This document shows positions 1 through 64,000 of a DNA stretch of 64,000 nucleotides, piece after piece (the first letter of the stretch is position 1; each line of letters starts with the position of its first letter). The notes under the pieces are model-generated. The model was not told where the DNA came from. It did not search any database and was given only the letters and a program-made list of their open reading frames with translations. The stretch lies in the NCBI GenBank assembly GCA_964291275.2, contig OZ219799.1, positions 2,585,145 through 2,649,144 of the forward strand, read 5' to 3'. This DNA comes from Rhodothermales bacterium. GTDB taxonomy: Bacteria > Bacteroidota > Rhodothermia > Rhodothermales > Bin80. A program made the translations under genes and the position numbers.

Positions 1-900
1 GGCCAAGATCCCGTACAGACAAGCCGTGATGTAATCATACCGGACTATGATCAGCAGGAAAGCTGAGCACTTTCAGACATAACACTGGCTTCCAGGATTA
101 CTCCTTCGGAGGATAGAGAGGATCCATTCTATAAGAATGGGTTCCATATAAGCCCAAATGCCAGCCAGTTGTACGGCGAGGGAGCCGCCAGGCTCTTCTA
201 TTACGCTGAGGCTTACAATACTGCATGCGCAGCTTCGGATACGGACGAATATACCATGCTCATATATGTTTCCAATGAGAACAGGCCGGGGCCCATCACA
301 GGCCTGCAGAAGCGCTCTAAACGGGCGGTGCGTCTAACTGATGTTCTCGTCGGCACGTTTAATTTGTCTGATCTTGTTTCTGGGATATACTCTCTGCACA
401 TGGTAATCCTTGACAAAGCCAATGAGTCCAAGGTTGAACAAACCCGCAAGTTCTCTGTCTTAAATCTTGTTGCGGATCCGACATGGGTACAGTCTGCTAT
501 TGCCCTGGGAATATTCGAGGCAAGTGGCAATCCAACTATGCCGGAGGACGGGATAGAGCAGGGGCGGGTACGGATCAGGCACGTAGAAGATCTTCCAGTT
601 TTCGTACTCGTTGAGGAGCGGCCGGAACTCATTGGAGGTATCCGTGCACTGAGAGGAAAGGCGAGATATCCGGAAAGTGCACGCCAAGCCGGGATTACAG
701 GGTGGGTGACTGTGCAATTCACGGTAGACGAGGAGGGTAATGCTCGCGATGCCGTAATCCTTGAAGGCATCGGAGGTGGATGCGACGAGGAAGCCATCCG
801 GGTTATTACTGAACATGCAAAATTCAAGCCGGGGATCAGTCAGGGGAGCGCGGTTCCGTTCAGAATGTCAATGCGGATTGGATTCGGTACGCGTCGGTGA
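1..900 (+). pseudogene. TonB C-terminal-domain secreted protein, paralog copy 1 (5' end outside window; in-frame TGA at 64-66)
   Basis: Frame 1 is open from base 1 and aligns codon-for-codon with the intact paralog at 3354..4697 (GQDPVQ, LSDITLASRITPSEDREDPFYKNG, AEAYNTACAASDTDEYT, VIRVITEHAKFKPGI). TGA at 64-66 replaces TGC (Cys) of the paralog. The C-terminal ~80 aa show the TonB_C pattern (PELIGG..YPE.AR.AGI.G.V.V.FTVDE.G). Confidence 0.6.
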
Positions 901-1106
901 CGTCTGCTTCTTTAGTGATCTTCTTCTCCTCGTTTCAAGGCGTCTGGGATTTGTAATCCTGCTTGACACGCGTACAGCAGGCGGGAACACAAGTGTGGTT
1001 GGTTCGTGAGTATTCTTTGGAACGAGAGAGTTCATGAATGGGGATGCGTCAAATTTAGTGGGGGTTCGGGGGAGTAACGATAATGACTTAACCCGATCCT
1101 TCCTTG

Positions 1107-2084
1107 ATGAACCCAGAATCTTCTTTTCCTTTCTCTCCACCAATTCAGGAGCCTGTTCAGGATCTGCAGGTTGAATTGGTTCGGCATTATGTGGATGTAC
1201 TTCGCATGCTGACCGATCGGATTTCCTCCGTACCTGCGGCACCTGATCCTGCGGCGCCTGATCCTGTGGTATCAGCTCCTGAGGAGTCGGCGGCGGTCCC
1301 GGGGGCTCCTGCGCCGACTTTATGCTGGGAATCTGCGGTATCTGTGCTGGCGTGCCGTGACTGGCATACGGAGTCTCTGGTCCATTTGTGGCTTCGGCCC
1401 TCGTATGTGATGGGGCTGCATGTATTGTTTGGAATCGGGGTGAGTCTGCGGGGGCATCGTCGGATCGTGACTGTGACCGAATGCGGCCCCCAGGATCAGT
1501 CCGGTATGGAGGCGGTGCTGGACGATTTGAGCGTTCGTGGATTGGGTTCGGGGATGCTGTTGACGCTTCCTGGCAATGTCGCACTCCACGCGGCGGTGTC
1601 CCGCGTATGGGGAGGCCGCGTGTGGGTGCAGCGATGTCTGAATACGGTCATGGCCGAAGCGCTGAGCGGACTGGATCCCGATGAGGCGCTGCGGTTTCGT
1701 CACCGCCTACGACAGGCATGGCAACAGTGCGATGCGTCCCAGGCTCGGACAGATCTTCAGCAGATCACAGCAGCGTTGACCCAGGTGAATCGCTCCTCTG
1801 GAAGCGTGCTTGCGCATGCGCTGGAATCAACGCTCACCTTGCAACGTACCGGACGATTGCTCCATAGTGACCGGGGACTGCGCGTGCTGAATTCACTCAG
1901 GACACTCTTGGCTCGTGCAGGACGCAGACTGACGGCTACGCCGGTCCACCAGCGCGAGATGCACCTGTGCGCGGCACTGTTGGAACTTGAACCCCGACTG
2001 CGTCGGGTGCGACATGCGACGTATCTTCCGCAGTTGCATGCTGCACTGAAAACGTCTCTTCCTTCTAAACCATCGAACGCATGA
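1107..2084 (+). CDS. Degenerate IS256-like transposase paralog (C-terminal two thirds only, DDE residues replaced); possibly a pseudogene or passenger
   Basis: It aligns by eye to the neighbouring transposase: LFGIGVSLRGHRRIV vs LLVVGLTGQGQKII, LLTLPGNVALHAAV vs LVLLDGSKGLRKGV, VWVQRCLNTVM vs ALIQRCQWHKRE, ESTLTLQRTG vs ETLTLHKLG, LRVLNSLRTLL vs LRTTNIIESIN. The positions of the three catalytic residues read R/P, P and R. The N-terminal ~90 aa are proline-rich and unrelated. The segment looks more GC-rich than its surroundings. Confidence 0.4.
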   Translation: MNPESSFPFSPPIQEPVQDLQVELVRHYVDVLRMLTDRISSVPAAPDPAAPDPVVSAPEESAAVPGAPAPTLCWESAVSVLACRDWHTESLVHLWLRPSYVMGLHVLFGIGVSLRGHRRIVTVTECGPQDQSGMEAVLDDLSVRGLGSGMLLTLPGNVALHAAVSRVWGGRVWVQRCLNTVMAEALSGLDPDEALRFRHRLRQAWQQCDASQARTDLQQITAALTQVNRSSGSVLAHALESTLTLQRTGRLLHSDRGLRVLNSLRTLLARAGRRLTATPVHQREMHLCAALLELEPRLRRVRHATYLPQLHAALKTSLPSKPSNA

Positions 2085-2175
2085 TTGCATTATCTTCTCT
2101 CTTTCCTTCCGCCGTTTTCCAACCGTTTTTGGCCAGGAATGCGGCCAAACTGGCTCGGTTGTTTCGTAGCCCGGA

Positions 2176-3336
2176 TTGGTTCCGCTCTTGTTTCAGGCCG
2201 AAGTGAGCGAGCTTTGCGGAATTCGCTGGAAACATACCCCGACGAAGTGCCAGCGTTGGGGAACCAATTCCGGTTCAATTCGCTGGAACGGGGCGAAGGT
2301 GCCCGTTGAGGTCCCCCGGGTTCGTAACACCGAAACGAATCAGGAAGTGCCGCTGGAGACGTACAAACTGCTGCACCAGGCCGAACCCGGCTATGAACAG
2401 GAACTGGCACGCAGTGTGCTACTTGGACTCTCTCAACGCAAGTATGGGCAAGTGGCGCAACACCTGTCAGAGAGTTTTGGTCTCAGCGGCTCCACCACCG
2501 GACGCGTGTTTATCAACGAGACGGCCAAAGCACTGGAGACGTTCATGAGCCGGCGGTTTGATGAGACGGAGTTTGTCGCCATTCTCATTGACGGGAAGAC
2601 CTTGCGGAGTGAACAGATTCTTTTAGTCGTGGGATTGACGGGACAAGGACAGAAGATCATCCTCGGGTTCATGGAGGTCAAAACCGAAGCCCATCCGTGT
2701 GTGGTTGCCTTACTGCAGAATTTGCAGGCACGCGGCTTCCAGGTTACGGGCCCATTGCTGGTGCTGCTGGATGGCTCCAAAGGATTGCGCAAAGGCGTAC
2801 GAGAGGTCTTTGGAGATCGGGCGCTGATTCAGCGATGTCAGTGGCACAAACGCGAAAATGTCGTCTCCAAGATCCAGGATACCGACTTTGCTGAGCAGGT
2901 CAAGAAACAACTGGAAGCCGCCTATGCAACGCGTACGTATGCAGAAGCAAAAAAACGACTGACGACCTTGATTCAATCCTTGGAATCCCGCTGCCCAAAA
3001 GCAGCGGCCAGCTTAAAAGAGGGACTTGAGGAAACCCTCACCCTTCACAAACTGGGGCTCCCCAAGTCGCTACGCGATCGGCTTCGAACCACGAACATCA
3101 TTGAGAGCATCAATAGCAGACTGGCACATACAACGCGCAGAATCACGCGATGGAGTAACTCGGACCAACGCCAACGATGGATTGCTGCCGCGTGCCTTGA
3201 CATTGAACAACGATCCCTGAACCCCATCCCGCAAGATTGGCAGTGGGAAACTTTGCTACGGGGACTGGAACGACACGACCGAACCAAACATCAGTACACC
3301 GGTAGACTCTCACAACTTCCCCTAAACCCCCACTAA
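2176..3336 (+). CDS. IS256 family (Mutator-type) transposase
   Basis: Motifs seen: LFQAEVSELCG, VPRVRN, ILIDGKTL, LVLLDGSKGL, QRCQWHKRENV, TTNIIESINSRL. The annotated start is TTG directly after an in-frame TAG, so the true N-terminus may be truncated. Confidence 0.85.
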   Translation: MVPLLFQAEVSELCGIRWKHTPTKCQRWGTNSGSIRWNGAKVPVEVPRVRNTETNQEVPLETYKLLHQAEPGYEQELARSVLLGLSQRKYGQVAQHLSESFGLSGSTTGRVFINETAKALETFMSRRFDETEFVAILIDGKTLRSEQILLVVGLTGQGQKIILGFMEVKTEAHPCVVALLQNLQARGFQVTGPLLVLLDGSKGLRKGVREVFGDRALIQRCQWHKRENVVSKIQDTDFAEQVKKQLEAAYATRTYAEAKKRLTTLIQSLESRCPKAAASLKEGLEETLTLHKLGLPKSLRDRLRTTNIIESINSRLAHTTRRITRWSNSDQRQRWIAAACLDIEQRSLNPIPQDWQWETLLRGLERHDRTKHQYTGRLSQLPLNPH

Positions 3337-3353
3337 ATTTGGGGCATCCCCTC

Positions 3354-4697
3354 ATGAATAGAACATGTTATTTGATAAGCCTCCTTGGGTTGCTGCTTTT
3401 TGCAGCCAGCAGTACAGCTCAACAGGCTCCACGGATCGATATCGATTACGCTTCATTCGCTTATGACGAACAGGAGTCACTGGTTGAACTTTATATGGCT
3501 ATCGAAGCGAGTTCGCTTACTTATGAAGCCAGTGATTCTCTTTTCACCTCTACTATTCCACTCGAGCTAATCTTGCATAGCTCCTCCGACGCGGATTTGG
3601 ATGTATCTGCGGAACGCGTTGTTTGGGAGCAGCAGATGGATCTGCAGTTTGCTGTGATCGATTCGTCTGTGATTACAGAAGGGCAGGTGTTTTTGCGTCA
3701 AGTCCGGCTAACTGTCGTGCCCGGTGAGTACGAATTACAAGTAGTCATGCCCCCTTTGGGCCAAGATCCAGTACAAGCAAACCGTGATGTAATCATACCA
3801 GACTATGGTCGGAAGGAAAGCTGCGCGCTTTCAGACATAACACTGGCTTCCAGGATTACTCCTTCGGAGGATAGAGAGGATCCATTCTACAAGAATGGGC
3901 TCCACATACGCCCAAATGCCAGCCAACTGTACGGTGAAGGAGCTGCTAACCTCTTCTATTATGCTGAGGCCTACAATACTGCATGTGCAGCTTCGGATAC
4001 AGACGAGTATACTACGCTTATATACATTTCCAAATTGAACAAATCGGAGCCCATCCTGGGGTTACAGAAGCACTCGAAACGAGCAGTGCGTCCAACGGAT
4101 GTTCTTGTCGGTACGTTTGATTTGTCTGATCTTGTTTCTGGCCTGTACATTCTGCACATGGAAATCCGTGATAAGACCAATGAATCCAAGGTTGAACAGA
4201 CTCGCAAGTTCTCTGTCCTAAATCCTGTTGCAGATTCGACATGGATGCGGGCTGTTTTTACCATGGATATATTCGACCCAAGCGGTTATGCAATTATGGA
4301 GGACGAGAGAGAGCAGGGGGAGATACAGATCAGACCTGTAGAAGATCTTGCAGCCCTCCGGATGTTTGATGAGCCGCCGGAGCTCATTGGAGGTCTTGGT
4401 GTGTTGCAAGGTAAAGTAAGGTATCCGGAAGCCGCAAGACGAGCAGGGATTCAAGGGCGGGTGATTGTACACTTCACGGTAGACGAGAAGGGTGATGTTC
4501 GTGATGCCATAGTTCATCAAAACATGGGAGGTGGATTGGACGAAGAAGTCATCCGGGTTATTACAGAGCATGCAAAATTCAAGCCAGGCATCTATCAAGG
4601 AAACAAAGTTTCTGTGAGAATGGCGATGCCAGTTATATTCGGGTTGAGGAGGGGTTTGGGATACCCGGATTTTCCTGCACTCTTCAGAGCAAATTAA
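3354..4697 (+). CDS. TonB C-terminal-domain secreted protein, paralog copy 2 (intact)
   Basis: ATG at 3354 is followed by a signal peptide (MNRTCYLISLLGLLLFAASSTAQQ). TonB_C motifs are present at the C-terminus (PELIGGLGVLQGKVRYPEAARRAGIQGRVIVHFTVDEKG). Confidence 0.8.
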   Translation: MNRTCYLISLLGLLLFAASSTAQQAPRIDIDYASFAYDEQESLVELYMAIEASSLTYEASDSLFTSTIPLELILHSSSDADLDVSAERVVWEQQMDLQFAVIDSSVITEGQVFLRQVRLTVVPGEYELQVVMPPLGQDPVQANRDVIIPDYGRKESCALSDITLASRITPSEDREDPFYKNGLHIRPNASQLYGEGAANLFYYAEAYNTACAASDTDEYTTLIYISKLNKSEPILGLQKHSKRAVRPTDVLVGTFDLSDLVSGLYILHMEIRDKTNESKVEQTRKFSVLNPVADSTWMRAVFTMDIFDPSGYAIMEDEREQGEIQIRPVEDLAALRMFDEPPELIGGLGVLQGKVRYPEAARRAGIQGRVIVHFTVDEKGDVRDAIVHQNMGGGLDEEVIRVITEHAKFKPGIYQGNKVSVRMAMPVIFGLRRGLGYPDFPALFRAN

Positions 4698-5052
4698 GAG
4701 ATCCCAGATGGCAATAAACACAGTTTTAGAACTTCTCAGTTGAAGCACAATCAGGAATTTCCATCTCAGTGCTTTCACGAGAACGAAGGACGTTTCTCAA
4801 TGCCTCGGCTTCCTTCGCATCTACACTGAGTCCGTACTTACGTTTGACCTCAATGATCCGATTGACAAACCAACACTGGTTGTGTTCGGGTAACCATTCA
4901 GCCGCATCTTTCGCGATCTTTTCCCAACGATTTAACGCAGGAGCCGCGTGCGTAAGATTTAGAAAATCACACGCGAATTCTATTCTATCGGTTCTACCGC
5001 AATTATTGTGGAATAATTAATTTTGGGTTCCACTAAAATATAGCGTACTTCA

Positions 5053-6129
5053 ATGGAATCTTATCTGGATTTGACACGACTCACCTAGGACTGGGGGACG
5101 ACTGGAAGATTGACAGGGTGCTACTGGATGAGCAGAAACAGCGGGTAGACATTTACATTTCGCACTTGGGGGGTGCGTTGGTTTGCCCTGAGACGGGGGA
5201 GACCGGGACGCTCTATGATCATCGAAAAGAGCGGACATGGCGACACTTGGACTGCTACGAATTCAAGTGTTTTGTCCATTGTCGGGTTCCCCGGATAGAT
5301 GTGAGTGTGCGGACGATTAAGGCGCCCTGGGCGAGTGCTTCGAATCGGTATACGGATGCGTTTGAGCTGTGGACGATTAATTTATTGCAGGCGACGAAGA
5401 ACCAGACGAAGACGGCGAAGCTACTTTGCAGTAAGTTTGACACGGTCAATCGGATCCTTCACCGCAGTGTAGCGCGTGGGATGAAGCGGAGGTTGCTGGA
5501 CGCTGGACGCGATTGCGCGTGTGAGCATAGATGAGAAGGCCTTTCAGCGTGGGCATTCCTACGCAACTATTGTTAGTGATTCGGCGCGTGGCGTGGTCAT
5601 TGATATCGGGGAGAGCCGGGACAAAGTTAGCACAAAAATGCTGTTAAATCGTCTTCTGGCCGCGAAAAAGGGGGCGGTCACGACGATTACGACGGATATG
5701 TGGAAGGTCTACATTCCACGGTGCAGGAGTTATTCCCCAAGGCCAGTCTGATCCACGATCGCTTTCATTTGATCCGGTACCTCAACAAAAGGATTGATCA
5801 GGTTCGCCGCAGAGTGGTGAAGCAGCATAAGGAACTCAAATACAGTCGCTATGCACTCTTGAAAAACGAACAGAACCGAACGCAAAAGCAAGATGAAATT
5901 TTCAAAGTCATCCAGGAGGCCAATTTGCAGGTCAGCATTGCCTGTCGGTTGCGAGAGGAGTTCAAGGCGATCTTTGGATGTAAAACATTGTCCGATACAA
6001 AGCAGTACTTCCAACGATGGTTTAAAAGTGTAAAAGAATCGGCCGTGAAGGAGATCATGAAAGTAGCCGAGATGTTTGAACGACATCTCACAGGCGTGTG
6101 TAATGCACTTTGTCATGAACAATCCAATG
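5053..6129 (+). pseudogene. ISL3-type A transposase, 5' exon part, three frameshifts
   Basis: ISL3 motifs (LVCPETGETGTLYDHRKERTWRHLD, IDEKAFQRGHSYATIVSD, ITTDMWKVY, HDRFHLIRYLN) are spread over four frame segments (5053-, 5118-5534, 5521-5751, 5700-6129). The ORF is broken at 6129/6130 by the intron. Confidence 0.8.
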
Positions 6130-6642
6130 GTGTGCCACGAAAATGCATGGAGGTAAGTCAATGACGTAGCTAAAATGTATTGAACTGTGCAAGGGATGGA
6201 GGAAGGCCCTCCACAACCGCTGTACAGGCGGGGGTTGTAAACCACCCACATCTGCGGCATTTAAGAGGTGTCGTGGTGAGCGAGTTGGGAAAAGGTAGGC
6301 GTAGGAACCTATCAGGTATGAATCGCAGAGTCGAATGCAAATGAACCATTGATGATGTGTCGAAAAGTTTTAGATGATGGTCAAAACCGGGGTAGCGTTG
6401 GAATCCCGGGACGAGGTTAGCGGGAGCCTGTTTACTGGCCAACTGGCCTCCGGCATAGAGATGGCGAGACTGCGATTTGGGCCCATGTACGGAACGTGGG
6501 AACGTGTCGGGGTGATGCAAAGGGAGCGTGGCAAGCAGGCAGTACCTGTAAGCCATTGAGTACCGAGGCACTCCACACGGGCGGATCACTCCGTAGTAGT
6601 GATGAAATTCTTGTAATGGGGATGGAGCGAAGGGGGTGAACC

Positions 6643-8004
6643 ATGCAGCAAGGAGCGAGGAAGCAACCGAGAGGGAGGACTTCGGCGCAACAAGCAAAGC
6701 CGTTTCCAGTAACCAAGCGCCAAGTTTGGGACGCGTGGAAGCGAGTGAAGGCAAACCAGGGAGGGGCAGGGATTGATGAGCAGTCTATTGCGGACTTCGA
6801 GGAGAATCTTGCGGATAATCTCTACAAGATTTGGAATCGGATGGCATCGGGCAGTTATTATCCGAAGCCGGTCCGCCGCGTGAACATTCCGAAGCCGGGC
6901 GGAGGTATTCGTCCCTTAGGAATACCCACGGTGGCAGATCGGGTGGCCCAGATGGTGGTTAAACAGGCCTTGGAGCTGGTACTGGAACGCGAGTTCCACC
7001 CGGATTCCTATGGATACCGGCCGAACAAGTCGGCTCATGATGCGCTGCGTCAGACGCGAATGCGATGCTGGAAGTGGGCATGGGTACTGGACATGGATAT
7101 CAAGTTGTATTTTGACACGATAGATCATGCCCTATTGATGAAAGCGGTCCGGCGTCATACGGATCAGAAGTGGGTGCTTTTGTACATAGAGCGCTGGCTG
7201 ACGGCACCGGTGATTCATCCAGACGGGACGGAAGCGGCACGGGATGTAGGAACCCCGCAGGGCGGGGTCATCAGTCCACTGTTGGCCAATCTGTTTCTGC
7301 ACTATTCGTTTGATAAATGGATGGAGCGGAATTATCCGCAGATTCCATTTGAGCGGTATGCAGATGATATTGTGTGCCACTGCACGAGTGAGGCACAGGC
7401 CCGCGAACTTTGGCAAGTGCTCAAGGGACGTTTTACGGCCTGTAACTTAATGTTACACCCGGAGAAGACCCGGATTGTATATTGCAAAGCAACGGGTTGT
7501 GAAGGCACGTATGCGGACGTATCCTTTGATTTCTTGGGCTACACGTTTCGACCTCGAAAGACAAAGGGTCGAGGAGGCAAGATCTTTCTTGGGTTCAATC
7601 CGGCGATCAGCCGGAAGGCGGCGAAAGCCATACGGGAGACCATACACAGTTGGGGGTTGGCTCGCATGAGTCCACTCTCAATGGAACAAATCGCGGGTAG
7701 GATCAATGCGGTGGTACGTGGATGGATTACCTACTATGGTGCATTCTTCAAATCAGAACTGAGCAAGGTTCTGCTTAGCATTGACGAACATCTTATCCGG
7801 TGGATGATGCGGAAGTATAAGCGCTTCCGTGGACATTGGAGGAGGTCATGGCGATGGGTAAGGAAGATTGCACGTCAAAATTCGGGTCTATTCGTGCATT
7901 GGACGTTTCTTTATGGTTCACCTTTGTTCAATTCCAAACGACTGCATGGTAAGAGATTTTATAGCAGGACTCCTTACTGGTTGAGCTCCATGAGCTTGTA
8001 TTAA
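6643..8004 (+). CDS. Group II intron reverse transcriptase/maturase
   Basis: RT motifs seen: GGIRPLGIPTVADRVAQ, LDMDIKLYFDTIDH, GTPQGGVISPLLANLFL, YADDIVCHC. A maturase X-like region follows (RGWITYYG). No endonuclease domain is present. The last ~20-30 aa may be altered by the IS110 insertion. Confidence 0.9.
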   Translation: MQQGARKQPRGRTSAQQAKPFPVTKRQVWDAWKRVKANQGGAGIDEQSIADFEENLADNLYKIWNRMASGSYYPKPVRRVNIPKPGGGIRPLGIPTVADRVAQMVVKQALELVLEREFHPDSYGYRPNKSAHDALRQTRMRCWKWAWVLDMDIKLYFDTIDHALLMKAVRRHTDQKWVLLYIERWLTAPVIHPDGTEAARDVGTPQGGVISPLLANLFLHYSFDKWMERNYPQIPFERYADDIVCHCTSEAQARELWQVLKGRFTACNLMLHPEKTRIVYCKATGCEGTYADVSFDFLGYTFRPRKTKGRGGKIFLGFNPAISRKAAKAIRETIHSWGLARMSPLSMEQIAGRINAVVRGWITYYGAFFKSELSKVLLSIDEHLIRWMMRKYKRFRGHWRRSWRWVRKIARQNSGLFVHWTFLYGSPLFNSKRLHGKRFYSRTPYWLSSMSLY

Positions 8005-8031
8005 CTTTGTCCATTAACCAGAAACAGTCCA

Positions 8032-9174
8032 ATGCTACCTCACATCAACTCTTCCACTTCTGCATCCACGATCTCTGTCGGTATGGATGTGCATAAAAGG
8101 ACCATTGCGTTGTGTGCTTACAATGCGCGTACAGGCGTGATTTTGGATGAGCGGGGATTGCCGCATGATCTGCCGAAGGTCACTAAATATCTCCGGAAGG
8201 TCCAAGATCGTCATGGTCAGGTACGCTCTTGCTATGAAGCGTCTTCCTGTGGATTTGGCTTGCAACGCGCGTTACAGGCCCGCGGGATCTCGTGTGAAGT
8301 AATTGCGCCCTCGTCCATTCCGCGTCGTCCAGGCGAGCGCGTCAAAACGGATCGTCGAGATGCCAAAAAGTTGGCAACGCTGTACGCTGCTGGATTGCTG
8401 ACGATTGTTTGTATTCCAGATGAGGAACAGGAGGCCATCCGGTCCTTGTTGCGTTGTCGGGGAGATCTGGCAGAAACGATCACCCGGACCAAGCAGCGGA
8501 TTCTGACTTTCCTTCAGACACGCGGGTTGCAGTATCCAGGCAAGACCAATTGGACCAAGACCTTTCACACATGGATTGGCGCCTTACCGATGGCCGAGAT
8601 TGACCAGATCACGCTTCAAACGTATCTGCACCAATTAGATCAACTAACGCAAGAAGTACGCAGAATTGAGGGGGACTTAGCCGCGCAGGCCGAACGCGCC
8701 CCCTATCAAGCGCCCGTCAAGGTCTTGATGGCATTCCGAGGGATTGGTTTGGTGACGGCGTTGACCCTGGTCTTCGAGTTGGGAGATCTCCGTCGTTTTG
8801 CACATCCACGTCAGTTGATGGCATATCTGGGCCTGGTGCCAAGCGAGCACAGTTCAGGCAATCACACGCAACGGGGAGGCCTCACCAAAACTGGAAATGT
8901 CCATGTGCGAAATGCGGTCATCTCCGCCGCATGGAAGTATGCAACCCCACCCCGCCGCAGTCGTGTGCTACGACAACGGCAAGAAGCGATCTCTGCTGAG
9001 GTGATCTCCGTGGCATGGAAGGCGCAGCGTCGACTGTACAAACGTTTTCACAAACTGAGTCAGACCAAAGCACGATGTGTTGCCAATGCAGCGGTCGCGC
9101 GCGAACTGGTCGGCTTTCTCTGGGAAGCACTGCGCTTGGAAAACCCTTTGATCACCACCCGTGCGAGGGTTTGA
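8032..9174 (+). CDS. IS110 family transposase (DEDD recombinase)
   Basis: Motifs seen: VGMDVHKRTIALC, CYEASSCGF, VKTDRRDAKKLA, GLVPSEHSSGNHTQRGGLTKTGNVHVRNA. Confidence 0.9.
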   Translation: MLPHINSSTSASTISVGMDVHKRTIALCAYNARTGVILDERGLPHDLPKVTKYLRKVQDRHGQVRSCYEASSCGFGLQRALQARGISCEVIAPSSIPRRPGERVKTDRRDAKKLATLYAAGLLTIVCIPDEEQEAIRSLLRCRGDLAETITRTKQRILTFLQTRGLQYPGKTNWTKTFHTWIGALPMAEIDQITLQTYLHQLDQLTQEVRRIEGDLAAQAERAPYQAPVKVLMAFRGIGLVTALTLVFELGDLRRFAHPRQLMAYLGLVPSEHSSGNHTQRGGLTKTGNVHVRNAVISAAWKYATPPRRSRVLRQRQEAISAEVISVAWKAQRRLYKRFHKLSQTKARCVANAAVARELVGFLWEALRLENPLITTRARV

Positions 9175-9183
9175 ATCATGGTT

Positions 9184-9378
9184 TATGGAGAAGCGATTGG
9201 CACGGTAGGAGGGCCCACGAACACACCTTGCGATAGCCGGCATCTTGCCGGTGAGTGCGCGTTTAGAGATTGTGGCAGCTCCGCACGAACCCGAAATCAT
9301 GCGTTACAGCCCTTTGGGGTCAAAGCACGCGAATACCAGACTGATTAACCGTCGAAGTTGCCAAGTCGCTTCTCCATA
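9184..9378 (+). ncRNA. Candidate IS110/IS1111-type bridge (seek) RNA in the 3' non-coding end of the IS
   Basis: A 19-bp closing stem with one bulge joins tatggagaagcgattggca (9184-9202) and tgccaagtcgcttctccata (9359-9378). An inner 6-bp hairpin lies at 9237-9251 (ccggca tct tgccgg). The direct repeat cacgaac occurs at 9216-9222 and 9284-9290. A T7 tract lies at 9392-9398. Only about 40 nt of non-coding sequence lie upstream of the transposase, against about 255 nt downstream. Confidence 0.35.
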
Positions 9379-9463
9379 AGCCAAAATATATTTTTTTGAT
9401 GTAGATTTACAAAGAACATAGCACCGTGTAAGCTCTACCTGATCTGGAGAGTCCTACTATACC

Positions 9464-9496
9464 AGCCGTGTGAGTTGAGAGGCTCACGCACGGTTC
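9464..9496 (+). ncRNA. Group II intron domain V (catalytic hairpin)
   Basis: agccgtgtgag ttga gaggctcacgcacggttc matches the domain V consensus: an AGC triad at the 5' base, a 2-nt bulge in the 3' strand, a tetraloop-type cap and a ..ACGGUUC 3' end. Confidence 0.8.
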
Positions 9497-9520
9497 TGTG
9501 AGAGCCGGGGGGTGAAATCC

Positions 9521-10955
9521 CATAAGCGTTAACTTGTTTCCTATTTGATTATCTTTAGGTATCTCTACACGGGAATTGTCGTGATTTCAGCATTCTGAAT
9601 TCTAACCGATTTGGTAGAATGTTGGATATACCTGTGATTGATCATTCAACCATCGTAATCAGATGAAGGGAACCGTAACACGCGCGCCCGAGGAAGAGGA
9701 TTGGGCGGTTGTGCTCTCGTTTTTACCGAAAAATTGGCAGGAGTTGGCCGAGGAATCTGGTGCATTGCGCGGGCTACGTAAGGATAAGTCGCCGGAATGC
9801 CTACTTCGAACCTTGTTGATCCATTTAGGATGTGGTCATTCGTTACGAGAGACGGTCATACGAGTTCGTCAGGCTCAGATTGCGGATCTATCTGCGGTCG
9901 CATTGTTCAAGCGCCTGAAGAAGTCTCGTAGGTGGCTTCATGCGATGTGTGTTGCGCTGTTTCAGGAGCATGGAGTTGGCGTATCGGCGGGAGTGGGACG
10001 TCAAATGCGTGCGTTTGACGCGACCCACATCAGTGAGCCGGGACGTACGGGATCTCTATGGAGACTCCACTACAGCATAACCCTACCTGCATTGGGTTGC
10101 GATTTTTTCAATTTAACAGCGACGAAAGGAAAAGGGACGGGGGAGTCCTTGAAGCAATTTCCCATCCGGTCAGACGACTATATTTTGGTGGATCGGGGAT
10201 ATGCAACCGCTCTGGGAATCCAGCATGTGGAGGCATCTGGCGGCTATGTGACCGTGCGGGTCAATACTGGAGCCTTGCAGTTCGAGACGAAGCCCGGCCA
10301 GTCCTTTGATTTATTAGCCTCCGTGGAATCGATCAAACAGGCAGGGAAGGCGGGGGTCTGGACGGTATTCATCAAAACCTCACCCCCAATCCAAGGACGT
10401 ATTTGTGCATTGCGCAAAGCAGACGAAGCCATCCAAGAGGCAGAGAATCGGATCTTAAAGACGGCAAAGCGCAAGGGGCATCGACCACGAGATGAAACCT
10501 TACGTTATGCGCGCTATGTTATCCTGTTTACGACCTTCCCGGTCGATGAATTTTCGGAGAACGATATCCTGGAATGGTATCGATTACGCTGGCAGGTGGA
10601 ACTGGTCTTCAAACGATTCAAATCATTGGCCCAACTGGGACATCTGCCGAAATTAGATGAGGAAAGTTCACAGGCGTGGCTCTACGGGAAGCTAATGGTT
10701 GCACTGTTGACCGAAAAAATCATCCGACATGCACGGACATTTTCCCCCTGGGGCTATCCAGTGCAGACGAAGTGCATGGAGAGACTTTAAGTTTGCACTG
10801 AATCAAGTTGTGCGGGCAATTGAGCCACACTACGCCTTGAAGGAAATGATTCAGCATTGGCCTATCATTTCCAAGTCGCTGGCAGAGCCACCCAGACTCA
10901 GAAACTATCAAATTGAACGATATTTTTCTGTCACTAAAACAAGTTAACGCTTATG
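9521..10955 (+). mobile_element. IS4-family element with perfect 19-bp IRs and 10-bp TSD, inserted in the intron domain VI loop
   Basis: IRL is cataagcgttaacttgttt (9521-9539) and IRR is aaacaagttaacgcttatg (10937-10955). The TSD ggtgaaatcc lies at 9511-9520 and 10956-10965. Confidence 0.9.
9663..10790 (+). CDS. IS4 family DDE transposase
   Basis: Motifs seen: FDATHISEPG, ILVDRGYAT, and the YREK signature YRLRWQVELVFKRFK. Confidence 0.85.
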   Translation: MKGTVTRAPEEEDWAVVLSFLPKNWQELAEESGALRGLRKDKSPECLLRTLLIHLGCGHSLRETVIRVRQAQIADLSAVALFKRLKKSRRWLHAMCVALFQEHGVGVSAGVGRQMRAFDATHISEPGRTGSLWRLHYSITLPALGCDFFNLTATKGKGTGESLKQFPIRSDDYILVDRGYATALGIQHVEASGGYVTVRVNTGALQFETKPGQSFDLLASVESIKQAGKAGVWTVFIKTSPPIQGRICALRKADEAIQEAENRILKTAKRKGHRPRDETLRYARYVILFTTFPVDEFSENDILEWYRLRWQVELVFKRFKSLAQLGHLPKLDEESSQAWLYGKLMVALLTEKIIRHARTFSPWGYPVQTKCMERL

Positions 10956-10981
10956 GGTGAAATCCCCCCCGGCCACTTGAC

Positions 10982-11118
10982 CCAGAGCGGAGCGCATCTA
11001 TGGGAAGATCTAGGAGGTCAAGACGATCGGCAGAGGATACAGAAAATTTGAAAATTTCAGATCTGCAATTCTTTTCTTCTGTGGAAATCTAGACCTCTAT
11101 CCACAACATTCCCGGTAG
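10982..11118 (+). pseudogene. ISL3-type A transposase, 3' exon part (in-frame TAG at 11011-11013)
   Basis: It translates to (A)RAERIYGKI*EVKTIGRGYRKFENFRSAILFFCGNLDLYPQHSR. This matches the C-terminus of copy 2 (AKAERIIGKIQEVKTIGRGYRRFENFRLAILFFCGGLELYPQYS). Confidence 0.8.
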
Positions 11119-11122
11119 AACC

Positions 11123-11265
11123 ATCCATAAAGGTATTGGAGGTGGATTGGAAGAGGAAGTTATCAGGGTTATCACAGAGCACGCAAAATTCAAGCCAGAT
11201 ATCCATCAGGGAGCACGGTTCCAGTCAAAATGGTGGATGCCGGTTGGTTCAGGTTGCCGCGAGGA
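11123..11265 (+). pseudogene. 3' remnant of a third TonB_C paralog (frameshifted), abutting the ISL3 right end
   Basis: It translates to GIGGGLEEEVIRVITEHAKFKPDIHQG and, after a 1-nt frame change, SAVPVKMVDAGWFRLPRG. This parallels GGGLDEEVIRVITEHAKFKPGIYQG / SAVPFRMSMRIGFGTRR of copies 1 and 2. Confidence 0.65.
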
Positions 11266-11771
11266 CCTCCTGTAGGAACCGGACGTCTGTACAGGTTCCA
11301 GTGATTCTTCCATACGCGTTGGGGATGCCTAGATTTACAGAGGGGGCTTCCGCTTATTTAATGGGTTTCTTATCCATGCTGCAAGGTTTTTTAACTTATA
11401 TCAATGCGTGAAATTTTGCAGATACACGCTGTATATAAATTTCTTTAATCGGTCAAGAAAATGTAATGACGCAGCGCGTATTCAGATTGGCTTTGCCAAC
11501 ACTTGGGGTTTGAATTCTCAGGTTGTGTACATAGCTTCGACTTGAGTGCGTATTTCGGTTGATGTTGACCATCTGTTCCGTTGGGGGTTGACCACTTTTG
11601 GTGGACTACCGGAATGGTGGTTTCGGTTCGATTGGCCTGGCTGTCAGTGCGACTTGAGATTCTGTTTCAATCTAGGGTCTGGAATGGTCGTTAGCCAGTT
11701 TGGCGCGTCGCGCCGCAAGACGCAGCCGTATCCTTCGACGGCTTGCGGCGGTCGTGTGAATTGATCACCAA

Positions 11772-11982
11772 CGTCATTTTTCACTCTCGTGTGGTCGTCA
11801 GTGGAACGCTGGGCCTCGGGGAACATGCTCTGGCCCGCCTGCCTGCCGTCCGGGGGCTCCGAGTTCGGGACAGGGCCGCCTTCCATCTCTACGCCCACAG
11901 CTCGGTATCGTCGCGGCCGTCATTTTTCACTCTCGTGTGGTCGTCAGTGGAACGCTGGGCCTCGGGGAACATGCTCTGGCCC
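11772..11982. repeat. Tandem direct repeat, period 146 bp, with a perfectly identical 65-nt core
   Basis: cgtcatttttcactctcgtgtggtcgtcagtggaacgctgggcctcggggaacatgctctggccc occurs at 11772-11836 and 11918-11982. The flanking unit sequence is only loosely similar (gctccgag, gtatcg.cgc.g). Confidence 0.9.
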
Positions 11983-12106
11983 TTCGCTCCGAGCGCGTCC
12001 CTCCCTTGCCAGCCGACATACCGCCCTGACCTGCGAATCCAGCGGACGACGAGTATCGACCGCAGGTACTCATTCTATGCGGCTACGGCCACGATCTGGC
12101 AGTCGG

Positions 12107-14101
12107 TCACTGTTTGGATCTCGCGAAGGCAACGAGCGCTGCGTCCGTGCCCCCACCTGTAGCGATGACGACGAACTGCTGCCCCGAGCGCGTCCGGTAG
12201 GTCATCGGGTTCCCGTTAGTGGGAAACGGCGTCGCGCCACGCCAGAGTTCAGCACCGGTTTGCTTGTCGTACGCATACAGATATGAGGTCCCGCCGCCGA
12301 GCAATACCAAGCCCCCCTTAGTCACCAAGGATCCGGCGTTGCCGAACGTACCCAGTCGCTCCGGCAGGTCGACGCCGCGAAGCAATGGGTGCGAACGGAT
12401 CTCCTCGCTCCCTTCCCCGAAAGGCACCTTCCACGCAATCTCCCCCGCGTTGAGGTTGATCGCCACCAGATGTGCCCAGGGCGGCTTGGTGAGCGGGACC
12501 GGGCCAAGCTTGTTCTCGGGGGCCTCTACCGCGCCTGGTCCGCCGGCCTCCTGGAACATGGCGAGTGTCGCGCCATAGGGGCAGTTGTTGCTGTACTCGA
12601 CATCGACGCGCGGGTCATTGTCCGAATTCTCGCAGAGCTGGTTCGTATCGGCCTGGTCCGACGTACGCACATACAGGAGCCCGGTTTCGGAGTCGAAGGC
12701 CGCGCCGCCCCAGTTTGCGCCGCCGCTCGCGCCCGGGCGCTGAAGCGTCCCCTGAAGACTCGGCGGAGTGAAGAGTGGACCCAAGCGGAACCGTTGCATC
12801 CCGGCTACTGCCAGCTCATGGATCTCCGGGGTTAGATCGTTCGCATCTTCGAGGGACACGCCCTGCCTGCCAAAGGGCGGCGGTTTCGTCGGAAACAGCT
12901 GTGTCGGATACAATACCTCGCCTGGTACGTCGGTTAAGGTATCTACTGCCCGTTCCTCGATTGGCCACACCGGCTCGCCCGTCACACGATCGAACACATA
13001 GGTGAAGCCATGTTTCGAGACCTGAGCCACGGCATCAATCTCGCGTCCGTCCACGTTGATCGCCACTAGGTTCGGCGCTGCGGATAGGTCGTAATCCCAC
13101 ACGCCGTGGTGCACGGTCTGGAAGTGCCACTGGCGCTCGCCTGTGCGCGCGTCAAGACACACCAGCGACTCAGCGAACAGATTCGCTCCTACCCGGCGTC
13201 CGCCCCAGTAGTCACTGCTCGGCGTGCTCGTCGGCACATAGAGGAGTCCCCGCTCGACATCAAGCGACATCAGTCCCCACACGTTGGCATGACCGGTGTA
13301 ACGCCAGGACTCGTTCTCCCAAGTGTCCGCGCCGAATTCGTTACTCGATTGCGGGATGGTGAAGAACACCCAGTGCCGTTCACCTGTTCGGGCATCGAAC
13401 GCCTGCACTGTTCCGGGTGGGTCGAACACGCGCTGCACCCCGTCAGGTACGCGGCTGCCGACGATCACCAGATCCTCGAACACCACCGGAGGCGAGGTCT
13501 GGTCGAACTCGTGGCGGCTGACTTCGCGGTCATTCCCCTCGGTCAGCAAGACGCTCCCGCTCTCGCCGAAGGCCGTGTCCAGCTCACCGGTCGTAGCGTC
13601 GATCGCATATAGCCGGTCGCGGCTGTTGAGAAAAACTCTCGTGTCCTTCCCGTCGCTCCACCAGGCGATGCCTCGGTGCTTGAATCCAGTTGGCCCCGCA
13701 CCGACCGGTCCGCCCTCCCAGGCTCTCGGATCGAACGTCCAGAGTTCCGTGCCCGTTTCCGCGTCGAGTGCCACCACCCGCGTGTACATGGTGGGGAGGT
13801 AGAGGACGTCGTCGATCATGATAGGGGTCGCCTGGAAGGGACCTGGCCGCGTGCCGTACTCCTGGAGTGGCGTTTCATTCGGTTCCCATTTCCAGACGAT
13901 CTCCAGTTCGCTGACGTTGGCGGCCGTGATTGCCTGGGCCGACGAGTACTTAGTATGCGCCTGATCGGAGCCTACAAACGGCCACTCGGTAGTGGCGTCC
14001 GGCCCCTGGGCGCACGCCGCGGCGGTGGATACCATGACAATCGTGGCGATGATTTGAAGCCCCTGCTGCCTAATCTTCCATTTCTTCATTGATCCACACA
14101 A
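12107..14101 (-). CDS. PQQ-dependent (quinoprotein) dehydrogenase, secreted beta-propeller
   Basis: A 664-aa ORF with a signal peptide (IATIVMVSTAAACAQ). It has repeated W-containing propeller motifs and the glucose/sorbosone-dehydrogenase-like pattern (LYVPT, ANLFAESLVCLDARTGERQWHFQTVHHGVWDYD). The gene is visibly GC-rich. Confidence 0.75.
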   Translation of the reverse strand: MCGSMKKWKIRQQGLQIIATIVMVSTAAACAQGPDATTEWPFVGSDQAHTKYSSAQAITAANVSELEIVWKWEPNETPLQEYGTRPGPFQATPIMIDDVLYLPTMYTRVVALDAETGTELWTFDPRAWEGGPVGAGPTGFKHRGIAWWSDGKDTRVFLNSRDRLYAIDATTGELDTAFGESGSVLLTEGNDREVSRHEFDQTSPPVVFEDLVIVGSRVPDGVQRVFDPPGTVQAFDARTGERHWVFFTIPQSSNEFGADTWENESWRYTGHANVWGLMSLDVERGLLYVPTSTPSSDYWGGRRVGANLFAESLVCLDARTGERQWHFQTVHHGVWDYDLSAAPNLVAINVDGREIDAVAQVSKHGFTYVFDRVTGEPVWPIEERAVDTLTDVPGEVLYPTQLFPTKPPPFGRQGVSLEDANDLTPEIHELAVAGMQRFRLGPLFTPPSLQGTLQRPGASGGANWGGAAFDSETGLLYVRTSDQADTNQLCENSDNDPRVDVEYSNNCPYGATLAMFQEAGGPGAVEAPENKLGPVPLTKPPWAHLVAINLNAGEIAWKVPFGEGSEEIRSHPLLRGVDLPERLGTFGNAGSLVTKGGLVLLGGGTSYLYAYDKQTGAELWRGATPFPTNGNPMTYRTRSGQQFVVIATGGGTDAALVAFARSKQ

Positions 14102-14192
14102 ACCAGATCGCCCCGTTTAATTAATTACGGAAGATACAAACTCCCCACCATTTACATAAATAGGAAACGAGGGAAATGACTATGAATTCGGT

Positions 14193-14626
14193 TCATCTTT
14201 CGTAAGCTGGCGTGATCGTATTGAAGGGCAAGTACTGCTGCACCGCGATCTCTAAATCCACCCGGTGCTCCTGATCGGAGTAATAGATCGGCGTCAATTC
14301 TCCCAGTCGAAGCAACCGGCTGAGTTTGAAGGCATCCGTGTAGTCATCGTTGTTGCCGCTGCAACTGATGCATGCATTGTGTCGGGGATTACAAACGACC
14401 AGAGCGGTCACATATGGGCAAAGGCTCCCGGCGATCCAGCCGGCCAGTGAAGATTCCTCCGCCGCCAAGAATTTGACTTGCACAGGCAGCCCGCTCACGT
14501 AACCGATCAGCGCGGCCCCGAAGTTGAAAACTCCACGGTAGACACTCGGTGGCCCGACGGATCCATTGCTGCCAGAACACAGTTGCGGGCGTGGGCGTCC
14601 AGCCCCAGATAAAGACGTTTGTGCAT
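14193..14626 (-). pseudogene. IS110-family transposase N-terminal remnant (frameshifted, C-terminal domain missing)
   Basis: MHKRLYLGLDAHARNCVLAAMD (14626-) continues in another frame with AAEESSLAGWIAGSL..VVCNPRHNA..DDYTDAFKLSRLLRLGELTPIYY. No Transposase_20-type C-terminal half is present. Confidence 0.6.
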
Positions 14627-14753
14627 GTTAATTAAGGTCTGATGAGAATAACGAAGGGTACGAAACACAGGCCTGTTTTCATAAAGCTTCCTTCCTCGGT
14701 CTGCGGCCAAACCACTCTCTGATCATTTATGCGGAATGCATTCCTATATCCGG

Positions 14754-15974
14754 TTACCGCGAAATTTTTCTCACGGCAGTGAGGAGACGATCAATCTCCT
14801 CACCGGTCGTATAGCAGGCAACCCCCACTCTGATGAGCCCTTCAACACCCAGACGCGAGACCACTGTGCTTGCATAGAAATCACCGTGAGAAAGAAATAA
14901 TCCGTAATTACTCAATTGCTTGCATGCCTCCTCAGATGTTAGCCCTTGAATTGTGAAACCAACAGTAGGAGTACGTGCATCTAACGGTGGTGGTCCGTAA
15001 CAGATAATGCCAGGAATACTCTGCAATCCCTCCCATAAGCGTGTCACAAGATGCTGTCCACGCTCATGCAGTTCTTGGTAGGTGGCTTTTAATGCTGCAC
15101 GTCGGGGTTCGATGGGAGTGAGAGATGCAAGGAAATTTACCGCCTCTGCAGAGCCGGTGATGGCCTCATGACTAAGTGTGCCTGTTTCTAGACGCTCTGG
15201 TGCAGTTGAACCTGCCGGCTCGAGGCGAGGAACATTCAGGTTCTGAAGCAATGTTTGTCTTCCGTATAGTACTCCAGCGTGTGGACCGTAGAACTTGTAT
15301 GGGGAGCAGGTCAAAAAATCACACTCAAATGCTTTCATATCACAGAGTACATGTGGAGCGTAGTGGACCGCATCCACGAATGTAAGTGCATTGGCTTGGT
15401 GAGCGAGTCTAATAACCGTCTGCAAATCGTTGATAGTCCCCAGTGCGTTCGAGGCACCACCAATTGCGATCAATCGGGTGTGCGTATTGATCAAACTATC
15501 AAGATGATCCAGGTCCAGTTGTCCGGTTTTGATATCGAACCTTACTGAGCGTATCACAAAATTGCGCTCTCTGGCGAGGTCTCGCCAAGGATCAATGTTC
15601 GCGTGATGATCAAGGTCGGTGACAATTATTTCGTCCCCCTGGTGCCATTGACGCCCGAGAGAACGGGCTAGATGAAACGTTAACGTGGTCATGTTCTGAC
15701 CAAAGACAACCTCTGTGGGTCGGCAATTAAGAAAATCAGCGAAGACTGCACGAGCGTCATCAAGTATGGCGTCGGTTTCAGCACTGGAAGGATAGGCCCA
15801 GTGTGTGTTTGCATTGTGGTGCAGAAGGTAATCGACCATCGCATCGGTCACCATAGAAGGTACCTGTGTACCACCAGGTCCGTCGAAGTAGGCTACAGGA
15901 TAACCATTGTGTACACGCTCCAGTGCAGGAAAAGCCTGGCGGATAACTTCAGTTTTGGCGGTAGTGGGGTACAT
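14754..15974 (-). CDS. Cysteine desulfurase-like class V aminotransferase
   Basis: The N-terminus is YFDGPGGTQVP. HHANIDPW is present, the PLP-lysine region reads CSPYKFYGPHAG, and the C-terminus reads RVGVACYTTGEEIDRL. Confidence 0.7.
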   Translation of the reverse strand: MYPTTAKTEVIRQAFPALERVHNGYPVAYFDGPGGTQVPSMVTDAMVDYLLHHNANTHWAYPSSAETDAILDDARAVFADFLNCRPTEVVFGQNMTTLTFHLARSLGRQWHQGDEIIVTDLDHHANIDPWRDLARERNFVIRSVRFDIKTGQLDLDHLDSLINTHTRLIAIGGASNALGTINDLQTVIRLAHQANALTFVDAVHYAPHVLCDMKAFECDFLTCSPYKFYGPHAGVLYGRQTLLQNLNVPRLEPAGSTAPERLETGTLSHEAITGSAEAVNFLASLTPIEPRRAALKATYQELHERGQHLVTRLWEGLQSIPGIICYGPPPLDARTPTVGFTIQGLTSEEACKQLSNYGLFLSHGDFYASTVVSRLGVEGLIRVGVACYTTGEEIDRLLTAVRKISR

Positions 15975-16072
15975 TGAATAATAATGTTATCGCATAGCGG
16001 CGCAAGATAAGGATATGCCCCGCAATAGTGACGAACATCAGTTCAGGTTGAGTACTTTTTGTATTCTGGGGT

Positions 16073-16852
16073 ATGAATCCAGTAGTCATGAATGTGCTTT
16101 TTCTACAAGCCAGAGGATTTGATTTTTTTGGACCACAGCACCTGTCAACGCTTATTATTCTGATTGTTCTGTCTGTTTGGTTACCTGTATTTGCCCGTGA
16201 CCGATTACCCCCGCAGAATCAAATCTGGATAGCACGAGGGCTTGCAATCATTGTCAGTCTTGGAATTCTCAGCGCCGCCATATTCAGGTTGCTGACAAAC
16301 CAGTTCGATTGGCGTGTAGATCTACCGCTTGATTTGTGTAATCTGCTGGCACTACTGCTGCCAGTTCTATTCTGGAAACCACGTCCACGACTCGTCGAGC
16401 TGCTTTATTTCATGATCCTGGGAGGAACGGGGCAGGGAATAATCACCCCGAATTCCCCCGAAGGATTTCCGCACATTCTTTTTTTCAGCTATTGGATCGT
16501 TCATTGCGGCCTGGTCCTCCATATAATTTACGTGGTCGTCGTATGGCGCATATATCCCCGGTTCGTTGGCGTTCTACGTAGTATACTGGCGATGAATGTT
16601 TATGCAGTGGTGATGCTGGTACTCAATTATTTCATGGAATCCAACTATTTCTATGTGATGGCAAAGCCGGATACGCCATCACTCCTAGATGTTATGGGTC
16701 CATGGCCGTGGTATATTTTAACGGCTCAGCCGGTCGCGTTGTTGATTTTCTTCCTTTTATGGTTGCCGTTTTTTCGTCGTAACTCGACCACAGATATTCA
16801 CTTAGCCGGAGACACGTTACCGAGTATTAATATCGACAACGCAAAAGTATGA
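16073..16852 (+). CDS. Integral membrane protein, YwaF/TIGR02206-like
   Basis: A multi-TM protein with FGPQHL, LPLDLCNL, GIITPN and FFSYWIVHCGLV motifs typical of that family. Confidence 0.55.
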   Translation: MNPVVMNVLFLQARGFDFFGPQHLSTLIILIVLSVWLPVFARDRLPPQNQIWIARGLAIIVSLGILSAAIFRLLTNQFDWRVDLPLDLCNLLALLLPVLFWKPRPRLVELLYFMILGGTGQGIITPNSPEGFPHILFFSYWIVHCGLVLHIIYVVVVWRIYPRFVGVLRSILAMNVYAVVMLVLNYFMESNYFYVMAKPDTPSLLDVMGPWPWYILTAQPVALLIFFLLWLPFFRRNSTTDIHLAGDTLPSINIDNAKV

Positions 16853-16929
16853 CGGGATTGGAGATTATACGGTTGGTAGGTAGTAGTCTTTTTTCGGCAA
16901 CGACGGTTGTCATTGTACTGAACTAATTG

Positions 16930-19164
16930 ATGTATTCGATGCTAGGTAAAATAGATTGGGAAAATTGGCAGATAAAATTGTGTGTCGTATCTGCCTTAAC
17001 ACAGGTTTTGCTGTTCAGTCCAAATCTTGCAGCGCAGGAATGGGAGATTGCGCCTACATTTGTCGAAGAAGCCCCTCGCATTGATGGCAATTTGGATGAT
17101 GCAATCTGGGCGGAAATTGATCCGCTCACCGAGTTCACGCAGGTATGGCCTGACGAAGGAGCGCCGCCAACAGAGCTGTCTGAGGTGCGGATAGCCTACA
17201 ATCGGGACTATCTATTTTTTGCATTTCGATTTCTTGATGAGGAGGCACATTTAATTCGTGCGAAGAACCTGGAGAGAGGAGGGCGTAATGATCGCGATGA
17301 TCACGCATATATCTCTCTAGACACTTACCTCGATAAACGCAATGCCTATTTGTTCGAGATGAATGCTCTCGGTACACAGGACGATGCAACTATCACTGAT
17401 GAGGGGCTCACGCTTGACAGTTTTTCGTGGAACGCAGTGTTTCGGAGTGAGACGCAGATTGATGAAGATGGTTGGACTATGGAAGTGTCAATCCCCTTTC
17501 GACAATTACGTTTCCCGAAGGGCGAATCGGTTGATTTTGGCCTGATGATTTCACGCATGATTAACCGAAAGAATGAGCGATTGATATGGCCACCTATTGG
17601 TCTTGAATTCGGTGGTCCGTGGAGAGTTATCAGTGCTGTATCTCAGTACGGAATACTGAGAGGCTTGCATAATATTCGTCGAGGCAAGAACATAGAGATC
17701 AAACCCTATGTTATTACGGGCATTCAGCAGATACGCGAGGATTTTGGCGTCAGAGATCTCACCCGGACTTTTGAACGTGATATTGGTGTAGATTTTAAGT
17801 ACGGGATAACGAGCAATGTTACGCTTGATCTTACCGTCAACACAGATTTTGCACAGGTAGAGGCGGATAACGTTCAACTCAACCTGACTCGATTCAGTCT
17901 TTTCTTCCCCGAGAAACGAGAATTTTTTCTTGAACGGAGCGGTCTGTTCGAGCATGGTAATCCTAGATCTACGCAGACCTTCTTTTCCAGGCGCATAGGG
18001 CTCAGCGATCAAATTCTTACAGGAGCCCGTGCTACCGGGCAGTTTGGACGCTTCTCAGTCGGATTACTAGACATCGAAACAGGTGAGGGTATGGGGGATA
18101 CGTTTGGATCAAAATCGACCAATAATCTGGTTGCTCGGGTGCGCACATCTCTTAGCTCACGTGCAACGGTGGGTGCAATCCTGACCAATTATGCTGCACC
18201 GGATCGAATAAATCGTGCATTTGGGATGGATGCGCAGTATCGTTTTTGGAGTGCAAGTGAGTTTGAGGCATGGTATACCAGCGTAACAGATGACGGGCCA
18301 GTAGAAAACGGTGAGGCCGGTCATGCCAGCCTCACACTCTTGAATGATAAATACGGAGTAGAGGCCAGCTTTACTTCCGTGGGAGAAAATTTTCATCCGG
18401 CTTTGGGTTTTGTAAGACGGCGTGATATGCGTCGCTTCGCGGGTGGAGCCCAGTACACACCGATCGTTTCCTTTGATTCATTTCCTTTCATACGTCAGCT
18501 CGCCTTTGAAAGTGAGTATGAGTACATAGAAAGTCAGATGGGCGAACTACAATCACAGGAGTTTGAGGTATCCATTGGGGCGGCTTTCAATCGACGGGAC
18601 GATATTGCCTTGGAGTATAGCCGGGAGTTTGAACGTTTACTCGTTCCATTCAACATCCGCCCAGACGCACGAATTCCTTCGGGGGATTACTCTTTTGGTC
18701 GGTTTGTCTTAGCGGGACAAACCGACTCCAGTCGACGACTGTTTGGAAGTGCCGGTACTTCGGTCGGCGCATTCTTCAACGGTAACCGAACAGATTTGGA
18801 ATTACAGCTTGGATTCCGACAGTCTCGCCACCTGCAGGTGGAAGCCGGGGTTGGCTATTCGCGTATTGACCTTCCTGTGGCAAATGGGCGATTTGACGCA
18901 ACGACAGTTTCGGTGGAGCTGTTAGGTGCAGTTAATCGAAAACTTTTCGCAACCGCACTGGTGCAGTACGACAATTTCACGCGTGACTTGCAGGCAAATA
19001 TTCGTATAGATTGGATCCACACGCCGGGTAGCGATTTGTTTTTTGTTTTCAATACGGCATATCATTTTGCAAATCCAAATGAGGTATTTTTCGATCCACA
19101 CCGGGATTATATCTTGACTAATCGGGCCGCAGTGGCTAAGCTGACCTACCTCATTCTGCTATAA
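16930..19164 (+). CDS. CBM9-like / DUF5916 outer-membrane-associated protein
   Basis: A signal peptide is followed by APRIDGNLDDAIWAEIDPLTEF..IAYNRDYLFFAFRF (CBM9-like). A long beta-rich C-terminal region follows. Confidence 0.55.
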   Translation: MYSMLGKIDWENWQIKLCVVSALTQVLLFSPNLAAQEWEIAPTFVEEAPRIDGNLDDAIWAEIDPLTEFTQVWPDEGAPPTELSEVRIAYNRDYLFFAFRFLDEEAHLIRAKNLERGGRNDRDDHAYISLDTYLDKRNAYLFEMNALGTQDDATITDEGLTLDSFSWNAVFRSETQIDEDGWTMEVSIPFRQLRFPKGESVDFGLMISRMINRKNERLIWPPIGLEFGGPWRVISAVSQYGILRGLHNIRRGKNIEIKPYVITGIQQIREDFGVRDLTRTFERDIGVDFKYGITSNVTLDLTVNTDFAQVEADNVQLNLTRFSLFFPEKREFFLERSGLFEHGNPRSTQTFFSRRIGLSDQILTGARATGQFGRFSVGLLDIETGEGMGDTFGSKSTNNLVARVRTSLSSRATVGAILTNYAAPDRINRAFGMDAQYRFWSASEFEAWYTSVTDDGPVENGEAGHASLTLLNDKYGVEASFTSVGENFHPALGFVRRRDMRRFAGGAQYTPIVSFDSFPFIRQLAFESEYEYIESQMGELQSQEFEVSIGAAFNRRDDIALEYSREFERLLVPFNIRPDARIPSGDYSFGRFVLAGQTDSSRRLFGSAGTSVGAFFNGNRTDLELQLGFRQSRHLQVEAGVGYSRIDLPVANGRFDATTVSVELLGAVNRKLFATALVQYDNFTRDLQANIRIDWIHTPGSDLFFVFNTAYHFANPNEVFFDPHRDYILTNRAAVAKLTYLILL

Positions 19165-19167
19165 TTG

Positions 19168-20727
19168 ATGAACCCAGAACCCAGTATTGAACAGCCCAGA
19201 GGAATTGTAGACCGATGTCTTCGGGGCATTGAAGTGGTTGGCAACAAGTTGCCGGACCCATCCATGCTATTCCTTCTCTTGTTGATTGTGGTGTGGGTCC
19301 TGAGTGCGTTGTTATCAAACGTCTCATTCACCTCGGTGATTGATCCACGCACACAGGAACCGCTTGTAATTAATAATCTGCTGAATGGGAGCGCGATTAC
19401 GGACTTCATGAGCCGCATGGTTTCCATCTTTACCGGATTTGCGCCGCTTGGTGTTGTTCTGGTAGCAATGCTTGGGGTGGGAGTGGCTGATGAAGCAGGG
19501 TACTTCAACACAGGCATAAAGCTGCTCTTATCCAAAACTTCGGTGGGGCTTCTCACGCCTGTGGTAATTCTGGTAGGTCTCCTAAGTCATAGTGCTGTTG
19601 ACGCAGGATACGTATTGGTTATTCCCTTGGGGGGTGTCATTTTTCAAGCGGCTGGTCGCCATCCATTGGCCGGTGTTGCTGCGGCCTTCGCGGGTGTTTC
19701 GGGTGGTTTTAGCGCTAATCCTCTTCCATCCGCTCTTGATCCACTGCTGCAGGGATTTACTCAGCCGGCAGCGCAGATTCTAGATGCGGCGATGCTCGTT
19801 AACCCGCTTTGTAACTACTTCTTTACCGTGGCTTCCAGTGTAGTGATCATTGCTCTGGGCTGGTATATCACTGACTATGTGGTTGAACCACGTCTTCGTA
19901 ACAATACGCCCGTGGACGAGGATGCCGAGCGATCCTCGGGGATGGATTCTATCAGAGAGAGAGAGTCCAAGGCATTCTGGTGGGCGACCGGGGTAATGCT
20001 GTTAGGTATTGTAGTATTAATCCTGACATTCTTGCCCGCTGATTCGGCTTTCAGGGATGCTAATGGGTCATTGAATTCTTTTCAGGCGCCCATAATGCAA
20101 TCTATTGTTCCACTCATATTCTTGCTTTTCCTCATTCCCGGTGTCGTGTATGGTTACATAGCAGGTGTGTTCAAGTCCTCCAAGGATATGGTTGACGCCA
20201 TGACAAAAGCCATGAACGGCATGGCTTACTACATTGTGATGGCGTTCTTTTGTGCATTGTTTGTGCACGCTTTCGGCTCTTCCAACATCGGAGCATTATT
20301 GGCGCTTAAGGGAGCTGCAACACTCCAGGCGTTGGCATTGCCTGGTTCTATTACGATAATAGGAATCATCCTGCTAACTGCGTTTGTAAATCTGTTTGTG
20401 GGGTCTGCATCGGCAAAATGGGCACTCTTAGCTCCTATTTTTGTCCCAATGCTGATGCAAGTCGGGATCTCTCCCGATCTGACACAAGCCGCTTATCGGG
20501 TTGGGGATTCCTCATCAAATATCATAACGCCCCTCATGCCGTACTTCCCGTTGGTAGTGGTCTACTGCCAGAGATACTTTAAGAAGACAGGGATCGGTAC
20601 GCTTACCTCAATCATGATACCATATTCAATTACCTTCATTGTAGTCTGGACAGCATTCCTGCTTCTGTACTGGGTATTGGGGCTTCCGCTGGGGCTTGGT
20701 GCATCGTATACCTACCCACCAGTTTAA
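19168..20727 (+). CDS. AbgT family transporter (p-aminobenzoyl-glutamate type)
   Basis: The N-terminus RGIEVVGNKLPDPSMLFLLL and a polytopic membrane protein of ~520 aa are typical of AbgT. Confidence 0.75.
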   Translation: MNPEPSIEQPRGIVDRCLRGIEVVGNKLPDPSMLFLLLLIVVWVLSALLSNVSFTSVIDPRTQEPLVINNLLNGSAITDFMSRMVSIFTGFAPLGVVLVAMLGVGVADEAGYFNTGIKLLLSKTSVGLLTPVVILVGLLSHSAVDAGYVLVIPLGGVIFQAAGRHPLAGVAAAFAGVSGGFSANPLPSALDPLLQGFTQPAAQILDAAMLVNPLCNYFFTVASSVVIIALGWYITDYVVEPRLRNNTPVDEDAERSSGMDSIRERESKAFWWATGVMLLGIVVLILTFLPADSAFRDANGSLNSFQAPIMQSIVPLIFLLFLIPGVVYGYIAGVFKSSKDMVDAMTKAMNGMAYYIVMAFFCALFVHAFGSSNIGALLALKGAATLQALALPGSITIIGIILLTAFVNLFVGSASAKWALLAPIFVPMLMQVGISPDLTQAAYRVGDSSSNIITPLMPYFPLVVVYCQRYFKKTGIGTLTSIMIPYSITFIVVWTAFLLLYWVLGLPLGLGASYTYPPV

Positions 20728-20817
20728 TGTCACTGGGATCAAGCTTAGGGCGAATTATTACTGGGATGCTGCGGGGGTTTATACGTTCGTTGCTTCGGAG
20801 TCTTTTCAGGTGGTAAC

Positions 20818-21480
20818 TCATCCCGAATAGGTTGAATCGCTAGGCTCAATAAGTAGGAAGCGTACTGGCAGACGCATCCGAACGCGGGCGGTTTCTCCTT
20901 GATGTCGGCCGGGAATGAAGCGGGTCCTGCGTAATGCCTGAACGGCTGCGGAATCAAGGAGGGCATGCAACGAACGTTCGATCAGAATATCGCTGGTTGT
21001 CCCGTCTTGGTTGACTGTAAAGATTAGCGACAAGCTTCCTTCAAGCCCTTGGTTTATGGCCTCCTCCGGATATTCAATCAAAATGTAATATGCTCCCAGT
21101 CCGCCGGGGATTTCGGGCATTATTTCTGCGTACTCCAGTACGGGAACGGTTTGGATTTCTATCTTCCATGTATCTGTGCTTTCAGGGTTGGTATCCTTTC
21201 GAACGATGGGTACCTCCACGGATAATGCTTCGAGAGGAGGATCAATAGTAAGGGATCCGGCATGAGTTGTACCTGTATCCGTTATAGGAGGGAGCAAGTA
21301 TGCGAGACCCTGAACCCCGGTGATCGTGCCACGTTGTCCGAGTTGTGGTTCCCACGGTTTGGGATTCTGGTTGGACGTGATCGGGAGATTGAAGCAAATT
21401 GTGACCAGCAACAGGCTCGCTGCGAGGGCAATCATGAACCGGAGACGATAGAGTATATTCTTGTCAGGTCTTGAATGCAT
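20818..21480 (-). CDS. Energy transducer TonB family protein
   Basis: An N-terminal TM segment and a C-terminal TonB_C domain (MPEIPGGLGAYYILIEYPEEAINQGLEGSLSLIFTVNQDG..RFIPGRHQGE). Confidence 0.75.
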   Translation of the reverse strand: MHSRPDKNILYRLRFMIALAASLLLVTICFNLPITSNQNPKPWEPQLGQRGTITGVQGLAYLLPPITDTGTTHAGSLTIDPPLEALSVEVPIVRKDTNPESTDTWKIEIQTVPVLEYAEIMPEIPGGLGAYYILIEYPEEAINQGLEGSLSLIFTVNQDGTTSDILIERSLHALLDSAAVQALRRTRFIPGRHQGETARVRMRLPVRFLLIEPSDSTYSG

Positions 21481-21541
21481 TGCGGTCGCACGCTTCTTCC
21501 CACTTAGATACTACTCAGGATTGTTAATAAGTTGCAATTGA

Positions 21542-22525
21542 ATGGAACAGACTCATAAATCACTGATTTTGACCGGGCCTGGGCAATGTTCAATCGTGCA
21601 CAGATCCAGTCCAGTCGGTAGTGGGCAGGTGCTTATTGCGGTGGAATACTCAAGTATTAATTATAAGGATGCTCTGGCTGTCACCGGAAAGGCTAAGATT
21701 GTGAGGGCACCATTCCCGTTCATACCAGGTATTGATTTGGCAGGCACAGTTCTAGAATCCGATTTGAAGGATTATAAACCAGGAGAACGGGTAGTATTGA
21801 CCGGTGGAGGATTAGGTGAGCGTTTCAGTGGCGGATACACGCAACTGCAAGCAGTTCAGTCAAAGTACCTGCTGAAAATACCAGAGGGTATGAGTACGCG
21901 TACGTGCATGATATTAGGCACTGCCGGTCTCACAGCTATGCTGAGTGCAATGGCATTGGAGGACCGTGGAGTTATTGATGGTGAGATATTGGTTACGGGT
22001 GCGTCTGGTGGGGTTGGGATGATTGCAGTCAAACTGCTTGCGAACCTGGGATATACAGTTATTGCGTCGTGTGGTAGTACGCACCTGTGGCATAAGCTCC
22101 AAGGGCTTGGGGCAGCGCGTACAATTAATCGGATCGACACAGATGCCAGTCGACCGTTAATGCACGCCCAGTACGATGGAGTTGTGGATGCTGCTGGTGG
22201 AACGGCATTGTCGGCAGCTCTGCCTCAGGTTCGAGTTCATGGATGTGTTGCTGTTTCAGGTAACGCGGCAGGTAGTAAGTTGAACACTACAGTGTATCCG
22301 TTCATTCTTCGTGGGATCACACTTGCGGGCATTGATTCAAATACGGCATTGGTCCGGGATAGAATGGTTGCCTGGGAACGGTTGCAAATTCTTATACCAG
22401 AGCAGGAAGCTGACCAGCTACTTATGGCAACGGTCCCGTTAGAAGATGTAGCGAGTGTGTGTAGGGCAAAAGTTACTGGCAAAGCACCAGGAAGATTTTT
22501 AGTCAGCACAGCCCGTGAGACGTAG
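21542..22525 (+). CDS. YhdH/YhfP-family quinone oxidoreductase (MDR superfamily)
   Basis: Motifs seen: VEYSSINYKDALAVTGKAKIVRAPFPFIPGIDLAG, TGASGGVGMIAV. Confidence 0.8.
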   Translation: MEQTHKSLILTGPGQCSIVHRSSPVGSGQVLIAVEYSSINYKDALAVTGKAKIVRAPFPFIPGIDLAGTVLESDLKDYKPGERVVLTGGGLGERFSGGYTQLQAVQSKYLLKIPEGMSTRTCMILGTAGLTAMLSAMALEDRGVIDGEILVTGASGGVGMIAVKLLANLGYTVIASCGSTHLWHKLQGLGAARTINRIDTDASRPLMHAQYDGVVDAAGGTALSAALPQVRVHGCVAVSGNAAGSKLNTTVYPFILRGITLAGIDSNTALVRDRMVAWERLQILIPEQEADQLLMATVPLEDVASVCRAKVTGKAPGRFLVSTARET

Positions 22526-22741
22526 CTGATGGCTTCTTACCCATCAGGTTAGGCTCCTACCTTGGGGCAAGTCGGAGCGCTATCGGGATAAGATTCCAGT
22601 ATGTTTTGATCTCAATGTCGTTAAGGATCAGTACCAGCTACAGATGTGAGGATTCGTTCCTGCACCGCATCGACGATCCGAATCCCAATCTCGTAAAAAA
22701 ACTCTGACCAACAAAGTTTTAAGTTGTGCACGTCTTAGAAA

Positions 22742-23734
22742 TCATGAGTAAAATTGTTTGCAGTAACGCCTGTACCTCCCAATTTCGCCGTCTGACTTGC
22801 ACAGCCTTGGCTGCGAAACATACCGCTTATTCTTCCAGATATGGACATCATCCATTACGTCCTTCCTCTGCATAAGCAAAATGAATCTGTTCATGAGGGA
22901 GGTTCGAAGATTCAGAGGCAAAAAGCGCAAACCAACAATCATCCGTTTCGGTTTACGGATCTGCTTTATCTGACTGGCTAGTACCATGTCAATCTCTTTC
23001 CCATCAACGGGTGTCGCAAGGACATAAAAATTTATATGCATGTCAATTGACTTTTCATGGATCATCACGTTTGAGAACCCAAATCCATAGATATTTGCCT
23101 TTGCACTAACATCAAACTTGATCTTTATCCCGGCTACATCCTGAATACGTACAAAATTGAAACTGCTCCTGAGGTACGTACCATCTATTACAAGCGGTTC
23201 AATCCGATATACATTATCATAACCATGCACATATCGCAAATGAGCCAGATCTACCGAATTTTCGGTAGTTTCCTGAGGGTGCCCCGGAAAACGAATCGTT
23301 TGAAAAGCTAGCTCACTCCACTTGCCCTCAACCTCTGGATCCTCTGGAAGGCTCCATTTGGGAGGGCGTCCATCAATCCCCCACCAAGCAAAGATGATCC
23401 CATTTATATCTCTTGTTTCAAACAGCTTAAGCCGTGCAGTCTTGGGCGGAGGAGCAAAAGGCGTGGACACACATTTACCGCTGACATCAAACTGAAACCC
23501 ATGAAAAGGGCATACAAGACAACCGTCGCGAACTACGCCTCCAAGCTCAGGACCGAGATCAGCTCCCAGATGCGGACAAAATGCATCCGCTACGCAGATA
23601 CGTTCTTTGTCATCACACCAGGCGACGATTTTTTCGCCCATCCAAGTCTTTTCAATTAGCTTTTTTTTCAGTATTTCCTTGCGACTGGCCACGAAATACC
23701 AACCTTCTGGAAATGATGAAATTTGATCAGGCAT
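22742..23734 (-). CDS. Rieske [2Fe-2S] domain oxygenase (KshA / cholesterol-7-desaturase-like)
   Basis: Rieske motifs CPHLGADLG and CPFHGFQF are present. The likely start is MPDQISSFPEGWYF at 23734; the ORF-track start 23800 adds 22 aa. Confidence 0.8.
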   Translation of the reverse strand: MPDQISSFPEGWYFVASRKEILKKKLIEKTWMGEKIVAWCDDKERICVADAFCPHLGADLGPELGGVVRDGCLVCPFHGFQFDVSGKCVSTPFAPPPKTARLKLFETRDINGIIFAWWGIDGRPPKWSLPEDPEVEGKWSELAFQTIRFPGHPQETTENSVDLAHLRYVHGYDNVYRIEPLVIDGTYLRSSFNFVRIQDVAGIKIKFDVSAKANIYGFGFSNVMIHEKSIDMHINFYVLATPVDGKEIDMVLASQIKQIRKPKRMIVGLRFLPLNLRTSLMNRFILLMQRKDVMDDVHIWKNKRYVSQPRLCKSDGEIGRYRRYCKQFYS

Positions 23735-24186
23735 TGTCCTGTAGCTACTTATGTAAGGTTGTTTTAATAAATCTGCACACCGATACGCTAACAGTAGCAA
23801 ACGGAATTATAAAGCTGTGTACAAGAATAATGATTTCATAGTGATTTTGCACGAGGGGTGCGGTGAAGTTCAAAGTGCTATATCACCCTCCCTTGACCAA
23901 CTATGAGTTATCCGTCCCCATAGTCTTCAGCGCTATTGTGCTGGTTGAGACGTTAGGGCTCCTTTTATAGATCAATCGTCAGGCGATTGCTATTGACGCT
24001 GGTCAAGAGGGTCAGGCAGACAAACATGTTCGCACACAACTCGGTCACACACGTACATCGCTGATTTCCTCTCCTGCAGAACATTTAGGTAAATAGGTCC
24101 CAATACTAAACATTGCGATTTATTCCCCGCACAAATATAGCCGAACCCAATGTATTACGGTTTCATTCTTAGCGATAGAGTCAGTC

Positions 24187-25329
24187 CTATTTGTGCGTCC
24201 AATCAGGAGGGCGGTACTCCTTTGGCACCTTATCGGCAACGCGCTCGAAGGCATAATAACCGTAGACTATCACACCGTAGGGGTCAATCACTTCACCTGA
24301 TTCGTCGATAGCTGTGGGACCGGAGTTCAGCTCCATAAAAGAGCGTTGGGGTCCGGGACGTGTCCAGTCGGGTTGGCGCTGCCATTGCTTAAAGTTGTCA
24401 TCCTCTGATTCCTCGGTGTACACGATCTCCAGAACACCGGTGAAAGTGAGTATTTTTTCGAGTGGACTGGGGCCAGATTCGAGTAGTTGGTTGGAATCCA
24501 TGACAAATCTTGAGCGGTCAGGTTCGAGTGAGAATCTCCGATAGATTTCGAACCCTTCTTCTTCCACTCGACCGGCCAAGACTGAGAGTAAAAAATGTCG
24601 CTGTGATCCAGCAAAAGCTGCCTGCCTGTTGACTCTCCAACGTTCAGCCTCGAGACTATCGGCTGGAGTAAGCTCCGTAAAGGAGGGTTCGCCGTCGTAC
24701 TTGATCGTATTGCCGTAGTGAAAAAATTCTTTCAAGTAGTACTGGATTTGGTAACCCAGGGCACGATTCTCGATGACCAGAGGCTCGCTGGCCGTGGCAG
24801 ATAGTTTGCCGAGTCGACTTGTAAAGCTGAGAACCTCAGGGTTCAAGATGGCGGTTAAATCACTGTTTTCGGTTTCCCCCAGAAATAGGCGTGTGAACTT
24901 AATCAGACGTCTCTGCCATCTGCGAGCAAGTCGTGCATTAACAACAATCTCCTCTAGTTCGATAGCAATAGACTCGAGGTGAAGATCAAATTCATATTGT
25001 TTTCCAGCCCGGAGGAGTGTGTCGATGTGGGCTGGCTCATATCCGAGCATTGTAACAACTAGGCGGTGTGCCCCCGGGGGTACACCCTCAAGAACAAATT
25101 TTCCATCTCGATCAGTGGTCGTCCCGATCATTGAGGACGCAATGAATACGTGTGCCCTGGGCAGCCCCCATTTGGATTCTGCGTCGGCAACAGTACCCGT
25201 GAGTACAGCGTCCTGGGCGGATACCACGTAGACGAACGCAGAATTGCTCAGAAGTAGCAATGCTAAGTAAGTAAAGCCCCTAGAAATTCTCGCCCTGAAT
25301 CCATGGACGATACTCCTTTGGAAGTTCAT
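24187..25329 (-). CDS. CarboxypepD_reg-like domain protein (paralog 1)
   Basis: A signal peptide is followed by LTGTVADAES..PRAHVFIASSMIGTTTDRDGKFVLEGVPPG. The protein is homologous along its length to the upstream gene. The start is uncertain: the ATG at 25329 overlaps the upstream gene by 50 nt. Confidence 0.65.
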   Translation of the reverse strand: MNFQRSIVHGFRARISRGFTYLALLLLSNSAFVYVVSAQDAVLTGTVADAESKWGLPRAHVFIASSMIGTTTDRDGKFVLEGVPPGAHRLVVTMLGYEPAHIDTLLRAGKQYEFDLHLESIAIELEEIVVNARLARRWQRRLIKFTRLFLGETENSDLTAILNPEVLSFTSRLGKLSATASEPLVIENRALGYQIQYYLKEFFHYGNTIKYDGEPSFTELTPADSLEAERWRVNRQAAFAGSQRHFLLSVLAGRVEEEGFEIYRRFSLEPDRSRFVMDSNQLLESGPSPLEKILTFTGVLEIVYTEESEDDNFKQWQRQPDWTRPGPQRSFMELNSGPTAIDESGEVIDPYGVIVYGYYAFERVADKVPKEYRPPDWTHK

Positions 25330-26398
25330 CTCCTGTACGCTCATAGGCAAAATATCCACCGTAGAAGGTGACGCCATAAGGGTCTTCGGTGTCTCCCTTC
25401 AGGTCCACTACGGTTGGTCCGCGATCAAGCCGGATGGTCGAAGTCTGATAGCGTGCCCGCCCTGCACGTCGTTGCAGCTTTAGATAGGCTTTATCTTCTA
25501 ATTCATGTGTGTAAACCACATCGATATAGCCTTCAAAATCCAATATTCGCTCGTCATCACGCTCCCCGGCTCGAATAATATCTGAGGCCTTGATTGGAAA
25601 ACGATTCTCCTGGTTACCGGACACTCCACCACGCAGATCCAATACACGCTGATTAGAGCCTGGGCGGGAATAAATCCTAAATCCCTGTTCCTCTACCTGG
25701 TCATTAATAACCGAGAGCAGGAAATGCCTGAAGGATCCATAGAATGCTGAATCGCGTTTGGCACTCCAGCGGGCTGCTTCTTCCGGGCTGGAAGGTTCCA
25801 GTGGTTCAAAAAGTGGTTCACCGTCCCATCGCCAACTATTTGGCTCTGCAATGAACTCATTCAGAAAATAGGTTAGCTTATACCCAAGGGTTTTGTTCTC
25901 TATGATTAAAGGTTCACTTGCCTGGGCCCTGAATTCTCCACCACGCCCCGAAAAATCCAGTACATTGGGATTCGTGATTGTGGTTTCCAGAGCATTTGGA
26001 CTCTCACCGATAAATATGTTTGTGAATCGTTCTAGTTGTCGTTGCCACCTCCGATTATTACTTGAGACGGTTAATTCCCCCAGCTCGTAAATTTTTTCCC
26101 GGAGCTGAAAATCCTGCGTGTATGTGCGTGCTTCGCGGACAAAGAGATCAACATGGTCGGGTTCGTATCCTATGCGGGATACTACGAGGCGCAGCGTTCC
26201 CAGGGGGATACCGGGTAACCTATAGAGACCATTATCGTCAGTAGTTGTCCCTGCCATTGATGACGCAATGAACACGTTTGCTTGTGCAATCGGCGCCCCC
26301 GTAGTATCGGTTATGGTACCGGTAATTGTTGCTGCAATTTGAGCTTCTGCCAGTTGAGCAGCGGCAATCAACAACACAAAGATCAACAAACGTTTCAT
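25280..26398 (-). CDS. CarboxypepD_reg-like domain protein (paralog 2)
   Basis: MKRLLIFVLLIAAAQLAEAQ is followed by ITGTITDTTGAPIAQANVFIASSMAGTTTDDNGLYRLPGIPLG. The likely start is at 26398. Confidence 0.7.
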   Translation of the reverse strand: MKRLLIFVLLIAAAQLAEAQIAATITGTITDTTGAPIAQANVFIASSMAGTTTDDNGLYRLPGIPLGTLRLVVSRIGYEPDHVDLFVREARTYTQDFQLREKIYELGELTVSSNNRRWQRQLERFTNIFIGESPNALETTITNPNVLDFSGRGGEFRAQASEPLIIENKTLGYKLTYFLNEFIAEPNSWRWDGEPLFEPLEPSSPEEAARWSAKRDSAFYGSFRHFLLSVINDQVEEQGFRIYSRPGSNQRVLDLRGGVSGNQENRFPIKASDIIRAGERDDERILDFEGYIDVVYTHELEDKAYLKLQRRAGRARYQTSTIRLDRGPTVVDLKGDTEDPYGVTFYGGYFAYERTGDELPKEYRPWIQGENF

Positions 26399-26429
26399 GC
26401 CAACCAATCTAGTTAGAATATAGACGGCA

Positions 26430-27389
26430 TTATGCCTTGTAGAATTCCACTCCACGCCCAGCCATGTCTGCTATGCGTCCGACGAGATCATTCCTGTCAG
26501 ATTCTGACATACCAGTGAATGCACGAGCCAAAGCAATTTTCTCACGGAGTTGTTCAACATTATCTGGACCGGTAACGATAACGCTGACCGGAAGGGACCA
26601 TACGAAGTGTAGGGCTTCCTGAATGGACAAATGGTTTGGCACAACACGTGGTCTATTACCATGTTGTCCATGAGAAGAACCACCGAAAAACCCCCCATTT
26701 GCAAGTGTTTTCATGGCAATCATGCCCATATTCCGCTCTACGACTTTCGGGACTACCGTTCGTACGAAGCTCTTGTAGCTTACGTCTGCTACATTGACGG
26801 GGCACTGAACAGCATGGAATATATCAGTTTGTTCTAGGAGGTGGCGATGAGCCGCAGGGTCAGTGTGACCTGTAAAACCAATGTGACGGGTTTTGCCCTC
26901 AGTAAGAGCTTGTTCCATTACATCAAGTACGCCGGCTTCAATTCGCCGATCAACATCTTGTGGACTGGTAATGGCATGCATCTGCCATAGATCCATTTGC
27001 TCGGTATTGAACCTTCGCAGTGTACCCTCAAGGTGCTCCCGGGCACCTTGAGCCGTAGTTGCAGTTGTTTTAGACATCAGATAAATTTGATCCCGCCATT
27101 GTGGGACCAGGAATCTACCCAAGTAACGTTCGCTTCTACCACTCTGGTATGACTCAGCTGAGTCATAGAAGCGAACACCGCCTTCCATTGCGGCTTCTAT
27201 GGTAGCTTGTGCATCCCGTTCGTTCATCCGCCCAATATGCCAACCTCCGAGGCCAAGCATAGAGACTTCTTCATTTGTACGACCGAAGGGGCGGCGCGGC
27301 AGTTCATTGCTGCCGCTTGGTATTTGTCGCTGGACCAGTGCAGCTGATCCGACAGTCAATACCCATTGTACAAAGTCTCGTCGATTCAT
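26430..27389 (-). CDS. Aldo/keto reductase with twin-arginine signal
   Basis: A Tat-like N-terminus (MNRRDFVQWVL), plus the aldo/keto reductase (AKR) motifs LGLGGWHIG, FYDSAESYQSG and HIGFTGH. Confidence 0.8.
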   Translation of the reverse strand: MNRRDFVQWVLTVGSAALVQRQIPSGSNELPRRPFGRTNEEVSMLGLGGWHIGRMNERDAQATIEAAMEGGVRFYDSAESYQSGRSERYLGRFLVPQWRDQIYLMSKTTATTAQGAREHLEGTLRRFNTEQMDLWQMHAITSPQDVDRRIEAGVLDVMEQALTEGKTRHIGFTGHTDPAAHRHLLEQTDIFHAVQCPVNVADVSYKSFVRTVVPKVVERNMGMIAMKTLANGGFFGGSSHGQHGNRPRVVPNHLSIQEALHFVWSLPVSVIVTGPDNVEQLREKIALARAFTGMSESDRNDLVGRIADMAGRGVEFYKA

Positions 27390-27398
27390 AGTATTAGA

Positions 27399-28804
27399 GG
27401 GGCTTCCGCTTTTTAAGTGGGTTTGATGTCAGAATTAGGCTGAACAAGTAAGTGCTGGAATAGATTCGGGATTGATTTCGTTGTTATCTTAGCTGCGTTT
27501 TTGTGACGAAAATCAATCACAATCATTTACCAACGATGGAACAACGTATACAAGACATAAATCATCTTTTAGGGATTGAATCTCCTTGGGAGATTTCGGA
27601 GATCAAGCAAGACAAGACGGCTTTTACGGCTGAGATTCATGTAATCTGTTCAAAGGGTTCGGTATTGCACTGTCCAGAGTGTGGGGAAGTTTGTCCTGGA
27701 TACGACCATCGTCTTCGGAAATGGCGCCACACGGATATCTGCGAGTATCGGACGAGCGTGGTTGCGAAAGTTCCCCGTGTGGCCTGTTCGGAGCATGGGA
27801 TCAAGACCGTTTCGGTCCCTTGGGCGGATGCGCGGATGCGTTTTACAATGGCTTTTGAAAGAAAGGTAATTGACTGGTTGCAGGATACAACCAGTATTTC
27901 AACGGTGGCCACCAGGCTGGGCGTCAGTTGGACGATGATCGCCAACATCATGGCGCGTGCGGTAAAGCGCGGACTCGCCCGTAGAGAGCCGCAACCGGTT
28001 CCCCATATATGTGTGGACGAGACCTCGTACAAAAAGGGCCATAAGTATATCACGGTGGTTTCGGATTCCCAAACGGGCACGGTGCTGTTTGTCAAGGAAA
28101 AGCGCACCCATACGAGTCTGGATGCCTATTATGAGGACTGTTCGGCTGCGCAACTGGAAGCGATTGAGAGTGTGAGCATGGATATGTGGCCCGCCTACAT
28201 CAAGTCCACGAAAAAACATGTTCCAGATGCAGAATCCAAGATTTCATTTGATCGTTTTCATGTGATGAAAAAGATTGTAGAGGCGGTGGATAAAGTTCGT
28301 CGGCAGGAGAACCGGGAATTGCGGAAAGCGGGCATTGAGGATCTCACCGGAACCAAGTACGACTGGCTCACCAATCGGGAGAATATGTCTGCCCGACAAA
28401 AGAAACGATTCCAGAAATTAAAGCACAGTTCGCTGAAAACGGCGCGTGCATGGGCCATCAAGGAACTGTCCCAGAAATTGTGGCACTATGTCAGTCGTAC
28501 TTCGGCCCTCAAGGGCTGGAAGCGCTGGTTATCCTGGGCCATGCGTTGTCGACTTGAACCCATGAAAAAAGCTGCTAAGACGGTTAAGAATCATCTATGG
28601 GGAATCATAAATGCGATCGTTCTAAAAGTTAGTAATGGCCCAGCTGAAAGCATAAATAGCCGCATCAAAACCGTCAAAGTTCGTGCGCGTGGATTCCGAA
28701 ACACACAGCGGTTTGCCCATGCAATTTACTTCTATCTCGGAGGACTGGATCTGTACCCCGAAGGCCTCCAAAAACAGGCGCCCCACTCATAAAAGTGAAG
28801 AGCC
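27399..28804 (+). mobile_element. ISL3-family element type B, copy 1 (1406 bp) with 8-bp TSD GTATTAGA
   Basis: IRL is ggggcttccgctttttaagtggg (27399-). The reverse complement of the right end is ggctcttcacttttatgagtggg (ending 28804). The direct repeat gtattaga lies at 27391-27398 and 28805-28812. Confidence 0.9.
27503..28792 (+). CDS. ISL3 family transposase (type B)
   Basis: A zinc-finger region (HCPECGEVCPGYDH), plus ICVDETSYKKGHKYITVVSD, SMDMWPAY, DRFHVMK and NGPAESINSRIK. The GTG at 27503 is the ORF-track start; the first ATG is at 27536. Confidence 0.9.
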   Translation: MTKINHNHLPTMEQRIQDINHLLGIESPWEISEIKQDKTAFTAEIHVICSKGSVLHCPECGEVCPGYDHRLRKWRHTDICEYRTSVVAKVPRVACSEHGIKTVSVPWADARMRFTMAFERKVIDWLQDTTSISTVATRLGVSWTMIANIMARAVKRGLARREPQPVPHICVDETSYKKGHKYITVVSDSQTGTVLFVKEKRTHTSLDAYYEDCSAAQLEAIESVSMDMWPAYIKSTKKHVPDAESKISFDRFHVMKKIVEAVDKVRRQENRELRKAGIEDLTGTKYDWLTNRENMSARQKKRFQKLKHSSLKTARAWAIKELSQKLWHYVSRTSALKGWKRWLSWAMRCRLEPMKKAAKTVKNHLWGIINAIVLKVSNGPAESINSRIKTVKVRARGFRNTQRFAHAIYFYLGGLDLYPEGLQKQAPHS

Positions 28805-28807
28805 GTA

Positions 28808-29242
28808 TTAGATATTACGCTGGGGTGGATTCCAAGGCCACTGTACACAGGATGTAATTTCAGGAAAGAGTACGATATCTGCACATCCTTTCAGAGTGAG
28901 TGTAGTTATCTCGGCACTCGGGGGGAGTAATTTCATTGCAGCATTTAGTGTTTTTCCGGAAACAACCACGTCATCTACGAGCAGGATCTGATTTGTCTCA
29001 TGTGGTACACTGAACGGTTGGTACAGTTGAGGCAATGAATGTCGGGGTTTATTGTTCTTATCCCGGTAGTTCAACCATAGGGTCACCATTGGCACTTGCA
29101 ATTCATATGCAGCCATTGCTGCGGGTACAATTCCTCCAGAGCCAATTCCAACGACTAAATCAGCGGCAGGAAGTCCAGTGTTACGCAATACTTCACTGAT
29201 AGCCTCAAACGAAACAGCGGGGGTATGCGTTACAGTGGACAC
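28808..29242 (-). CDS. Phosphoribosyltransferase-domain protein
   Basis: PRPP-binding motif ILLVDDVVVSGKTL. A small 144-aa PRTase fold protein. Confidence 0.7.
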   Translation of the reverse strand: MSTVTHTPAVSFEAISEVLRNTGLPAADLVVGIGSGGIVPAAMAAYELQVPMVTLWLNYRDKNNKPRHSLPQLYQPFSVPHETNQILLVDDVVVSGKTLNAAMKLLPPSAEITTLTLKGCADIVLFPEITSCVQWPWNPPQRNI

Positions 29243-29344
29243 GACAACAGGATATGATGGGGAGTAAATCTACTCCGAAGTGTCAGCCCTGATCCCGAAT
29301 GATATCATGCTGTTCTACCTGAATAGGCCAGATACTCACAACAC

Positions 29345-30031
29345 ATGGCTAAAATCATAATAACCGGAGCAAGTAGCGGCATTGGCGCTTCGATCGCAGA
29401 AGTGTTTCGTGGCGATGGAGATCATCAGATTGCTTTACTCGGACGCTCTGTGAGTCGCTTGGAAGCAGTTGCAAAGAAAACGAAGGGGGAACCCATAGTA
29501 TGCGACATAACAAAGGAAGCGCATATTCAGGAGGCATCTAGAATAATTCTCTCAGAATTTGGACCGCCGGATGTGCTCGTAAACAACGCTGGTCACTTCG
29601 TTGCAAAGCCGCTCCTAGAAACCACTTCAAGTTTGTTCAGGCAGCAGGTTGAGGTAAATCTAACCGGAGCATTCATGGTCACACGAGCTCTACTTCCTAG
29701 CATGCTTGAGACAGGCTCTGGACATGTGTTCTTTATAGCATCCGTGGCATCTCAGCAGGCTTACGTTGGGGCAGGTGCGTACTGTGCTGCGAAGCACGGA
29801 TTGCTGGGGCTTGCGAGAGTTGTGCGGGCAGAGACGTTAAATACGGGGCTTCGGGTTACGACTGTTCTACCAGGTGCTACACTCACGCCCAGTTGGGATG
29901 GTACCACACTCCCGGAAGAGCGGCTTATGCCACCAGAGGACGTAGCTCACTGTGTGCTCGATGCTTGGAAACTGAGCACCCGCACTGTGATAGAGGAAGT
30001 ACTTCTTAGACCCCGAGAAGGGGATATTTAG
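29345..30031 (+). CDS. SDR family oxidoreductase
   Basis: Motifs seen: TGASSGIGASIA, NNAG, YCAAKHG. Confidence 0.8.
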   Translation: MAKIIITGASSGIGASIAEVFRGDGDHQIALLGRSVSRLEAVAKKTKGEPIVCDITKEAHIQEASRIILSEFGPPDVLVNNAGHFVAKPLLETTSSLFRQQVEVNLTGAFMVTRALLPSMLETGSGHVFFIASVASQQAYVGAGAYCAAKHGLLGLARVVRAETLNTGLRVTTVLPGATLTPSWDGTTLPEERLMPPEDVAHCVLDAWKLSTRTVIEEVLLRPREGDI

Positions 30032-30072
30032 TTAGACTGACTCCATATAGTATCCAAGAAAATAATATCCGC

Positions 30073-30609
30073 ATGAGGTTACCAGATCCATTACGTTTTC
30101 CAATAGGCTCCCCTCAGCTAAAGAAACGCCTGTCTGATTCAGAGCGAAACAAGCTCATTGATCAAATTGAATCTGCACCGGTGCTACTTCGTCAGGCAGT
30201 GGCCGGACTGACCGATAGTCAGTTAGATACACCCTATCGGTCCAATGGCTGGACTGTACGTCAGGTTGTGCATCATATTCCAGACAGTCATCTCAATGCC
30301 TACATCCGCTTTCGGTGGGCACTGACGGAGGATTTTCCGAAGATCAAGGCCTACAATCAAGATGCCTGGGCACATCTCGCTGATGCATGTTACGGTCCTA
30401 TTGAGGAATCACTCGCACTGCTGGATGCACTGCACCCTCGCTGGTGCAGACTTATGCGGGCAATGAGTAAACGCGACTGGCAGAGCAAGGTTATGCACCC
30501 GGAGGACGGTTTACGGACCTGCGAGGACTTTCTGATTATTTACGCATGGCATGGACGCCATCATATAGCACATATTACCGGCCTGCGTGATCGAGAAAAA
30601 TGGTGGTAG
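30073..30609 (+). CDS. YfiT/DinB-family metal-dependent (bacillithiol-transferase-like) protein
   Basis: Motifs seen: GWTVRQVVHHIPDSHLNAYIRF and YAWHGRHHIAHI. Confidence 0.7.
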   Translation: MRLPDPLRFPIGSPQLKKRLSDSERNKLIDQIESAPVLLRQAVAGLTDSQLDTPYRSNGWTVRQVVHHIPDSHLNAYIRFRWALTEDFPKIKAYNQDAWAHLADACYGPIEESLALLDALHPRWCRLMRAMSKRDWQSKVMHPEDGLRTCEDFLIIYAWHGRHHIAHITGLRDREKWW

Positions 30610-30776
30610 ATAGTGGTGCGTATGGAATATCTCTTGAGTCGTTCGTAGCCATGAGGCATTCACCAAACGGAGTGCGGATGCTGGACGGGATTCGGATCTG
30701 TTGAAAAATAGCACCATTGCACGGCTCACAACAAAGATGCGTAAAGTTCGGCTATGGTCCTGCCGAAGACATCCCG

Positions 30777-31943
30777 TCAATTATCCTCAAGCAGTTCAAT
30801 ATTGCTGCCGCGTACAATACCGACCAAGGGAGTATAGTCGGCATCCCCATTTGCATCAAAGGAAAATGAACCATAGATGGTATTCACATTGCGCGTACCA
30901 GCCAGTCTCTCCCGAACTGCTTCGCTGGTGGAATTTCCGACGCCTATAGCATCTTCTATTGCTCTCATGAGAAGCACCATTGCTGCATATGTTCGTGCGT
31001 GCTGGTCATTAGGAGTATCATTGTAACGTTTCTGGTAGGCTTCCACAAATTGTTGACTTGCAAGGTGGGTACTGCCAGAAACCCATACGTGAATAGCAAA
31101 AATCCCTTCTGTTGCCAATGGATTTGTTTCGCGAGCCAATCGGATCTCAGAGGTGCTGAGCAATGGAATTATAAATGGTACATCATGTAAGCCCAACTCA
31201 TATGCCTTCAAGATGAAGTGATAACGATCAGGAGCCTGTCCGAAAAAGAACAGAGCGTCTAATTTCGGGGTTGTATTGAGGAGCGATCTGATCTGGGAAT
31301 CCATATCAGGTACACCTTGATTATCAAATCGGCTAAAAGTTTCTTGCACATCAAGCGTAACCCCACCAATTTTGGCAAGTTCTCCGATAAATTTGTCACG
31401 TGCACTAAGTGAAAACCGATCGGCCTGATTGGTCAGCGTGGCAACATGCTCATACTTTAGAAAATCATGAGTTGCACGGACGCCCTCCGGCATTAAAATA
31501 TCAACAGTGAGTGAGGATCGGAAGAGCCATTCGGATTCGGCGGCCAACCCCGATGCTGCCGAAGCAGGGGCAATCGTGACCACGCGAGATTCATCAATGA
31601 TGGGAATGGCGTGCCCCGTGTTCGCAGATGTATATGGGCCTACAATGAATCTTACCCCACTCGCAATCAGATTTTGGAAGGCATCTTCGGTTCCAGCGGA
31701 TGTACTTTTGGTATCCTCAACCAAGAGTCGAAAGGGTGGGATACCTTCTGAAAGAGACTCATTCGCAAGTGCGATCGTCATTTCTGACGCTAAACGCATG
31801 TTCTGACCGGCTCGAGCCAAGGAGCCTGTCAGTGGTGCTGCGAGACCAATGACGGTTTCTCGTGGTTGGTCATTGCTATTTGAATCACATGAACTCAATG
31901 ACATGAAAAGCACGACAGAGAGGACGGGCAATAAGAATCTCAT
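30777..31943 (-). CDS. ABC-type substrate-binding lipoprotein (Leu/Ile/Val-binding, Peripla_BP_6-like)
   Basis: The likely start is MRFLLPVLSVVLFMSLSSC (lipobox) at 31943. IGLAAPLTGSLARAGQNMRLASEMTIALAN matches the family N-terminal motif. Confidence 0.7.
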   Translation of the reverse strand: MRFLLPVLSVVLFMSLSSCDSNSNDQPRETVIGLAAPLTGSLARAGQNMRLASEMTIALANESLSEGIPPFRLLVEDTKSTSAGTEDAFQNLIASGVRFIVGPYTSANTGHAIPIIDESRVVTIAPASAASGLAAESEWLFRSSLTVDILMPEGVRATHDFLKYEHVATLTNQADRFSLSARDKFIGELAKIGGVTLDVQETFSRFDNQGVPDMDSQIRSLLNTTPKLDALFFFGQAPDRYHFILKAYELGLHDVPFIIPLLSTSEIRLARETNPLATEGIFAIHVWVSGSTHLASQQFVEAYQKRYNDTPNDQHARTYAAMVLLMRAIEDAIGVGNSTSEAVRERLAGTRNVNTIYGSFSFDANGDADYTPLVGIVRGSNIELLEDN

Positions 31944-32041
31944 TGAACTAAGTCGAATCAAGTAAAACTGAGCGATGTGTGTCTTTAATTTGCACACTGA
32001 AGATGATGAAAAGCACAGGAGAGCGAACTGGCAATCTATCA

Positions 32042-33217
32042 TTACTGCTTGTTCACAATGGGCCAGGCTGAAAAATTGTTGTCCTTTACTACGGCGACCA
32101 CGGGATTGTACATTGCATCCCCTTCATTGTTGAAAGAGAAGGATCCAAAAATGGTCGGGAAATCCTCTATGCTGGAGAGAGATTCTTTTATTGAATCAAA
32201 ATCGTAGGCAGGGGCTCGACGTAGTGCTTCAATAAGAACTGATGTAGATGCATATCCTCTTGCGGCTCCGTCATCCGGGATCATGCCGAAACTTTGTGTA
32301 TAGTTCTCTACAAAGGCCCGACTGAGGGAATTGGGCGAACTGTCCAGCCATATACTGAAGGTCACAGCCCCTTCTGCAGCACCAGGTTCTAGTTCGTTAA
32401 TTGCTTGAACCGCAGCGATAGAGAGAAAGTTGACAACGAACGGTGCAGAAATGCCCCTGCGATATGCAGCAGGCAGAATCGTTACGTGATCTTCCGGCAA
32501 TCCAGACATCAAGATTGCATCCACCGGAGGCGTAGCTGAAAGGATATTGTCCAGCTGACCGGTGATATCGCCTTCGTTGAGAGGAGTTCCTAATGGACGG
32601 GAATACGACGCCTGGATCGCAACAGTTACGTCACCGTATGTCTGTAATTCGTCTAGGATCAACTCATTACCGGTTACTGAAAAAGCATCGTCAGAATTGG
32701 TAAGGGTGGCGACATTCTTGAAGTCAAGATTTGCCTTGGCAGTACGAATTCCAGCCGGAATGACACGATCGTCCGTGAGAGAGAAACGAAAGAGATTCTC
32801 ACTTTGAGCTGAAAGACCTGCCTTGGCTGAAGCCGGCCCAAGTGAAATTACATCACTCTCATTGATTACAGGAAGAACAGCTTCTGTGGCGGTGGAGGTT
32901 ACAGGACCAATAATCACCGACAGATCTTTCATGCCGACAAGTGTTTGATAGGCATCTTTCGCACCGCTAATTGTACTTCTTGTATCTACGAGGACAAGGG
33001 CAACATCTTTGTCGGGCAGAGTCTCAAGTTCTCGGATCGCTAAATGGATTCCACTGGTAATCGATTGGCCGGCAAGACCTAGCGTGCCTGTTTGAGAAAG
33101 GGCGACACCAATCAGTAGATCATTGTCTTCGGGTGGAGCCTCCGTTGCATCACACGCAGAAAGGCCAATAGCTAGAATCAGAAAGACCACAGAAAAAAGG
33201 AGGTAAAACTTGCTCAT
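32042..33217 (-). CDS. ABC-type substrate-binding lipoprotein (Peripla_BP_6-like), paralog
   Basis: A lipobox (LSAC), IGVALSQTGTLGLAGQSITSGIHLAIRELE, and the same architecture as the downstream gene. Confidence 0.7.
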   Translation of the reverse strand: MSKFYLLFSVVFLILAIGLSACDATEAPPEDNDLLIGVALSQTGTLGLAGQSITSGIHLAIRELETLPDKDVALVLVDTRSTISGAKDAYQTLVGMKDLSVIIGPVTSTATEAVLPVINESDVISLGPASAKAGLSAQSENLFRFSLTDDRVIPAGIRTAKANLDFKNVATLTNSDDAFSVTGNELILDELQTYGDVTVAIQASYSRPLGTPLNEGDITGQLDNILSATPPVDAILMSGLPEDHVTILPAAYRRGISAPFVVNFLSIAAVQAINELEPGAAEGAVTFSIWLDSSPNSLSRAFVENYTQSFGMIPDDGAARGYASTSVLIEALRRAPAYDFDSIKESLSSIEDFPTIFGSFSFNNEGDAMYNPVVAVVKDNNFSAWPIVNKQ

Positions 33218-33664
33218 GATCCGATTGATTTATAAAACAGCTTGATTCTTCCCCAAATATAGTGGAAGCAATATTGGGTTCAGTAATAATTTCAACGAGA
33301 TCAGCTGAATTCGTTGCAGTTTTCCAGTCTGACTTGGGATTGTTTTTCACGAGATTATTCATATCTAAATTCTGGATCAGCATAATGTAAGTAGAGGTAA
33401 AAAGGATCAATTCAGTGTACAGTATCTAGGCTCTCTGGATGGTGTGTCGATCACGAAGAACCATCGAAACCCTGCTTATCGCGTCTCCGGTGGCCGGGTT
33501 AATACTTTAAGTGTATACTCAGCATCAGAGAATTTCCAGATTCCCCCTGTATAATGTTGTAGTTAGTGTCTGGGAGGACTTGAACTATACCCAGAGGCAT
33601 TGCAGAATCAACGCACTTTCTCAGCTATTATTCGGGCAAATTTTGTCAGAGAGTAATATTAGAG

Positions 33665-34816
33665 TCAATAATTCAGGTTACGTGTTAATAGAATTATTAT
33701 TAGTGGAATGAGAAAGAAAATGCATGCAACATATCCAAATGCCCAAGCACGGTTCTTCACAACGAGTACGCCTAACAATTCAGACATACGCACAGGAATT
33801 CTTCGTATCGTTTTAAAGGGGAGGAAGGTGATTACTCCACAACAATTGAATATGAGATGAGCAAGTGCCACCTGTAAGGCAGCGGCTCCCAACACACTGT
33901 CCCCACTTGCTAAAACGAGGGAAGCCAGAAGTGCGGTGACCGTTGTGCCTATGTTTGCACCCAATACAAACGGGAAAATTTGCGATACGGTTACAATGCC
34001 TGCACCGACCAGAGGCACCGTGATTGATGTCGTTATTGACGAGCTTTGCACCATGATGGTCACGAGAGTGCCGAACGCTAGTGCAATCGGTACAGGGCCA
34101 AACAGATACTTATTGATGAGTCGCTCTGAACGGCCGAGAAACAGGCTACGCAGGAGTACCACTAGGTAGCGCAGGGAAAAGAACAGGAGTAAAACACCCA
34201 GTATCAGGACGAGCACACCTGAGTCCAGCATCAGTGCAACCAAGCTATTCACTACCGGTCCAGTCACCGTACCGACAAAATCTAACAACTCAGTTCCACC
34301 TATACCTGTAATCCCAGCTGCAAGCGCAGCAGACGATTTAGACAGGAATCCGAATATTAACTCCAAGGGGAAAAAGATTGCGACTGCCAACAGATTAAAA
34401 AAATCATGTACTGTGGCAGCTCCCATAGCTCTGCCGAATTCGTCCTTCCTCCCGATATGGCCCAATGAAACAATGGTATTCGTTACGCTGGTACCTACAT
34501 TAGCTCCAAGGACTATTGGAATAGCACCCGCAACAGCAAGTCCTCCTCCGGCTACGGCAGATACGGCCAGTGAAGTTACTGTGGAGGAACTTTGTACCAG
34601 AGACGTTGCAAGAATACCGATGAAGAGGGCGATGAAGGGATTCCTTGTGGTCTGAATAAGCTGTTCAGCAACTCCTTTGCCTAGTAGCTTCATGGATGTG
34701 CCCATGAGCTCCAAACTGACGAAAAAGCAAAACAACACGCCCAGTAGCCCAAGCAGTGGGAGGAATGGCGAGAGGCGTTGTACTCCTGACAGCTTGTCTT
34801 GACCTGATTCTGACAT
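33665..34816 (-). CDS. Na+/phosphate cotransporter family protein
   Basis: Duplicated GANVGTSVTNTIV / GANIGTTVTALLAS motifs. The likely start is MSESGQDK at 34816. The longer ORF-track start (35044) reads through the adjacent IS end. Confidence 0.8.
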   Translation of the reverse strand: MSESGQDKLSGVQRLSPFLPLLGLLGVLFCFFVSLELMGTSMKLLGKGVAEQLIQTTRNPFIALFIGILATSLVQSSSTVTSLAVSAVAGGGLAVAGAIPIVLGANVGTSVTNTIVSLGHIGRKDEFGRAMGAATVHDFFNLLAVAIFFPLELIFGFLSKSSAALAAGITGIGGTELLDFVGTVTGPVVNSLVALMLDSGVLVLILGVLLLFFSLRYLVVLLRSLFLGRSERLINKYLFGPVPIALAFGTLVTIMVQSSSITTSITVPLVGAGIVTVSQIFPFVLGANIGTTVTALLASLVLASGDSVLGAAALQVALAHLIFNCCGVITFLPFKTIRRIPVRMSELLGVLVVKNRAWAFGYVACIFFLIPLIIILLTRNLNY

Positions 34817-34844
34817 TACTACAAGATAATAAGGGTCGGTTCTG

Positions 34845-35838
34845 TCACGAATATTGTGGATAGAGTTCAAGCCCTCCACAGAAGAAGAGAATTGCAAGCC
34901 TGAAGTTTTCAAATCTTCTGTATCCTCTGCCGATGGTTTTGACTTCTTGGATTTTGCCGATGATTCGTTCTGCTTTGGCGTTGGACTGTTCATGACAAAG
35001 TGCATTGCAGACGCCGTCAAAATGTCGTTCAAACATCTCTGCAATTTTGATAACTACCTTTACAGCTTCCCCTTGAACACCGGTATGCCAGAGTTTACAA
35101 TACGTCTTCGCTTCGGCGAAGGAACTACATTCAAAGATCCCCTTGAATTCTTCAAGTAACCGCCAAGAGAAACTGACCTGGAGATTGGATTCCTGGAAGA
35201 TATTGAAGATCTCATCTTGCTTTTTGGTACCGTTCTTTTCATTCTTCAAAAGCACACAACGCGTCCCTTTCAATTCGGAATGCGTCTTCACTTCTCGCGT
35301 GCCTACGAGGTTGTTCGCTTTATTGAGATACTGGATTAAGTGAAAGCGATCATGAATCAGGGGCGCTTTGGAAAATGCATGCTTTACGGCCCCGGTATAG
35401 GCCTTCAACATATCAATCGTAACCGTTTCTACATCCTCCTTAATTATTGCAAAAATGCTGTCGAACAGCGCTATAGCGCGCTTTTTGGTCCGTCTCTCGC
35501 CCACATCAATGACCACACCCCGCGTAGTATCACTGACGATGGTCGCATACACATGGTTCAGCTTCTTGGACTTCACATCTATGCTTACGTGCCGAATTCC
35601 TCTCAGGGATCGTCGCCACAGTCCACGCGCAACACTGCGATGCATCATTCGACTGAGCTGGTTAAATCCACACCGAAGCAGCTTCGCCGTTTTCGTCTGG
35701 TTCTTGTTTGCCTCCAGTAAATCAATCGCCCAGCGCTCATAGGCATAGGTGACCCGACTGGATGCATCCGCCCAAGGAACCGTAATCGTCTTGATTCCCG
35801 CAGATGACTGGACCCTAGGAATCCGGCAATTAATAAAA
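34845..35838 (-). pseudogene. ISL3-type A transposase, C-terminal part (interrupted by ISL3-B)
   Basis: An uninterrupted frame runs from the insertion site to the TGA at 34845 (NCRIPRVQSSAGIKTITVPWADAS...HEQSNAKAERIIGKIQEVKTIGRGYRRFENF...). The first ~40 aa of the ORF-track entry 34845..35960 are read-through into ISL3-B. Confidence 0.8.
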
Positions 35839-35850
35839 GGCTCTTCACTT

Positions 35851-37140
35851 TTATGAGTGGGGCGCCTGTTTTTGGAGGCCTTCGGGGTACAGATCCAGTC
35901 CTCCGAGATAGAAGTAAATTGCATGGGCAAACCGCTGTGTGTTTCGGAATCCACGCGCACGAACTTTGACGGTTTTGATGCGGCTATTTATGCTTTCAGC
36001 TGGGCCATTACTAACTTTTAGAACGATCGCATTTATGATTCCCCATAGATGATTCTTAACCGTCTCAGCAGCTTTTTTCATGGGTTCAAGTCGACAACGC
36101 ATGGCCCAGGATAACCAGCGCTTCCAGCCCTTGAGGGCCCAAGTACGACTGACATAGTGCCACAATTTCTGGGACAGTTCCTTGATGGCCCATGCACGCG
36201 CCGTTTTCAGCGAACTGTGCTTTAATTGCTGGAATCGTTTCTTTTGTCGGGCAGACATATTCTCCCGATTGGTGAGCCAGTCGTACTTGGTTCCGGTGAG
36301 ATCCTCAATGCCCGCTTTCCGCAATTCCCGGTTCTCCTGCCGACGAACTTTATCCACCGCCTCTACAATCTTTTTCATCACATGAAAACGATCAAATGAA
36401 ATCTTGGATTCTGCATCTGGAACATGTTTTTTCGTGGACTTGATGTAGGCGGGCCACATATCCATGCTCACACTCTCAATCGCTTCCAGTTGCGCAGCCG
36501 AACAGTCCTCATAATAGGCATCCAGACTCGTATGGGTGCGCTTTTCCTTGACAAACAGCACCGTGCCCGTTTGGGAATCCGAAACCACCGTGATATACTT
36601 ATGGCCCTTTTTGTACGAGGTCTCGTCCACACATATATGGGGAACCGGTTGCGGCTCTCTACGGGCGAGTCCGCGCTTTACCGCACGCGCCATGATGTTG
36701 GCGATCATCGTCCAACTGACGCCCAGCCTGGTGGCCACCGTTGAAATACTGGTTGTATCCTGCAACCAGTCAATTACCTTTCTTTCAAAAGCCATTGTAA
36801 AACGCATCCGCGCATCCGCCCAAGGGACCGAAACGGTCTTGATCCCATGCTCCGAACAGGCCACACGGGGAACTTTCGCAACCACGCTCGTCCGATACTC
36901 GCAGATATCCGTGTGGCGCCATTTCCGAAGACGATGGTCGTATCCAGGACAAACTTCCCCACACTCTGGACAGTGCAATACCGAACCCTTTGAACAGATT
37001 ACATGAATCTCAGCCGTAAAAGCCGTCTTGTCTTGCTTGATCTCCGAAATCTCCCAAGGAGATTCAATCCCTAAAAGATGATTTATGTCTTGTATACGTT
37101 GTTCCATCGTTGGTAAATGATTGTGATTGATTTTCGTCAC
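35851..37140 (-). CDS. ISL3 family transposase (type B), copy 2
   Basis: It differs from the 27503..28792 product at 3 of 429 residues visible in the ORF track (QKLKH/QQLKH, RTSALKG/RTWALKG, AAKTVKN/AAETVKN). Confidence 0.9.
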   Translation of the reverse strand: MTKINHNHLPTMEQRIQDINHLLGIESPWEISEIKQDKTAFTAEIHVICSKGSVLHCPECGEVCPGYDHRLRKWRHTDICEYRTSVVAKVPRVACSEHGIKTVSVPWADARMRFTMAFERKVIDWLQDTTSISTVATRLGVSWTMIANIMARAVKRGLARREPQPVPHICVDETSYKKGHKYITVVSDSQTGTVLFVKEKRTHTSLDAYYEDCSAAQLEAIESVSMDMWPAYIKSTKKHVPDAESKISFDRFHVMKKIVEAVDKVRRQENRELRKAGIEDLTGTKYDWLTNRENMSARQKKRFQQLKHSSLKTARAWAIKELSQKLWHYVSRTWALKGWKRWLSWAMRCRLEPMKKAAETVKNHLWGIINAIVLKVSNGPAESINSRIKTVKVRARGFRNTQRFAHAIYFYLGGLDLYPEGLQKQAPHS

Positions 37141-37210
37141 AAAAACGCAGCTAAGATAACAACGAAATCAATCCCGAATCTATTCCAGCACTTACTTGTT
37201 CAGCCTAATT

Positions 37211-39115
37211 CGTGCTTGTCAGAGAATAGGTCATTTTTGCGATTCTTGCTATATTCATAACAATCTGGGGCCGTAATTGTGGCGTCGTTGGTGGAGTTTC
37301 GGGGGAATCAGGTGCCTTTCGGCTTGCTGAATGGTCACTGGAAGACATTTTTTGCTCTCCGATGCAGCTGGGACGCGACCATGCGTGCCAACCCGACGTA
37401 TGTCTGCCTTTCCGCTTATGGCGGAGCCTGTCCAAATTCCTTCGGTAGGATTACAGCGGCGCTACGCCGCTCGTTTTCGGGCCTGATGCCAGCGCTTGAG
37501 CCGCTCCTCTTTCCGCTTCAACTGCAAGCCAAGACGATGTACGTTGGCCGCGACCACAGAGAGCGCTACCGTGCGACCAAACCCCTCCTTACCATGCGTA
37601 CGCACCAAGTCCAGTCCGCGCTGGTTCAAATTGTTGATCGCGGATTCTACCGCCGGATGCTGACGACGACCCTCCACAAAGTCCGGAGCGGATGCGCGCT
37701 CCCTGTCCGCATGACTTAAACGCCCCCGCTTCGGCATAATCACCAGTTTCAGAATTTGCTCCAATGCGCGCCGGTTGTGTTCCGATGAATACCCCGTATC
37801 CATGCTGCACGAAGTCAGGGACGGGTACAGCGTCGTGGCCTCCCGTAAAAAATCCACGATCATTGACGAATCTACCCCCTCGTAGAGCACCCGGTAGTGA
37901 AGAATGTACTGATGCTGGTCCTCCAAGACGCAGACCGGGAGGCCCAACTCCGCCTGTACCCCCGCCTTACCTTTGACGATCCAACGCGTATGCGGCTCGT
38001 GAACCGAGAAAATCTTCTCCGAATGCGGAATCTTTTCGCCCCTGAGCAACCGCCGATCCACCTGATCGATCAGTGTCAAGCTGCATCCCAGGTAGTGCAG
38101 CCACCGATCACTGCAATCTGCCCCCAACCTCCGCTGCGAAGCCAACGCCTTCTTCACCAGCTTTCTGCAGTGGCACAGGTATTTGCGCACCCGATCACGA
38201 CGATGCCAACCCCGTGACCTGCGTACCCCTTGAAACAAACGATCAAGCCGCTTTTCCCAATCCGACGCCTTGCGCCAGCCCGGCAGGCCGTGCGCACCGC
38301 TCATACGTGCAGACTCCCGAAGCAACAAACCCACCGCATCCCTTAGCAGACTCACATCCGTAGGCCAATGAACATGCGTCTTCGTCACCGCTGAATCTAC
38401 CCTGCAACGTAACCCCTCCTGACGGGCCTTCTTCGTAAGCTCCCCGTGACCATGCTCCACCACAACCTTGTTGATCTTGCCCAGTAACTCCTCCGATAAC
38501 AAACTCACATTGTCCAGAATCGTCTGTACATGGTATTCCGATCCCTCGCGCCAACTACCATGCCCAAGCATCTGGCGCAGGAGCTTGTCGTTGTTCGCCA
38601 TATGCGTCAGTCGATCATAATCGCAATTCAGGGCCTGCTTCAGCATCCCCAGAACAAAAATCCTCCACAGATCCATCCCCCGGCGCCCCAATTTGTGACT
38701 GACCCCCGAAGCCACGCCCCCTTCCAAAAGCTCGAAAATCTTCGCTCGCGTCTTTGCATTCTTGTAAATCGAAAGCAAACCACGCAATACCACCGGAATG
38801 TCATCCCGGCTGCGGGGGGCAAGCTCGATCTCTTCAATCGGGACCTGCCCAAACGCGCGTTGGGCTTCCATTACTACACGCATGGCAACAAAGGGGCGAA
38901 TGTACACGCTTAAACGCCCAAATCAGACCTTCTACCCCAAAATTGCCGCCAGATTCGCAAATTCATTCATCCTCCCGCTCGGACGACGCCTATGCGATCA
39001 GAGCCCCAAATACACGCTAAATCCTGACCAAATCCACCCAAAATGATCAAATCTGCCCCCAAATACCCGAACTCATCGTATAATCCCACAACCAAAATCA
39101 TTTTCTGGCAAGCAC
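37211..39115 (-). mobile_element. IS5-like/ISNCY-like element (about 1.9 kb) with 15-bp imperfect IRs and a 5-6 bp TSD (TAATT[C])
   Basis: The left end is (c)gtgcttgtcagagaa. The reverse complement of the right end is gtgcttgccagaaaa. The flanks cagcctaatt|...|taattctgacatc rejoin to the uninterrupted ISL3-B sequence seen in copy 1 (reverse complement of gatgtcagaattaggctg). Confidence 0.8.
37462..38907 (-). CDS. DDE transposase, IS5-like/ISNCY-like (family assignment tentative)
   Basis: Motifs seen: CRVDSAVTKTHVHWPTDVSLL, SCSMDTGYSS, HPAVESAINNLNQRGLDLVRTHG. Confidence 0.7.
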   Translation of the reverse strand: MYIRPFVAMRVVMEAQRAFGQVPIEEIELAPRSRDDIPVVLRGLLSIYKNAKTRAKIFELLEGGVASGVSHKLGRRGMDLWRIFVLGMLKQALNCDYDRLTHMANNDKLLRQMLGHGSWREGSEYHVQTILDNVSLLSEELLGKINKVVVEHGHGELTKKARQEGLRCRVDSAVTKTHVHWPTDVSLLRDAVGLLLRESARMSGAHGLPGWRKASDWEKRLDRLFQGVRRSRGWHRRDRVRKYLCHCRKLVKKALASQRRLGADCSDRWLHYLGCSLTLIDQVDRRLLRGEKIPHSEKIFSVHEPHTRWIVKGKAGVQAELGLPVCVLEDQHQYILHYRVLYEGVDSSMIVDFLREATTLYPSLTSCSMDTGYSSEHNRRALEQILKLVIMPKRGRLSHADRERASAPDFVEGRRQHPAVESAINNLNQRGLDLVRTHGKEGFGRTVALSVVAANVHRLGLQLKRKEERLKRWHQARKRAA

Positions 39116-39154
39116 TAATTCTGACATCAAACCCACTTAAAAAGCGGAAGCCCC

Positions 39155-39359
39155 TAATAAAACACCTGCATTGAAACCAGTCCGGATGACGCGAGGATCG
39201 CTCATTGCGGTAATAATTCAATGTGCCTGGTTTGCCAGTCTCTGGACAAACCAAAGTCTTCCCCGAACGCGATAGATGAACATCTACACGTTGATCCTCC
39301 ATGTCCAGGATCACCTGCCCACCTTGCGACTCAGGACTGAGTCGCAAGGTGGATCGCAT
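39155..39359 (-). pseudogene. ISL3-type A transposase, N-terminal part (copy 2)
   Basis: MRSTLRLSPESQGGQVILDMEDQRVDVHLSRSGKTLVCPETGKPGTLNYYRNERSSRHPDWFQCRCFI. It joins in frame to NCRIPRV.. at 35830 once ISL3-B and one TSD copy are removed. Confidence 0.8.
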
Positions 39360-39459
39360 CGTTAAATCTATTGTGGTGTCTTGGATGGAAATGTTGAATT
39401 TGGTTTACCCAAATTAATCATTCCACACGAATCGTGATAGAACCAAAGTGTCTATAGTT

Positions 39460-41220
39460 CTATTTAAGGAGAGTCATTTTGCGAGTCAGGCTTCCAGTCT
39501 GCGTATGCAGCCTGTAAAGGTAGAGACCGCTGGACAAATTGCTTGCATCAAACGTCACACGGTAGGTGCCAGCAGCTTGCTGGCCATCAACAAGAACCGC
39601 TACCTGTCGACCCATGACATCGTGTACTGTAAGGGAGACATTCTGCGCACGGTCAAGGTCAAATTCGACTGTGGTAACAGGGTTGAAGGGGTTTGGATAG
39701 TTCTGATCAAGTGAGATTTCAGAAGGAATTTCTGCCGTAGTAGCCTGCTCAATAGAGGTAGAAATAGCTCCTACGTATCCCAATTCATCAAGGGCGGTCC
39801 ATTCGAGTAGCCAGTTCTCACGACCGAAAGCACCGATATAGTTGGTTTCAGAGAAGAAGGGGTTGTCGTCAGGATAGTCAGCTCTGTCAAGGGTAAAAGC
39901 GGGACTACCATCATGAGGCCTTGGGTCAAGCATTTTTGTTCCCGTGGTTCCGCGTTCAATGCCTCTCAGTTGTGGATCAACAGCAACGTTATTATTGTCT
40001 GTCATGTAAGTAAGGAGGGCGATTGTAAAATCTGAATTACCGCCTCCATTAAACCACGCTCTGCTGTCAGTTCCAATTCCGAAGTCCCACCAGATATTGT
40101 GAGTCAGGCCAAGGTCTCCAGCTTCAAACCGTTGTCGGCTGTCCTCCGTTTTAGATCCTGTGTTATCAATGTCTTCAATCTGAATTGCGTGCCCTCCCTT
40201 GTCCGTATTGAACTGAGTGAAGATTGAGTTATGATAGAATCCGCCTGTATTGTCGCGGAACATGAGCATTTCACCGCGATCAGATTCGGGGGAAGCATCA
40301 GATCCTGCACCGACGAAGGTAACATTGTAGATCTCCGGGATAGCATAGGGCTGGAAATGCTCATCTCCCCCAGCTCCATCCTGCTCAGCAGCGGCTCCCG
40401 CTTTATCAGTACCTTGGAGCACAAACCAAAACTGCCCTTTACCACGCCAGCCTTGATCCCAGTCAACGGCGTCATCGGAATTGAAGACGCTCACGAAGTA
40501 CTTCAGGTTAACCGTGCCTCCGAAAAATTCTACACCATCGTCGCCACTGGCATAGACTTCGATGTGCTCAAGTATTGTACCTGAGCCAACACCGCCCAAG
40601 GTTAAGCCCTGGATCTCGTTGCCGTCTGACTCACCAATGTTGATACCGGTGTGACGGATAGACACGTAGCGCATAATACCAGAGTTGTCATCCTCCATGG
40701 TGCCGCCATATTGGGCACGTGTATCGCCGTCGGCCAGAATCTCATTAACACCTTCGATTTCCTTAAAATCACCGGCGGCATCGCCTGGGTTGTTGGTCCC
40801 CGCATGTCCTAGGATGACTACACCACCCCAGAGACCGCGATCTTCGTAAGTAAGCAGATCAGTGTCGGAGATATTATCCTGGATCGAGGTAAATATAATA
40901 GGACGAGCAGAGGTACCCTCTGCGAATATTTTACCTCCCCTAGCAATTACGAGTGCAGAAGCATCCGTGCCTGTGCCATCTTCGGCTTTGATCACCGTTC
41001 CGGCTTCAATGTGCAGCTCTGCACTTTCTTCAACAATAACAAGACCATCCAGGATGTAAACATTGTCAACTGTCCAACGGACTATGTCGCCGGCCGCAAT
41101 GTCATCATCGGTTACTGTGACCGTCGGACGGGACTCGACATCGTCGACTTGGGCTGCAACATCCCGTGAGGGCATAAAAAGCAGAAACACAGCAAGAAAA
41201 GCAGTAAAAATCGTTCGCAT
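39460..41220 (-). CDS. Secreted protein with T9SS C-terminal sorting domain
   Basis: The likely start is MRTIFTAFLAVFLLFMPSRDVAAQ at 41220. The C-terminus has NYPNPFNP..LTVHDVMGRQVAVLVDG..SSGLYLYRL (Por_Secre_tail pattern). Confidence 0.75.
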   Translation of the reverse strand: MRTIFTAFLAVFLLFMPSRDVAAQVDDVESRPTVTVTDDDIAAGDIVRWTVDNVYILDGLVIVEESAELHIEAGTVIKAEDGTGTDASALVIARGGKIFAEGTSARPIIFTSIQDNISDTDLLTYEDRGLWGGVVILGHAGTNNPGDAAGDFKEIEGVNEILADGDTRAQYGGTMEDDNSGIMRYVSIRHTGINIGESDGNEIQGLTLGGVGSGTILEHIEVYASGDDGVEFFGGTVNLKYFVSVFNSDDAVDWDQGWRGKGQFWFVLQGTDKAGAAAEQDGAGGDEHFQPYAIPEIYNVTFVGAGSDASPESDRGEMLMFRDNTGGFYHNSIFTQFNTDKGGHAIQIEDIDNTGSKTEDSRQRFEAGDLGLTHNIWWDFGIGTDSRAWFNGGGNSDFTIALLTYMTDNNNVAVDPQLRGIERGTTGTKMLDPRPHDGSPAFTLDRADYPDDNPFFSETNYIGAFGRENWLLEWTALDELGYVGAISTSIEQATTAEIPSEISLDQNYPNPFNPVTTVEFDLDRAQNVSLTVHDVMGRQVAVLVDGQQAAGTYRVTFDASNLSSGLYLYRLHTQTGSLTRKMTLLK

Positions 41221-41395
41221 GAGTTGTGAGAGTATGGTTGTGAGAGTGTGGTTGTGAGCAAACCCACGGAAGGAAGAAACCGTGGTGTTATTTTCCGAAC
41301 ATGGTAGTTTGAGGCATGTGCAATTTGCCAAATACCAAGTCTGATAGGGAAAGCTTGTGTGCGATTTAATGCTTAAAGAATTAATGCTTAAAGAA

Positions 41396-44392
41396 TTAGT
41401 CAATCACGTAGCTAACTCCAAGACCGATCGTCCTAGATCGGGAATATGAGATATAGTCATAAGTACGACCTTTGAATGTCTGGATTTGACGTACATCTGA
41501 GCCCAACAAATTTTTTGCAGTGAGCTTGAGACGCAAGTTCGCGGGTAAATCTTGCGAAATAGTCACATCTAGGTCGTTTCTGGCTTTTTCAAATACATCA
41601 GGGGTTGCGCCCTCCGTAACGGATAGGAGTCGGTCGCCGAAGATGGTATAGTAGATACCAATCACCGTCCCCAGTCTGTAATTCTCGTAGCTAGTGCTGA
41701 GGTTGAGGAGGAATGGAGATTGTCCCTCCAGCGAGCGGGTGCTGTTGCCATTTGGATCCGAGGCGCGAATGATGACCATTTCTTCCTCAGGGATGTCCAC
41801 TTGCGAACGTACCAATGAGAAGTTGCCACCAAGAGAGAGATTCTTGATAACCGGTATAGTAGTCCAAGTATCTAATCGTTTTCGGGCTTCAAGTTCGAGG
41901 CCAAAGACGCGGGCATGATCTACGTTCTGGAAAGACACAAAGCGACCTTCTCCTACGTTGCGCAGGACGCGTTCAATTGGATCATCAAACAGTTTATAAA
42001 AACCACTTACTGCAAGAATTTCACCGGCACGAGCAAACATTTCCCAGCGTACATCAAAGTTTGATATCAGCGTGCGGTTAAGAAGGGGATTCCCCTCCTG
42101 AATATCACCACCAACAAAATTGAAGCTTTGAAAAGGTGCAAGCTCACGGTAGGTCGGTCGGGCCAAGGTACGCGTAGCCGCGATTCGAAGGTTCATGTCT
42201 TCGGTGATCGCATAAATAACGTTAAGGGACGGGAGCCAGTCTGATATGTCCAATAGGCCCGTTCGCAACGAATCCGGAAGATTTTGATCGAAGCTTTTCG
42301 TGAGCATTTCGGTTGTTTCCACTCTGGCACCCCCAACTATTTTCAACTTACGTGTGAGTGGTAACTCAATCATCAAGTACGCGGCCAGAAGATCACGGGA
42401 GGCGTCGTAATTGGCACGACTAGGTGAATTTTCCTGTAGGTAGAGTCCGGCATTGTATGCTACGATATCACCAACATGAAGCGTATCCAATACACCAAAA
42501 TTGTCATCTGAAAAGTAATGTTCTGGATCACCCTCGAAGTCCCTATAATCGATTTCCCGACCTTCGTGATACTCGAAGCGTCGCTGTCTGAACTCCCGCT
42601 CAGAGCCGTCGTAACGTCCGCCAAATTTAATACGAGCTCCCAATCCTCCCCACTGACGGAAGGGGACAGTAAAATCCAGTATTGCGCCTTCGCTGTCCTC
42701 GTTCAGGTTACGGAAGTAACGTTGTGGAGGTGGCGCATTGCCGCCTCCCAAGGAGTAGGTTGTGTCAATACCGCCAGCAGCTTCCCTAATGTTTTGGGTA
42801 GAAGAGAAGAAGCGAAGATCGGGTTCTTTCTGTGAGTTCTGTGCAAATGAGACCTTCCATTCTATTTGGATGGGTGCAAAACCATGTTCTCCCCTCAACT
42901 GAAAGCTTTGCAGAGCCCGCTCCTCATAATCCAGCGCACGTGTAATGAATGTTGTGCCTCCTGTCTGGTCACGAAAACCACTCAACAGGGTAGACTGACT
43001 CATACCGCTCTGTGTGCGTAGCGCAGTAAAAACTACTTCGTGATTATCGCTAGGTTGAAAAGCTATGGTACCGGAACCGCCCCAGGTGGCTTCGTCACTT
43101 CCTTGGATATTCTTAAATGATTCGGCTTCTTTTGGATCTGCCTTCGTAATTATATCCAAATCTGGATCTGGACCAAAATATGTCGTACTGAACAGGTTTT
43201 CAGTGGAGGCGACATCTCCACCAATGAGGCGCCATTGACTAAACACACCATCGTCATAATAACTATAGCTTCTGTCGTAGGTGAGGCTACCTGTCAGGCC
43301 AAGAGGTCGACCAAAGAGCATGAGTCGCCCGCCCGCAGCTGCGGAGACGCTGTAATTGACAGGGGTAGACGTCAAAGAGGGGGCCATAACACTGTTAAAT
43401 GCCTGTGAAAAAGCATTCAATGAGTCGGCACGGGCCGTACGGATTGCGTTGGTTATGCCACGTCGCAAATCACGCAGATCCGATTCCCGCGGCAATTGTT
43501 CGACGGGATCCTTGTTTTCAAGAACATCCGGTAAGGCGCGCAGACCATTGTCGTACCCCAGCCAGTCAGTATCACTGCCTGCATAGGTGAGGAAGTCATC
43601 AATACGACTTGCCTGATCATCGTAAGTCATTGACGCTGACACCTGCAGTGTGAATGACTCTGGGAAGGCCTTTGTCGAAAGATCAACCAATCCCCCACTG
43701 AAATCCCCTGGCTTGTCGGGTGTAAAGGTCTTCAGTGTCACAATATTATCAAGCAGTGCAGACGGGAAAAGGTCCAACTGAAATGCTTTACGATCCGGGT
43801 CCGCGCTGGGCAAAGTTGATCCGTTCAGCGTTGTGCTAGCGTAACGATCGCCTAGGCCACGTATGTAAACATAGCGACCGCCAACGACGGAGGCCCCGGT
43901 CACTTTGGTCATAGCAGCTGCGGCATTGCCAGATCCAGACCGACTGATAGATTGAGCGCTGATGGCGTCGCTGACCGCTACTGCCTTAGCACGCTCGCGC
44001 AGCAGACCTGCCTCGGAGCCTGCGATTGCGGAAGCGGTCACATAAATCTCGCCATAGGAGAGGGCCTCAGGGAAGAGTTTGATTTCCAGCCGGGTTGTTT
44101 CTCCTTCGGAAACAACGACATTCTCTACCGTAACGGTGGTGAAACCCAAGTAGGAATAGACCATTGTATATGTCCCAGGCTCGGTTGCAAATTCGTACTT
44201 TCCGTTTAGGTCGGTTGCGTCTCCAGTACTGGTACCGGAAATCACAGCAGTCGCCCCGATCAACATTTCACCATTTTCGCCGTCAACAACAACACCTGTA
44301 AGTGTACCGGTTTGGGCTTTAACCTGACTAGCGAGTAGAATCAGCAAAGTTGGGAGGATTATTATTGAACCAATGCTGCGGCCAAAAGACAT
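41396..44392 (-). CDS. TonB-dependent receptor with N-terminal CarboxypepD_reg domain
   Basis: A signal peptide is followed by GTLTGVVVDGENGEMLIGATAVISGT..TDLNGKYEF, then a plug region (RYVYIRGLGDRYASTTLNGS) and a long beta-barrel. Confidence 0.85.
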   Translation of the reverse strand: MSFGRSIGSIIILPTLLILLASQVKAQTGTLTGVVVDGENGEMLIGATAVISGTSTGDATDLNGKYEFATEPGTYTMVYSYLGFTTVTVENVVVSEGETTRLEIKLFPEALSYGEIYVTASAIAGSEAGLLRERAKAVAVSDAISAQSISRSGSGNAAAAMTKVTGASVVGGRYVYIRGLGDRYASTTLNGSTLPSADPDRKAFQLDLFPSALLDNIVTLKTFTPDKPGDFSGGLVDLSTKAFPESFTLQVSASMTYDDQASRIDDFLTYAGSDTDWLGYDNGLRALPDVLENKDPVEQLPRESDLRDLRRGITNAIRTARADSLNAFSQAFNSVMAPSLTSTPVNYSVSAAAGGRLMLFGRPLGLTGSLTYDRSYSYYDDGVFSQWRLIGGDVASTENLFSTTYFGPDPDLDIITKADPKEAESFKNIQGSDEATWGGSGTIAFQPSDNHEVVFTALRTQSGMSQSTLLSGFRDQTGGTTFITRALDYEERALQSFQLRGEHGFAPIQIEWKVSFAQNSQKEPDLRFFSSTQNIREAAGGIDTTYSLGGGNAPPPQRYFRNLNEDSEGAILDFTVPFRQWGGLGARIKFGGRYDGSEREFRQRRFEYHEGREIDYRDFEGDPEHYFSDDNFGVLDTLHVGDIVAYNAGLYLQENSPSRANYDASRDLLAAYLMIELPLTRKLKIVGGARVETTEMLTKSFDQNLPDSLRTGLLDISDWLPSLNVIYAITEDMNLRIAATRTLARPTYRELAPFQSFNFVGGDIQEGNPLLNRTLISNFDVRWEMFARAGEILAVSGFYKLFDDPIERVLRNVGEGRFVSFQNVDHARVFGLELEARKRLDTWTTIPVIKNLSLGGNFSLVRSQVDIPEEEMVIIRASDPNGNSTRSLEGQSPFLLNLSTSYENYRLGTVIGIYYTIFGDRLLSVTEGATPDVFEKARNDLDVTISQDLPANLRLKLTAKNLLGSDVRQIQTFKGRTYDYISYSRSRTIGLGVSYVID

Positions 44393-44557
44393 GAGAAACT
44401 TGGGCTGTGAGAATCATTCTTCGGAGCAGTTCAATGCAAGGGAATGTAATAGGATGTTACCGAAATGCAAACTCCATGTTAAGTTTTTGTAAACAAGTGA
44501 TCGAATCATCGAATCCAATTATTCGTTACGGAACCAATTCAGTTAGAGTTGAGGCTG

Positions 44558-46744
44558 ATGATGAGTGAAACAGCTGAGATGGATAACATTTTGGTTACCC
44601 CGAATAGTGATGAATCCCAGGTATTGGACCTGGAAGATTTCTCCCTTTACAACAATCGGGAGCTAAGCCTGCTGGATTTTCAATATCGTGTGTTTGAAGA
44701 AGCACAGGACGTAGGCAATCCATTACTGGAGCGCTTGAAATTCTTGTCTATTGTCGGTTCAAACCTGGATGAATTTTATATGGTGCGCGTAGGCGGCCTC
44801 AAGAAGCAGGTCTCCAGTGGTGTAACAGACCCTTCAGTTGACGGACGAACGCCAGCCGAACAGCTTTTGGCCGTAAGGAAGGAAGCCCGGTCATTGATGC
44901 AGACCGCGCATGAATATCTTGTCACAACGCTCATTCCAGAATTGGCAGCATCAGGCATATGGATTCTGAACTACTCGGAATTAACGGCCAGGCAGAAGGA
45001 GGAGGCTAGATGGAAGTATGAGCAAACGATATTTCCGGTGCTTACTCCACTGGCGGTTGATCCATCGCATCCTTTTCCCCACATTTCGAATCTGAGCCTC
45101 AACTTGGCTGTGATTGTGAGGGATGAGTTGGGAGGTGAGCGTTTCGCACGGGTCAAAGTGCCAAGACCGATGCATCGTCTTATGCCGGTCATTTCCGAGC
45201 CTTTGACGATCAAAGTAGATTCAGCTGCACGAAGAGCTTATTCTTTTGTATGGGTAGAGCAAGTGATTGCGGCAAACCTGCAGTCGCTGTTTCCAGGGAT
45301 GAAAATAGACGCGGTGCATCCATTCAGGATCACGCGTAATGCGGATCTGACTATTCAGGAACAAGAAGCGGATGATTTACTGGAGACCATGGAGCAGGGG
45401 GTACGTCAGCGGCGTCTGGGCTCTGTGCTGAGGCTCACAGTTAATCCAGACATGCCCCAACAGGTGCGGACAATTCTGATGGAGAATATGGCTACCGATG
45501 AGGATGATGTTGTGCTGGTTGATGGTCCACTGGGTCTTGAGAGTTTGATGGAACCAATATCAGGGATTGACCGGTTTGACCTCAAGTATCAACCGTTCGT
45601 GCCATTTACTTCATTAAGGCTGAAATCAGAGACACGCGATGGTGATTTTTTCACGGTCATTAGGGCACAGAATCATTTGGTCCATCATCCTTATGATTCG
45701 TTCTCGCCCGTAATAGAATTTTTGGAAGCCGCTTCGACAGATCCCAGCGTACTTGCGATCAAGATGACGCTCTATCGTGTAGGGCGTCGATCCCCAATTG
45801 TAAAGGCACTCCTGAAGGCTAGGGAAAACGGCAAACAGGTTGCTGTGCTTGTTGAGGTGAAAGCCCGCTTTGATGAAGCAAGCAATATCGGATGGGCTCG
45901 TGTACTTGAGCAGGAAGGTGTCCATGTGATCTATGGCGTCATCGGGCTCAAAACACATACGAAGGTTGCGTTGGTAATTCGGAATGAGGGAGGGCATATT
46001 CGGCGGTATGTGCACCTCTCTACCGGTAATTACAATAGCGTCACAGCACATATATATGAGGACCTGGGATTCTTCACTATTGACCCCAAGATTGGTGCAG
46101 ATGCCTCGGATCTGTTCAACTTCCTGACTGGCTATTCTGAAAAACGTGACTATCGCAAGTTGATAGTAGCTCCTATCAATTTGAGAAAACGGTTCACTGA
46201 ATTGATTCGTCGCGAAATTGATCATTGCAAGGCCGGGTGCGAAACACATTTGATTCTTAAAACCAATGCACTCGTAGATGGAAGAATGATTCGATTGCTC
46301 TACGAAGCGTCACAGGCCGGTGTTAGGGTTGACTTGTTAGTTCGTGGTATATGCTGCCTCAAACCTGGGATACTTGGTATTAGCGAGAATATCAACGTGA
46401 TCAGTGTTGTAGGGCGTTTTCTGGAACACAGCCGCATTTATTACTTCAGAAATGGAGGCGACGAAGAAATTTATCTGGGGAGCGCTGATCTTATGCCCCG
46501 AAATCTCAATCGACGGGTGGAAGTATTATTTCCAATTCAGGATGGGGAGTATATTCGTTATCTCCGGGATATTGTACTGGAATCGTATCTCCGGGATACA
46601 GTCAAAGCCAGATATCTGGACATGGAGGGGGGTTATAGCCGGCGGGGGGGATCAGAAGAGAGACTTTCGGTCCAGGAAGAGCTGCTTCGTGTTCGTGCCG
46701 GCTGGGTGAAGGAAGAGCAGCAGCATCCATGGGAGCTCTTTTGA
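44558..46744 (+). CDS. ppk1: Polyphosphate kinase 1
   Basis: Motifs seen: NRELSLLDFQYRVFEEAQD..PLLERLKFLSIVGSNLDEFYMVRVGGL, and PLD-like repeats (HTKVALV.., LEHSRIYYF). The first ATG is at 44558; the ORF-track TTG is at 44549. Confidence 0.9.
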   Translation: MMSETAEMDNILVTPNSDESQVLDLEDFSLYNNRELSLLDFQYRVFEEAQDVGNPLLERLKFLSIVGSNLDEFYMVRVGGLKKQVSSGVTDPSVDGRTPAEQLLAVRKEARSLMQTAHEYLVTTLIPELAASGIWILNYSELTARQKEEARWKYEQTIFPVLTPLAVDPSHPFPHISNLSLNLAVIVRDELGGERFARVKVPRPMHRLMPVISEPLTIKVDSAARRAYSFVWVEQVIAANLQSLFPGMKIDAVHPFRITRNADLTIQEQEADDLLETMEQGVRQRRLGSVLRLTVNPDMPQQVRTILMENMATDEDDVVLVDGPLGLESLMEPISGIDRFDLKYQPFVPFTSLRLKSETRDGDFFTVIRAQNHLVHHPYDSFSPVIEFLEAASTDPSVLAIKMTLYRVGRRSPIVKALLKARENGKQVAVLVEVKARFDEASNIGWARVLEQEGVHVIYGVIGLKTHTKVALVIRNEGGHIRRYVHLSTGNYNSVTAHIYEDLGFFTIDPKIGADASDLFNFLTGYSEKRDYRKLIVAPINLRKRFTELIRREIDHCKAGCETHLILKTNALVDGRMIRLLYEASQAGVRVDLLVRGICCLKPGILGISENINVISVVGRFLEHSRIYYFRNGGDEEIYLGSADLMPRNLNRRVEVLFPIQDGEYIRYLRDIVLESYLRDTVKARYLDMEGGYSRRGGSEERLSVQEELLRVRAGWVKEEQQHPWELF

Positions 46745-46833
46745 TAATCTAATCAGAGTTGTCCGTCTCCTGATGATTATGATCAGCTTCGGCAGGGTTA
46801 CCAGCGTGTCTTCGCAACGTACCGTAGTCCAGA

Positions 46834-47490
46834 TTAGGGATAGAGTAGTTTGGTCTGCCAATCTTTGGAAGGCAGTCGATTAAATATCAGGCGCTCGTGA
46901 AGTCGGTCCTTGCGCCCCTGCCAGAACTCAATTTTCTCGGGGATCACCCGAAACCCTCCCCAGTGAGGGGGACAAGGGATGTCTTTCCCAGGGTATTTCT
47001 TATTAAACTGCTCCAATCGCGTGTCCAATTCTGATCGTTCGCTGAGCGGCATGCTTTGGCGGGAGGCCCAAGCCCCGATACGGCTACCTCTGGGGCGTGA
47101 TTGAAAGTAAGTTTCATTTTCATCTTTGCTGATCTGCTCAACATTTCCTTCGATTCTTATCTGGCGCTGAAGTGTCGACCAGTGGAGGACCAGGGCTGCC
47201 CGTGGATTGGAATTCAGTTCGTCTCCTTTGCGGCTGTGATAATTTGTGAAGAACACGAAACCGCGATGATCTACGTGCTTGAGTAGAACAATTCTTGCGC
47301 TCGGAGATCCATCTGATGAGGCAGTGGCGAGCGTCATGGCTTCGGGGAGATAAACATTAGTGTCTTGCGCGAGGTCAAACCATTCCTGGAATTGTATGAT
47401 TGGATCTTTATCTGGGCTCGCGGCTGGTAAGCCATAGATGATTCCCTGGCCGGCCCTCACAGACACATGTGTATGTGGATCAAGACTCAT
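46834..47490 (-). CDS. pdxH: Pyridoxamine 5'-phosphate oxidase
   Basis: Motifs seen: MTLATASSDGSPSARIVLLK, FVFFTNYHSRKG, IEFWQGRKDRLHERL. Confidence 0.9.
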   Translation of the reverse strand: MSLDPHTHVSVRAGQGIIYGLPAASPDKDPIIQFQEWFDLAQDTNVYLPEAMTLATASSDGSPSARIVLLKHVDHRGFVFFTNYHSRKGDELNSNPRAALVLHWSTLQRQIRIEGNVEQISKDENETYFQSRPRGSRIGAWASRQSMPLSERSELDTRLEQFNKKYPGKDIPCPPHWGGFRVIPEKIEFWQGRKDRLHERLIFNRLPSKDWQTKLLYP

Positions 47491-47766
47491 AAGATATCCG
47501 AGTTAGTATAGCCTTAGGTGAATGAAACCTGATTAATTGCGGTCTGTTGCCGACGAGAGGGTCCTATTCAGACAGGAGCTGCTAAGATAGACGCAGCCAT
47601 TGCAGTCACTGTAAGGTAACTGATGGATTTGATACATAGGATCGCCACAAAATGGTGGGATTTTGCGGTGTTGGACATCAAAAACTGGGATACTGCAACG
47701 ACGTGCCTGCGGCTTTTTTGAGGCAAACTCAGTATTTTTACACCTCAACTGACACACGAAGCTATC

Positions 47767-48225
47767 ATGCGTAACTTTTGGATGAACCTACTGGCCGTAG
47801 TGGCCGGATATCTCGTAATGGCTGTTGGCATCGGGGGGATTTTCAGTCTGCTCTATATGATTATGGGGGCCGAATGGGCGTATCAACCGGAGTCTTGGGA
47901 TGTTTCTGTGGGCTGGGTAATAATGAGCATCATAGTCGGGGTTTGTGTTGCCCTAGGAGCCGGTAAGGTCTGTAGTCTGGTTGCTCGTAATCATACTGCT
48001 CCCAAGTATTTGATTGCCCTGGTTCTGGTTCTTGGGATACTTTCTGCGATAATGATGATGATAGGTGGTGGTGGAGGGGACGAGGTTCGTGACTTCGCAC
48101 CGTCAGTTTTCGAGGCAACTGAGAAAAGTGTTCAACCTGTTTGGTTAAGCTGGCTGAATCCGTTAATTGGTGCCGTTGGAGTTGCTATCGGGAGCGGATT
48201 GATAAAGGTATTTGGGGATCGGTAG
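47767..48225 (+). CDS. Small hypothetical membrane protein (4 predicted TM segments)
   Basis: A hydrophobic ORF with no recognisable motifs. Confidence 0.5.
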   Translation: MRNFWMNLLAVVAGYLVMAVGIGGIFSLLYMIMGAEWAYQPESWDVSVGWVIMSIIVGVCVALGAGKVCSLVARNHTAPKYLIALVLVLGILSAIMMMIGGGGGDEVRDFAPSVFEATEKSVQPVWLSWLNPLIGAVGVAIGSGLIKVFGDR

Positions 48226-48456
48226 ACCGTCAATGGCCCGCCAACCAAAGCGCATGTTGGGCGATCAAGCAGTCTAGGTTTCTCGTTGTGCGGACTTGGT
48301 TTCGATACTGTCCAGAGTTGCAGTGTGGATCTGGTGGAGTTTGTCAGTTTTCCTCTCTCAGTACGATGCCCGTTGATGTTGAGGAATTAGAGGTATAACG
48401 GGTTACCTAATCTACCGGTCAAGGCTATTCTGTGACCACTTTTGCCGCTAAAACTT

Positions 48457-48511
48457 AGGGAATGTCAAGTAGCGGGAGGGTGAAATTCCCTTGGGCTACT
48501 TGACATTCCTT
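48457..48511 (-). terminator. Long hairpin immediately after the ppk2 stop (candidate intrinsic or bidirectional terminator)
   Basis: A 17-bp stem joins agggaatgtcaagtagc (48457-48473) and gctacttgacattcctt (48495-48511), with a 21-nt loop. On the minus strand it is followed by AAGUUUUAGC. Confidence 0.45.
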
Positions 48512-49365
48512 TACTGATCTTCTGGCTTGGAAAATTGATTTTCCAAGATTCGTTGTGTGTCCATAGCAGGGCGAACGTAACCCTGGTCTGACTGTAATGG
48601 GGGTAGCGTGATCTCCGGTGCCTCAATTCTCTTATAAGGGATTTGATCAAGAAGATGGCCGATACAGTTCAGTCTTGCACGGCGTTTATCATCCGCCTCA
48701 ACAACCCACCAAGGAGACTCTGGGGTGTCCGTATGCAGAAGCATCTGATCTTTTGCTCTTGAATAATCAGTCCACCGGGCTCTTGATTCTATATCCATTG
48801 GGCTGATTTTCCATCTTCGCGTTGGATCCTCAATGCGACGTTGGAATCTGCGTTCCTGCTCGTCAGCATTTACTGAGAACCAGTACTTGATGAGTATGAT
48901 GCCGCTCCGGATTAACATACGTTCGAACGTGGGACATTCCCGTAGAAATTCCCAGTACTCTTCTTCGGAACAGTAACCCATCACACGCTCCACACCAGCA
49001 CGATTGTACCAGCTGCGATCAAATATCACCATTTCTCCAGCAGCCGGCAAATGGGGTACATATCTTTGGAAGTACCATTGTGTTTTTTCACGCTCTGTAG
49101 GTTTGGAGAGAGCTACTACGCGACAGATTCTTGGGTTAAGCGGTTCTGTAATGCGCTTGATAGTTCCACCCTTACCGGCTGCATCTCGACCCTCAAACAG
49201 CACAACGATGCGTTCCTTCTTGATTCGTATATGGCGCTGAAGCCTAGCGAGTTCAACATGTAGCTTTGCCAGTTCTGTCCGATAGAACTTTTTGGGTAGT
49301 CGTTCGTCGTTTTGCAGCATTTCCCGCAGGTTGTGTGTGTATTTGGTGTAAATTACACCTATCAT
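48511..49365 (-). CDS. ppk2: Polyphosphate kinase 2 (single-domain PPK2)
   Basis: Motifs seen: VLFEGRDAAGKGGTIKRI (Walker A), QRYVPHLPAAGEMVIFDRSWYNRAGVERVMG. An alternative start is at 49320. Confidence 0.9.
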   Translation of the reverse strand: MIGVIYTKYTHNLREMLQNDERLPKKFYRTELAKLHVELARLQRHIRIKKERIVVLFEGRDAAGKGGTIKRITEPLNPRICRVVALSKPTEREKTQWYFQRYVPHLPAAGEMVIFDRSWYNRAGVERVMGYCSEEEYWEFLRECPTFERMLIRSGIILIKYWFSVNADEQERRFQRRIEDPTRRWKISPMDIESRARWTDYSRAKDQMLLHTDTPESPWWVVEADDKRRARLNCIGHLLDQIPYKRIEAPEITLPPLQSDQGYVRPAMDTQRILENQFSKPEDQ

Positions 49366-49413
49366 TATTCTTCTTTTCTAAAAAACCTGCTATGACTACC
49401 CCGTTCTTGGCAA

Positions 49414-50706
49414 ATGAGTGAATCTGATCAGAAACGTGTTTTTGGTTTCGAAACGAGAATGCTACATGCCGGACATGTTCCGGACGCAGTGACTGGTTCA
49501 CGTGCTGTGCCTATTTACCAGACCACGTCGTATGTCTTCGACAGCCCAGATTACGCGGCACAGCTTTTTGATTTGAAACAGTATGGCAATATCTATACGC
49601 GGATCAATAACCCGACCACCGCGGCCTTCGAGGAACGGGTAGCTTCCCTGGAAGAAGGTGCAGGTGCACTTGCGACGTCGAGCGGGATGGCTGCACAGCT
49701 TGCCACAATGATGACGCTCTTGGAGCCGGGGGATGAGGTCGTGGCTTCGCAACATCTTTATGGTGGAACGCGCACACAGTTTGTACACACCTTTCGCAAG
49801 TTGGGAGTAACCGCCCATTTTGTGGAGCCCGATGATTTTGATGCATGGGAGGCTGCGATTAACTCTCAGACGCGTGTGCTTTACGCAGAAACGATTGGCA
49901 ATCCTCAGGGCAGTGTGGTGGATATCGCTCGCTTGGCTGCTCTGGCCGAGTCAAACAATTGTCCGTTAGTAATTGACAATACGTTTGCAACACCGTACCT
50001 GTGTCAGCCGCTCAATCACGGGGCACACATTGCTCTGCATTCAGCCACGAAGTTCATGGGCGGTCACGGTAATTCAATTGGCGGCGTAATCGTGGAATCC
50101 GGGCGGTTCGATTATAGTAACTATCCATCAATTGCGGATCCTTCGCCATCTTACCACAATCTGCGTTTTTACGACACGTTTGGACTCCACGCCTTTTTAA
50201 TGAAGGCACGGGTCGAGACGATCAGAGATACGGGTGCATGTCTTTCACCATTCAATGCGTTTCTCTTGATCCAGGGGCTGGAAACACTTTCAGTCCGTAT
50301 GGACCGTCATGTGAAGAATGCCACGGCGATTGCAAAATATCTTGAGGATGATCCGCGCGTTGAATATGTGGCTTACCCGGGGTTAGAGAGTAGTCCATAT
50401 CATGAACTTGCCCTCAAATATTGCTCGCCCGGCCCGGGAGCTGTATTTTCATTTGGTATAAAAGGGAGCGAGCCTCGGGCAGCAGGCAAACGTTTCATCG
50501 AGGCGCTTAATTTATTTTCTCACTTGGCGAACGTAGGTGATGCCCGAAGCTTGGTGATTCACCCAGCATCGACAACACATCAGCAGCTCTCCGATGAAGA
50601 GCTTGCAGCCAGCGGTATTGATCCTGGCATGATTCGCCTTTCAATTGGACTCGAAACTGAAGAGGACTTACTATGGGATCTGGATCAGGCATTGCGTGCG
50701 ATTTGA
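49414..50706 (+). CDS. metY: O-acetylhomoserine aminocarboxypropyltransferase (sulfhydrylase)
   Basis: Motifs seen: FETRMLHAGH, YTRINNPTT, and the PLP-lysine motif HSATKFMGGHG. Confidence 0.9.
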   Translation: MSESDQKRVFGFETRMLHAGHVPDAVTGSRAVPIYQTTSYVFDSPDYAAQLFDLKQYGNIYTRINNPTTAAFEERVASLEEGAGALATSSGMAAQLATMMTLLEPGDEVVASQHLYGGTRTQFVHTFRKLGVTAHFVEPDDFDAWEAAINSQTRVLYAETIGNPQGSVVDIARLAALAESNNCPLVIDNTFATPYLCQPLNHGAHIALHSATKFMGGHGNSIGGVIVESGRFDYSNYPSIADPSPSYHNLRFYDTFGLHAFLMKARVETIRDTGACLSPFNAFLLIQGLETLSVRMDRHVKNATAIAKYLEDDPRVEYVAYPGLESSPYHELALKYCSPGPGAVFSFGIKGSEPRAAGKRFIEALNLFSHLANVGDARSLVIHPASTTHQQLSDEELAASGIDPGMIRLSIGLETEEDLLWDLDQALRAI

Positions 50707-51260
50707 GCACTCATTCGTTGCTTACAGTTGAGCAGAGAGCAAAATACCAAGCCCCGGATTTGGTTCGCCGAACCCTTGGATATGCCCGCTCGGTTGCTAT
50801 CGTGGGGTTGTCCACGAAGCGTCAGAAGGCCAGCTTTTTCGTTGCAACTTTCCTGAAGAGTAGGGGGATAAAAATTATTCCTGTACACCCGAAAGCTGAC
50901 AGGATCCTGGGTGAGAAAGTTTACCCGACACTGACAGATATTCCTGAGCCAGTTGATGTCGTGAATGTATTTCGACCGCCACATGAGTGTCCTGTGTATG
51001 CAGCGCAAGCTGTAGATATTGATGCCAAAGTGTTGTGGTTGCAACTCGGGCTTTTCAGCGAGGAAGCAGCAGTGATCGCAAGTGCAGGGGGGCTTGAGGT
51101 TATTATGGACCTATGCATTAAGATGGAATACGGCCGTTACGATGGAACGATGCGCTTCCTGGGCATGAATACAGGAATACTAACTGCAAAAAAGGCGCAG
51201 ATAGGGCGAATCAGTTCATCTCAGGATGTGCATGCATCCGAGTGCTCCATCTTGACCTGA
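50673..51260 (+). CDS. CoA-binding domain protein (YccU-like)
   Basis: Motifs seen: SVAIVGLSTKRQKASFFV..GIKIIPVHPK..VYPTLTDIPEPVDVVNVFRP. The start is uncertain: the ATG at 50673 overlaps metY by 34 nt, and in-frame TTG codons lie at 50703 and 50718. Confidence 0.7.
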   Translation: MGSGSGIACDLSTHSLLTVEQRAKYQAPDLVRRTLGYARSVAIVGLSTKRQKASFFVATFLKSRGIKIIPVHPKADRILGEKVYPTLTDIPEPVDVVNVFRPPHECPVYAAQAVDIDAKVLWLQLGLFSEEAAVIASAGGLEVIMDLCIKMEYGRYDGTMRFLGMNTGILTAKKAQIGRISSSQDVHASECSILT

Positions 51261-51989
51261 CTACAGTGGCGGTAGGAATTGTGTGTGCAATGACGCGATG
51301 CCGGGTTCATCCAGAGGCGAGGATCGGGTTGAGGGAGGTTTCTGTTGGTTATGAATGGGTGGGAAGCACAAGATCCCGGTGTCATTTTATGGATTCCATG
51401 GTTGTTGAACAGGAAGTATTGATCCTCTGACAGACGATATTCGGGCCTGCCTGCAGTTGTGTTGCCGGGATAGGAGCTTTCACATTTGCAACTTTTCAAG
51501 AAATTGATTTCAGGCGGCGAATGGATCTATGTTCTCAGTGGTTTTGTATTGATGCTTTTTGGACGGCTAATCTTGCTACATTTATTTAGGTCCTCTTAGT
51601 GCTTGCTGAGACTGAAGAAGGATTAGCGTCTGGATTCTACATTGTTGGAGTAGTCTTGGATTAGGACATAAAATGCTTGGATTGTTCCTCAGAACCTAGA
51701 TGGTTTGCTACCTCAGGATGAGTAGACGAGAAACTGGTGGAGGTTGTGGAGAAAGCTACTGCTGCAAACCTTGACGACTCAAACGACTTGATCTGCGTCT
51801 CATCAACGGAAGGGGATGCTTCGTAGTTTGTTGCCTCTCATAGCCCGTATTCGACGCTTTTGTACACCGCATTGGAAATCCATACCGGACACTCCTCTCG
51901 ACTGACGAAACCCAAGTCAGCACATGCTGACTAAACTCGCAAATGTATTGTAAGTCCGTTGCGGTGATGGAGGATCCTAGAGCCGCAAA

Positions 51990-52979
51990 TTACCCGTTGC
52001 TTTGGGGAATCTTGAACCGCGGTGAAACCAGCGAATTGTCATCCAGGAACGTTGTGATCTGTACAATCCGTGCAAGCCCAGGACTATAAACCGTGGTCGT
52101 CTTTTCTGGTTGGCGATTTTCGTCGTGGGCCATGGTTGGATGGTCCACGACATCCATTACATCAACATTAATAGCCTGCAAAGATTCAGGGTAGCGTAGC
52201 TGTCGGGGAGGCGTAGAGCTCGATAAAACGACTTGGCCGCCGGTTGTCGCGATCTCAATCTCTGCGATCGGAGTAGTTTCGACGATTCGATGTAGGTGGG
52301 AGTTCGTCCTTGCGACAGACCATCCTGCAGATTCAGTGGTACTGATGAACGCATCAATCAGGCCGGCCTGAACGACCATTTGTTTTGAGAGCACAGCATC
52401 GAAAACTGAGCGGATTTCAGCTACTCGAGACGTGTATCGGCTCGAAAGCAAATCTGCTTCGCCGAAAGCAGCCAAAGCTGCGGTCATGACGGGGGAAGCA
52501 TAACTATTGTTTAAGAGTCCTTGTTCTTCAAATGCTAAGGCGTTACCAACTTGAACAATACGGGGTTTATCGATACCACTGACCCCGACATATTTGAAGA
52601 TATTCCAGTCAATTTCCCGAGTCTGGGCTGCCTGAGTGATGACGGCGTCATCGTCGACATCATTTGACAGTAGAGGAAAAAAGGCGGATGCTTGTGGTTG
52701 CTCGACGGGATCATCTGCAAACTTAAATTGGATCGGTTTCCCATCGTTACCACGAACGTTAGTGAGATATACCAAACCTTCGGAATCAGTGATCCATAGT
52801 TCGTCCAGCACTGTTTTTTCTACGATCTTGTCAAAGATGGAGATGATCTCTTCGGGCGAGAGACCTTGACTCTCAGCAGCAGCAACAAGATGTGCGGCAA
52901 TACGGGCTTGGCCAGTCATTTGTTCGTCCAAAAGGGAATCCAGTCCTCTCGCGACTACAGCTAAAGAAAGTTGACTCAT
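51990..52979 (-). CDS. Hypothetical protein with internal two-fold repeat
   Basis: A 329-aa ORF with no signal peptide. The halves resemble each other (GLDSLLDEQMTGQARIAAHLVAAAES vs VFDAVLSKQMVVQAGLIDAFISTTES). No family was recognised. Confidence 0.55.
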   Translation of the reverse strand: MSQLSLAVVARGLDSLLDEQMTGQARIAAHLVAAAESQGLSPEEIISIFDKIVEKTVLDELWITDSEGLVYLTNVRGNDGKPIQFKFADDPVEQPQASAFFPLLSNDVDDDAVITQAAQTREIDWNIFKYVGVSGIDKPRIVQVGNALAFEEQGLLNNSYASPVMTAALAAFGEADLLSSRYTSRVAEIRSVFDAVLSKQMVVQAGLIDAFISTTESAGWSVARTNSHLHRIVETTPIAEIEIATTGGQVVLSSSTPPRQLRYPESLQAINVDVMDVVDHPTMAHDENRQPEKTTTVYSPGLARIVQITTFLDDNSLVSPRFKIPQSNG

Positions 52980-53107
52980 TATATTTAGTGTTGCGGGTCC
53001 AAGTTAAGGAGTGTGATGTACCACGTCTGACAGATCGACAAGTAAAAAACTGCGGCGTAAGCTAGTTTACGGTTTTACGGTTAAATAAGGGAAAAGCCCC
53101 CAGATCA

Positions 53108-55348
53108 ATGCGAAAATTAATATTGCAATTGCGACTTCCACTGGTACTGATACTAATAGTGTCGGGCTTTGGTGGACATAATGATCCGATGCTTGGTTTT
53201 TCATCGAAACAGGCTGTCCAGCAACGTGCTTTGGAGGCCAACTTTGATGCACTGCTAAATAAAGGAAATTTGCGGACATGGATGGAGCAAATGACCGCAG
53301 CCCCACAGCATGTTGGATCCCCACAGGCTCGAGCCAATGCAGAGTTCATGGTACAGCTTTTTCAGTCATGGGGTTATGAGGCGCAGACGGAAGTGTACCA
53401 GGTTTTATTTCCGACTCCAATCACACGCGAATTGGAGCTTCTGTCACCAACACCCTATAAAGCCAAGCTGCAGGAACCTGATATTCCTGAAGATGCGAGC
53501 AGTTCAATTCGTGATAATCGTCTACCACCGTACAATGCGTACAGTGCCGATGGGGAGGTGACTGGGGAACTTGTCTATGTAAATCAAGGCATTCCGGGGG
53601 ATTACGAAGATCTTGCCCGTATGGGAATCAGTGTGGAGGGCAAGATTGTAATCGCGAGATACGGAGGATCCTGGCGTGGTATCAAGCCAAAGTTGGCGGC
53701 AGAGCACGGTGCGATCGGCTGCATTCTCTATTCAGATCCCCGGGATGATGGGTTTTTTCAGGGTCAGACCTATCCTGAGGGCTCTTTTCGTATGGATCAG
53801 GGTGTTCAGAGAGGCTCGGTCGCAGATATGCCCCTTTTTCCAGGAGATCCGCTTACACCGTTTATTGGGGCAACAGATGATGCAGAGCGATTGGAATTGG
53901 AAGACGCCCCCACACTAATGCGGATTCCAGTACTGCCGATATCCTGGAGTGATGCACAACCATTTTTGGCGGCTCTGGAAGGGCCTGTGGCACCCGCCCG
54001 CTGGCGGGGTGGGTTGCCACTCACATACCGGGTCGGTCCGGGACCTGCTCGTGTGAGACTTAAGCTTGCGTTTGATTGGTCTCTCGCACCAGCCTACAAT
54101 GTAATTGCCAAACTTGAAGGATTGGAGTATCCCGACGAATGGGTCATCCGGGGTAACCATCGTGATGCATGGGTTTTTGGAGCGCAGGATCCTATCAGTG
54201 GCATGGTGGCTTTGATGGAGGAGGCCCGTGCTATCGGTGAACTTGCTCAGGCAGGCCACCGCCCAAAGCGCACAATCGTATACGCTGGGTGGGATGCAGA
54301 AGAGCCAGGGTTATTAGGATCTACTGAATGGGCAGAAGATCATGCAGATGAACTCCGTGAAAAAGCTGTCATCTACATTAATTCGGATAGTAATGGACGA
54401 GGATTTTTGGGGGCGGGTGGCTCACATACGCTCGAACGTTTAGTGAATGAGGTTGCTGCCAGTGTTGAGGACCCGCAAACTGGAGTTACCATCGCGGAGC
54501 GGATGCGTGCTCGACGGCGCGTCCAAGGCAATTCTGAAGTGGATAAGCGGATGGACTTACGAATCTCTCCATTAGGCAGTGGATCAGACTATACTCCATT
54601 CCTCCAACACCTCGGAATCGCTTCTCTAAATATTGGATTCGGTGGTGAGAACAGAGGAGGCAGCTACCATTCCGCATTTGACTCATTCGATTACTATGTG
54701 CGTTTCGGGGATCCAGGATTTGAATATGGTGTAGCTCTGGCACAAGTAGCTGGTCGATTAACCTTGCGAATGGCTAACGCAGAAGTTATGCCAATAAGAT
54801 TGCAGAACTTTGCGGAAAATGTACAGGGGTATGTGGAAGAAGTCATTGGATTAGCCGCAGACATGCGCCAGGAAACAGTCCGTCACAATCGTATGGTTGA
54901 AACGAATTCGTTTGCTTTGGCAGCGGACCCGACCAAACCGTATGTCGCTCCAGAGATGAAGGATCCTGTCCCATACCTCAACTTTGCATCGATCAGGAAT
55001 TCGATTGCACGTGTAGCCGAATCTGCTCGAGTCTTTGACGAAACCATAGCAACCCAACTGGAAGCGCTGTCTGATGCTCAACGCAGAAATCTTAATCAGC
55101 AATTAATCCAACTGGAACGAACGATGACACGTGAAGAGGGGCTACCGGGGCGGCCGTGGTTTAGACATCACATATATGCGCCTGGTTATTACACTGGATA
55201 TGGGGTAAAGACATTGCCTGGTGTTCGCGAGGCGATTGAACAGCGGGAATGGGAAGAGGTGGAAATTCAGGTGAAGCTACTAGCCGAGATATTGAACGAA
55301 GTGGCAATGGCTATCGACCAAGCAGCTGATTTCATGAAGCCTGAATGA
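53108..55348 (+). CDS. M28-family peptidase, glutamate carboxypeptidase II (PSMA)/transferrin-receptor-like
   Basis: A PA domain (KIVIARYGGSWRGIK), an M28 core (GNHRDAWVFGAQDPISG, GWDAEEPGLLGSTEW), and a C-terminal TfR-like dimerisation helix region. Confidence 0.8.
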   Translation: MRKLILQLRLPLVLILIVSGFGGHNDPMLGFSSKQAVQQRALEANFDALLNKGNLRTWMEQMTAAPQHVGSPQARANAEFMVQLFQSWGYEAQTEVYQVLFPTPITRELELLSPTPYKAKLQEPDIPEDASSSIRDNRLPPYNAYSADGEVTGELVYVNQGIPGDYEDLARMGISVEGKIVIARYGGSWRGIKPKLAAEHGAIGCILYSDPRDDGFFQGQTYPEGSFRMDQGVQRGSVADMPLFPGDPLTPFIGATDDAERLELEDAPTLMRIPVLPISWSDAQPFLAALEGPVAPARWRGGLPLTYRVGPGPARVRLKLAFDWSLAPAYNVIAKLEGLEYPDEWVIRGNHRDAWVFGAQDPISGMVALMEEARAIGELAQAGHRPKRTIVYAGWDAEEPGLLGSTEWAEDHADELREKAVIYINSDSNGRGFLGAGGSHTLERLVNEVAASVEDPQTGVTIAERMRARRRVQGNSEVDKRMDLRISPLGSGSDYTPFLQHLGIASLNIGFGGENRGGSYHSAFDSFDYYVRFGDPGFEYGVALAQVAGRLTLRMANAEVMPIRLQNFAENVQGYVEEVIGLAADMRQETVRHNRMVETNSFALAADPTKPYVAPEMKDPVPYLNFASIRNSIARVAESARVFDETIATQLEALSDAQRRNLNQQLIQLERTMTREEGLPGRPWFRHHIYAPGYYTGYGVKTLPGVREAIEQREWEEVEIQVKLLAEILNEVAMAIDQAADFMKPE

Positions 55349-55818
55349 CATTGTTTGCAAAGGCAAAGCATGTTCAAGACACGCTCTTGGCGCTTGGGCT
55401 GGATGTACGTGTGGTCGAACTTGCTGAATCAACTCGAACAGCGTCAGAAGCCGCATCTGCTGTTGGTTGTGCTGTTGGACAAATCGTGAAGTCTCTAGTT
55501 TTCCGTGCAGATGAGGAGCCCGTACTGGTGTTGACGAGTGGAGCTAATTTTGTAGACGAAAAACGGCTTGCGGATCTCGTGGGTACACCGATTAAGCGGC
55601 CGCGTGCAGATTTTGTACGACAGCACACGGGATATGCTATAGGCGGTGTGGCTCCGATCGGGCACCCTCAGCCGATCCCTACTTTTGTGGATGAAGATCT
55701 CATGCAGTATGAGAAAGTATGGGCAGCAGCAGGAGGTCCCTTTACTGTGTTCGCTTGTACCCCCGATTTTCTGGCTTCATTGGGCAAGGTAACGCGTGTC
55801 AAGCGGCTTCGGGGTTGA
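55345..55818 (+). CDS. YbaK/EbsC-family aminoacyl-tRNA deacylase
   Basis: Motifs seen: VKSLVF..PVLVLTSG..GYAIGGVAPIGH. The start shares an ATGA overlap with the upstream gene. Confidence 0.75.
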   Translation: MTLFAKAKHVQDTLLALGLDVRVVELAESTRTASEAASAVGCAVGQIVKSLVFRADEEPVLVLTSGANFVDEKRLADLVGTPIKRPRADFVRQHTGYAIGGVAPIGHPQPIPTFVDEDLMQYEKVWAAAGGPFTVFACTPDFLASLGKVTRVKRLRG

Positions 55819-56551
55819 GGTGCAGGAGTAATTTTATGCCGTGAAGGACGAGATATGGATCTATCTGGGCTTCTGGTATTTTGTCAGCTAACAGCCTGTG
55901 CCAGCCACCAGTAATTGTGATCGTGGGAGTACTCGTAAGGGTCTCTCTAATGCGTACAAGAGCGCCAATGACCGCATCGGTCATACCATGGACTAGGCCA
56001 TGTTGAAGTGCCTCAACTGTGGAACGTCCGAGAGATCCGTCTGGCAAAGTGAGAGGTACTCGGGGTAGCTTGGCGGTGTAGTTAGCTAGAGCGCGGTTTG
56101 TGAGTATGGGGCCAGGCATTATAATGCCGCCGAGGAAGATTCTGTTTTCACTTACAGCATCAATGGTAATGGCTGTACCTGCGTCAATGATGATATGAGA
56201 ACCGGATTTTTCGCGCGAGGTATAAGATGCCGCAGCCAGCCTATCAGGGCCTAGGGTTTCGGCGGGAGTATAGTCGATTCGAAGGGGGAGATTAACATTA
56301 CTGTCAACGCAGAATACTGGTGCATCTGAAAGTTGGTTTATGCCTGCGAGAAGGAGGTCTGATTGCTGAGGTACCACGCTGCACAAACCAATACGGGTAA
56401 TGGGGGTCTCTGCCTGCCAATCAGCAACAGTTTCTAAGGCTTCTTTTACAGAATCCTCATTGGTTATTTTCAGGAGATCATCTCCAGAAAACAACCCGAT
56501 CTTTATGTTACTGTTGCCGACGTCAATCGTCAGCCATGTAGAGCGAAACAT
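55799..56551 (-). CDS. coaX: Type III pantothenate kinase
   Basis: LTIDVGNSNIKIGLF and IIDAGTAITID are present. The likely start is MFRSTW at 56551. Confidence 0.85.
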   Translation of the reverse strand: MFRSTWLTIDVGNSNIKIGLFSGDDLLKITNEDSVKEALETVADWQAETPITRIGLCSVVPQQSDLLLAGINQLSDAPVFCVDSNVNLPLRIDYTPAETLGPDRLAAASYTSREKSGSHIIIDAGTAITIDAVSENRIFLGGIIMPGPILTNRALANYTAKLPRVPLTLPDGSLGRSTVEALQHGLVHGMTDAVIGALVRIRETLTSTPTITITGGWHRLLADKIPEAQIDPYLVLHGIKLLLHLNPEAA

Positions 56552-57308
56552 CACCTGCGTAGATTGTGCGAAGCCCTTTGCTGGTCTCCAAAACCAAAGC
56601 ACCAGATTCCTCAATACCTATTAATGTGCCGACCAATTCCTCATTTACTCCGGTGATCTGGCAACTTTTTCCTACTCCGATCAAGTTCTCAGTATAGCGT
56701 TTTCGGACAAGTGCAGGGTTCGTTGATAACAGTTCAAAACTTTTCTCTAGATGCACTAGAACCTCCGCCATCATAGATGCTCTATCAACAGGACGTCCCG
56801 TTGATAGAAATAGTGAGGTTGCATAATAACTCAGCTCTGGCGGAAATGTGGTCTGATTCACGTTTAGGCCTATCCCCAGCACCACGGGAGCCATTGGTGC
56901 GCCAAAGCCTTGCAAGAGCATGCCACAGATTTTCCGACCCTCCAGTAAAATGTCGTTTGGCCACTTTAGCTGTGGCTTACTCGGTGAAACTACTTTTGCA
57001 ATGGCTTCTGAAACACCGAGACAGGCAGCGAGGGGCACCATGCCGATGATTGCGCCGGAGATCGGTAGGCGCAGGATCACACTGAATGTTAGATTTTGAC
57101 CTCTGGCAGCTCGCCAGATACGTCCACGTCGACCACGTCCATCTGTCTGGTAATCTGCGAGAAATACAGTTCCGTGCGGTGCATCCAGTTGGGCCGCCTC
57201 CATGGCTAAGGTATTCGTTGATGTTACGGTGTGCGCGTAGTGCAGGGGGCGGCCAATACTTCTTGCAGTTAGCAGCGCACTAACCCTCTGGCCGAGTGAT
57301 GTATCCAT
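56523..57308 (-). CDS. birA: Biotin--[acetyl-CoA-carboxylase] ligase
   Basis: The GRGRRGRIW signature and KWPNDILLEGRKICGML are present. Confidence 0.85.
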   Translation of the reverse strand: MDTSLGQRVSALLTARSIGRPLHYAHTVTSTNTLAMEAAQLDAPHGTVFLADYQTDGRGRRGRIWRAARGQNLTFSVILRLPISGAIIGMVPLAACLGVSEAIAKVVSPSKPQLKWPNDILLEGRKICGMLLQGFGAPMAPVVLGIGLNVNQTTFPPELSYYATSLFLSTGRPVDRASMMAEVLVHLEKSFELLSTNPALVRKRYTENLIGVGKSCQITGVNEELVGTLIGIEESGALVLETSKGLRTIYAGDVSLYMADD

Positions 57309-58008
57309 AGAATGTGATATTACGAGCGAATAAGCGCTGTTGCCTCGACGGTAGTTGTAAGGTAACGCGGGAGGCTAACCGATAAGGCACCCATGCACCA
57401 TCAGGTCCAGGACGCAACTGGAGTTGGTAGTGGGATGTTTCTTCAAACAGAATTGTTTGGGTATGATTACGAAAGCTCAGTGAGACCAGCTTTCCGGAAG
57501 AATCATCAAACACGTAGGAGGCAGACTGGATGTCCTGATTGGCACCTGGTCGGGCTGTAACCGTGATCGCACGTGCAGGGTGGGACCAGTAATTGATGTC
57601 CTCTTGTATCTGATACGAAAATTCATCCTTGAACCGATCCAGTAGATACGCGGCTTCTTCTGGTATCATAACCGCCACCAAGGCAGGTAAACCTCCCGAA
57701 ACGGTAGAGTCCGAGCCCACGGCCATCACAGTCGTGCCTGACGAATCTATCTGTATCAGGCGTGTTGAAGAGTTGTACTCACGTCCTCCGCGGCCTTCTG
57801 TACGATCGTGTCGAATGTGAGGTCGCTCCAATACCTCAGAAAACGCGTTTGAAATATCGCTTGTCTGTGTGGAGGAGAGGATTTCGAGGATAGTATCAGC
57901 AGCTTCACGTTCTTCTGCACTCGGCGGTAGTAGGGGCGAGGAGCAGGTCGCGCTAGTGAGCAGGAAGATGAATAAACCAAACAGCAACCCCGTCCGTAGT
58001 TGAGCCAT
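57280..58008 (-). CDS. Hypothetical secreted protein or lipoprotein
   Basis: The likely start is MAQLRTGLLFGLFIFLLTSATCSS at 58008. No recognisable domain. It lies upstream of birA-coaX on the same strand. Confidence 0.5.
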   Translation of the reverse strand: MAQLRTGLLFGLFIFLLTSATCSSPLLPPSAEEREAADTILEILSSTQTSDISNAFSEVLERPHIRHDRTEGRGGREYNSSTRLIQIDSSGTTVMAVGSDSTVSGGLPALVAVMIPEEAAYLLDRFKDEFSYQIQEDINYWSHPARAITVTARPGANQDIQSASYVFDDSSGKLVSLSFRNHTQTILFEETSHYQLQLRPGPDGAWVPYRLASRVTLQLPSRQQRLFARNITFYGYITRPEG

Positions 58009-58522
58009 CGAACAACACATTAAATAAGAACTATATACTTGAGACACGCTTTCTGTTGTTATACGCAGCACTGAAAATATACTCTATATAGGCTCTTGAG
58101 TGTTTGTTTTTCGAACTTCGGTGACGGACCTAGGTAATCTGGATCCCTCCAAATCAAGGCTCCGTCGAAGGTCTGATGACAGTCCTGTTGGTGGAGTGGC
58201 ACGAGAAATAATTCACGGACCGACATGATCTGGCAAGAAAGCATATTAGGGAGTTTTGCAAGAAGCAGGCAGATTGTAATTCCCAAAATCAGTCCTACCA
58301 AGCGACTCACGGTGAGTCGGATATTTGCTATGAGAGATACGAGCAAATAATGTTTCCGGATACAGGATTGCCTGCCTCTGAATGGTAGCCGCTGCTTTGA
58401 ACCCAATAATGCCACCTAGCCTGTTTAGAGCAGTCCAGATATTCTTTGCTGAAATCTCACACATTTTTTGAGGAAGAAAGGAAATTTGATAGTATCCTTA
58501 AGCAAAGCGTTGTATCAGTGCC

Positions 58523-60853
58523 GTGGAAATGGATAGCGTATCTCCTGCACCTCTTCATGAAGTTACCGAAACAAGGTACCTGAGCTATGCCCTGTCGGTA
58601 ATCACCAGTAGGGCATTGCCGGACATTCGTGATGGGTTGAAACCGGTTCAGCGACGAATCCTGTTTGCCATGTTCACCGGGCTTCGTCTGTATCCCAATG
58701 CCCGTTACAGGAAAAGTGCCACGATTGTCGGGGATACCATGGGCAAGTATCATCCGCACGGTGATAGCGCTATCTACGACGCAATGGCGCGAATGGCGCA
58801 ATCGTTTGCATTGCGCGATCCGCTGGTTGATGGACATGGCAACTTTGGGTCAATCGATGGTGATAAGCCAGCTGCCATGCGGTACACAGAGGCGAAGCTG
58901 CTTCCATTGGCGATGACATTATTGGAAGAGTTACGTCAAAACACCGTTCCTTTCAGACCAAACTTTGACGGTACACTCTCAGAACCTGTAGTACTGCCTG
59001 CACGCGTCCCCAATTTACTTATCAACGGTGCAACGGGTATAGCGGTCGGAATGGCTACCAATATCCCGCCTCACAATCTTGGTGAGGTGGTGAGTGGGGC
59101 AATATATATGGTTGAAAGCCTGCTCAGACGCTCGGATCATTCCTGGCCAGATAATGCGTTGGATCGGCTACTTAAGCGATATATCCTGGGACCGGATTTT
59201 CCGACCGGGGGCAGGATGATGAATTCTAAGGAGGAGCTCCGCAAGATATACAAGAAAGGGGAGGGGACGATTGTGCTTCGAGGGACTTATCACGTCGAAG
59301 ACAAGTCAAAAGTGGTTATCACCTCCATTCCCTATGCGATCAATAAGAGCGATCTGGTCGAGAAGATCGCAAGTCATATTGCAGACGAACGTCTGCCACA
59401 ACTAACAGATATTCGCGACGAGTCCACTGAGGATATCCGGATTGTAATGGATCTGAAGCGTGGAGCTAGTGCCAAAGTAGCCATGGGATACTTGTTTAAG
59501 TATACGCCCATGCAATCCCGCTTCCATGTCAATATGACATGCCTCCTCCCCACTAAGAACCCACAGGTTTGTGAACCAAAGCGGGTTAATCTTCAGACAG
59601 CCTTAGAGCATTTTTTGCTCTTCAGAATGGAGGTGGTTACACGCCGACTACGACATGAGCTGAAGCAGTTAGAGGATCGAATTCACATTCTAGAAGGATT
59701 TGAGATCATTTTTGATGAGCTGGACGAAGCGATCAAGATCATTCGGGCGTCGAGAAACAAAGCTGATGGGGCGCAACGGTTGCGACACCGATTCATACTC
59801 AGTGAGGTCCAGGCAAATGCGATCCTTGAAACACGTCTGTACAAACTGTCACAGCTGGAAATAAATGCCGTACGGGAGGAACTTGAAACCAAGCGGGCAC
59901 GAGCACAGGAAATCCGTGATTTACTAGCAAATGAATTGGCCCGATGGAAAATAGTCCGCAGCGAGTTAAAACAGGTGCAACGGGATTTTTCCACCGAGCG
60001 ACGCACGATTCTTGAACCTGATGATGAGGCAGACTATGAATATTCCGAAGCAGATTTTATCGTTGACGAGGACGCTGTAGTTATTGTCACGCGTGCAGGC
60101 TGGATTAAAAGACAACGCTCGTACACTGACGTTCATTCTATCCGTGTGCGGGAGGGGGATGAAGTTGGGTGGGCGCTGGGAACAGGAACCCGCGCCAGTA
60201 TAGTGCTCTGGACTAATTTTGGAAAGGTCTATACGATAAGAGCTAACGATATTGTGAGTACAACAGGCCATGGCATCCCGCTGCAGAAGCTATTTGATTT
60301 TAGCGATAAGGAGTGCATTGTCGGGGCAACTTCATGTGATTCGCGGATACTGAGATCATCAAGGCTGGCAAAGGAGGAGGATGATGATGCGCCACTGGGG
60401 TACATGGTGGCTATTACATTGAAGGGCATGGCTGTTCGACGACCACTGGAGGCGCTAGCCGAGGTCTCCACACGCAAGGGACGATTGTGTGTACGGTTGG
60501 CCAAAGGGGACGAAGTAATTGGTGCATGGCCTGCTGTAGGAGATGAATTTGTTTGCGTAGCCTCCCGGAGTGGGCATGCATTAATATTTCCGGTTGAAGA
60601 AATTTCTCTCATCTCAGGTCCGGGAAAGGGGGTTATCGCTATGCGTATGGAATCTGGGGATACTCTAATTGGAGCGGCCTTGAGTGTAAATAAGCGGGAA
60701 GGACTTGCTGTAAAAACATCAAGGGGCCGTGAAGACATCGTTCGCCGAACCAAGTACAAACCCGCTCGCAGGGCCGGCAAAGGCTATCTGGTTATCCTGC
60801 ATGGAGAGCTGGTCGATGTTCCTCCTGAACCTGTCGAGGTCCCCCTACCATGA
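58523..60853 (+). CDS. Type IIA DNA topoisomerase subunit A, ParC-like
   Basis: Motifs seen: [38 protein letters not shown], and the active-site region [10 protein letters not shown]. The first C-terminal blade ([15 protein letters not shown]..) lacks a QRRGGKG GyrA box. Confidence 0.8.
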
Positions 60854-62772
60854 GTTCTTATTCAGGGAGTGATATTGTTGTCCTAGAAGGCCTTGAAGCG
60901 GTACGCAAGCGTCCGGGCATGTATATCGGAGGTACGGGTAAGCCTGGTCTCCACCACCTGCTCTGGGAAATCGTTGATAACAGCGTAGACGAAACTGTAA
61001 ACGGATATGCGGACTGTATTGAAGTAACGCTCCACAAGGACGGTGCGAGCGCAACCGTTACCGATAATGGACGCGGCATTCCCGTAGATATACATCCAAA
61101 GAAGAAAATTCCTGCTCTGGAAGTCATCCTAACGACATTGCACTCCGGTGGCAAGTTCGAAGGTGATCAATATGTGACATCTGGTGGACTACATGGAGTA
61201 GGGGCCTCAGTCGTCAATGCATTGTCCAAAGAGTTGATAGCCAGAGTCAGGCGTGACGGGAAACTCTTTGAACAGCGGTTTGCGCGTGGGCGCAGAACAA
61301 GTAAGCTACTGGATCTAGGGAAACGTACACGCGAGACGGGTACGAGTATCTATTTCACTCCTGACCCAACAATTTTTGACTCGGTTAAGTTTGATGCTGT
61401 GCTCATATGTGAACAGCTCGAGATTAAAACCTATCTGAACCGGGGCCTGCGGATAATTTTTCGTGATGAGAGCACGGATAAAGAGGTTGAATTTGTGCAT
61501 GAAGGAGGGATCACCGAGTATCTGACCAATCTGGTAAAAGCAGGAGATACACCTGCGGTGCACTCGGATGTCTTTTCCATATTTCAGGACACACTGGAAA
61601 ATGGTATACGCCTGGAACTTGCCCTTCAGTGGACAGAATCAACCAGTGAATGTTTGCGCTCATATGTAAACGGTATTCCTACACGTGATGGTGGCACACA
61701 TGAGCAGGGATACAAGGATGCCGTTCGAACGGCAGTTCGCGCCTGGATGGATACGCACAATGCAATTCCCCGGGGATTGGACGTTACTCCCGATGACATA
61801 CGTGAGGGGCTTTTTGGTGTTATCAACATGTTTATGTCTGATCCTCAGTTCCAGGGGCAGACCAAGGATAAACTTAATAACCCTTCTGCACGCTCACTCG
61901 TAGCGGGTACTGTCCGTATAGCGCTTGAACAGTTTCTGAATACGCATCCAACAGCAAGCGACGCCATTGGTGGTCGCGTACTTCAGTCAGCACGGGCACG
62001 TCGGGCAAGCCGCGCAGCCGCACGGTCGGTACGCTCAAAGACCCGTCAGCACAGACGACTAACTCTGCCGGGAAAATTGGCGGATTGCTCTTCTATGGAT
62101 CCCACTGAGGGGGAGCTCTTTATTGTTGAAGGGGATTCAGCGGGTGGTTCAGCCAAGCAAGGCAGGGATCGAAAAACCCAGGCAGTGCTTCCGCTACGTG
62201 GTAAAGTGCTGAATGCAGAGCAAGCAACAACGAAAAAATTACTCGCTAATGCAGAGTTATCCAATGTGGTTCAGGCACTTGGCTGCGGCTTGGGAAAAAC
62301 GCTTGAGCTGGATAAACTACGCTATCATAAGGTGATCCTACTTATGGATGCGGATTCAGATGGACATCACATAGCTACGTTGTTACTGACTTTCCTCTAT
62401 CGATATATGCGTCCACTTATTGATCAAGGTCATGTATTTGTTGCAGAACCTCCTCTGTATCGATTGGATGCCGGTAAAGAAACTCACTGGGCCTTGGATG
62501 AAACTGAGAGACATCAGATCGAGCAACACTTGCAACGAAAAAATCCCCGTATTAAAATTGATGTGCAACGGTTCAAGGGACTGGGCGAAATGATGCCAAA
62601 AACCCTCAAGGAAACGACCTTGGACCCAGCCCGTCGTCGCCTCTTGAAGATCACAATACCCGAGAAGACACGAGCGGAAACCACCATTTCCGGACTAATG
62701 GGGCGTGATGCATCTGTACGCTACAGTTTCATCATGGAAAATGCGTATTTAGCGGAAGATCTAGACGTGTAG
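60850..62772 (+). CDS. Type IIA DNA topoisomerase subunit B (ParE/GyrB-like)
   Basis: Motifs seen: [32 protein letters not shown], the TOPRIM region [20 protein letters not shown], and [11 protein letters not shown]. It overlaps the subunit A stop (ATGA). Confidence 0.85.
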
Positions 62773-62776
62773 GAGA

Positions 62777-63667
62777 CTAACGGCGGCTGGCTGCTGTAAT
62801 ACTGCCTCCGGCTACCAGAATCATACCAATCACGGACAGTACATTCGGGTAGTCGCCGAAGATCAATATTCCCCAACCCGCAGCAAACAGAATCTGAACA
62901 TAGCTAATCCCCATTGCTTTTGATGTCTGCTCCCGGTGCAGACTGCGGGTGAGAAAGACCTGGGCAATATGTGTAGCCACTCCCACACCGATTAACACCA
63001 GCCATTCGATAGAAGAAGGAGCGGTTGCATCAACGACCACAAACGGAATACACGCAAATATGGATATGAAGGAAAAATAGAAGACGATAACCGAGGCATG
63101 GTCCGTTTGACGCAGCTTACGAACGCTCACAAAAGCAAGCGCAGCTAAAAGCGCACCCAAGAGTCCCACTGCAACGGATGGGAGATGCTGCTCGTGAGCA
63201 ACACCGCTGAAGATAAATTCGGGTTGTACAACACATATGACGCCTATTATGCAAGCGAGCAATCCGGTGATTGTATATATCGACAAAGATTCCCGAAGAA
63301 GGATGGCTGCAATCACAGCTGCAAGACAGGGGGATGTGTAAAATAGTACCGTTGCTTCTGCCAGAGGCAGGGTAATGAGCGTCCAGAAGAAGCACATCAG
63401 TGCCCCAAAACCTGTAAGCCCCCGAATTATTAATAATTTTTTGTTGATACCCCACAGAGGAATACCAACCATGCGTACCCACCAGTAGCCCAGTACTGCC
63501 CCGACTCCACTCCTGAACAGAACAATCTGCCCCGTTGGGATCGTAGGGGCAACGAGCTTTGCCATCAACGACATGAGGCTGAAGAAAAATACAGCCACGA
63601 TCATGTATCGCAGCCCGACAGGAATCCAGATGAACCGCCGGATGGACAGCCCCTTGATTGATCGCAT
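62777..63667 (-). CDS. DMT superfamily (EamA-like) transporter
   Basis: About 10 hydrophobic segments and a duplicated EamA-like organisation. Confidence 0.7.
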   Translation of the reverse strand: MRSIKGLSIRRFIWIPVGLRYMIVAVFFFSLMSLMAKLVAPTIPTGQIVLFRSGVGAVLGYWWVRMVGIPLWGINKKLLIIRGLTGFGALMCFFWTLITLPLAEATVLFYTSPCLAAVIAAILLRESLSIYTITGLLACIIGVICVVQPEFIFSGVAHEQHLPSVAVGLLGALLAALAFVSVRKLRQTDHASVIVFYFSFISIFACIPFVVVDATAPSSIEWLVLIGVGVATHIAQVFLTRSLHREQTSKAMGISYVQILFAAGWGILIFGDYPNVLSVIGMILVAGGSITAASRR

Positions 63668-63844
63668 ATTATAGCGATAAAGATGTAGACCACACAGATT
63701 GCCTGAAATAGGTCAATTCTCGTGTGCGGGCAGTCACATTTACCCGGTTAGTCATCGTTATCGCTGCTGACCTTCACCGTGATTGGTTATGCTTCCGGTA
63801 TTCTCGGTGCGTATGTATGAGAAGCCACAGAGCTTTCTACGCTC

Positions 63845-64000
63845 TCACACAGTGATCGTATCAAGTAGGCGATCAACTAGATCGGTAACCGTGATACCGT
63901 CGGCCTCAGCGTTAAAATTGGCAATAACTCGATGACGGAGCACTGCGACAGCCAATGCCTGGACGTCGCTAACCAAGGGGGTCAACCTGCCATCCATCGC
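63845..64000 (-). CDS. MoxR-like AAA+ ATPase, C-terminal end (partial, continues beyond window)
   Basis: The minus-strand frame is open to the window edge: ..DGRLTPLVSDVQALAVAVLRHRVIANFNAEADGITVTDLVDRLLDTITV* . This resembles MoxR C-termini (VLRHR...NF.AEAEG). Confidence 0.5.
   Translation of the reverse strand, partial: AMDGRLTPLVSDVQALAVAVLRHRVIANFNAEADGITVTDLVDRLLDTITV

Follow-up and report, generated by a model that had tools for sequence, protein, structure and literature searches.

Positions 4990 to 11122 of the window (the whole 64,000-nucleotide stretch of DNA analysed here) very probably hold a genuine nest of four mobile elements with four different, already known mobility mechanisms. 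An ISL3-family insertion sequence (IS) contains a group II intron, and the intron in turn contains an IS110-family and an IS4-family element. The four families lie within 6.1 kb and are all co-oriented, and comparison with empty sites fixed the three inner boundaries (intron, IS110, and IS4) to the base. The three-layer nesting and the four family assignments had been put forward in the original prediction, and both hold when domain profiles and empty-site copies are consulted. All its components are mobile DNA of known kinds, which makes the stack a tidy example rather than a new system. Its features are as follows.

4990..11122, + strand: outer ISL3-family IS with a transposase pseudogene (inverted repeats, Pfam, homologous copies with the same ends)
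6130..10981, + strand: group II intron, RmInt1-like (class D-like, endonuclease-less; empty-site ISL3 copies, intron relatives, Rfam)
6396..6402, + strand: EBS1 CGUUGGA in a domain I hairpin loop (alignment of relatives)
6643..8004, + strand: intron-encoded RT/maturase ORF in domain IV (Pfam RVT_1 1.2e-39, GIIM 6.3e-14; TIGR04416)
7954..9465, + strand: IS110-family (IS1111-like) RNA-guided element (intron relatives, conserved termini in 21 related elements)
8032..9174, + strand: IS110-family DEDD recombinase gene, 380 aa (Pfam DEDD_Tnp_IS110, Transposase_20; NF033542)
9185..9377, + strand: bridge/seek RNA gene, 193 nt, in the 3' non-coding region (consensus fold, guide covariation)
9464..9496, + strand: domain V in its present form (Rfam Intron_gpII, consensus fold)
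9500..10981, + strand: domain VI, split by IS4 into a 5' half (9500-9520) and a 3' half (10966-10978) (alignment of relatives)
9521..10955, + strand: IS4-family element, 1435 bp (inverted repeats, target duplication, Pfam, NF033592)
9663-10790, + strand: intact IS4 transposase, 375 aa (PF01609 5.2e-17; full-length homologues have 369-388 aa)
11123..11247, + strand: right flank of the ISL3 element, a TonB_C paralogue fragment that starts mid-domain (similarity to repeats in the window)

The ISL3 element and the intron in its transposase gene

After subtraction of its passengers, the ISL3 element measures 1281 bp. The inverted repeats of 23 nt (4990-5012 and 11100-11122) are 83% complementary. 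Pfam detects Zn_ribbon_ISL3 (PF14690), HTH_Tnp_ISL3 (PF13542, below the cut-off), and DDE_Tnp_ISL3 (PF01610) in three ORF fragments, and the transposase remnants are colinear with NF033550-positive paralogues. Comparison with these paralogues confirmed the predicted lesions of the gene, i.e., frameshifts near 5088, 5510, and 5700 and a nonsense codon (TAG, 11011-11013). An 8-bp target duplication is absent around the element, where the flanks ATTCTATC and ATCCATAA differ. What supports the family assignment is the protein together with the inverted repeats. The right flank (11123-11247) is 77-80% identical to 757-881 and 4524-4634, and TonB_C was found by Pfam in the ORF at 3339-4697; the left flank does not continue the TonB_C gene of the right flank. 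The left flank was probably rearranged afterwards, which would explain the missing duplication. All junctions had been described as readable, which does not hold for the outer ISL3 element, whose flanks are discordant and lack the duplication. The window contains a second nest at 34838-37200, in which one ISL3 element lies inside another.

Three intron-free ISL3 copies have the same element ends, one of them in the window (34838-35790) and another, 90% identical, in L005. These uninterrupted copies confirm both intron ends. As predicted, the intron splits the transposase gene at 6129/6130, starts with GTGTG at 6130-6134, and ends with CTTGAC at 10981. Deletion of 6130..10981 restores the frame to the base (CHEQSN joined to ARAERIYGKI, a stop, and EVKTIGRGYRKFENF), colinear with both 34838-35790 and the L005 copy. 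The intron is 4852 bp long as found and 1897 nt long when both IS are removed, at most 2 nt off the length of its relatives; the predicted size of about 1.96 kb was too large. Three uninterrupted introns (L001-L003) are 84% identical and colinear over the full length, and they share the 5' GTGTGCCACG and 3' CTACTTGAC ends. The termini 5' GUGYG and 3' AY are present in the window intron, and L001 and L002 have identical ones. The suggested search with group II models gave group-II-D1D4-2 at 6198-6317 (95.9 bits, E = 2.4e-18) and Intron_gpII (42.6 bits).

EBS1 pairs with IBS1 UCCAAUG (6123-6129) in the ISL3 gene over 7 bp, one G-U included. The EBS1 loop covaries with the exon: UGUAU goes with exon AUGCA in L001, and UAUAU with exon AUAUA in L002. 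Hence, the 7-bp pairing places the intron at a cognate homing site. No partners of EBS2 and EBS3 were identified for the window intron, and the copies compared showed ISL3-intron junctions in the window alone.

The RT ORF scores 433.6 bits with TIGR04416 (cut-off 300). Its product is 58% identical to a 419-aa protein of a multi-copy Sinorhizobium meliloti intron, and the En domain is absent. Class D (IIB3) intron-encoded proteins are without D/En domains and carry the C-terminal motif LX3AX3PXLF[V/A]HW (PMC4615759). The equivalent stretch is VRKIARQNSGLFVHW in the window and LDKFARQNSGLFVHW in close relatives, with S for P in both and V for L in the window copy only. RT identity and the near-match to the motif suggest a class D-like intron. 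RmInt1 homes inside ISRm2011-2 (PMC4496777), and Sr.md.I1 homes inside an IS66 ORF (PMC4615759). The window intron resembles RmInt1 and its Sinorhizobium relatives in its RT/maturase without D/En, its insertion inside an IS transposase gene, and site recognition by EBS1-IBS1. It differs in its ISL3-family host, its occurrence in a Rhodothermales bacterium, the two motif substitutions, an RT ORF that ends inside domain V, and its double interruption.

Domain V at 9464-9496 and a YADD reverse transcriptase had both been predicted and were borne out by Rfam, by RVT_1 and GIIM, and by the consensus fold. Domain V fits the expected 34-nt helix with an AGC triad, a 2-nt bulge, and a GNRA loop, here GAGA. 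The consensus fold of domains V and VI from 7 relatives has 27 pairs, 7 of them compensatory.

The two insertions inside the intron

The uninterrupted intron relatives align with the window over 6130-7955 and then continue directly at 9464. In 21 related elements at different sites, the termini AG-ATCTTATAG and CTATACC-AG are conserved. Thus, the IS110 element comprises 7954..9465, including an AG core dinucleotide at either junction (7954-7955 and 9464-9465), and the net insertion is 1510 bp. The subterminal inverted repeats TATAGCAGGACTC (7960-7972) and GAGTCCTACTATA (9449-9461) are complementary at 12/13 positions. Outside them are the terminal extensions AGATTT and CCAG (6 and 4 nt, counting the shared AG core), and there is no conventional target duplication. 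A 94.5%-identical copy occupies another site in L005, and that locus has an uninterrupted homologue in the window.

The insertion is located at the 5' base of domain V (G-AG/CC), inside the last five RT codons. The original first base of domain V, G, is now at 7953, and the catalytic AGC triad takes its AG from the duplicated IS110 core. With C.C in place of G-C, the domain has lost its first base pair. The RT ORF is native up to 7955, and its last 17 codons are IS110 DNA. According to the alignment with 441-aa relatives, the native protein ended with GKSRVS and would stop at 9476-9478, inside domain V. The insertion cuts off the final 5 native codons.

The element had been predicted at 7988..9430, in the domain IV loop just past or overlapping the RT stop, leaving a 1.96-kb intron. 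An RT ORF does reach a stop at 8002-8004, and AGCT-like short repeats near 7984 and 9431 can be mistaken for junctions. However, three uninterrupted relatives pass from the equivalent of 7955 directly into domain V, their RT is read through domain V to its GKSRVS end, and IS110 copies elsewhere, at unrelated sites, share the stretches 7954-7987 and 9431-9465. The predicted ends are thus about 32 bp too short on each side, and the predicted location in domain IV is wrong. We give this anatomy practically no credence, as the intron relatives, the L005 copy, and the termini of the 21 elements refute it. The uninterrupted copies show other boundaries for IS110; the ends of the intron and of IS4 are unchanged.

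The recombinase scores 4e-20 with PF01548 and 1.1e-21 with PF02371, and reaches 252.6 bits with NCBIfam NF033542, “IS110 family RNA-guided transposase” (cut-off 140). Its gene is followed by a non-coding region of 291 nt. Here, the consensus fold of the bridge/seek RNA from 14 relatives comprises 37 pairs and two internal loops; 13 of the pairs show compensatory changes. The guides are AACACAC plus CT for the right target (9220-9228), TTAG plus AG for the left target (9263-9268), and ATACC plus AG for the donor (9333-9339). Across 13 species, the hypervariable guide blocks match their own flanks at 99/143 positions, compared with 47.5 ± 6.8 after permutation (reached in 0/50,000 permutations). 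Covariation also links the donor guide to the element's right end (ATACC-AG versus ACATC-AG).

With the resident guides, the window site matches at 3/4 left, 2/2 core, and 4/7 right positions (7/11 plus core), whereas most relatives reach 8-10/11. The guides predict AG/GTGTGTT, but the site is AG/CCGTGTG, so that both core-proximal positions mismatch. This partial match points to either a near-cognate site or a site that was chosen in trans by the RNA of a sibling copy. A sibling with the matching guide CACACGG-CT was not present among 35 guide sets.

IS1111-type seekRNAs are encoded in a downstream non-coding region of elements with subterminal inverted repeats, and have one guide segment complementary to each target strand; the published terminal extensions are 7 (or 6) and 3 nt (PMC11187229). 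The window element resembles the IS1111 subgroup (ISEc11, ISPa11, ISKpn4) in its DEDD recombinase, subterminal repeats, short terminal extensions, and sharing of the core only. As in these elements, a structured RNA lies downstream, with two segments that match the target strands and a second loop for the element's own ends (PMC11187229). The concept of a bridge RNA links it to IS621. It differs from the IS1111 elements in its AG core, its extensions of 6 and 4 nt, its guide match of 7/11, and its target, where the base of domain V in a group II intron takes the place of REP or attC.

The predicted anatomy of the IS4 element proved exact. The ends CAT and ATG lie at 9521 and 10955, the 19-bp inverted repeats (9521-9539 and 10937-10955) are perfect, and so is the 10-bp target duplication GGTGAAATCC (9511-9520 and 10956-10965). 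The transposase reaches 137.7 bits with NF033592 (cut-off 115), and its translation contains the YREK signature Y-RL-R-WQV-E-LVFKRF-K. At two other loci (L083 and L084), copies with 97% identity share these ends and are flanked by duplications of 11 bp. The IS4 family is described as having the Y(2)R(3)E(6)K signature, 5'-CAT termini, target duplications close to 10 bp, and some target specificity (PMC2266710). The window element agrees with the IS231- and ISH8-like subgroups in its unframeshifted single-ORF DDE transposase, the signature, the 5'-CAT end, and duplications of 10-11 bp. The likeness is at family level, and the site preference differs: judged from 4-5 sites only, the element appears to prefer a G-run/N6/C-run. 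We take this site to resemble the GGG(N)5CCC reported for IS231A.

The insertion point is the terminal loop of domain VI. When restored, domain VI (GAGAGCCGGGGGG-TGAAATC-CCCCCCGGCcACTT) aligns with six relatives, and its stem pairs covary. The bulged A of the branch point is at 10975, 7 nt from the intron 3' end (10981). The same loop has been hit elsewhere by an IS4 element in the opposite orientation (IS4-D6 junction in L005/L089).

Assembly of the stack and domain V as a landing site

The history would have begun with the insertion of the ISL3-family IS into a TonB_C paralogue, followed by rearrangement of the left flank. The RmInt1-like intron then entered the sense strand of the transposase gene, presumably by retrohoming, as the observed pairing suggests. 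The IS1111-like element would have inserted into the AG core at the 5' base of domain V through its DEDD recombinase guided by the 193-nt RNA. IS4 probably entered the domain VI loop by cut-and-paste, duplicating 10 bp; the loop fits the putative G-run/N6/C-run preference. Of the predicted order, the succession of ISL3, intron, and then the two IS is necessary, but the decay of the ISL3 gene can be placed nowhere in it. The locus had also been proposed as single-locus evidence for target preferences. These emerged only from related copies in other genomes, as guide-flank covariation for IS110, the G-run/N6/C-run for IS4, and EBS1-IBS1 for the intron.

Most likely, the stack is an inert graveyard in which each layer was a harmless landing site for the next. 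The 4.85-kb intron, the RT without its last 5 residues, the broken first pair of domain V, and the dead host gene argue for this. Other nested graveyards (IS in IS, IS in intron, intron in IS) likewise reflect serial insertions into already non-essential DNA, in which the age of a layer is only relative to its host. The window nest differs from them by its four families and mechanisms in 6.1 kb, its base-resolved inner boundaries, and its uniform orientation.

In the window, L004, L088, and L090, which have four different exon contexts, the right end of the IS110 element adjoins one and the same nucleotide of domain V. Between the window and L090, the intron is 78% (domain I) and 86% (domains V-VI) identical, while the IS right end reaches 98.4% identity (Fisher p = 2e-4). 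Hence, the IS is younger than the split of the two host introns. Between the window and L004, the IS (95.6%) and the intron flanks (about 93%) have diverged similarly. The position has evidently been filled by at least two independent IS110 insertions.

Domain V of this intron family could therefore be the true preferred target of the IS110 lineage and be hit repeatedly, a reading that we regard as a serious possibility without favoring it. Besides the four contexts and the divergence contrast, IS1111/IS110 relatives are known on repeated hairpins such as REP and attC (PMC11187229; PMC1525189). However, the guides of all available copies (AACACAC-CT) match the right flank of domain V at 4/7 positions only, and the non-intron sites in L091 (GTGTGAA) and L087 (GTGAGCA) fit equally well or better. 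The compared remnants are short (63-73 nt), the IS ends may be conserved or homogenized by gene conversion, and the window and L004 could represent one event. Survivorship in neutral DNA would enrich such sites as well. Somewhat more doubtful still is the wider proposal that a bridge-RNA-guided IS110/IS1111-type lineage of Rhodothermales may repeatedly land in the catalytic domain V of a class D-like group II intron, at the AG of its AGC triad, despite the two core-proximal mismatches of its right-target guide.

Alternatively, a single ancestral insertion could have produced a mobile composite intron, whose passenger spread by retrohoming while its repeats closed the insert as a helix between domains IV and V. 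The composite adjoins differing exons, pairing of the 13-bp repeats (7960-7972 and 9449-9461) within the intron RNA would bring both junctions close, and both IS are structurally peripheral (J4/5 junction and domain VI terminal loop). The similar divergence between the window and L004 also agrees with it. We consider it improbable, as the comparison with L090 shows an IS much younger than the intron divergence, the first domain V pair is lost, the RT C-terminus is altered, and two full-length composites at different sites were not recovered among the copies compared.

An assembly artefact from collapsed repeats, in whole or in part, would be conceivable, since related genomes carry multiple copies of all four elements and the ISL3-intron junctions were found in the window only; it is nevertheless highly implausible, given the longest contig listed with the window's own RT and recombinase (2.84 Mb), the ISL3 frame restored to the base, the fit of the intron without both IS to within 2 nt of its relatives, the perfect IS4 duplication, and the inner junctions that recur in independent assemblies (RT-IS110-D5 in L004, right-end-D5 in L088 and L090, and IS4-D6 in L005/L089).

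The locus serves as a clear example of mobile elements accumulating inside one another. The ends of elements without terminal repeats or duplications, such as IS110, are fixed by empty-site comparison, and looking at one locus alone does not suffice. With its 13 natural guide-target pairs, the comparison set delimits the guide loops in a so far uncharacterised clade of AG-core bridge/seek-RNA recombinases. A natural insertion at an imperfectly matched site bears on off-target rules, as such recombinases are under development as genome-editing tools. If domain V is indeed a recurrent target, the recombinase would tolerate or exploit mismatches where a target is multi-copy and forms hairpins, or guides would act in trans between siblings; an insert closed by its subterminal repeats may further ride on intron retromobility. 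For the host bacterium, the locus is probably inert.

The outer ISL3 element and the boundaries of the intron

The three-layer nest of four element types is a real and well-resolved stack, with one boundary error in the original prediction, that of the IS110 element. Repeat computation located 23-nt inverted repeats that bound the outer ISL3 element (4990-5012 and 11100-11122). When 6130-10981 is deleted before translation, the gene starts at ATG 5055, its frame shifts near 5088, 5510, and 5700, and a TAG stands at 11011-11013, which bears out the claim of three frameshifts and a nonsense codon. The Zn-ribbon, HTH, and DDE domains are spread over three ORF fragments. The ISL3 copy of L005, a related MAG (Rhodothermaceae bin80), has some of these frameshifts in common with the window copy, not all.

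An 8-bp target duplication is absent at the ISL3 flanks (left ATTCTATC, right ATCCATAA). At the right flank (11123-11247), identity to the TonB_C C-terminal parts of two upstream genes (757-881 and 4524-4634) is 77-80%. As the left flank holds no continuation of this TonB_C gene, the left side of ISL3 has probably been rearranged. TonB_C-encoding paralogous segments are present three times (664-887, 4419-4642, and 11123-11247; 76-80% identical), and the third is a C-terminal fragment only, starting exactly at the ISL3 right end.

Further ISL3 copies lie in the window. An intact 429-aa transposase gene is found twice (27503-28789 on the + strand and 35854-37140 on the - strand; 99.3% identical), inverted and ~7 kb apart, and each gene is adjoined by the terminus GGCTCTTCACTT (28793-28804 and 35839-35850). 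Such a pair could make up a composite transposon, or serve as a substrate for inversion. A second nest (34838-37200, - strand) consists of a 67% paralogue of the host ISL3 (34838 to ~35838) whose 5' end is cut by the intact 429-aa element. A 371-aa ORF at 34845-35960 was rejected as a real gene, being a read-through artefact over the ISL3/ISL3 junction of this second nest.

The 67%-identical paralogue is colinear with the host over the splice site (5312-6127 equals 35790-34981; 10982-11122 equals 34978-34838), and its protein runs ...CHEQSNAKAERIIGKIQEVKTIGRGYRRFENF. In L005, a 90%-identical ISL3 is uninterrupted (1969|1970 corresponds to 10982|6129), and a 76%-identical copy in the metagenome locus L090 likewise lacks the intron. 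Hence, three uninterrupted copies place the intron at 6130-10981 to the base. Uninterrupted introns of 84% identity (two copies in L001, and L002 and L003) have the 5' end GTGTGCCACG and the 3' end CTACTTGAC. With IS110, IS4, and one duplication copy removed, the restored intron is 1897 nt long, not ~1.96 kb as first estimated; that of L001 has 1899 nt. At L001 587-4384, two related introns stand in perfect head-to-tail tandem (...CTACTTGAC|GTGTGCCACG...), where the 3' end of the upstream intron mismatches EBS1 of the downstream one.

Rfam detects group-II-D1D4-2 (95.9 bits) and Intron_gpII (42.6 bits) in the intron. The D5-D6 consensus fold of seven relatives has the AGC triad, a 2-nt bulge, a GAGA loop, and seven compensatory pairs, and puts the bulged A at 10975, 7 nt before the intron 3' end. 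The RT lacks an En domain, and group IIC RTs are its nearest solved structures. It is 58% identical, over 94% of the length, to a 419-aa multi-copy Sinorhizobium meliloti intron protein. The class D intron protein motif LX3AX3PXLF[V/A]HW (PMC4615759) has a near-match in it, VRKIARQNSGLFVHW. From its sequence, the intron is RmInt1-like, probably of class D. RmInt1 is also a known parallel of an intron within an IS, namely ISRm2011-2 (PMC4496777), whereas the host here is ISL3.

A hairpin loop at 6394-6402 holds CGUUGGA, which pairs over 7 bp with UCCAAUG, the final seven bases of the exon. The corresponding loop is UGUAU in L001 (exon AUGCA) and UAUAU in L002 (exon AUAUA). This pairing and its covariation identify the loop as EBS1 and make the ISL3 site a cognate homing site. 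Candidate segments for EBS2 and EBS3 were rejected, as they are invariant between introns having different exons.

Position and recurrence of the IS110 element

In uninterrupted introns, the sequence aligned to 6130-7955 is followed directly by that aligned to 9464 onward. The same termini recur in 21 related elements, whose insertion sites differ: flank|AG-ATCTTATAG(Y)AGGAC ... GTCCTACTATACC-AG|flank. Thus, empty introns and the relatives' termini set the element at 7954-9465, with AG at each junction, in place of the predicted 7988-9430. As a single AG stems from the target, the net insertion is 1510 bp. The element had been assigned to domain IV; it sits at the first bases of domain V (GAGCC...), between G-AG and CC, and splits the AGC triad. 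In relatives, the RT C-terminus ...LHGKSRVS* is encoded by AAG AGC CGT GTG AGT TGA. Since this end is read from domain V bases, the RT ORF extends into domain V. The window RT departs from its relatives after ...LHGK, and its next 17 codons are foreign.

L005 carries a 94.5%-identical IS110 copy at an unrelated site, the uninterrupted homologue of which lies in the window at ~14517/14518 (- strand; ~80% identical to the site in L005/L089). Reconstruction of the pre-insertion site from L005 gives a sequence 1 nt longer than this homologue.

A metagenome scan for the IS110 right end gave another five junctions. In L088 and L090, this end abuts domain V of other intron variants with different exons; L089 repeats the L005 site; and L087 (AG|GTGAGCA) and L091 (AG|GTGTGAA) are non-intron sites. 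The same domain V position is filled in four exon contexts, including L004, an intron with RT-IS110-D5 junctions. Between the window and L090, intron identity is 78% in D1 and 86% in D5-D6, whereas the IS remnant next to them is 98.4% identical (Fisher p = 2e-4). This contrast speaks for two or more independent insertions, or for IS gene conversion. The window and L004 show near-equal divergence (IS 95.6%, intron flanks ~93% identical) and may descend from one insertion event. That IS110 relatives are general intron residents was rejected, as among 79 genome loci the intron context is seen in L004 only. L090 holds, at ~12460-12730, an internally deleted composite of the first 132 nt of an intron and the last 63 nt of IS110, followed by domains V and VI; its deletion junction has AG microhomology.

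Guide blocks of the IS110 element and their fit to domain V

The IS110 protein contains DEDD_Tnp_IS110 and Transposase_20 and matches the NCBIfam entry "IS110 family RNA-guided transposase." The element carries subterminal inverted repeats of 13 bp (7960-7972 and 9449-9461), and its gene is followed by a non-coding region of 291 nt. Repeats and a downstream non-coding region of this kind are hallmarks of IS1111-type elements (Siddiquee et al.; PMC11187229). Aligned over 22 elements, the non-coding region shows a conserved scaffold and two hypervariable blocks. Guides were taken from the alignment by reading and used for flank matching.

Guide blocks and predicted RNA of the window IS110 element
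9185-9377: predicted bridge/seek RNA, placed by fold and guide blocks
9220-9228: right-target guide AACACAC-CT, follows CCCACG; reverse complement of core and right flank
9263-9268: left-target guide TTAG-AG, follows GCGCGT; same sense as left flank and core
9333-9339: third (donor) block ATACC-AG; copies the element's right end

In relatives, right-target guides and flanks correspond as ATATGCC-CT / AG|GGCATA, AAACTAC-CT / AG|GTAGTT, and CAATTCC-CT / AG|GGGATT, and left-target ones as CAAC-AG / CAAC|AG, TTTT-AG / TTTT|AG, and AATT-AG / AATT|AG. With each guide type represented once, guides matched their own flanks at 99/143 positions and other elements' flanks at 47.5 ± 6.8; none of 50,000 permutations reached 99. 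The third block is ACATC-AG in the four elements that end ...CTACATC-AG. RNAalifold (14 representatives) gave a fold of 37 pairs, 13 of them compensatory, in which the basal stem is long and two internal loops bear the blocks. As modelled, the non-coding region is of bridge/seek RNA architecture.

CCGTGT (9424-9429), the sole 6-mer target match in the non-coding region, was rejected as a guide because it is semi-conserved even where the relatives' targets differ. The surrounding block CACCGTGTAAGCTCTACC (9420-9445), close to the right end of IS110, has a likeness to the insertion site (CCGTGT; CTCTACC versus the reverse complement of GGTAAGAG). This likeness is probably coincidental, as relatives that have other targets contain a comparable block.

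Fit of the window guides to the domain V site
Left flank: guide TTAG, site TAAG, 3/4
Core: guide AG, site AG, 2/2
Right flank: predicted GTGTGTT, site CCGTGTG, 4/7 (positions +3 to +6)

Most relatives score 8-10/11 on their own flanks. Compared with the predicted GTGTGTT, L091 fits better than domain V, and L087 equally well. In the L005 copy, the left guide carries A→G relative to the window and the left flank does likewise (TTGG-AG / TCGG|AG); its right flank matches at 2/7. Some copies within one genome fit a sibling's guides and not their own: in L013 and L011 (OZ244148.1), guide blocks mismatch their own flanks, and the flanks are matched via same-genome sibling guides. This pattern suggests trans-acting guide RNAs or guides exchanged after insertion. 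A sibling guide perfect for domain V, CACACGG-CT, was absent among 35 guide sets. A window search for the predicted cognate site TTAGAGGTGTGTT gave 3-mismatch matches only, fewer than expected by chance.

The IS4 element, order of insertion, and significance

The predicted IS4 numbers proved exact: CAT...ATG ends at 9521/10955, 19-bp perfect inverted repeats, and the 10-bp duplication GGTGAAATCC. Its transposase, at 375 aa, is full length compared with 369-388-aa homologues and has the Y(2)R(3)E(6)K signature, in agreement with the description of the IS4 family (PMC2266710). Copies of 97% identity in L083 and L084 share these ends, and their duplications are 11 bp long. Every site is of the form G-run/N6/C-run (GGGGG-CATGAT-CCCC, GGG-AGTCCT-CCCC, and ...GGTATT-CCCCC in L085), to which the domain VI stem-loop GGGGGG-TGAAAT-CCCCCCC conforms. 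In bin80 (L005/L089), the same domain VI loop of an intron remnant bears IS4 in the opposite orientation and hence represents an independent hit.

The nesting fixes the order as ISL3, then the intron, then IS110 and IS4, as proposed; the timing of ISL3 decay, which had been included in that order, cannot be ordered against the insertions. Nor can the relative order of IS110 and IS4 be fixed: L004, which carries IS110 and no IS4, is another copy of the intron. The genes of all four elements in 4990-11122 lie on the + strand. Only in this orientation could the intron be spliced out of an ISL3 transcript; that the two IS share it may be coincidental.

In the composite intron, domain V is missing its first base pair and the RT its five C-terminal residues. 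Both inserts are peripheral, one at the J4/5 junction, where the subterminal repeats close it, and the other in the D6 loop, so some residual splicing may persist. The stack is built of known element types and is no categorically new kind. The analysis adds the bridge-RNA anatomy of this IS110 clade, the recurrent use of domain V, and the site preference of IS4, which are of moderate specialist interest.

What the first reader, a model, noticed from the sequence alone, without database searches (positions are those of the whole stretch)
9175..9430. IS110-family element with a long structured 3' non-coding end: candidate bridge/seek RNA
The DEDD transposase (8032..9174) has only about 40 nt of element sequence upstream but about 255 nt downstream. 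Within the downstream part, 9184-9202 and 9359-9378 form a 19-bp stem with a single bulge enclosing about 156 nt. That interior contains a tight 6-bp hairpin (9237-9251) and a direct heptamer repeat cacgaac (9216-9222, 9284-9290). A T7 tract follows at 9392-9398. Work published in 2024 on IS110/IS1111 elements showed that the non-coding end encodes a two-loop guide RNA specifying both target and donor, and that IS1111-type members carry it downstream of the recombinase. The layout here fits that arrangement. This particular RNA, its guides and its target (a hairpin inside a group II intron) are uncharacterised.
Basis: partly seen in the sequence, partly recalled or inferred. Interest (0 to 1): 0.7.

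Follow-up and report, generated by a model that had tools for sequence, protein, structure and literature searches.

The report
Guide RNA gene of an insertion sequence
The structured stretch after the transposase gene is very probably the two-loop guide ("bridge" or "seek") RNA of an IS1111-type insertion sequence that landed in a group II intron, which makes it a well-supported new example of a mechanism described in 2024 rather than a new kind of system.

Summary
Window 9179-9385 (+) is the conserved non-coding RNA of an IS1111-group (IS110-family) insertion sequence.

- **Structure:** 37 of 46 base pairs show compensatory changes, including all 18 pairs of the outer stem.
- **Target loop:** The variable strands of one internal loop track each copy's insertion flanks.
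- **Donor loop:** Two conserved strands in the multiloop track the element's own ends across three end variants.

The element is 1510 bp, 7956-9465, with AG (7954-7955) repeated at both junctions. It has 76 nt upstream and 291 nt downstream of the gene. The "flanking hairpin" is the element's own subterminal inverted repeat.

The true target is the 5' foot of intron domain V. This copy's guide matches that site only imperfectly: 6 of 9 and 3 of 5 positions.

Expression and activity are inferred, not shown. Verdict: a new member of a known kind, of moderate interest.

The parts
7954..7955 (+). Left copy of the AG core at the junction between target and element.
   Evidence: AG is present at both junctions. 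Keeping one copy restores domain V.
7956..8031 (+). Left end of the element, 76 nt. It starts ATTTTATAG and contains the left subterminal inverted repeat (7960-7972) and a hairpin (7982-7998).
   Evidence: Similarity to the independent copy L002 begins here. The hairpin was listed as terminator-like.
8032..9174 (+). IS110-family (IS1111-group) DEDD transposase, 380 aa. Motif residues are D19, E69, D107, D110 and S275-G276, the last within GLVPSEHSSG.
   Evidence: Pfam and NCBIfam hits; 40% identity to ISCARN28; C-terminal match to IS621 8wt6; motif positions.
9179..9385 (+). Bridge/seek RNA gene. This is the full-length match to the covariance model built here.
   Evidence: The only hit of model R1 in the window, 204.2 bits, E = 4.9e-54.
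9180..9197 (+). Outer stem P1, 5' arm. It pairs with 9365-9382.
   Evidence: All 18 pairs show compensatory changes and 92% of cells are paired.
9365..9382 (+). Outer stem P1, 3' arm.
9208..9282 (+). Target-binding module. It consists of helices P3 (9208-9211 with 9279-9282), P4 (9215-9218 with 9272-9275), the internal loop, P5 (9229-9232 with 9258-9261) and the P6 hairpin (9236-9252).
   Evidence: Helices 4-7 are 92-100% paired with compensatory changes.
9220..9228 (+). 5' strand of the target loop, AACACAC-CT. It is predicted to pair with the top strand of the core plus the right flank, AG-GTGTGTT.
   Evidence: This is the hypervariable column block. In relatives its reverse complement equals AG plus the right flank. 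In this copy it matches 6 of 9 positions.
9262..9270 (+). 3' strand of the target loop, TTTAG-AG-AT. It comprises a mimic of the left flank, the core, and an invariant AT equal to the first two bases of the element.
   Evidence: The variable 5-mer matches the last 3-5 nt of the left flank in relatives. AGAT is invariant.
9283..9300 (+). 5' strand of the donor-binding multiloop. AAATC (9294-9298) is complementary to GATTT, which is the core G plus the element's left end.
   Evidence: It covaries with the left end across families: AAATC with GATTT, AATATC with GATATT, GTATC with GATAC.
9301..9330 (+). Hairpin P7/P8 separating the two donor-binding strands.
   Evidence: Helices 8-10.
9331..9348 (+). 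3' strand of the donor-binding multiloop. ATACCAGA (9333-9340) equals the element's right end, the core, and the first base of the left end.
   Evidence: The RNA hexamer equals the right-end hexamer in 45 of 51 loci where both were read, across three variants.
9349..9361 (+). 3' side of helix P2, with the near-invariant bulge CGTCGAAG (9350-9357).
   Evidence: Invariant columns. I infer it is a protein-contact motif.
9386..9465 (+). Rest of the right end. It holds the T7 tract (9391-9397, lineage-specific), the right subterminal inverted repeat (9449-9461), and the end ...TATACC-AG with the right core copy at 9464-9465.
9466..9499 (+). Target: group II intron domain V, lacking only its first G, which remains at 7953.
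   Evidence: Rfam RF00029 hit at 9461-9549. The reconstructed empty site aligns with element-free domain V sequences.

Best explanation
Window 7956-9465 is a 1510-bp IS1111-group insertion sequence of the IS110 family.

**The RNA.** Its 3' non-coding end encodes, on the transposase strand, an RNA of about 205 nt (9179-9385). This RNA works like the published bridge or seek RNAs. An 18-bp stem (P1) and a short helix (P2) close a three-way junction.

**Target recognition.** One arm of the junction carries an internal loop.
- Its 5' strand (9220-9228) pairs with the top strand of the target, covering the AG core and the right flank.
- Its 3' strand (9262-9270) has the same sequence as the left flank plus the core, so it pairs with the bottom strand.

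**Donor recognition.** The single-stranded segments of the junction recognise the joined ends of the excised element.
- AAATC (9294-9298) pairs with the left end.
- ATACCAGA (9333-9340) mimics the right end, the core and the first base of the left end.

**Recombination.** The DEDD/serine recombinase bound to this RNA would bring the circular element and the target together and exchange strands at AG.

**What is shown and what is inferred.**
- Shown here: homology, structure covariation, correspondence of guides to flanks and to element ends, the element boundaries and the insertion site.
- Inferred from the IS621, ISEc11 and ISPa11 literature: transcription or processing of the RNA, protein binding, the circular intermediate and the chemistry.

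**This copy.** It sits at the 5' foot of domain V of a group II intron, a site that only partly matches its own guide.
For: **Element identity**
- The transposase belongs to the family: NF033542 at 252.6 bits, plus PF01548 and PF02371.
- It has the IS1111-type motif GL-P----SG (motif defined in PMC11187229).
- It is 40% identical to ISCARN28, which Durrant et al. list as IS1111 group with the bridge RNA in the right end. It is 27% identical to ISPa11.

**Boundaries**
- The independent copy L002 shares only 7953-9471.
- Deleting the element and one AG gives GGTAAGAGCCGTGTGAG... This aligns without gaps to element-free domain V sequences in L041 and L008.
- The subterminal inverted repeat is 13 nt, 12 of 13 complementary.

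**RNA conservation**
- 9178-9376 is 81-84% identical in copies whose coding sequence is 72-73% identical.
- nhmmer finds the region after the transposase gene in 68 of the 79 loci.
- The model also hits full-length in Armatimonadota, Nitrospinia, Planctomycetota and proteobacterial plasmids.

**Structure**
- On a plain MAFFT alignment, 90.8% of cells are paired, against 34-44% when the partners are slid. 28 of 46 pairs carry compensatory changes.
- On the model-fitted alignment of 47 sequences, 95.1% are paired and 37 of 46 pairs are compensatory. None of 500 shuffles reaches any of the five measures.
- A near-invariant U-G pair (44 of 46 sequences) and many G-U pairs fit the + strand only.

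**Target loop**
- The reverse complement of the 5' strand equals AG plus the right flank. Examples: L003 8 nt, L027 8, L038 8, L015 7, L021 7, L051 7.
- The 3' strand equals the last 3-5 nt of the left flank.
- Own pairings beat cross-family pairings: 5.55 against 3.0 for the longest match, and 2.5 against 0.34 for the suffix match. Mann-Whitney p = 6e-20 and 5e-30.

**Donor loop**
- TACCAG, CACCAG and CATCAG in the RNA match the same hexamer at the right end in 45 of 51 loci.
- The 5' strand covaries with the left end.

**Agreement with the literature**
- The order, with the top-strand match lying 5' of the bottom-strand match, is the IS1111 order (PMC11187229).
- Donor nucleotides lying in a multiloop is what was reported for IS1111 members (PMC11208160).
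Against: - There are no expression data. No promoter or terminator was identified for the RNA.
- No Rfam 15 family matches 9175-9430, even at E <= 1. The published bridge-RNA and seekRNA models were not available to run.
- This copy's guide matches its own site poorly. The right side matches 6 of 9 in register, with two mismatches next to the core. The left side matches 3 of 5.
- Two other independent copies of the same element also match imperfectly. L002 has AG|GCCGTGTTG and L080 has AG|GTGAGCAAC.
- Some relatives sit in sites that fit a sibling's guide instead of their own, for example L010.
- The statistics use related, non-independent copies.
- The alignment is fitted to the model. The MAFFT result is the unbiased control.
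Confidence: 0.9

Rival explanations
1. The region 9175-9430 is part of the group II intron (domain IV), not of the insertion sequence.
For: It lies between the intron's reverse-transcriptase ORF (6643-8004) and domain V (Rfam hit from 9461).
Against: - The same sequence follows the transposase gene in L002 and L080 (same element, different flanks) and in the homologous elements of other genomes, whatever the flanks. Rfam reports no intron in L002.
- Removing 7956-9465 restores a canonical domain V junction.
- The reading frame of the intron protein runs on into element sequence only because of the insertion.
Confidence: 0.01
2. The structure is only a 3' UTR element of the transposase mRNA, such as a terminator, a stability element or a translational regulator, with no guide function.
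For: - It starts 5 nt after the stop codon.
- In this lineage a long stem is followed by a T7 tract.
- No separate promoter was found.
Against: - The T-tract is absent in most relatives and the stem was not called terminator-like.
- A terminator does not explain hypervariable loop strands that track each copy's flanks.
- It does not explain strands that covary with the element ends.
- It does not explain the conserved three-way junction.
Confidence: 0.03
3. The conserved pairing acts at the DNA level, as hairpins or protein-binding sites in the right end of the element, rather than in an RNA.
For: IS1111 elements do use DNA features of their ends, namely the subterminal inverted repeats. The donor-loop segment is identical to the right end, so the DNA could act as a decoy end.
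Against: - G-U pairs are frequent and strand-specific. One pair is U-G in 44 of 46 sequences, and several pairs alternate between G-C and G-U. These pairs would be broken on the opposite strand.
- Family members were shown to co-purify with RNA from this region (PMC11187229).
Confidence: 0.03
4. The RNA is of the bridge/seek type, but this copy is a stranded passenger. It reached domain V by an off-target event or by a sibling's guide acting in trans. It may now spread only with the intron.
For: - The guide matches the site imperfectly.
- L010 shows a copy sitting in a site that fits a sibling's guide.
- The same intron-plus-element composite occurs in L001 next to a different 3' exon.
Against: - The transposase ORF, the RNA (204 bits, among the best scores) and both repeats are intact.
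- Copies 95-99% identical exist at other sites (L002, L080), which suggests recent activity.
Confidence: 0.25

Closest known systems
IS1111-group elements with a predicted right-end bridge RNA, in particular ISCARN28 and ISCps8 (Durrant et al. 2024, PMC11208160, Fig. 6 and Supplementary Table 5)
   Same: - The transposase is 40% identical to ISCARN28 and shares the LGLVPSEHSSG motif.
- The RNA lies in the right end.
- Subterminal inverted repeats are present.
- The donor-binding nucleotides sit in a multiloop and the target-binding nucleotides in an internal loop.
   Different: - This is a different host lineage (relatives are Rhodothermales genomes) with different guides and a different target.
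- I could not compare the RNA sequences or structures directly, because the figures and published models are not held.
- At 380 aa the transposase is longer than the 330-350 aa quoted for typical IS1111 members.
seekRNA of ISEc11, ISPa11 and ISKpn4 (Siddiquee et al. 2024, PMC11187229)
   Same: - The RNA comes from the non-coding region downstream of the transposase gene.
- One segment is complementary to the top strand of the target and lies 5' of a segment complementary to the bottom strand.
- The two matches overlap at the insertion point.
- Insertion occurs at the foot of a hairpin-forming target.
   Different: - The transposase is only 27% identical to ISPa11.
- The characterised short seekRNAs are 82-96 nt. 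Here the target module alone is about 75 nt, and the conserved unit closed by P1 is about 205 nt, closer in size to their 'long seekRNA'.
- Nothing here is experimentally tested.
IS621 bridge RNA (Durrant et al. 2024; Hiraizumi et al. 2024, PMC11208158)
   Same: - Both use a two-part guide for target and donor and a shared core dinucleotide.
- Both use a DEDD plus serine recombinase (C-terminal domain match to 8wt6, E = 6.6e-8).
- The invariant AT after the core in the target loop equals the first bases of the element. This resembles the 'handshake guide' idea.
   Different: - The IS621 RNA is in the left end, upstream of the gene.
- Its order of top-strand and bottom-strand matches is reversed.
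- Both of its loops are simple internal loops, its core is CT, and it has no long subterminal repeats and no closing stem.

Membership tests
IS110 family, IS1111 group (insertion sequence) | DEDD (RuvC-like) N-terminal domain plus a C-terminal Tnp domain with a conserved Ser-Gly. | tested here: met
   PF01548 (E = 4e-20), PF02371 (E = 1.1e-21) and NF033542 at 252.6 bits. Residues D19, E69, D107, D110 and S275-G276. The serine aligns with the SG of IS621.
IS110 family, IS1111 group (insertion sequence) | IS1111-type C-terminal motif GL-P----S(T)G. | tested here: met
   GLVPSEHSSG at residues 267-276. The motif is as defined in PMC11187229.
IS110 family, IS1111 group (insertion sequence) | Subterminal inverted repeats of 7-17 bp. 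| tested here: met
   7960-7972 and 9449-9461, 13 nt and 92% complementary, set 4 nt in from each end. They are conserved in relatives.
IS110 family, IS1111 group (insertion sequence) | The longer non-coding region lies downstream of the transposase gene (right end longer than left end). | tested here: met
   Left end 76 nt, right end 291 nt, after the boundaries were corrected with L002 and the empty-site reconstruction.
IS110 family, IS1111 group (insertion sequence) | The transposase groups with IS1111-group members rather than IS110-group members. | tested here: met
   The test used pairwise comparisons only, with no tree. Identity is 40% to ISCARN28 (IS1111 group, bridge RNA in the right end) and 27% to ISPa11. 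The match to IS621 covers the C-terminal domain only, at 35 bits.
IS110 family, IS1111 group (insertion sequence) | Site-specific insertion without a conventional target duplication, with a short core shared by both junctions. | tested here: met
   AG is present at both junctions here and in relatives. One copy restores the empty site.
IS110 family, IS1111 group (insertion sequence) | Circular intermediate with a junction promoter. | not testable with these tools
   No convincing sigma-70-type junction promoter was seen by eye or. Confirmation needs PCR across the joined ends.
Bridge RNA / seekRNA | A conserved structured RNA encoded in the long non-coding end, on the transposase strand. | tested here: met
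   The G-U pattern fits the + strand only.
Bridge RNA / seekRNA | A loop with two strands matching opposite strands of the target on either side of, and overlapping, the core. | tested here: met
   This holds at family level. For the window copy the match is partial: 6 of 9 on the right and 3 of 5 on the left.
Bridge RNA / seekRNA | Segments matching the donor, meaning the two element ends around the core. | tested here: met
   In the window, ATACCAGA matches 8 of 8 bases of the joined ends, and AAATC is complementary to GATTT. Both covary with the ends across three end variants.
Bridge RNA / seekRNA | IS1111 polarity, with the top-strand-complementary segment lying 5' of the bottom-strand-complementary segment. 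| tested here: met
   9220-9228 (top-strand complement) precedes 9262-9270 (bottom-strand complement). Compare PMC11187229.
Bridge RNA / seekRNA | A match to the published covariance models or to a curated RNA family. | not testable with these tools
   The published models are not held. Rfam 15 gives no hit in 9175-9430 at E <= 1. A model built here hits full-length, but that result is circular for the window itself.
Bridge RNA / seekRNA | The RNA is expressed, binds the transposase and is required and reprogrammable for transposition. | not testable with these tools
   This needs RNA-seq, co-purification and transposition assays.

The most novel reading that the evidence does not exclude
The element may spread as a passenger of a mobile group II intron. 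The same composite, an intron with this element at the foot of domain V, occurs in the window and in L001 (95% identical) next to unrelated 3' exons. Either the intron retrohomed while carrying a 1.5-kb RNA-guided insertion sequence between domains IV and V, or the element repeatedly hits domain V despite a poor guide match. Separately, the RNA belongs to a structural class found in several phyla: a three-way junction closed by a stem, with two paralogous binding sites. That class has not been described in detail.
Probability: 0.15. Interest if true: 0.55.

Novelty: new member of a known kind. Interest (0 to 1): 0.35.

Why it matters
The finding gives an uncharacterised IS1111-type element a full annotation. 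That covers exact ends, the AG core, the guide strands for target and donor, and a covariation-supported structure for an RNA of about 205 nt shared across several phyla.

This is useful raw material for anyone mining programmable recombinases. IS1111-type bridge RNAs are less well characterised than that of IS621.

It also shows that simple comparative analysis can read the "code" of such an RNA. Within this family of elements, copies sit in imperfectly matched sites, which bears on specificity.

It does not reveal a new mechanism.

Tried and rejected
- **Rfam.** Scans in E-value and gathering modes gave no RNA family hit in the region.
- **Exact-protein look-up.** The transposase sequence is not on record.
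- **Other copies in the window.** None was found.
- **Metagenome pattern scan.** Scanning for the 20-nt guide region returned one true extra copy (L080) and two chance matches (L081, L082).
- **Defining this lineage's preferred target.** Three independent right flanks (window/L001, L002, L080) gave no clean consensus. Alternative registers or bulges between AACACACCT and the flanks did not give a convincing perfect match.
- **Second handshake.** I looked for a match between the two bases after the core in the donor loop and the right flank. None was consistent.
- **Promoter and terminator.** I looked for a sigma-70-type promoter at the joined ends and a terminator after P1. Nothing was convincing.
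- **Domain IV hypothesis.** Rejected.

Full report
**1. What is in the sequence**

The ORF at 8032-9174 (+) encodes a 380-aa IS110-family transposase. It hits Pfam DEDD_Tnp_IS110 and Transposase_20, and NCBIfam NF033542 "IS110 family RNA-guided transposase" at 252.6 bits.

The transposase gene sits inside a group II intron.
- Rfam finds intron domains I-IV at 6198-6317 and domains V/VI from 9461.
- The ORF at 6643-8004 is the intron's reverse transcriptase/maturase (TIGR04416, 433.6 bits).

The segment 9175-9430 folds to -85.9 kcal/mol, with z = -4.13 and none of 200 shuffles folding as well. The T7 tract is one base off, at 9391-9397.

**2. Element boundaries (corrected)**

Seventy-nine related loci were fetched from public genomes, mostly Rhodothermales metagenome-assembled genomes.

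- L002 is an independent copy, 94.5% identical. It shares only window 7953-9471.
- Multi-copy relatives all begin AGAT(N)(N)TATAG and end ...TA(Y)A(Y)CAG.
- Deleting 7956-9465 and keeping one AG gives ...GGTAAGAGCCGTGTGAGTTGAGAGGCTCACGCACGGTTC... This aligns without gaps to element-free domain V sequences in L041 and L008.

The element is therefore 1510 bp. AG is present at both junctions (7954-7955 and 9464-9465). The left end is 76 nt and the right end 291 nt.

The 13-nt inverted repeat 7960-7972 / 9449-9461 matches at 12 of 13 positions. It is the element's subterminal inverted repeat, not a target hairpin.

The actual target is the first base pair of domain V. The intron protein's reading frame would natively end ...HGKSRVS* inside domain V. 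I read that by eye.

**3. The RNA is conserved and structured**

- In copies whose coding sequence is 72-73% identical, 9178-9376 is 81-84% identical.
- nhmmer finds the region just after the transposase gene in 68 of the 79 loci.
- RNAalifold on 28 representatives predicts 35 pairs, 20 of them with compensatory changes.
- I wrote a 46-pair structure from the window sequence and counted it on a plain MAFFT alignment of 22 sequences. It gave 90.8% paired cells, against 34-44% when the partners were slid. 28 pairs had changes on both sides. At most 1 of 500 shuffles reached any measure.
- A covariance model built from that alignment hits the window once, at 9179-9385 (204.2 bits).
[quoted passage not shown] Those plasmid transposases are 42-45% identical to this one.
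- On the model-fitted alignment of 47 sequences, 95.1% of cells pair and 37 of 46 pairs have compensatory changes. All 18 pairs of P1 covary. This alignment leans towards the structure, so one search is the unbiased control.
- Frequent G-U pairs, including one that is U-G in 44 of 46 sequences, fit only the + strand.

**4. Anatomy**

| Feature | Window coordinates |
|---|---|
| P1 | 9180-9197 with 9365-9382 |
| P2 | 9200-9205 with 9349-9352 and 9360-9361 |
| Near-invariant bulge CGTCGAAG | 9350-9357 |
| Target module: P3, P4, internal loop, P5, P6 hairpin | 9208-9282 |
| Single strand | 9283-9300 |
| Hairpin P7/P8 | 9301-9330 |
| Single strand | 9331-9348 |

P1 and P2 close a three-way junction. 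One arm is the target module. The rest of the junction is the two single strands either side of P7/P8.

The two binding sites look paralogous. Each has the form ACGA(A)-guide-UGCG ... CGCG-guide-AG-A(U/C)-UG.

**5. The loops read as guides**

*Target loop.* Across loci, the reverse complement of the hypervariable 5' strand equals AG plus the right flank.

| Locus | Guide strand | Right flank | Match |
|---|---|---|---|
| L003 | ATATGCCCT | AG\|GGCATA | 8 nt |
| L027 | GAAGAGCC | GGCTCTTC | 8 nt |
| L038 | CCGATACT | AG\|TATCGG | 8 nt |
| L015 | – | – | 7 nt |
| L021 | – | – | 7 nt |
| L051 | – | – | 7 nt |

The variable part of the 3' strand equals the last 3-5 nt of the left flank. It is followed by an invariant AGAT, which is the core plus the first two bases of the element.

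Own pairings beat cross-family pairings.
- Longest match: 5.55 against 3.0.
- Left suffix match: 2.5 against 0.34.
- Mann-Whitney p = 6e-20 and 5e-30.
- The copies are related, so these p-values are generous.

*Donor strands.* These covary with the element ends.
- RNA TACCAG, CACCAG and CATCAG equal the right-end hexamer in 45 of 51 loci where both were read.
- RNA AAATC, AATATC and GTATC are complementary to the left ends GATTT, GATATT and GATAC.

*Agreement with the literature.*
- The polarity, with the top-strand match lying 5' of the bottom-strand match and the two overlapping at the insertion point, is the one reported for IS1111 seekRNAs (PMC11187229).
- Donor nucleotides in a multiloop is what Durrant et al. 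note for many IS1111 members (PMC11208160).
- The invariant AT resembles the handshake guides of IS621 (PMC11208158). That comparison is my inference.

**6. The window copy specifically**

- The donor strands match well. ATACCAGA matches 8 of 8 bases of the joined ends, and AAATC is complementary to GATTT.
- The target strands predict TTTAG-AG-GTGTGTT, but the site is GTAAG-AG-CCGTGTG. That is 3 of 5 on the left and 6 of 9 on the right, with two mismatches next to the core.
- Two more independent insertions of the same element also fit only partly. L002 has AG|GCCGTGTTG. L080, 98.7% identical, has AG|GTGAGCAAC.
- Either this lineage tolerates mismatches, or a sibling's RNA acted in trans. L010 sits in a site that fits a sibling's guide.
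- The gene, the RNA and the repeats are all intact, so the copy could be active.

**7. Comparison and classification**

- The transposase is 40% identical to ISCARN28 and 27% to ISPa11. It matches IS621 only in the C-terminal domain.
- Durrant et al.'s Supplementary Table 5 lists ISCARN28 and ISCps8 as IS1111 group with the bridge RNA in the right end.
- All sequence-testable defining features of the IS1111 group and of bridge/seek RNAs are met.
- Expression, protein binding, the circular intermediate and reprogrammability could not be tested.
- The published covariance models were not available, and Rfam 15 has no matching family.

**8. Rivals**

- Intron domain IV is refuted.
- A plain terminator or 3' UTR element does not explain the covariation of guides with flanks and with ends. 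The T-tract is also not conserved.
- A DNA-level structure is disfavoured by the strand-specific G-U pairs.
- I cannot exclude that this particular copy is a stranded passenger.

**9. Verdict**

The boundaries and the target needed correction. This is a new, well-annotated member of a known kind, IS1111-type elements with a right-end bridge/seek RNA. Interest is moderate to low for novelty, with some value for the detailed reading of the guide strands and for the side observations listed separately.

Noticed in passing
L046:3821-5590; also L026, L033 and L067 (genome OZ244626): A second, different IS110-family element (364-aa DEDD transposase) is inserted inside the bridge-RNA gene of three different host element subfamilies. 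The insertion is always at ...ACACC-AG|GTAATAT...AAACG-AG|ACTGAT, which is exactly the core of the donor-loop coding DNA. Its own 3' non-coding region carries TATCAGTCT, the reverse complement of AG+ACTGATA (9 nt). About 30 nt later it carries ACACCAG+GT, which is the target's left flank, the core, and its own first two bases. So one element's guide is programmed against another element's guide-RNA gene.
   Followed up: partly
window 9520-10956: An IS4-family element is inserted into domain VI of the same intron. Its transposase ORF is at 9663-10790, and it has perfect 20-bp terminal inverted repeats, CCATAAGCGTTAACTTGTTT and its inverse. The flanking duplication is about 8 bp (GTGAAATC). The intron really ends near 10983, not at 9549.
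   Followed up: partly
window 5118-6164 and after about 10984: The intron's exon appears to be a frameshifted ISL3-family transposase gene, present as three ORF fragments with ISL3 Pfam domains. The locus is therefore a four-deep nest: ISL3, then the group II intron, then the IS1111-type and IS4-type elements inside the intron. A stretch 88% identical to 6069-6127 lies at 34981-35039 on the opposite strand.
   Followed up: no
L001:1-1707 compared with window 7829-9521 and 10957-10983: The same intron-plus-element composite (95% identical, without the IS4 insertion) occurs in Rhodothermaceae bin80, but it is followed by an unrelated 3' exon. Either the intron moved while carrying the element, or domain V was hit twice independently.
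   Followed up: partly
window 7982-7998; L003 about 2452-2466: A hairpin just inside the left subterminal repeat (TGAGCTCCATGAGCTTG, followed by a T-rich tail) is listed as terminator-like. It has a counterpart in the OZ244148 relatives (GAGCTACATTAGCTC). It may shield the transposase gene from read-through. TAACTTTG at 8002-8009 resembles a Bacteroidota-type -7 promoter element.
   Followed up: no
window 9097-9128: A 32-nt stretch at the 3' end of the transposase gene, encoding ...ARELVGFLWEA, is 94% identical at the DNA level in elements whose proteins are only about 53% identical. It lies 52-83 nt upstream of the RNA. It could be a conserved protein motif or a signal for making the RNA.
   Followed up: no
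L010, L036, L040 (related loci): Some copies sit in flanks that match a sibling's guide rather than their own. L010 has the guide AAACTACCTT but the flank AG|GGCATA. This suggests guiding in trans or recombination between copies.
   Followed up: no
L008:439-1730 and 4641-5255; L041:203-278: Several group II introns lie close to copies of the element in other Rhodothermales genomes. In L008 a fragment of the element, including its RNA, starts about 25 nt after an intron's 3' end.
   Followed up: no
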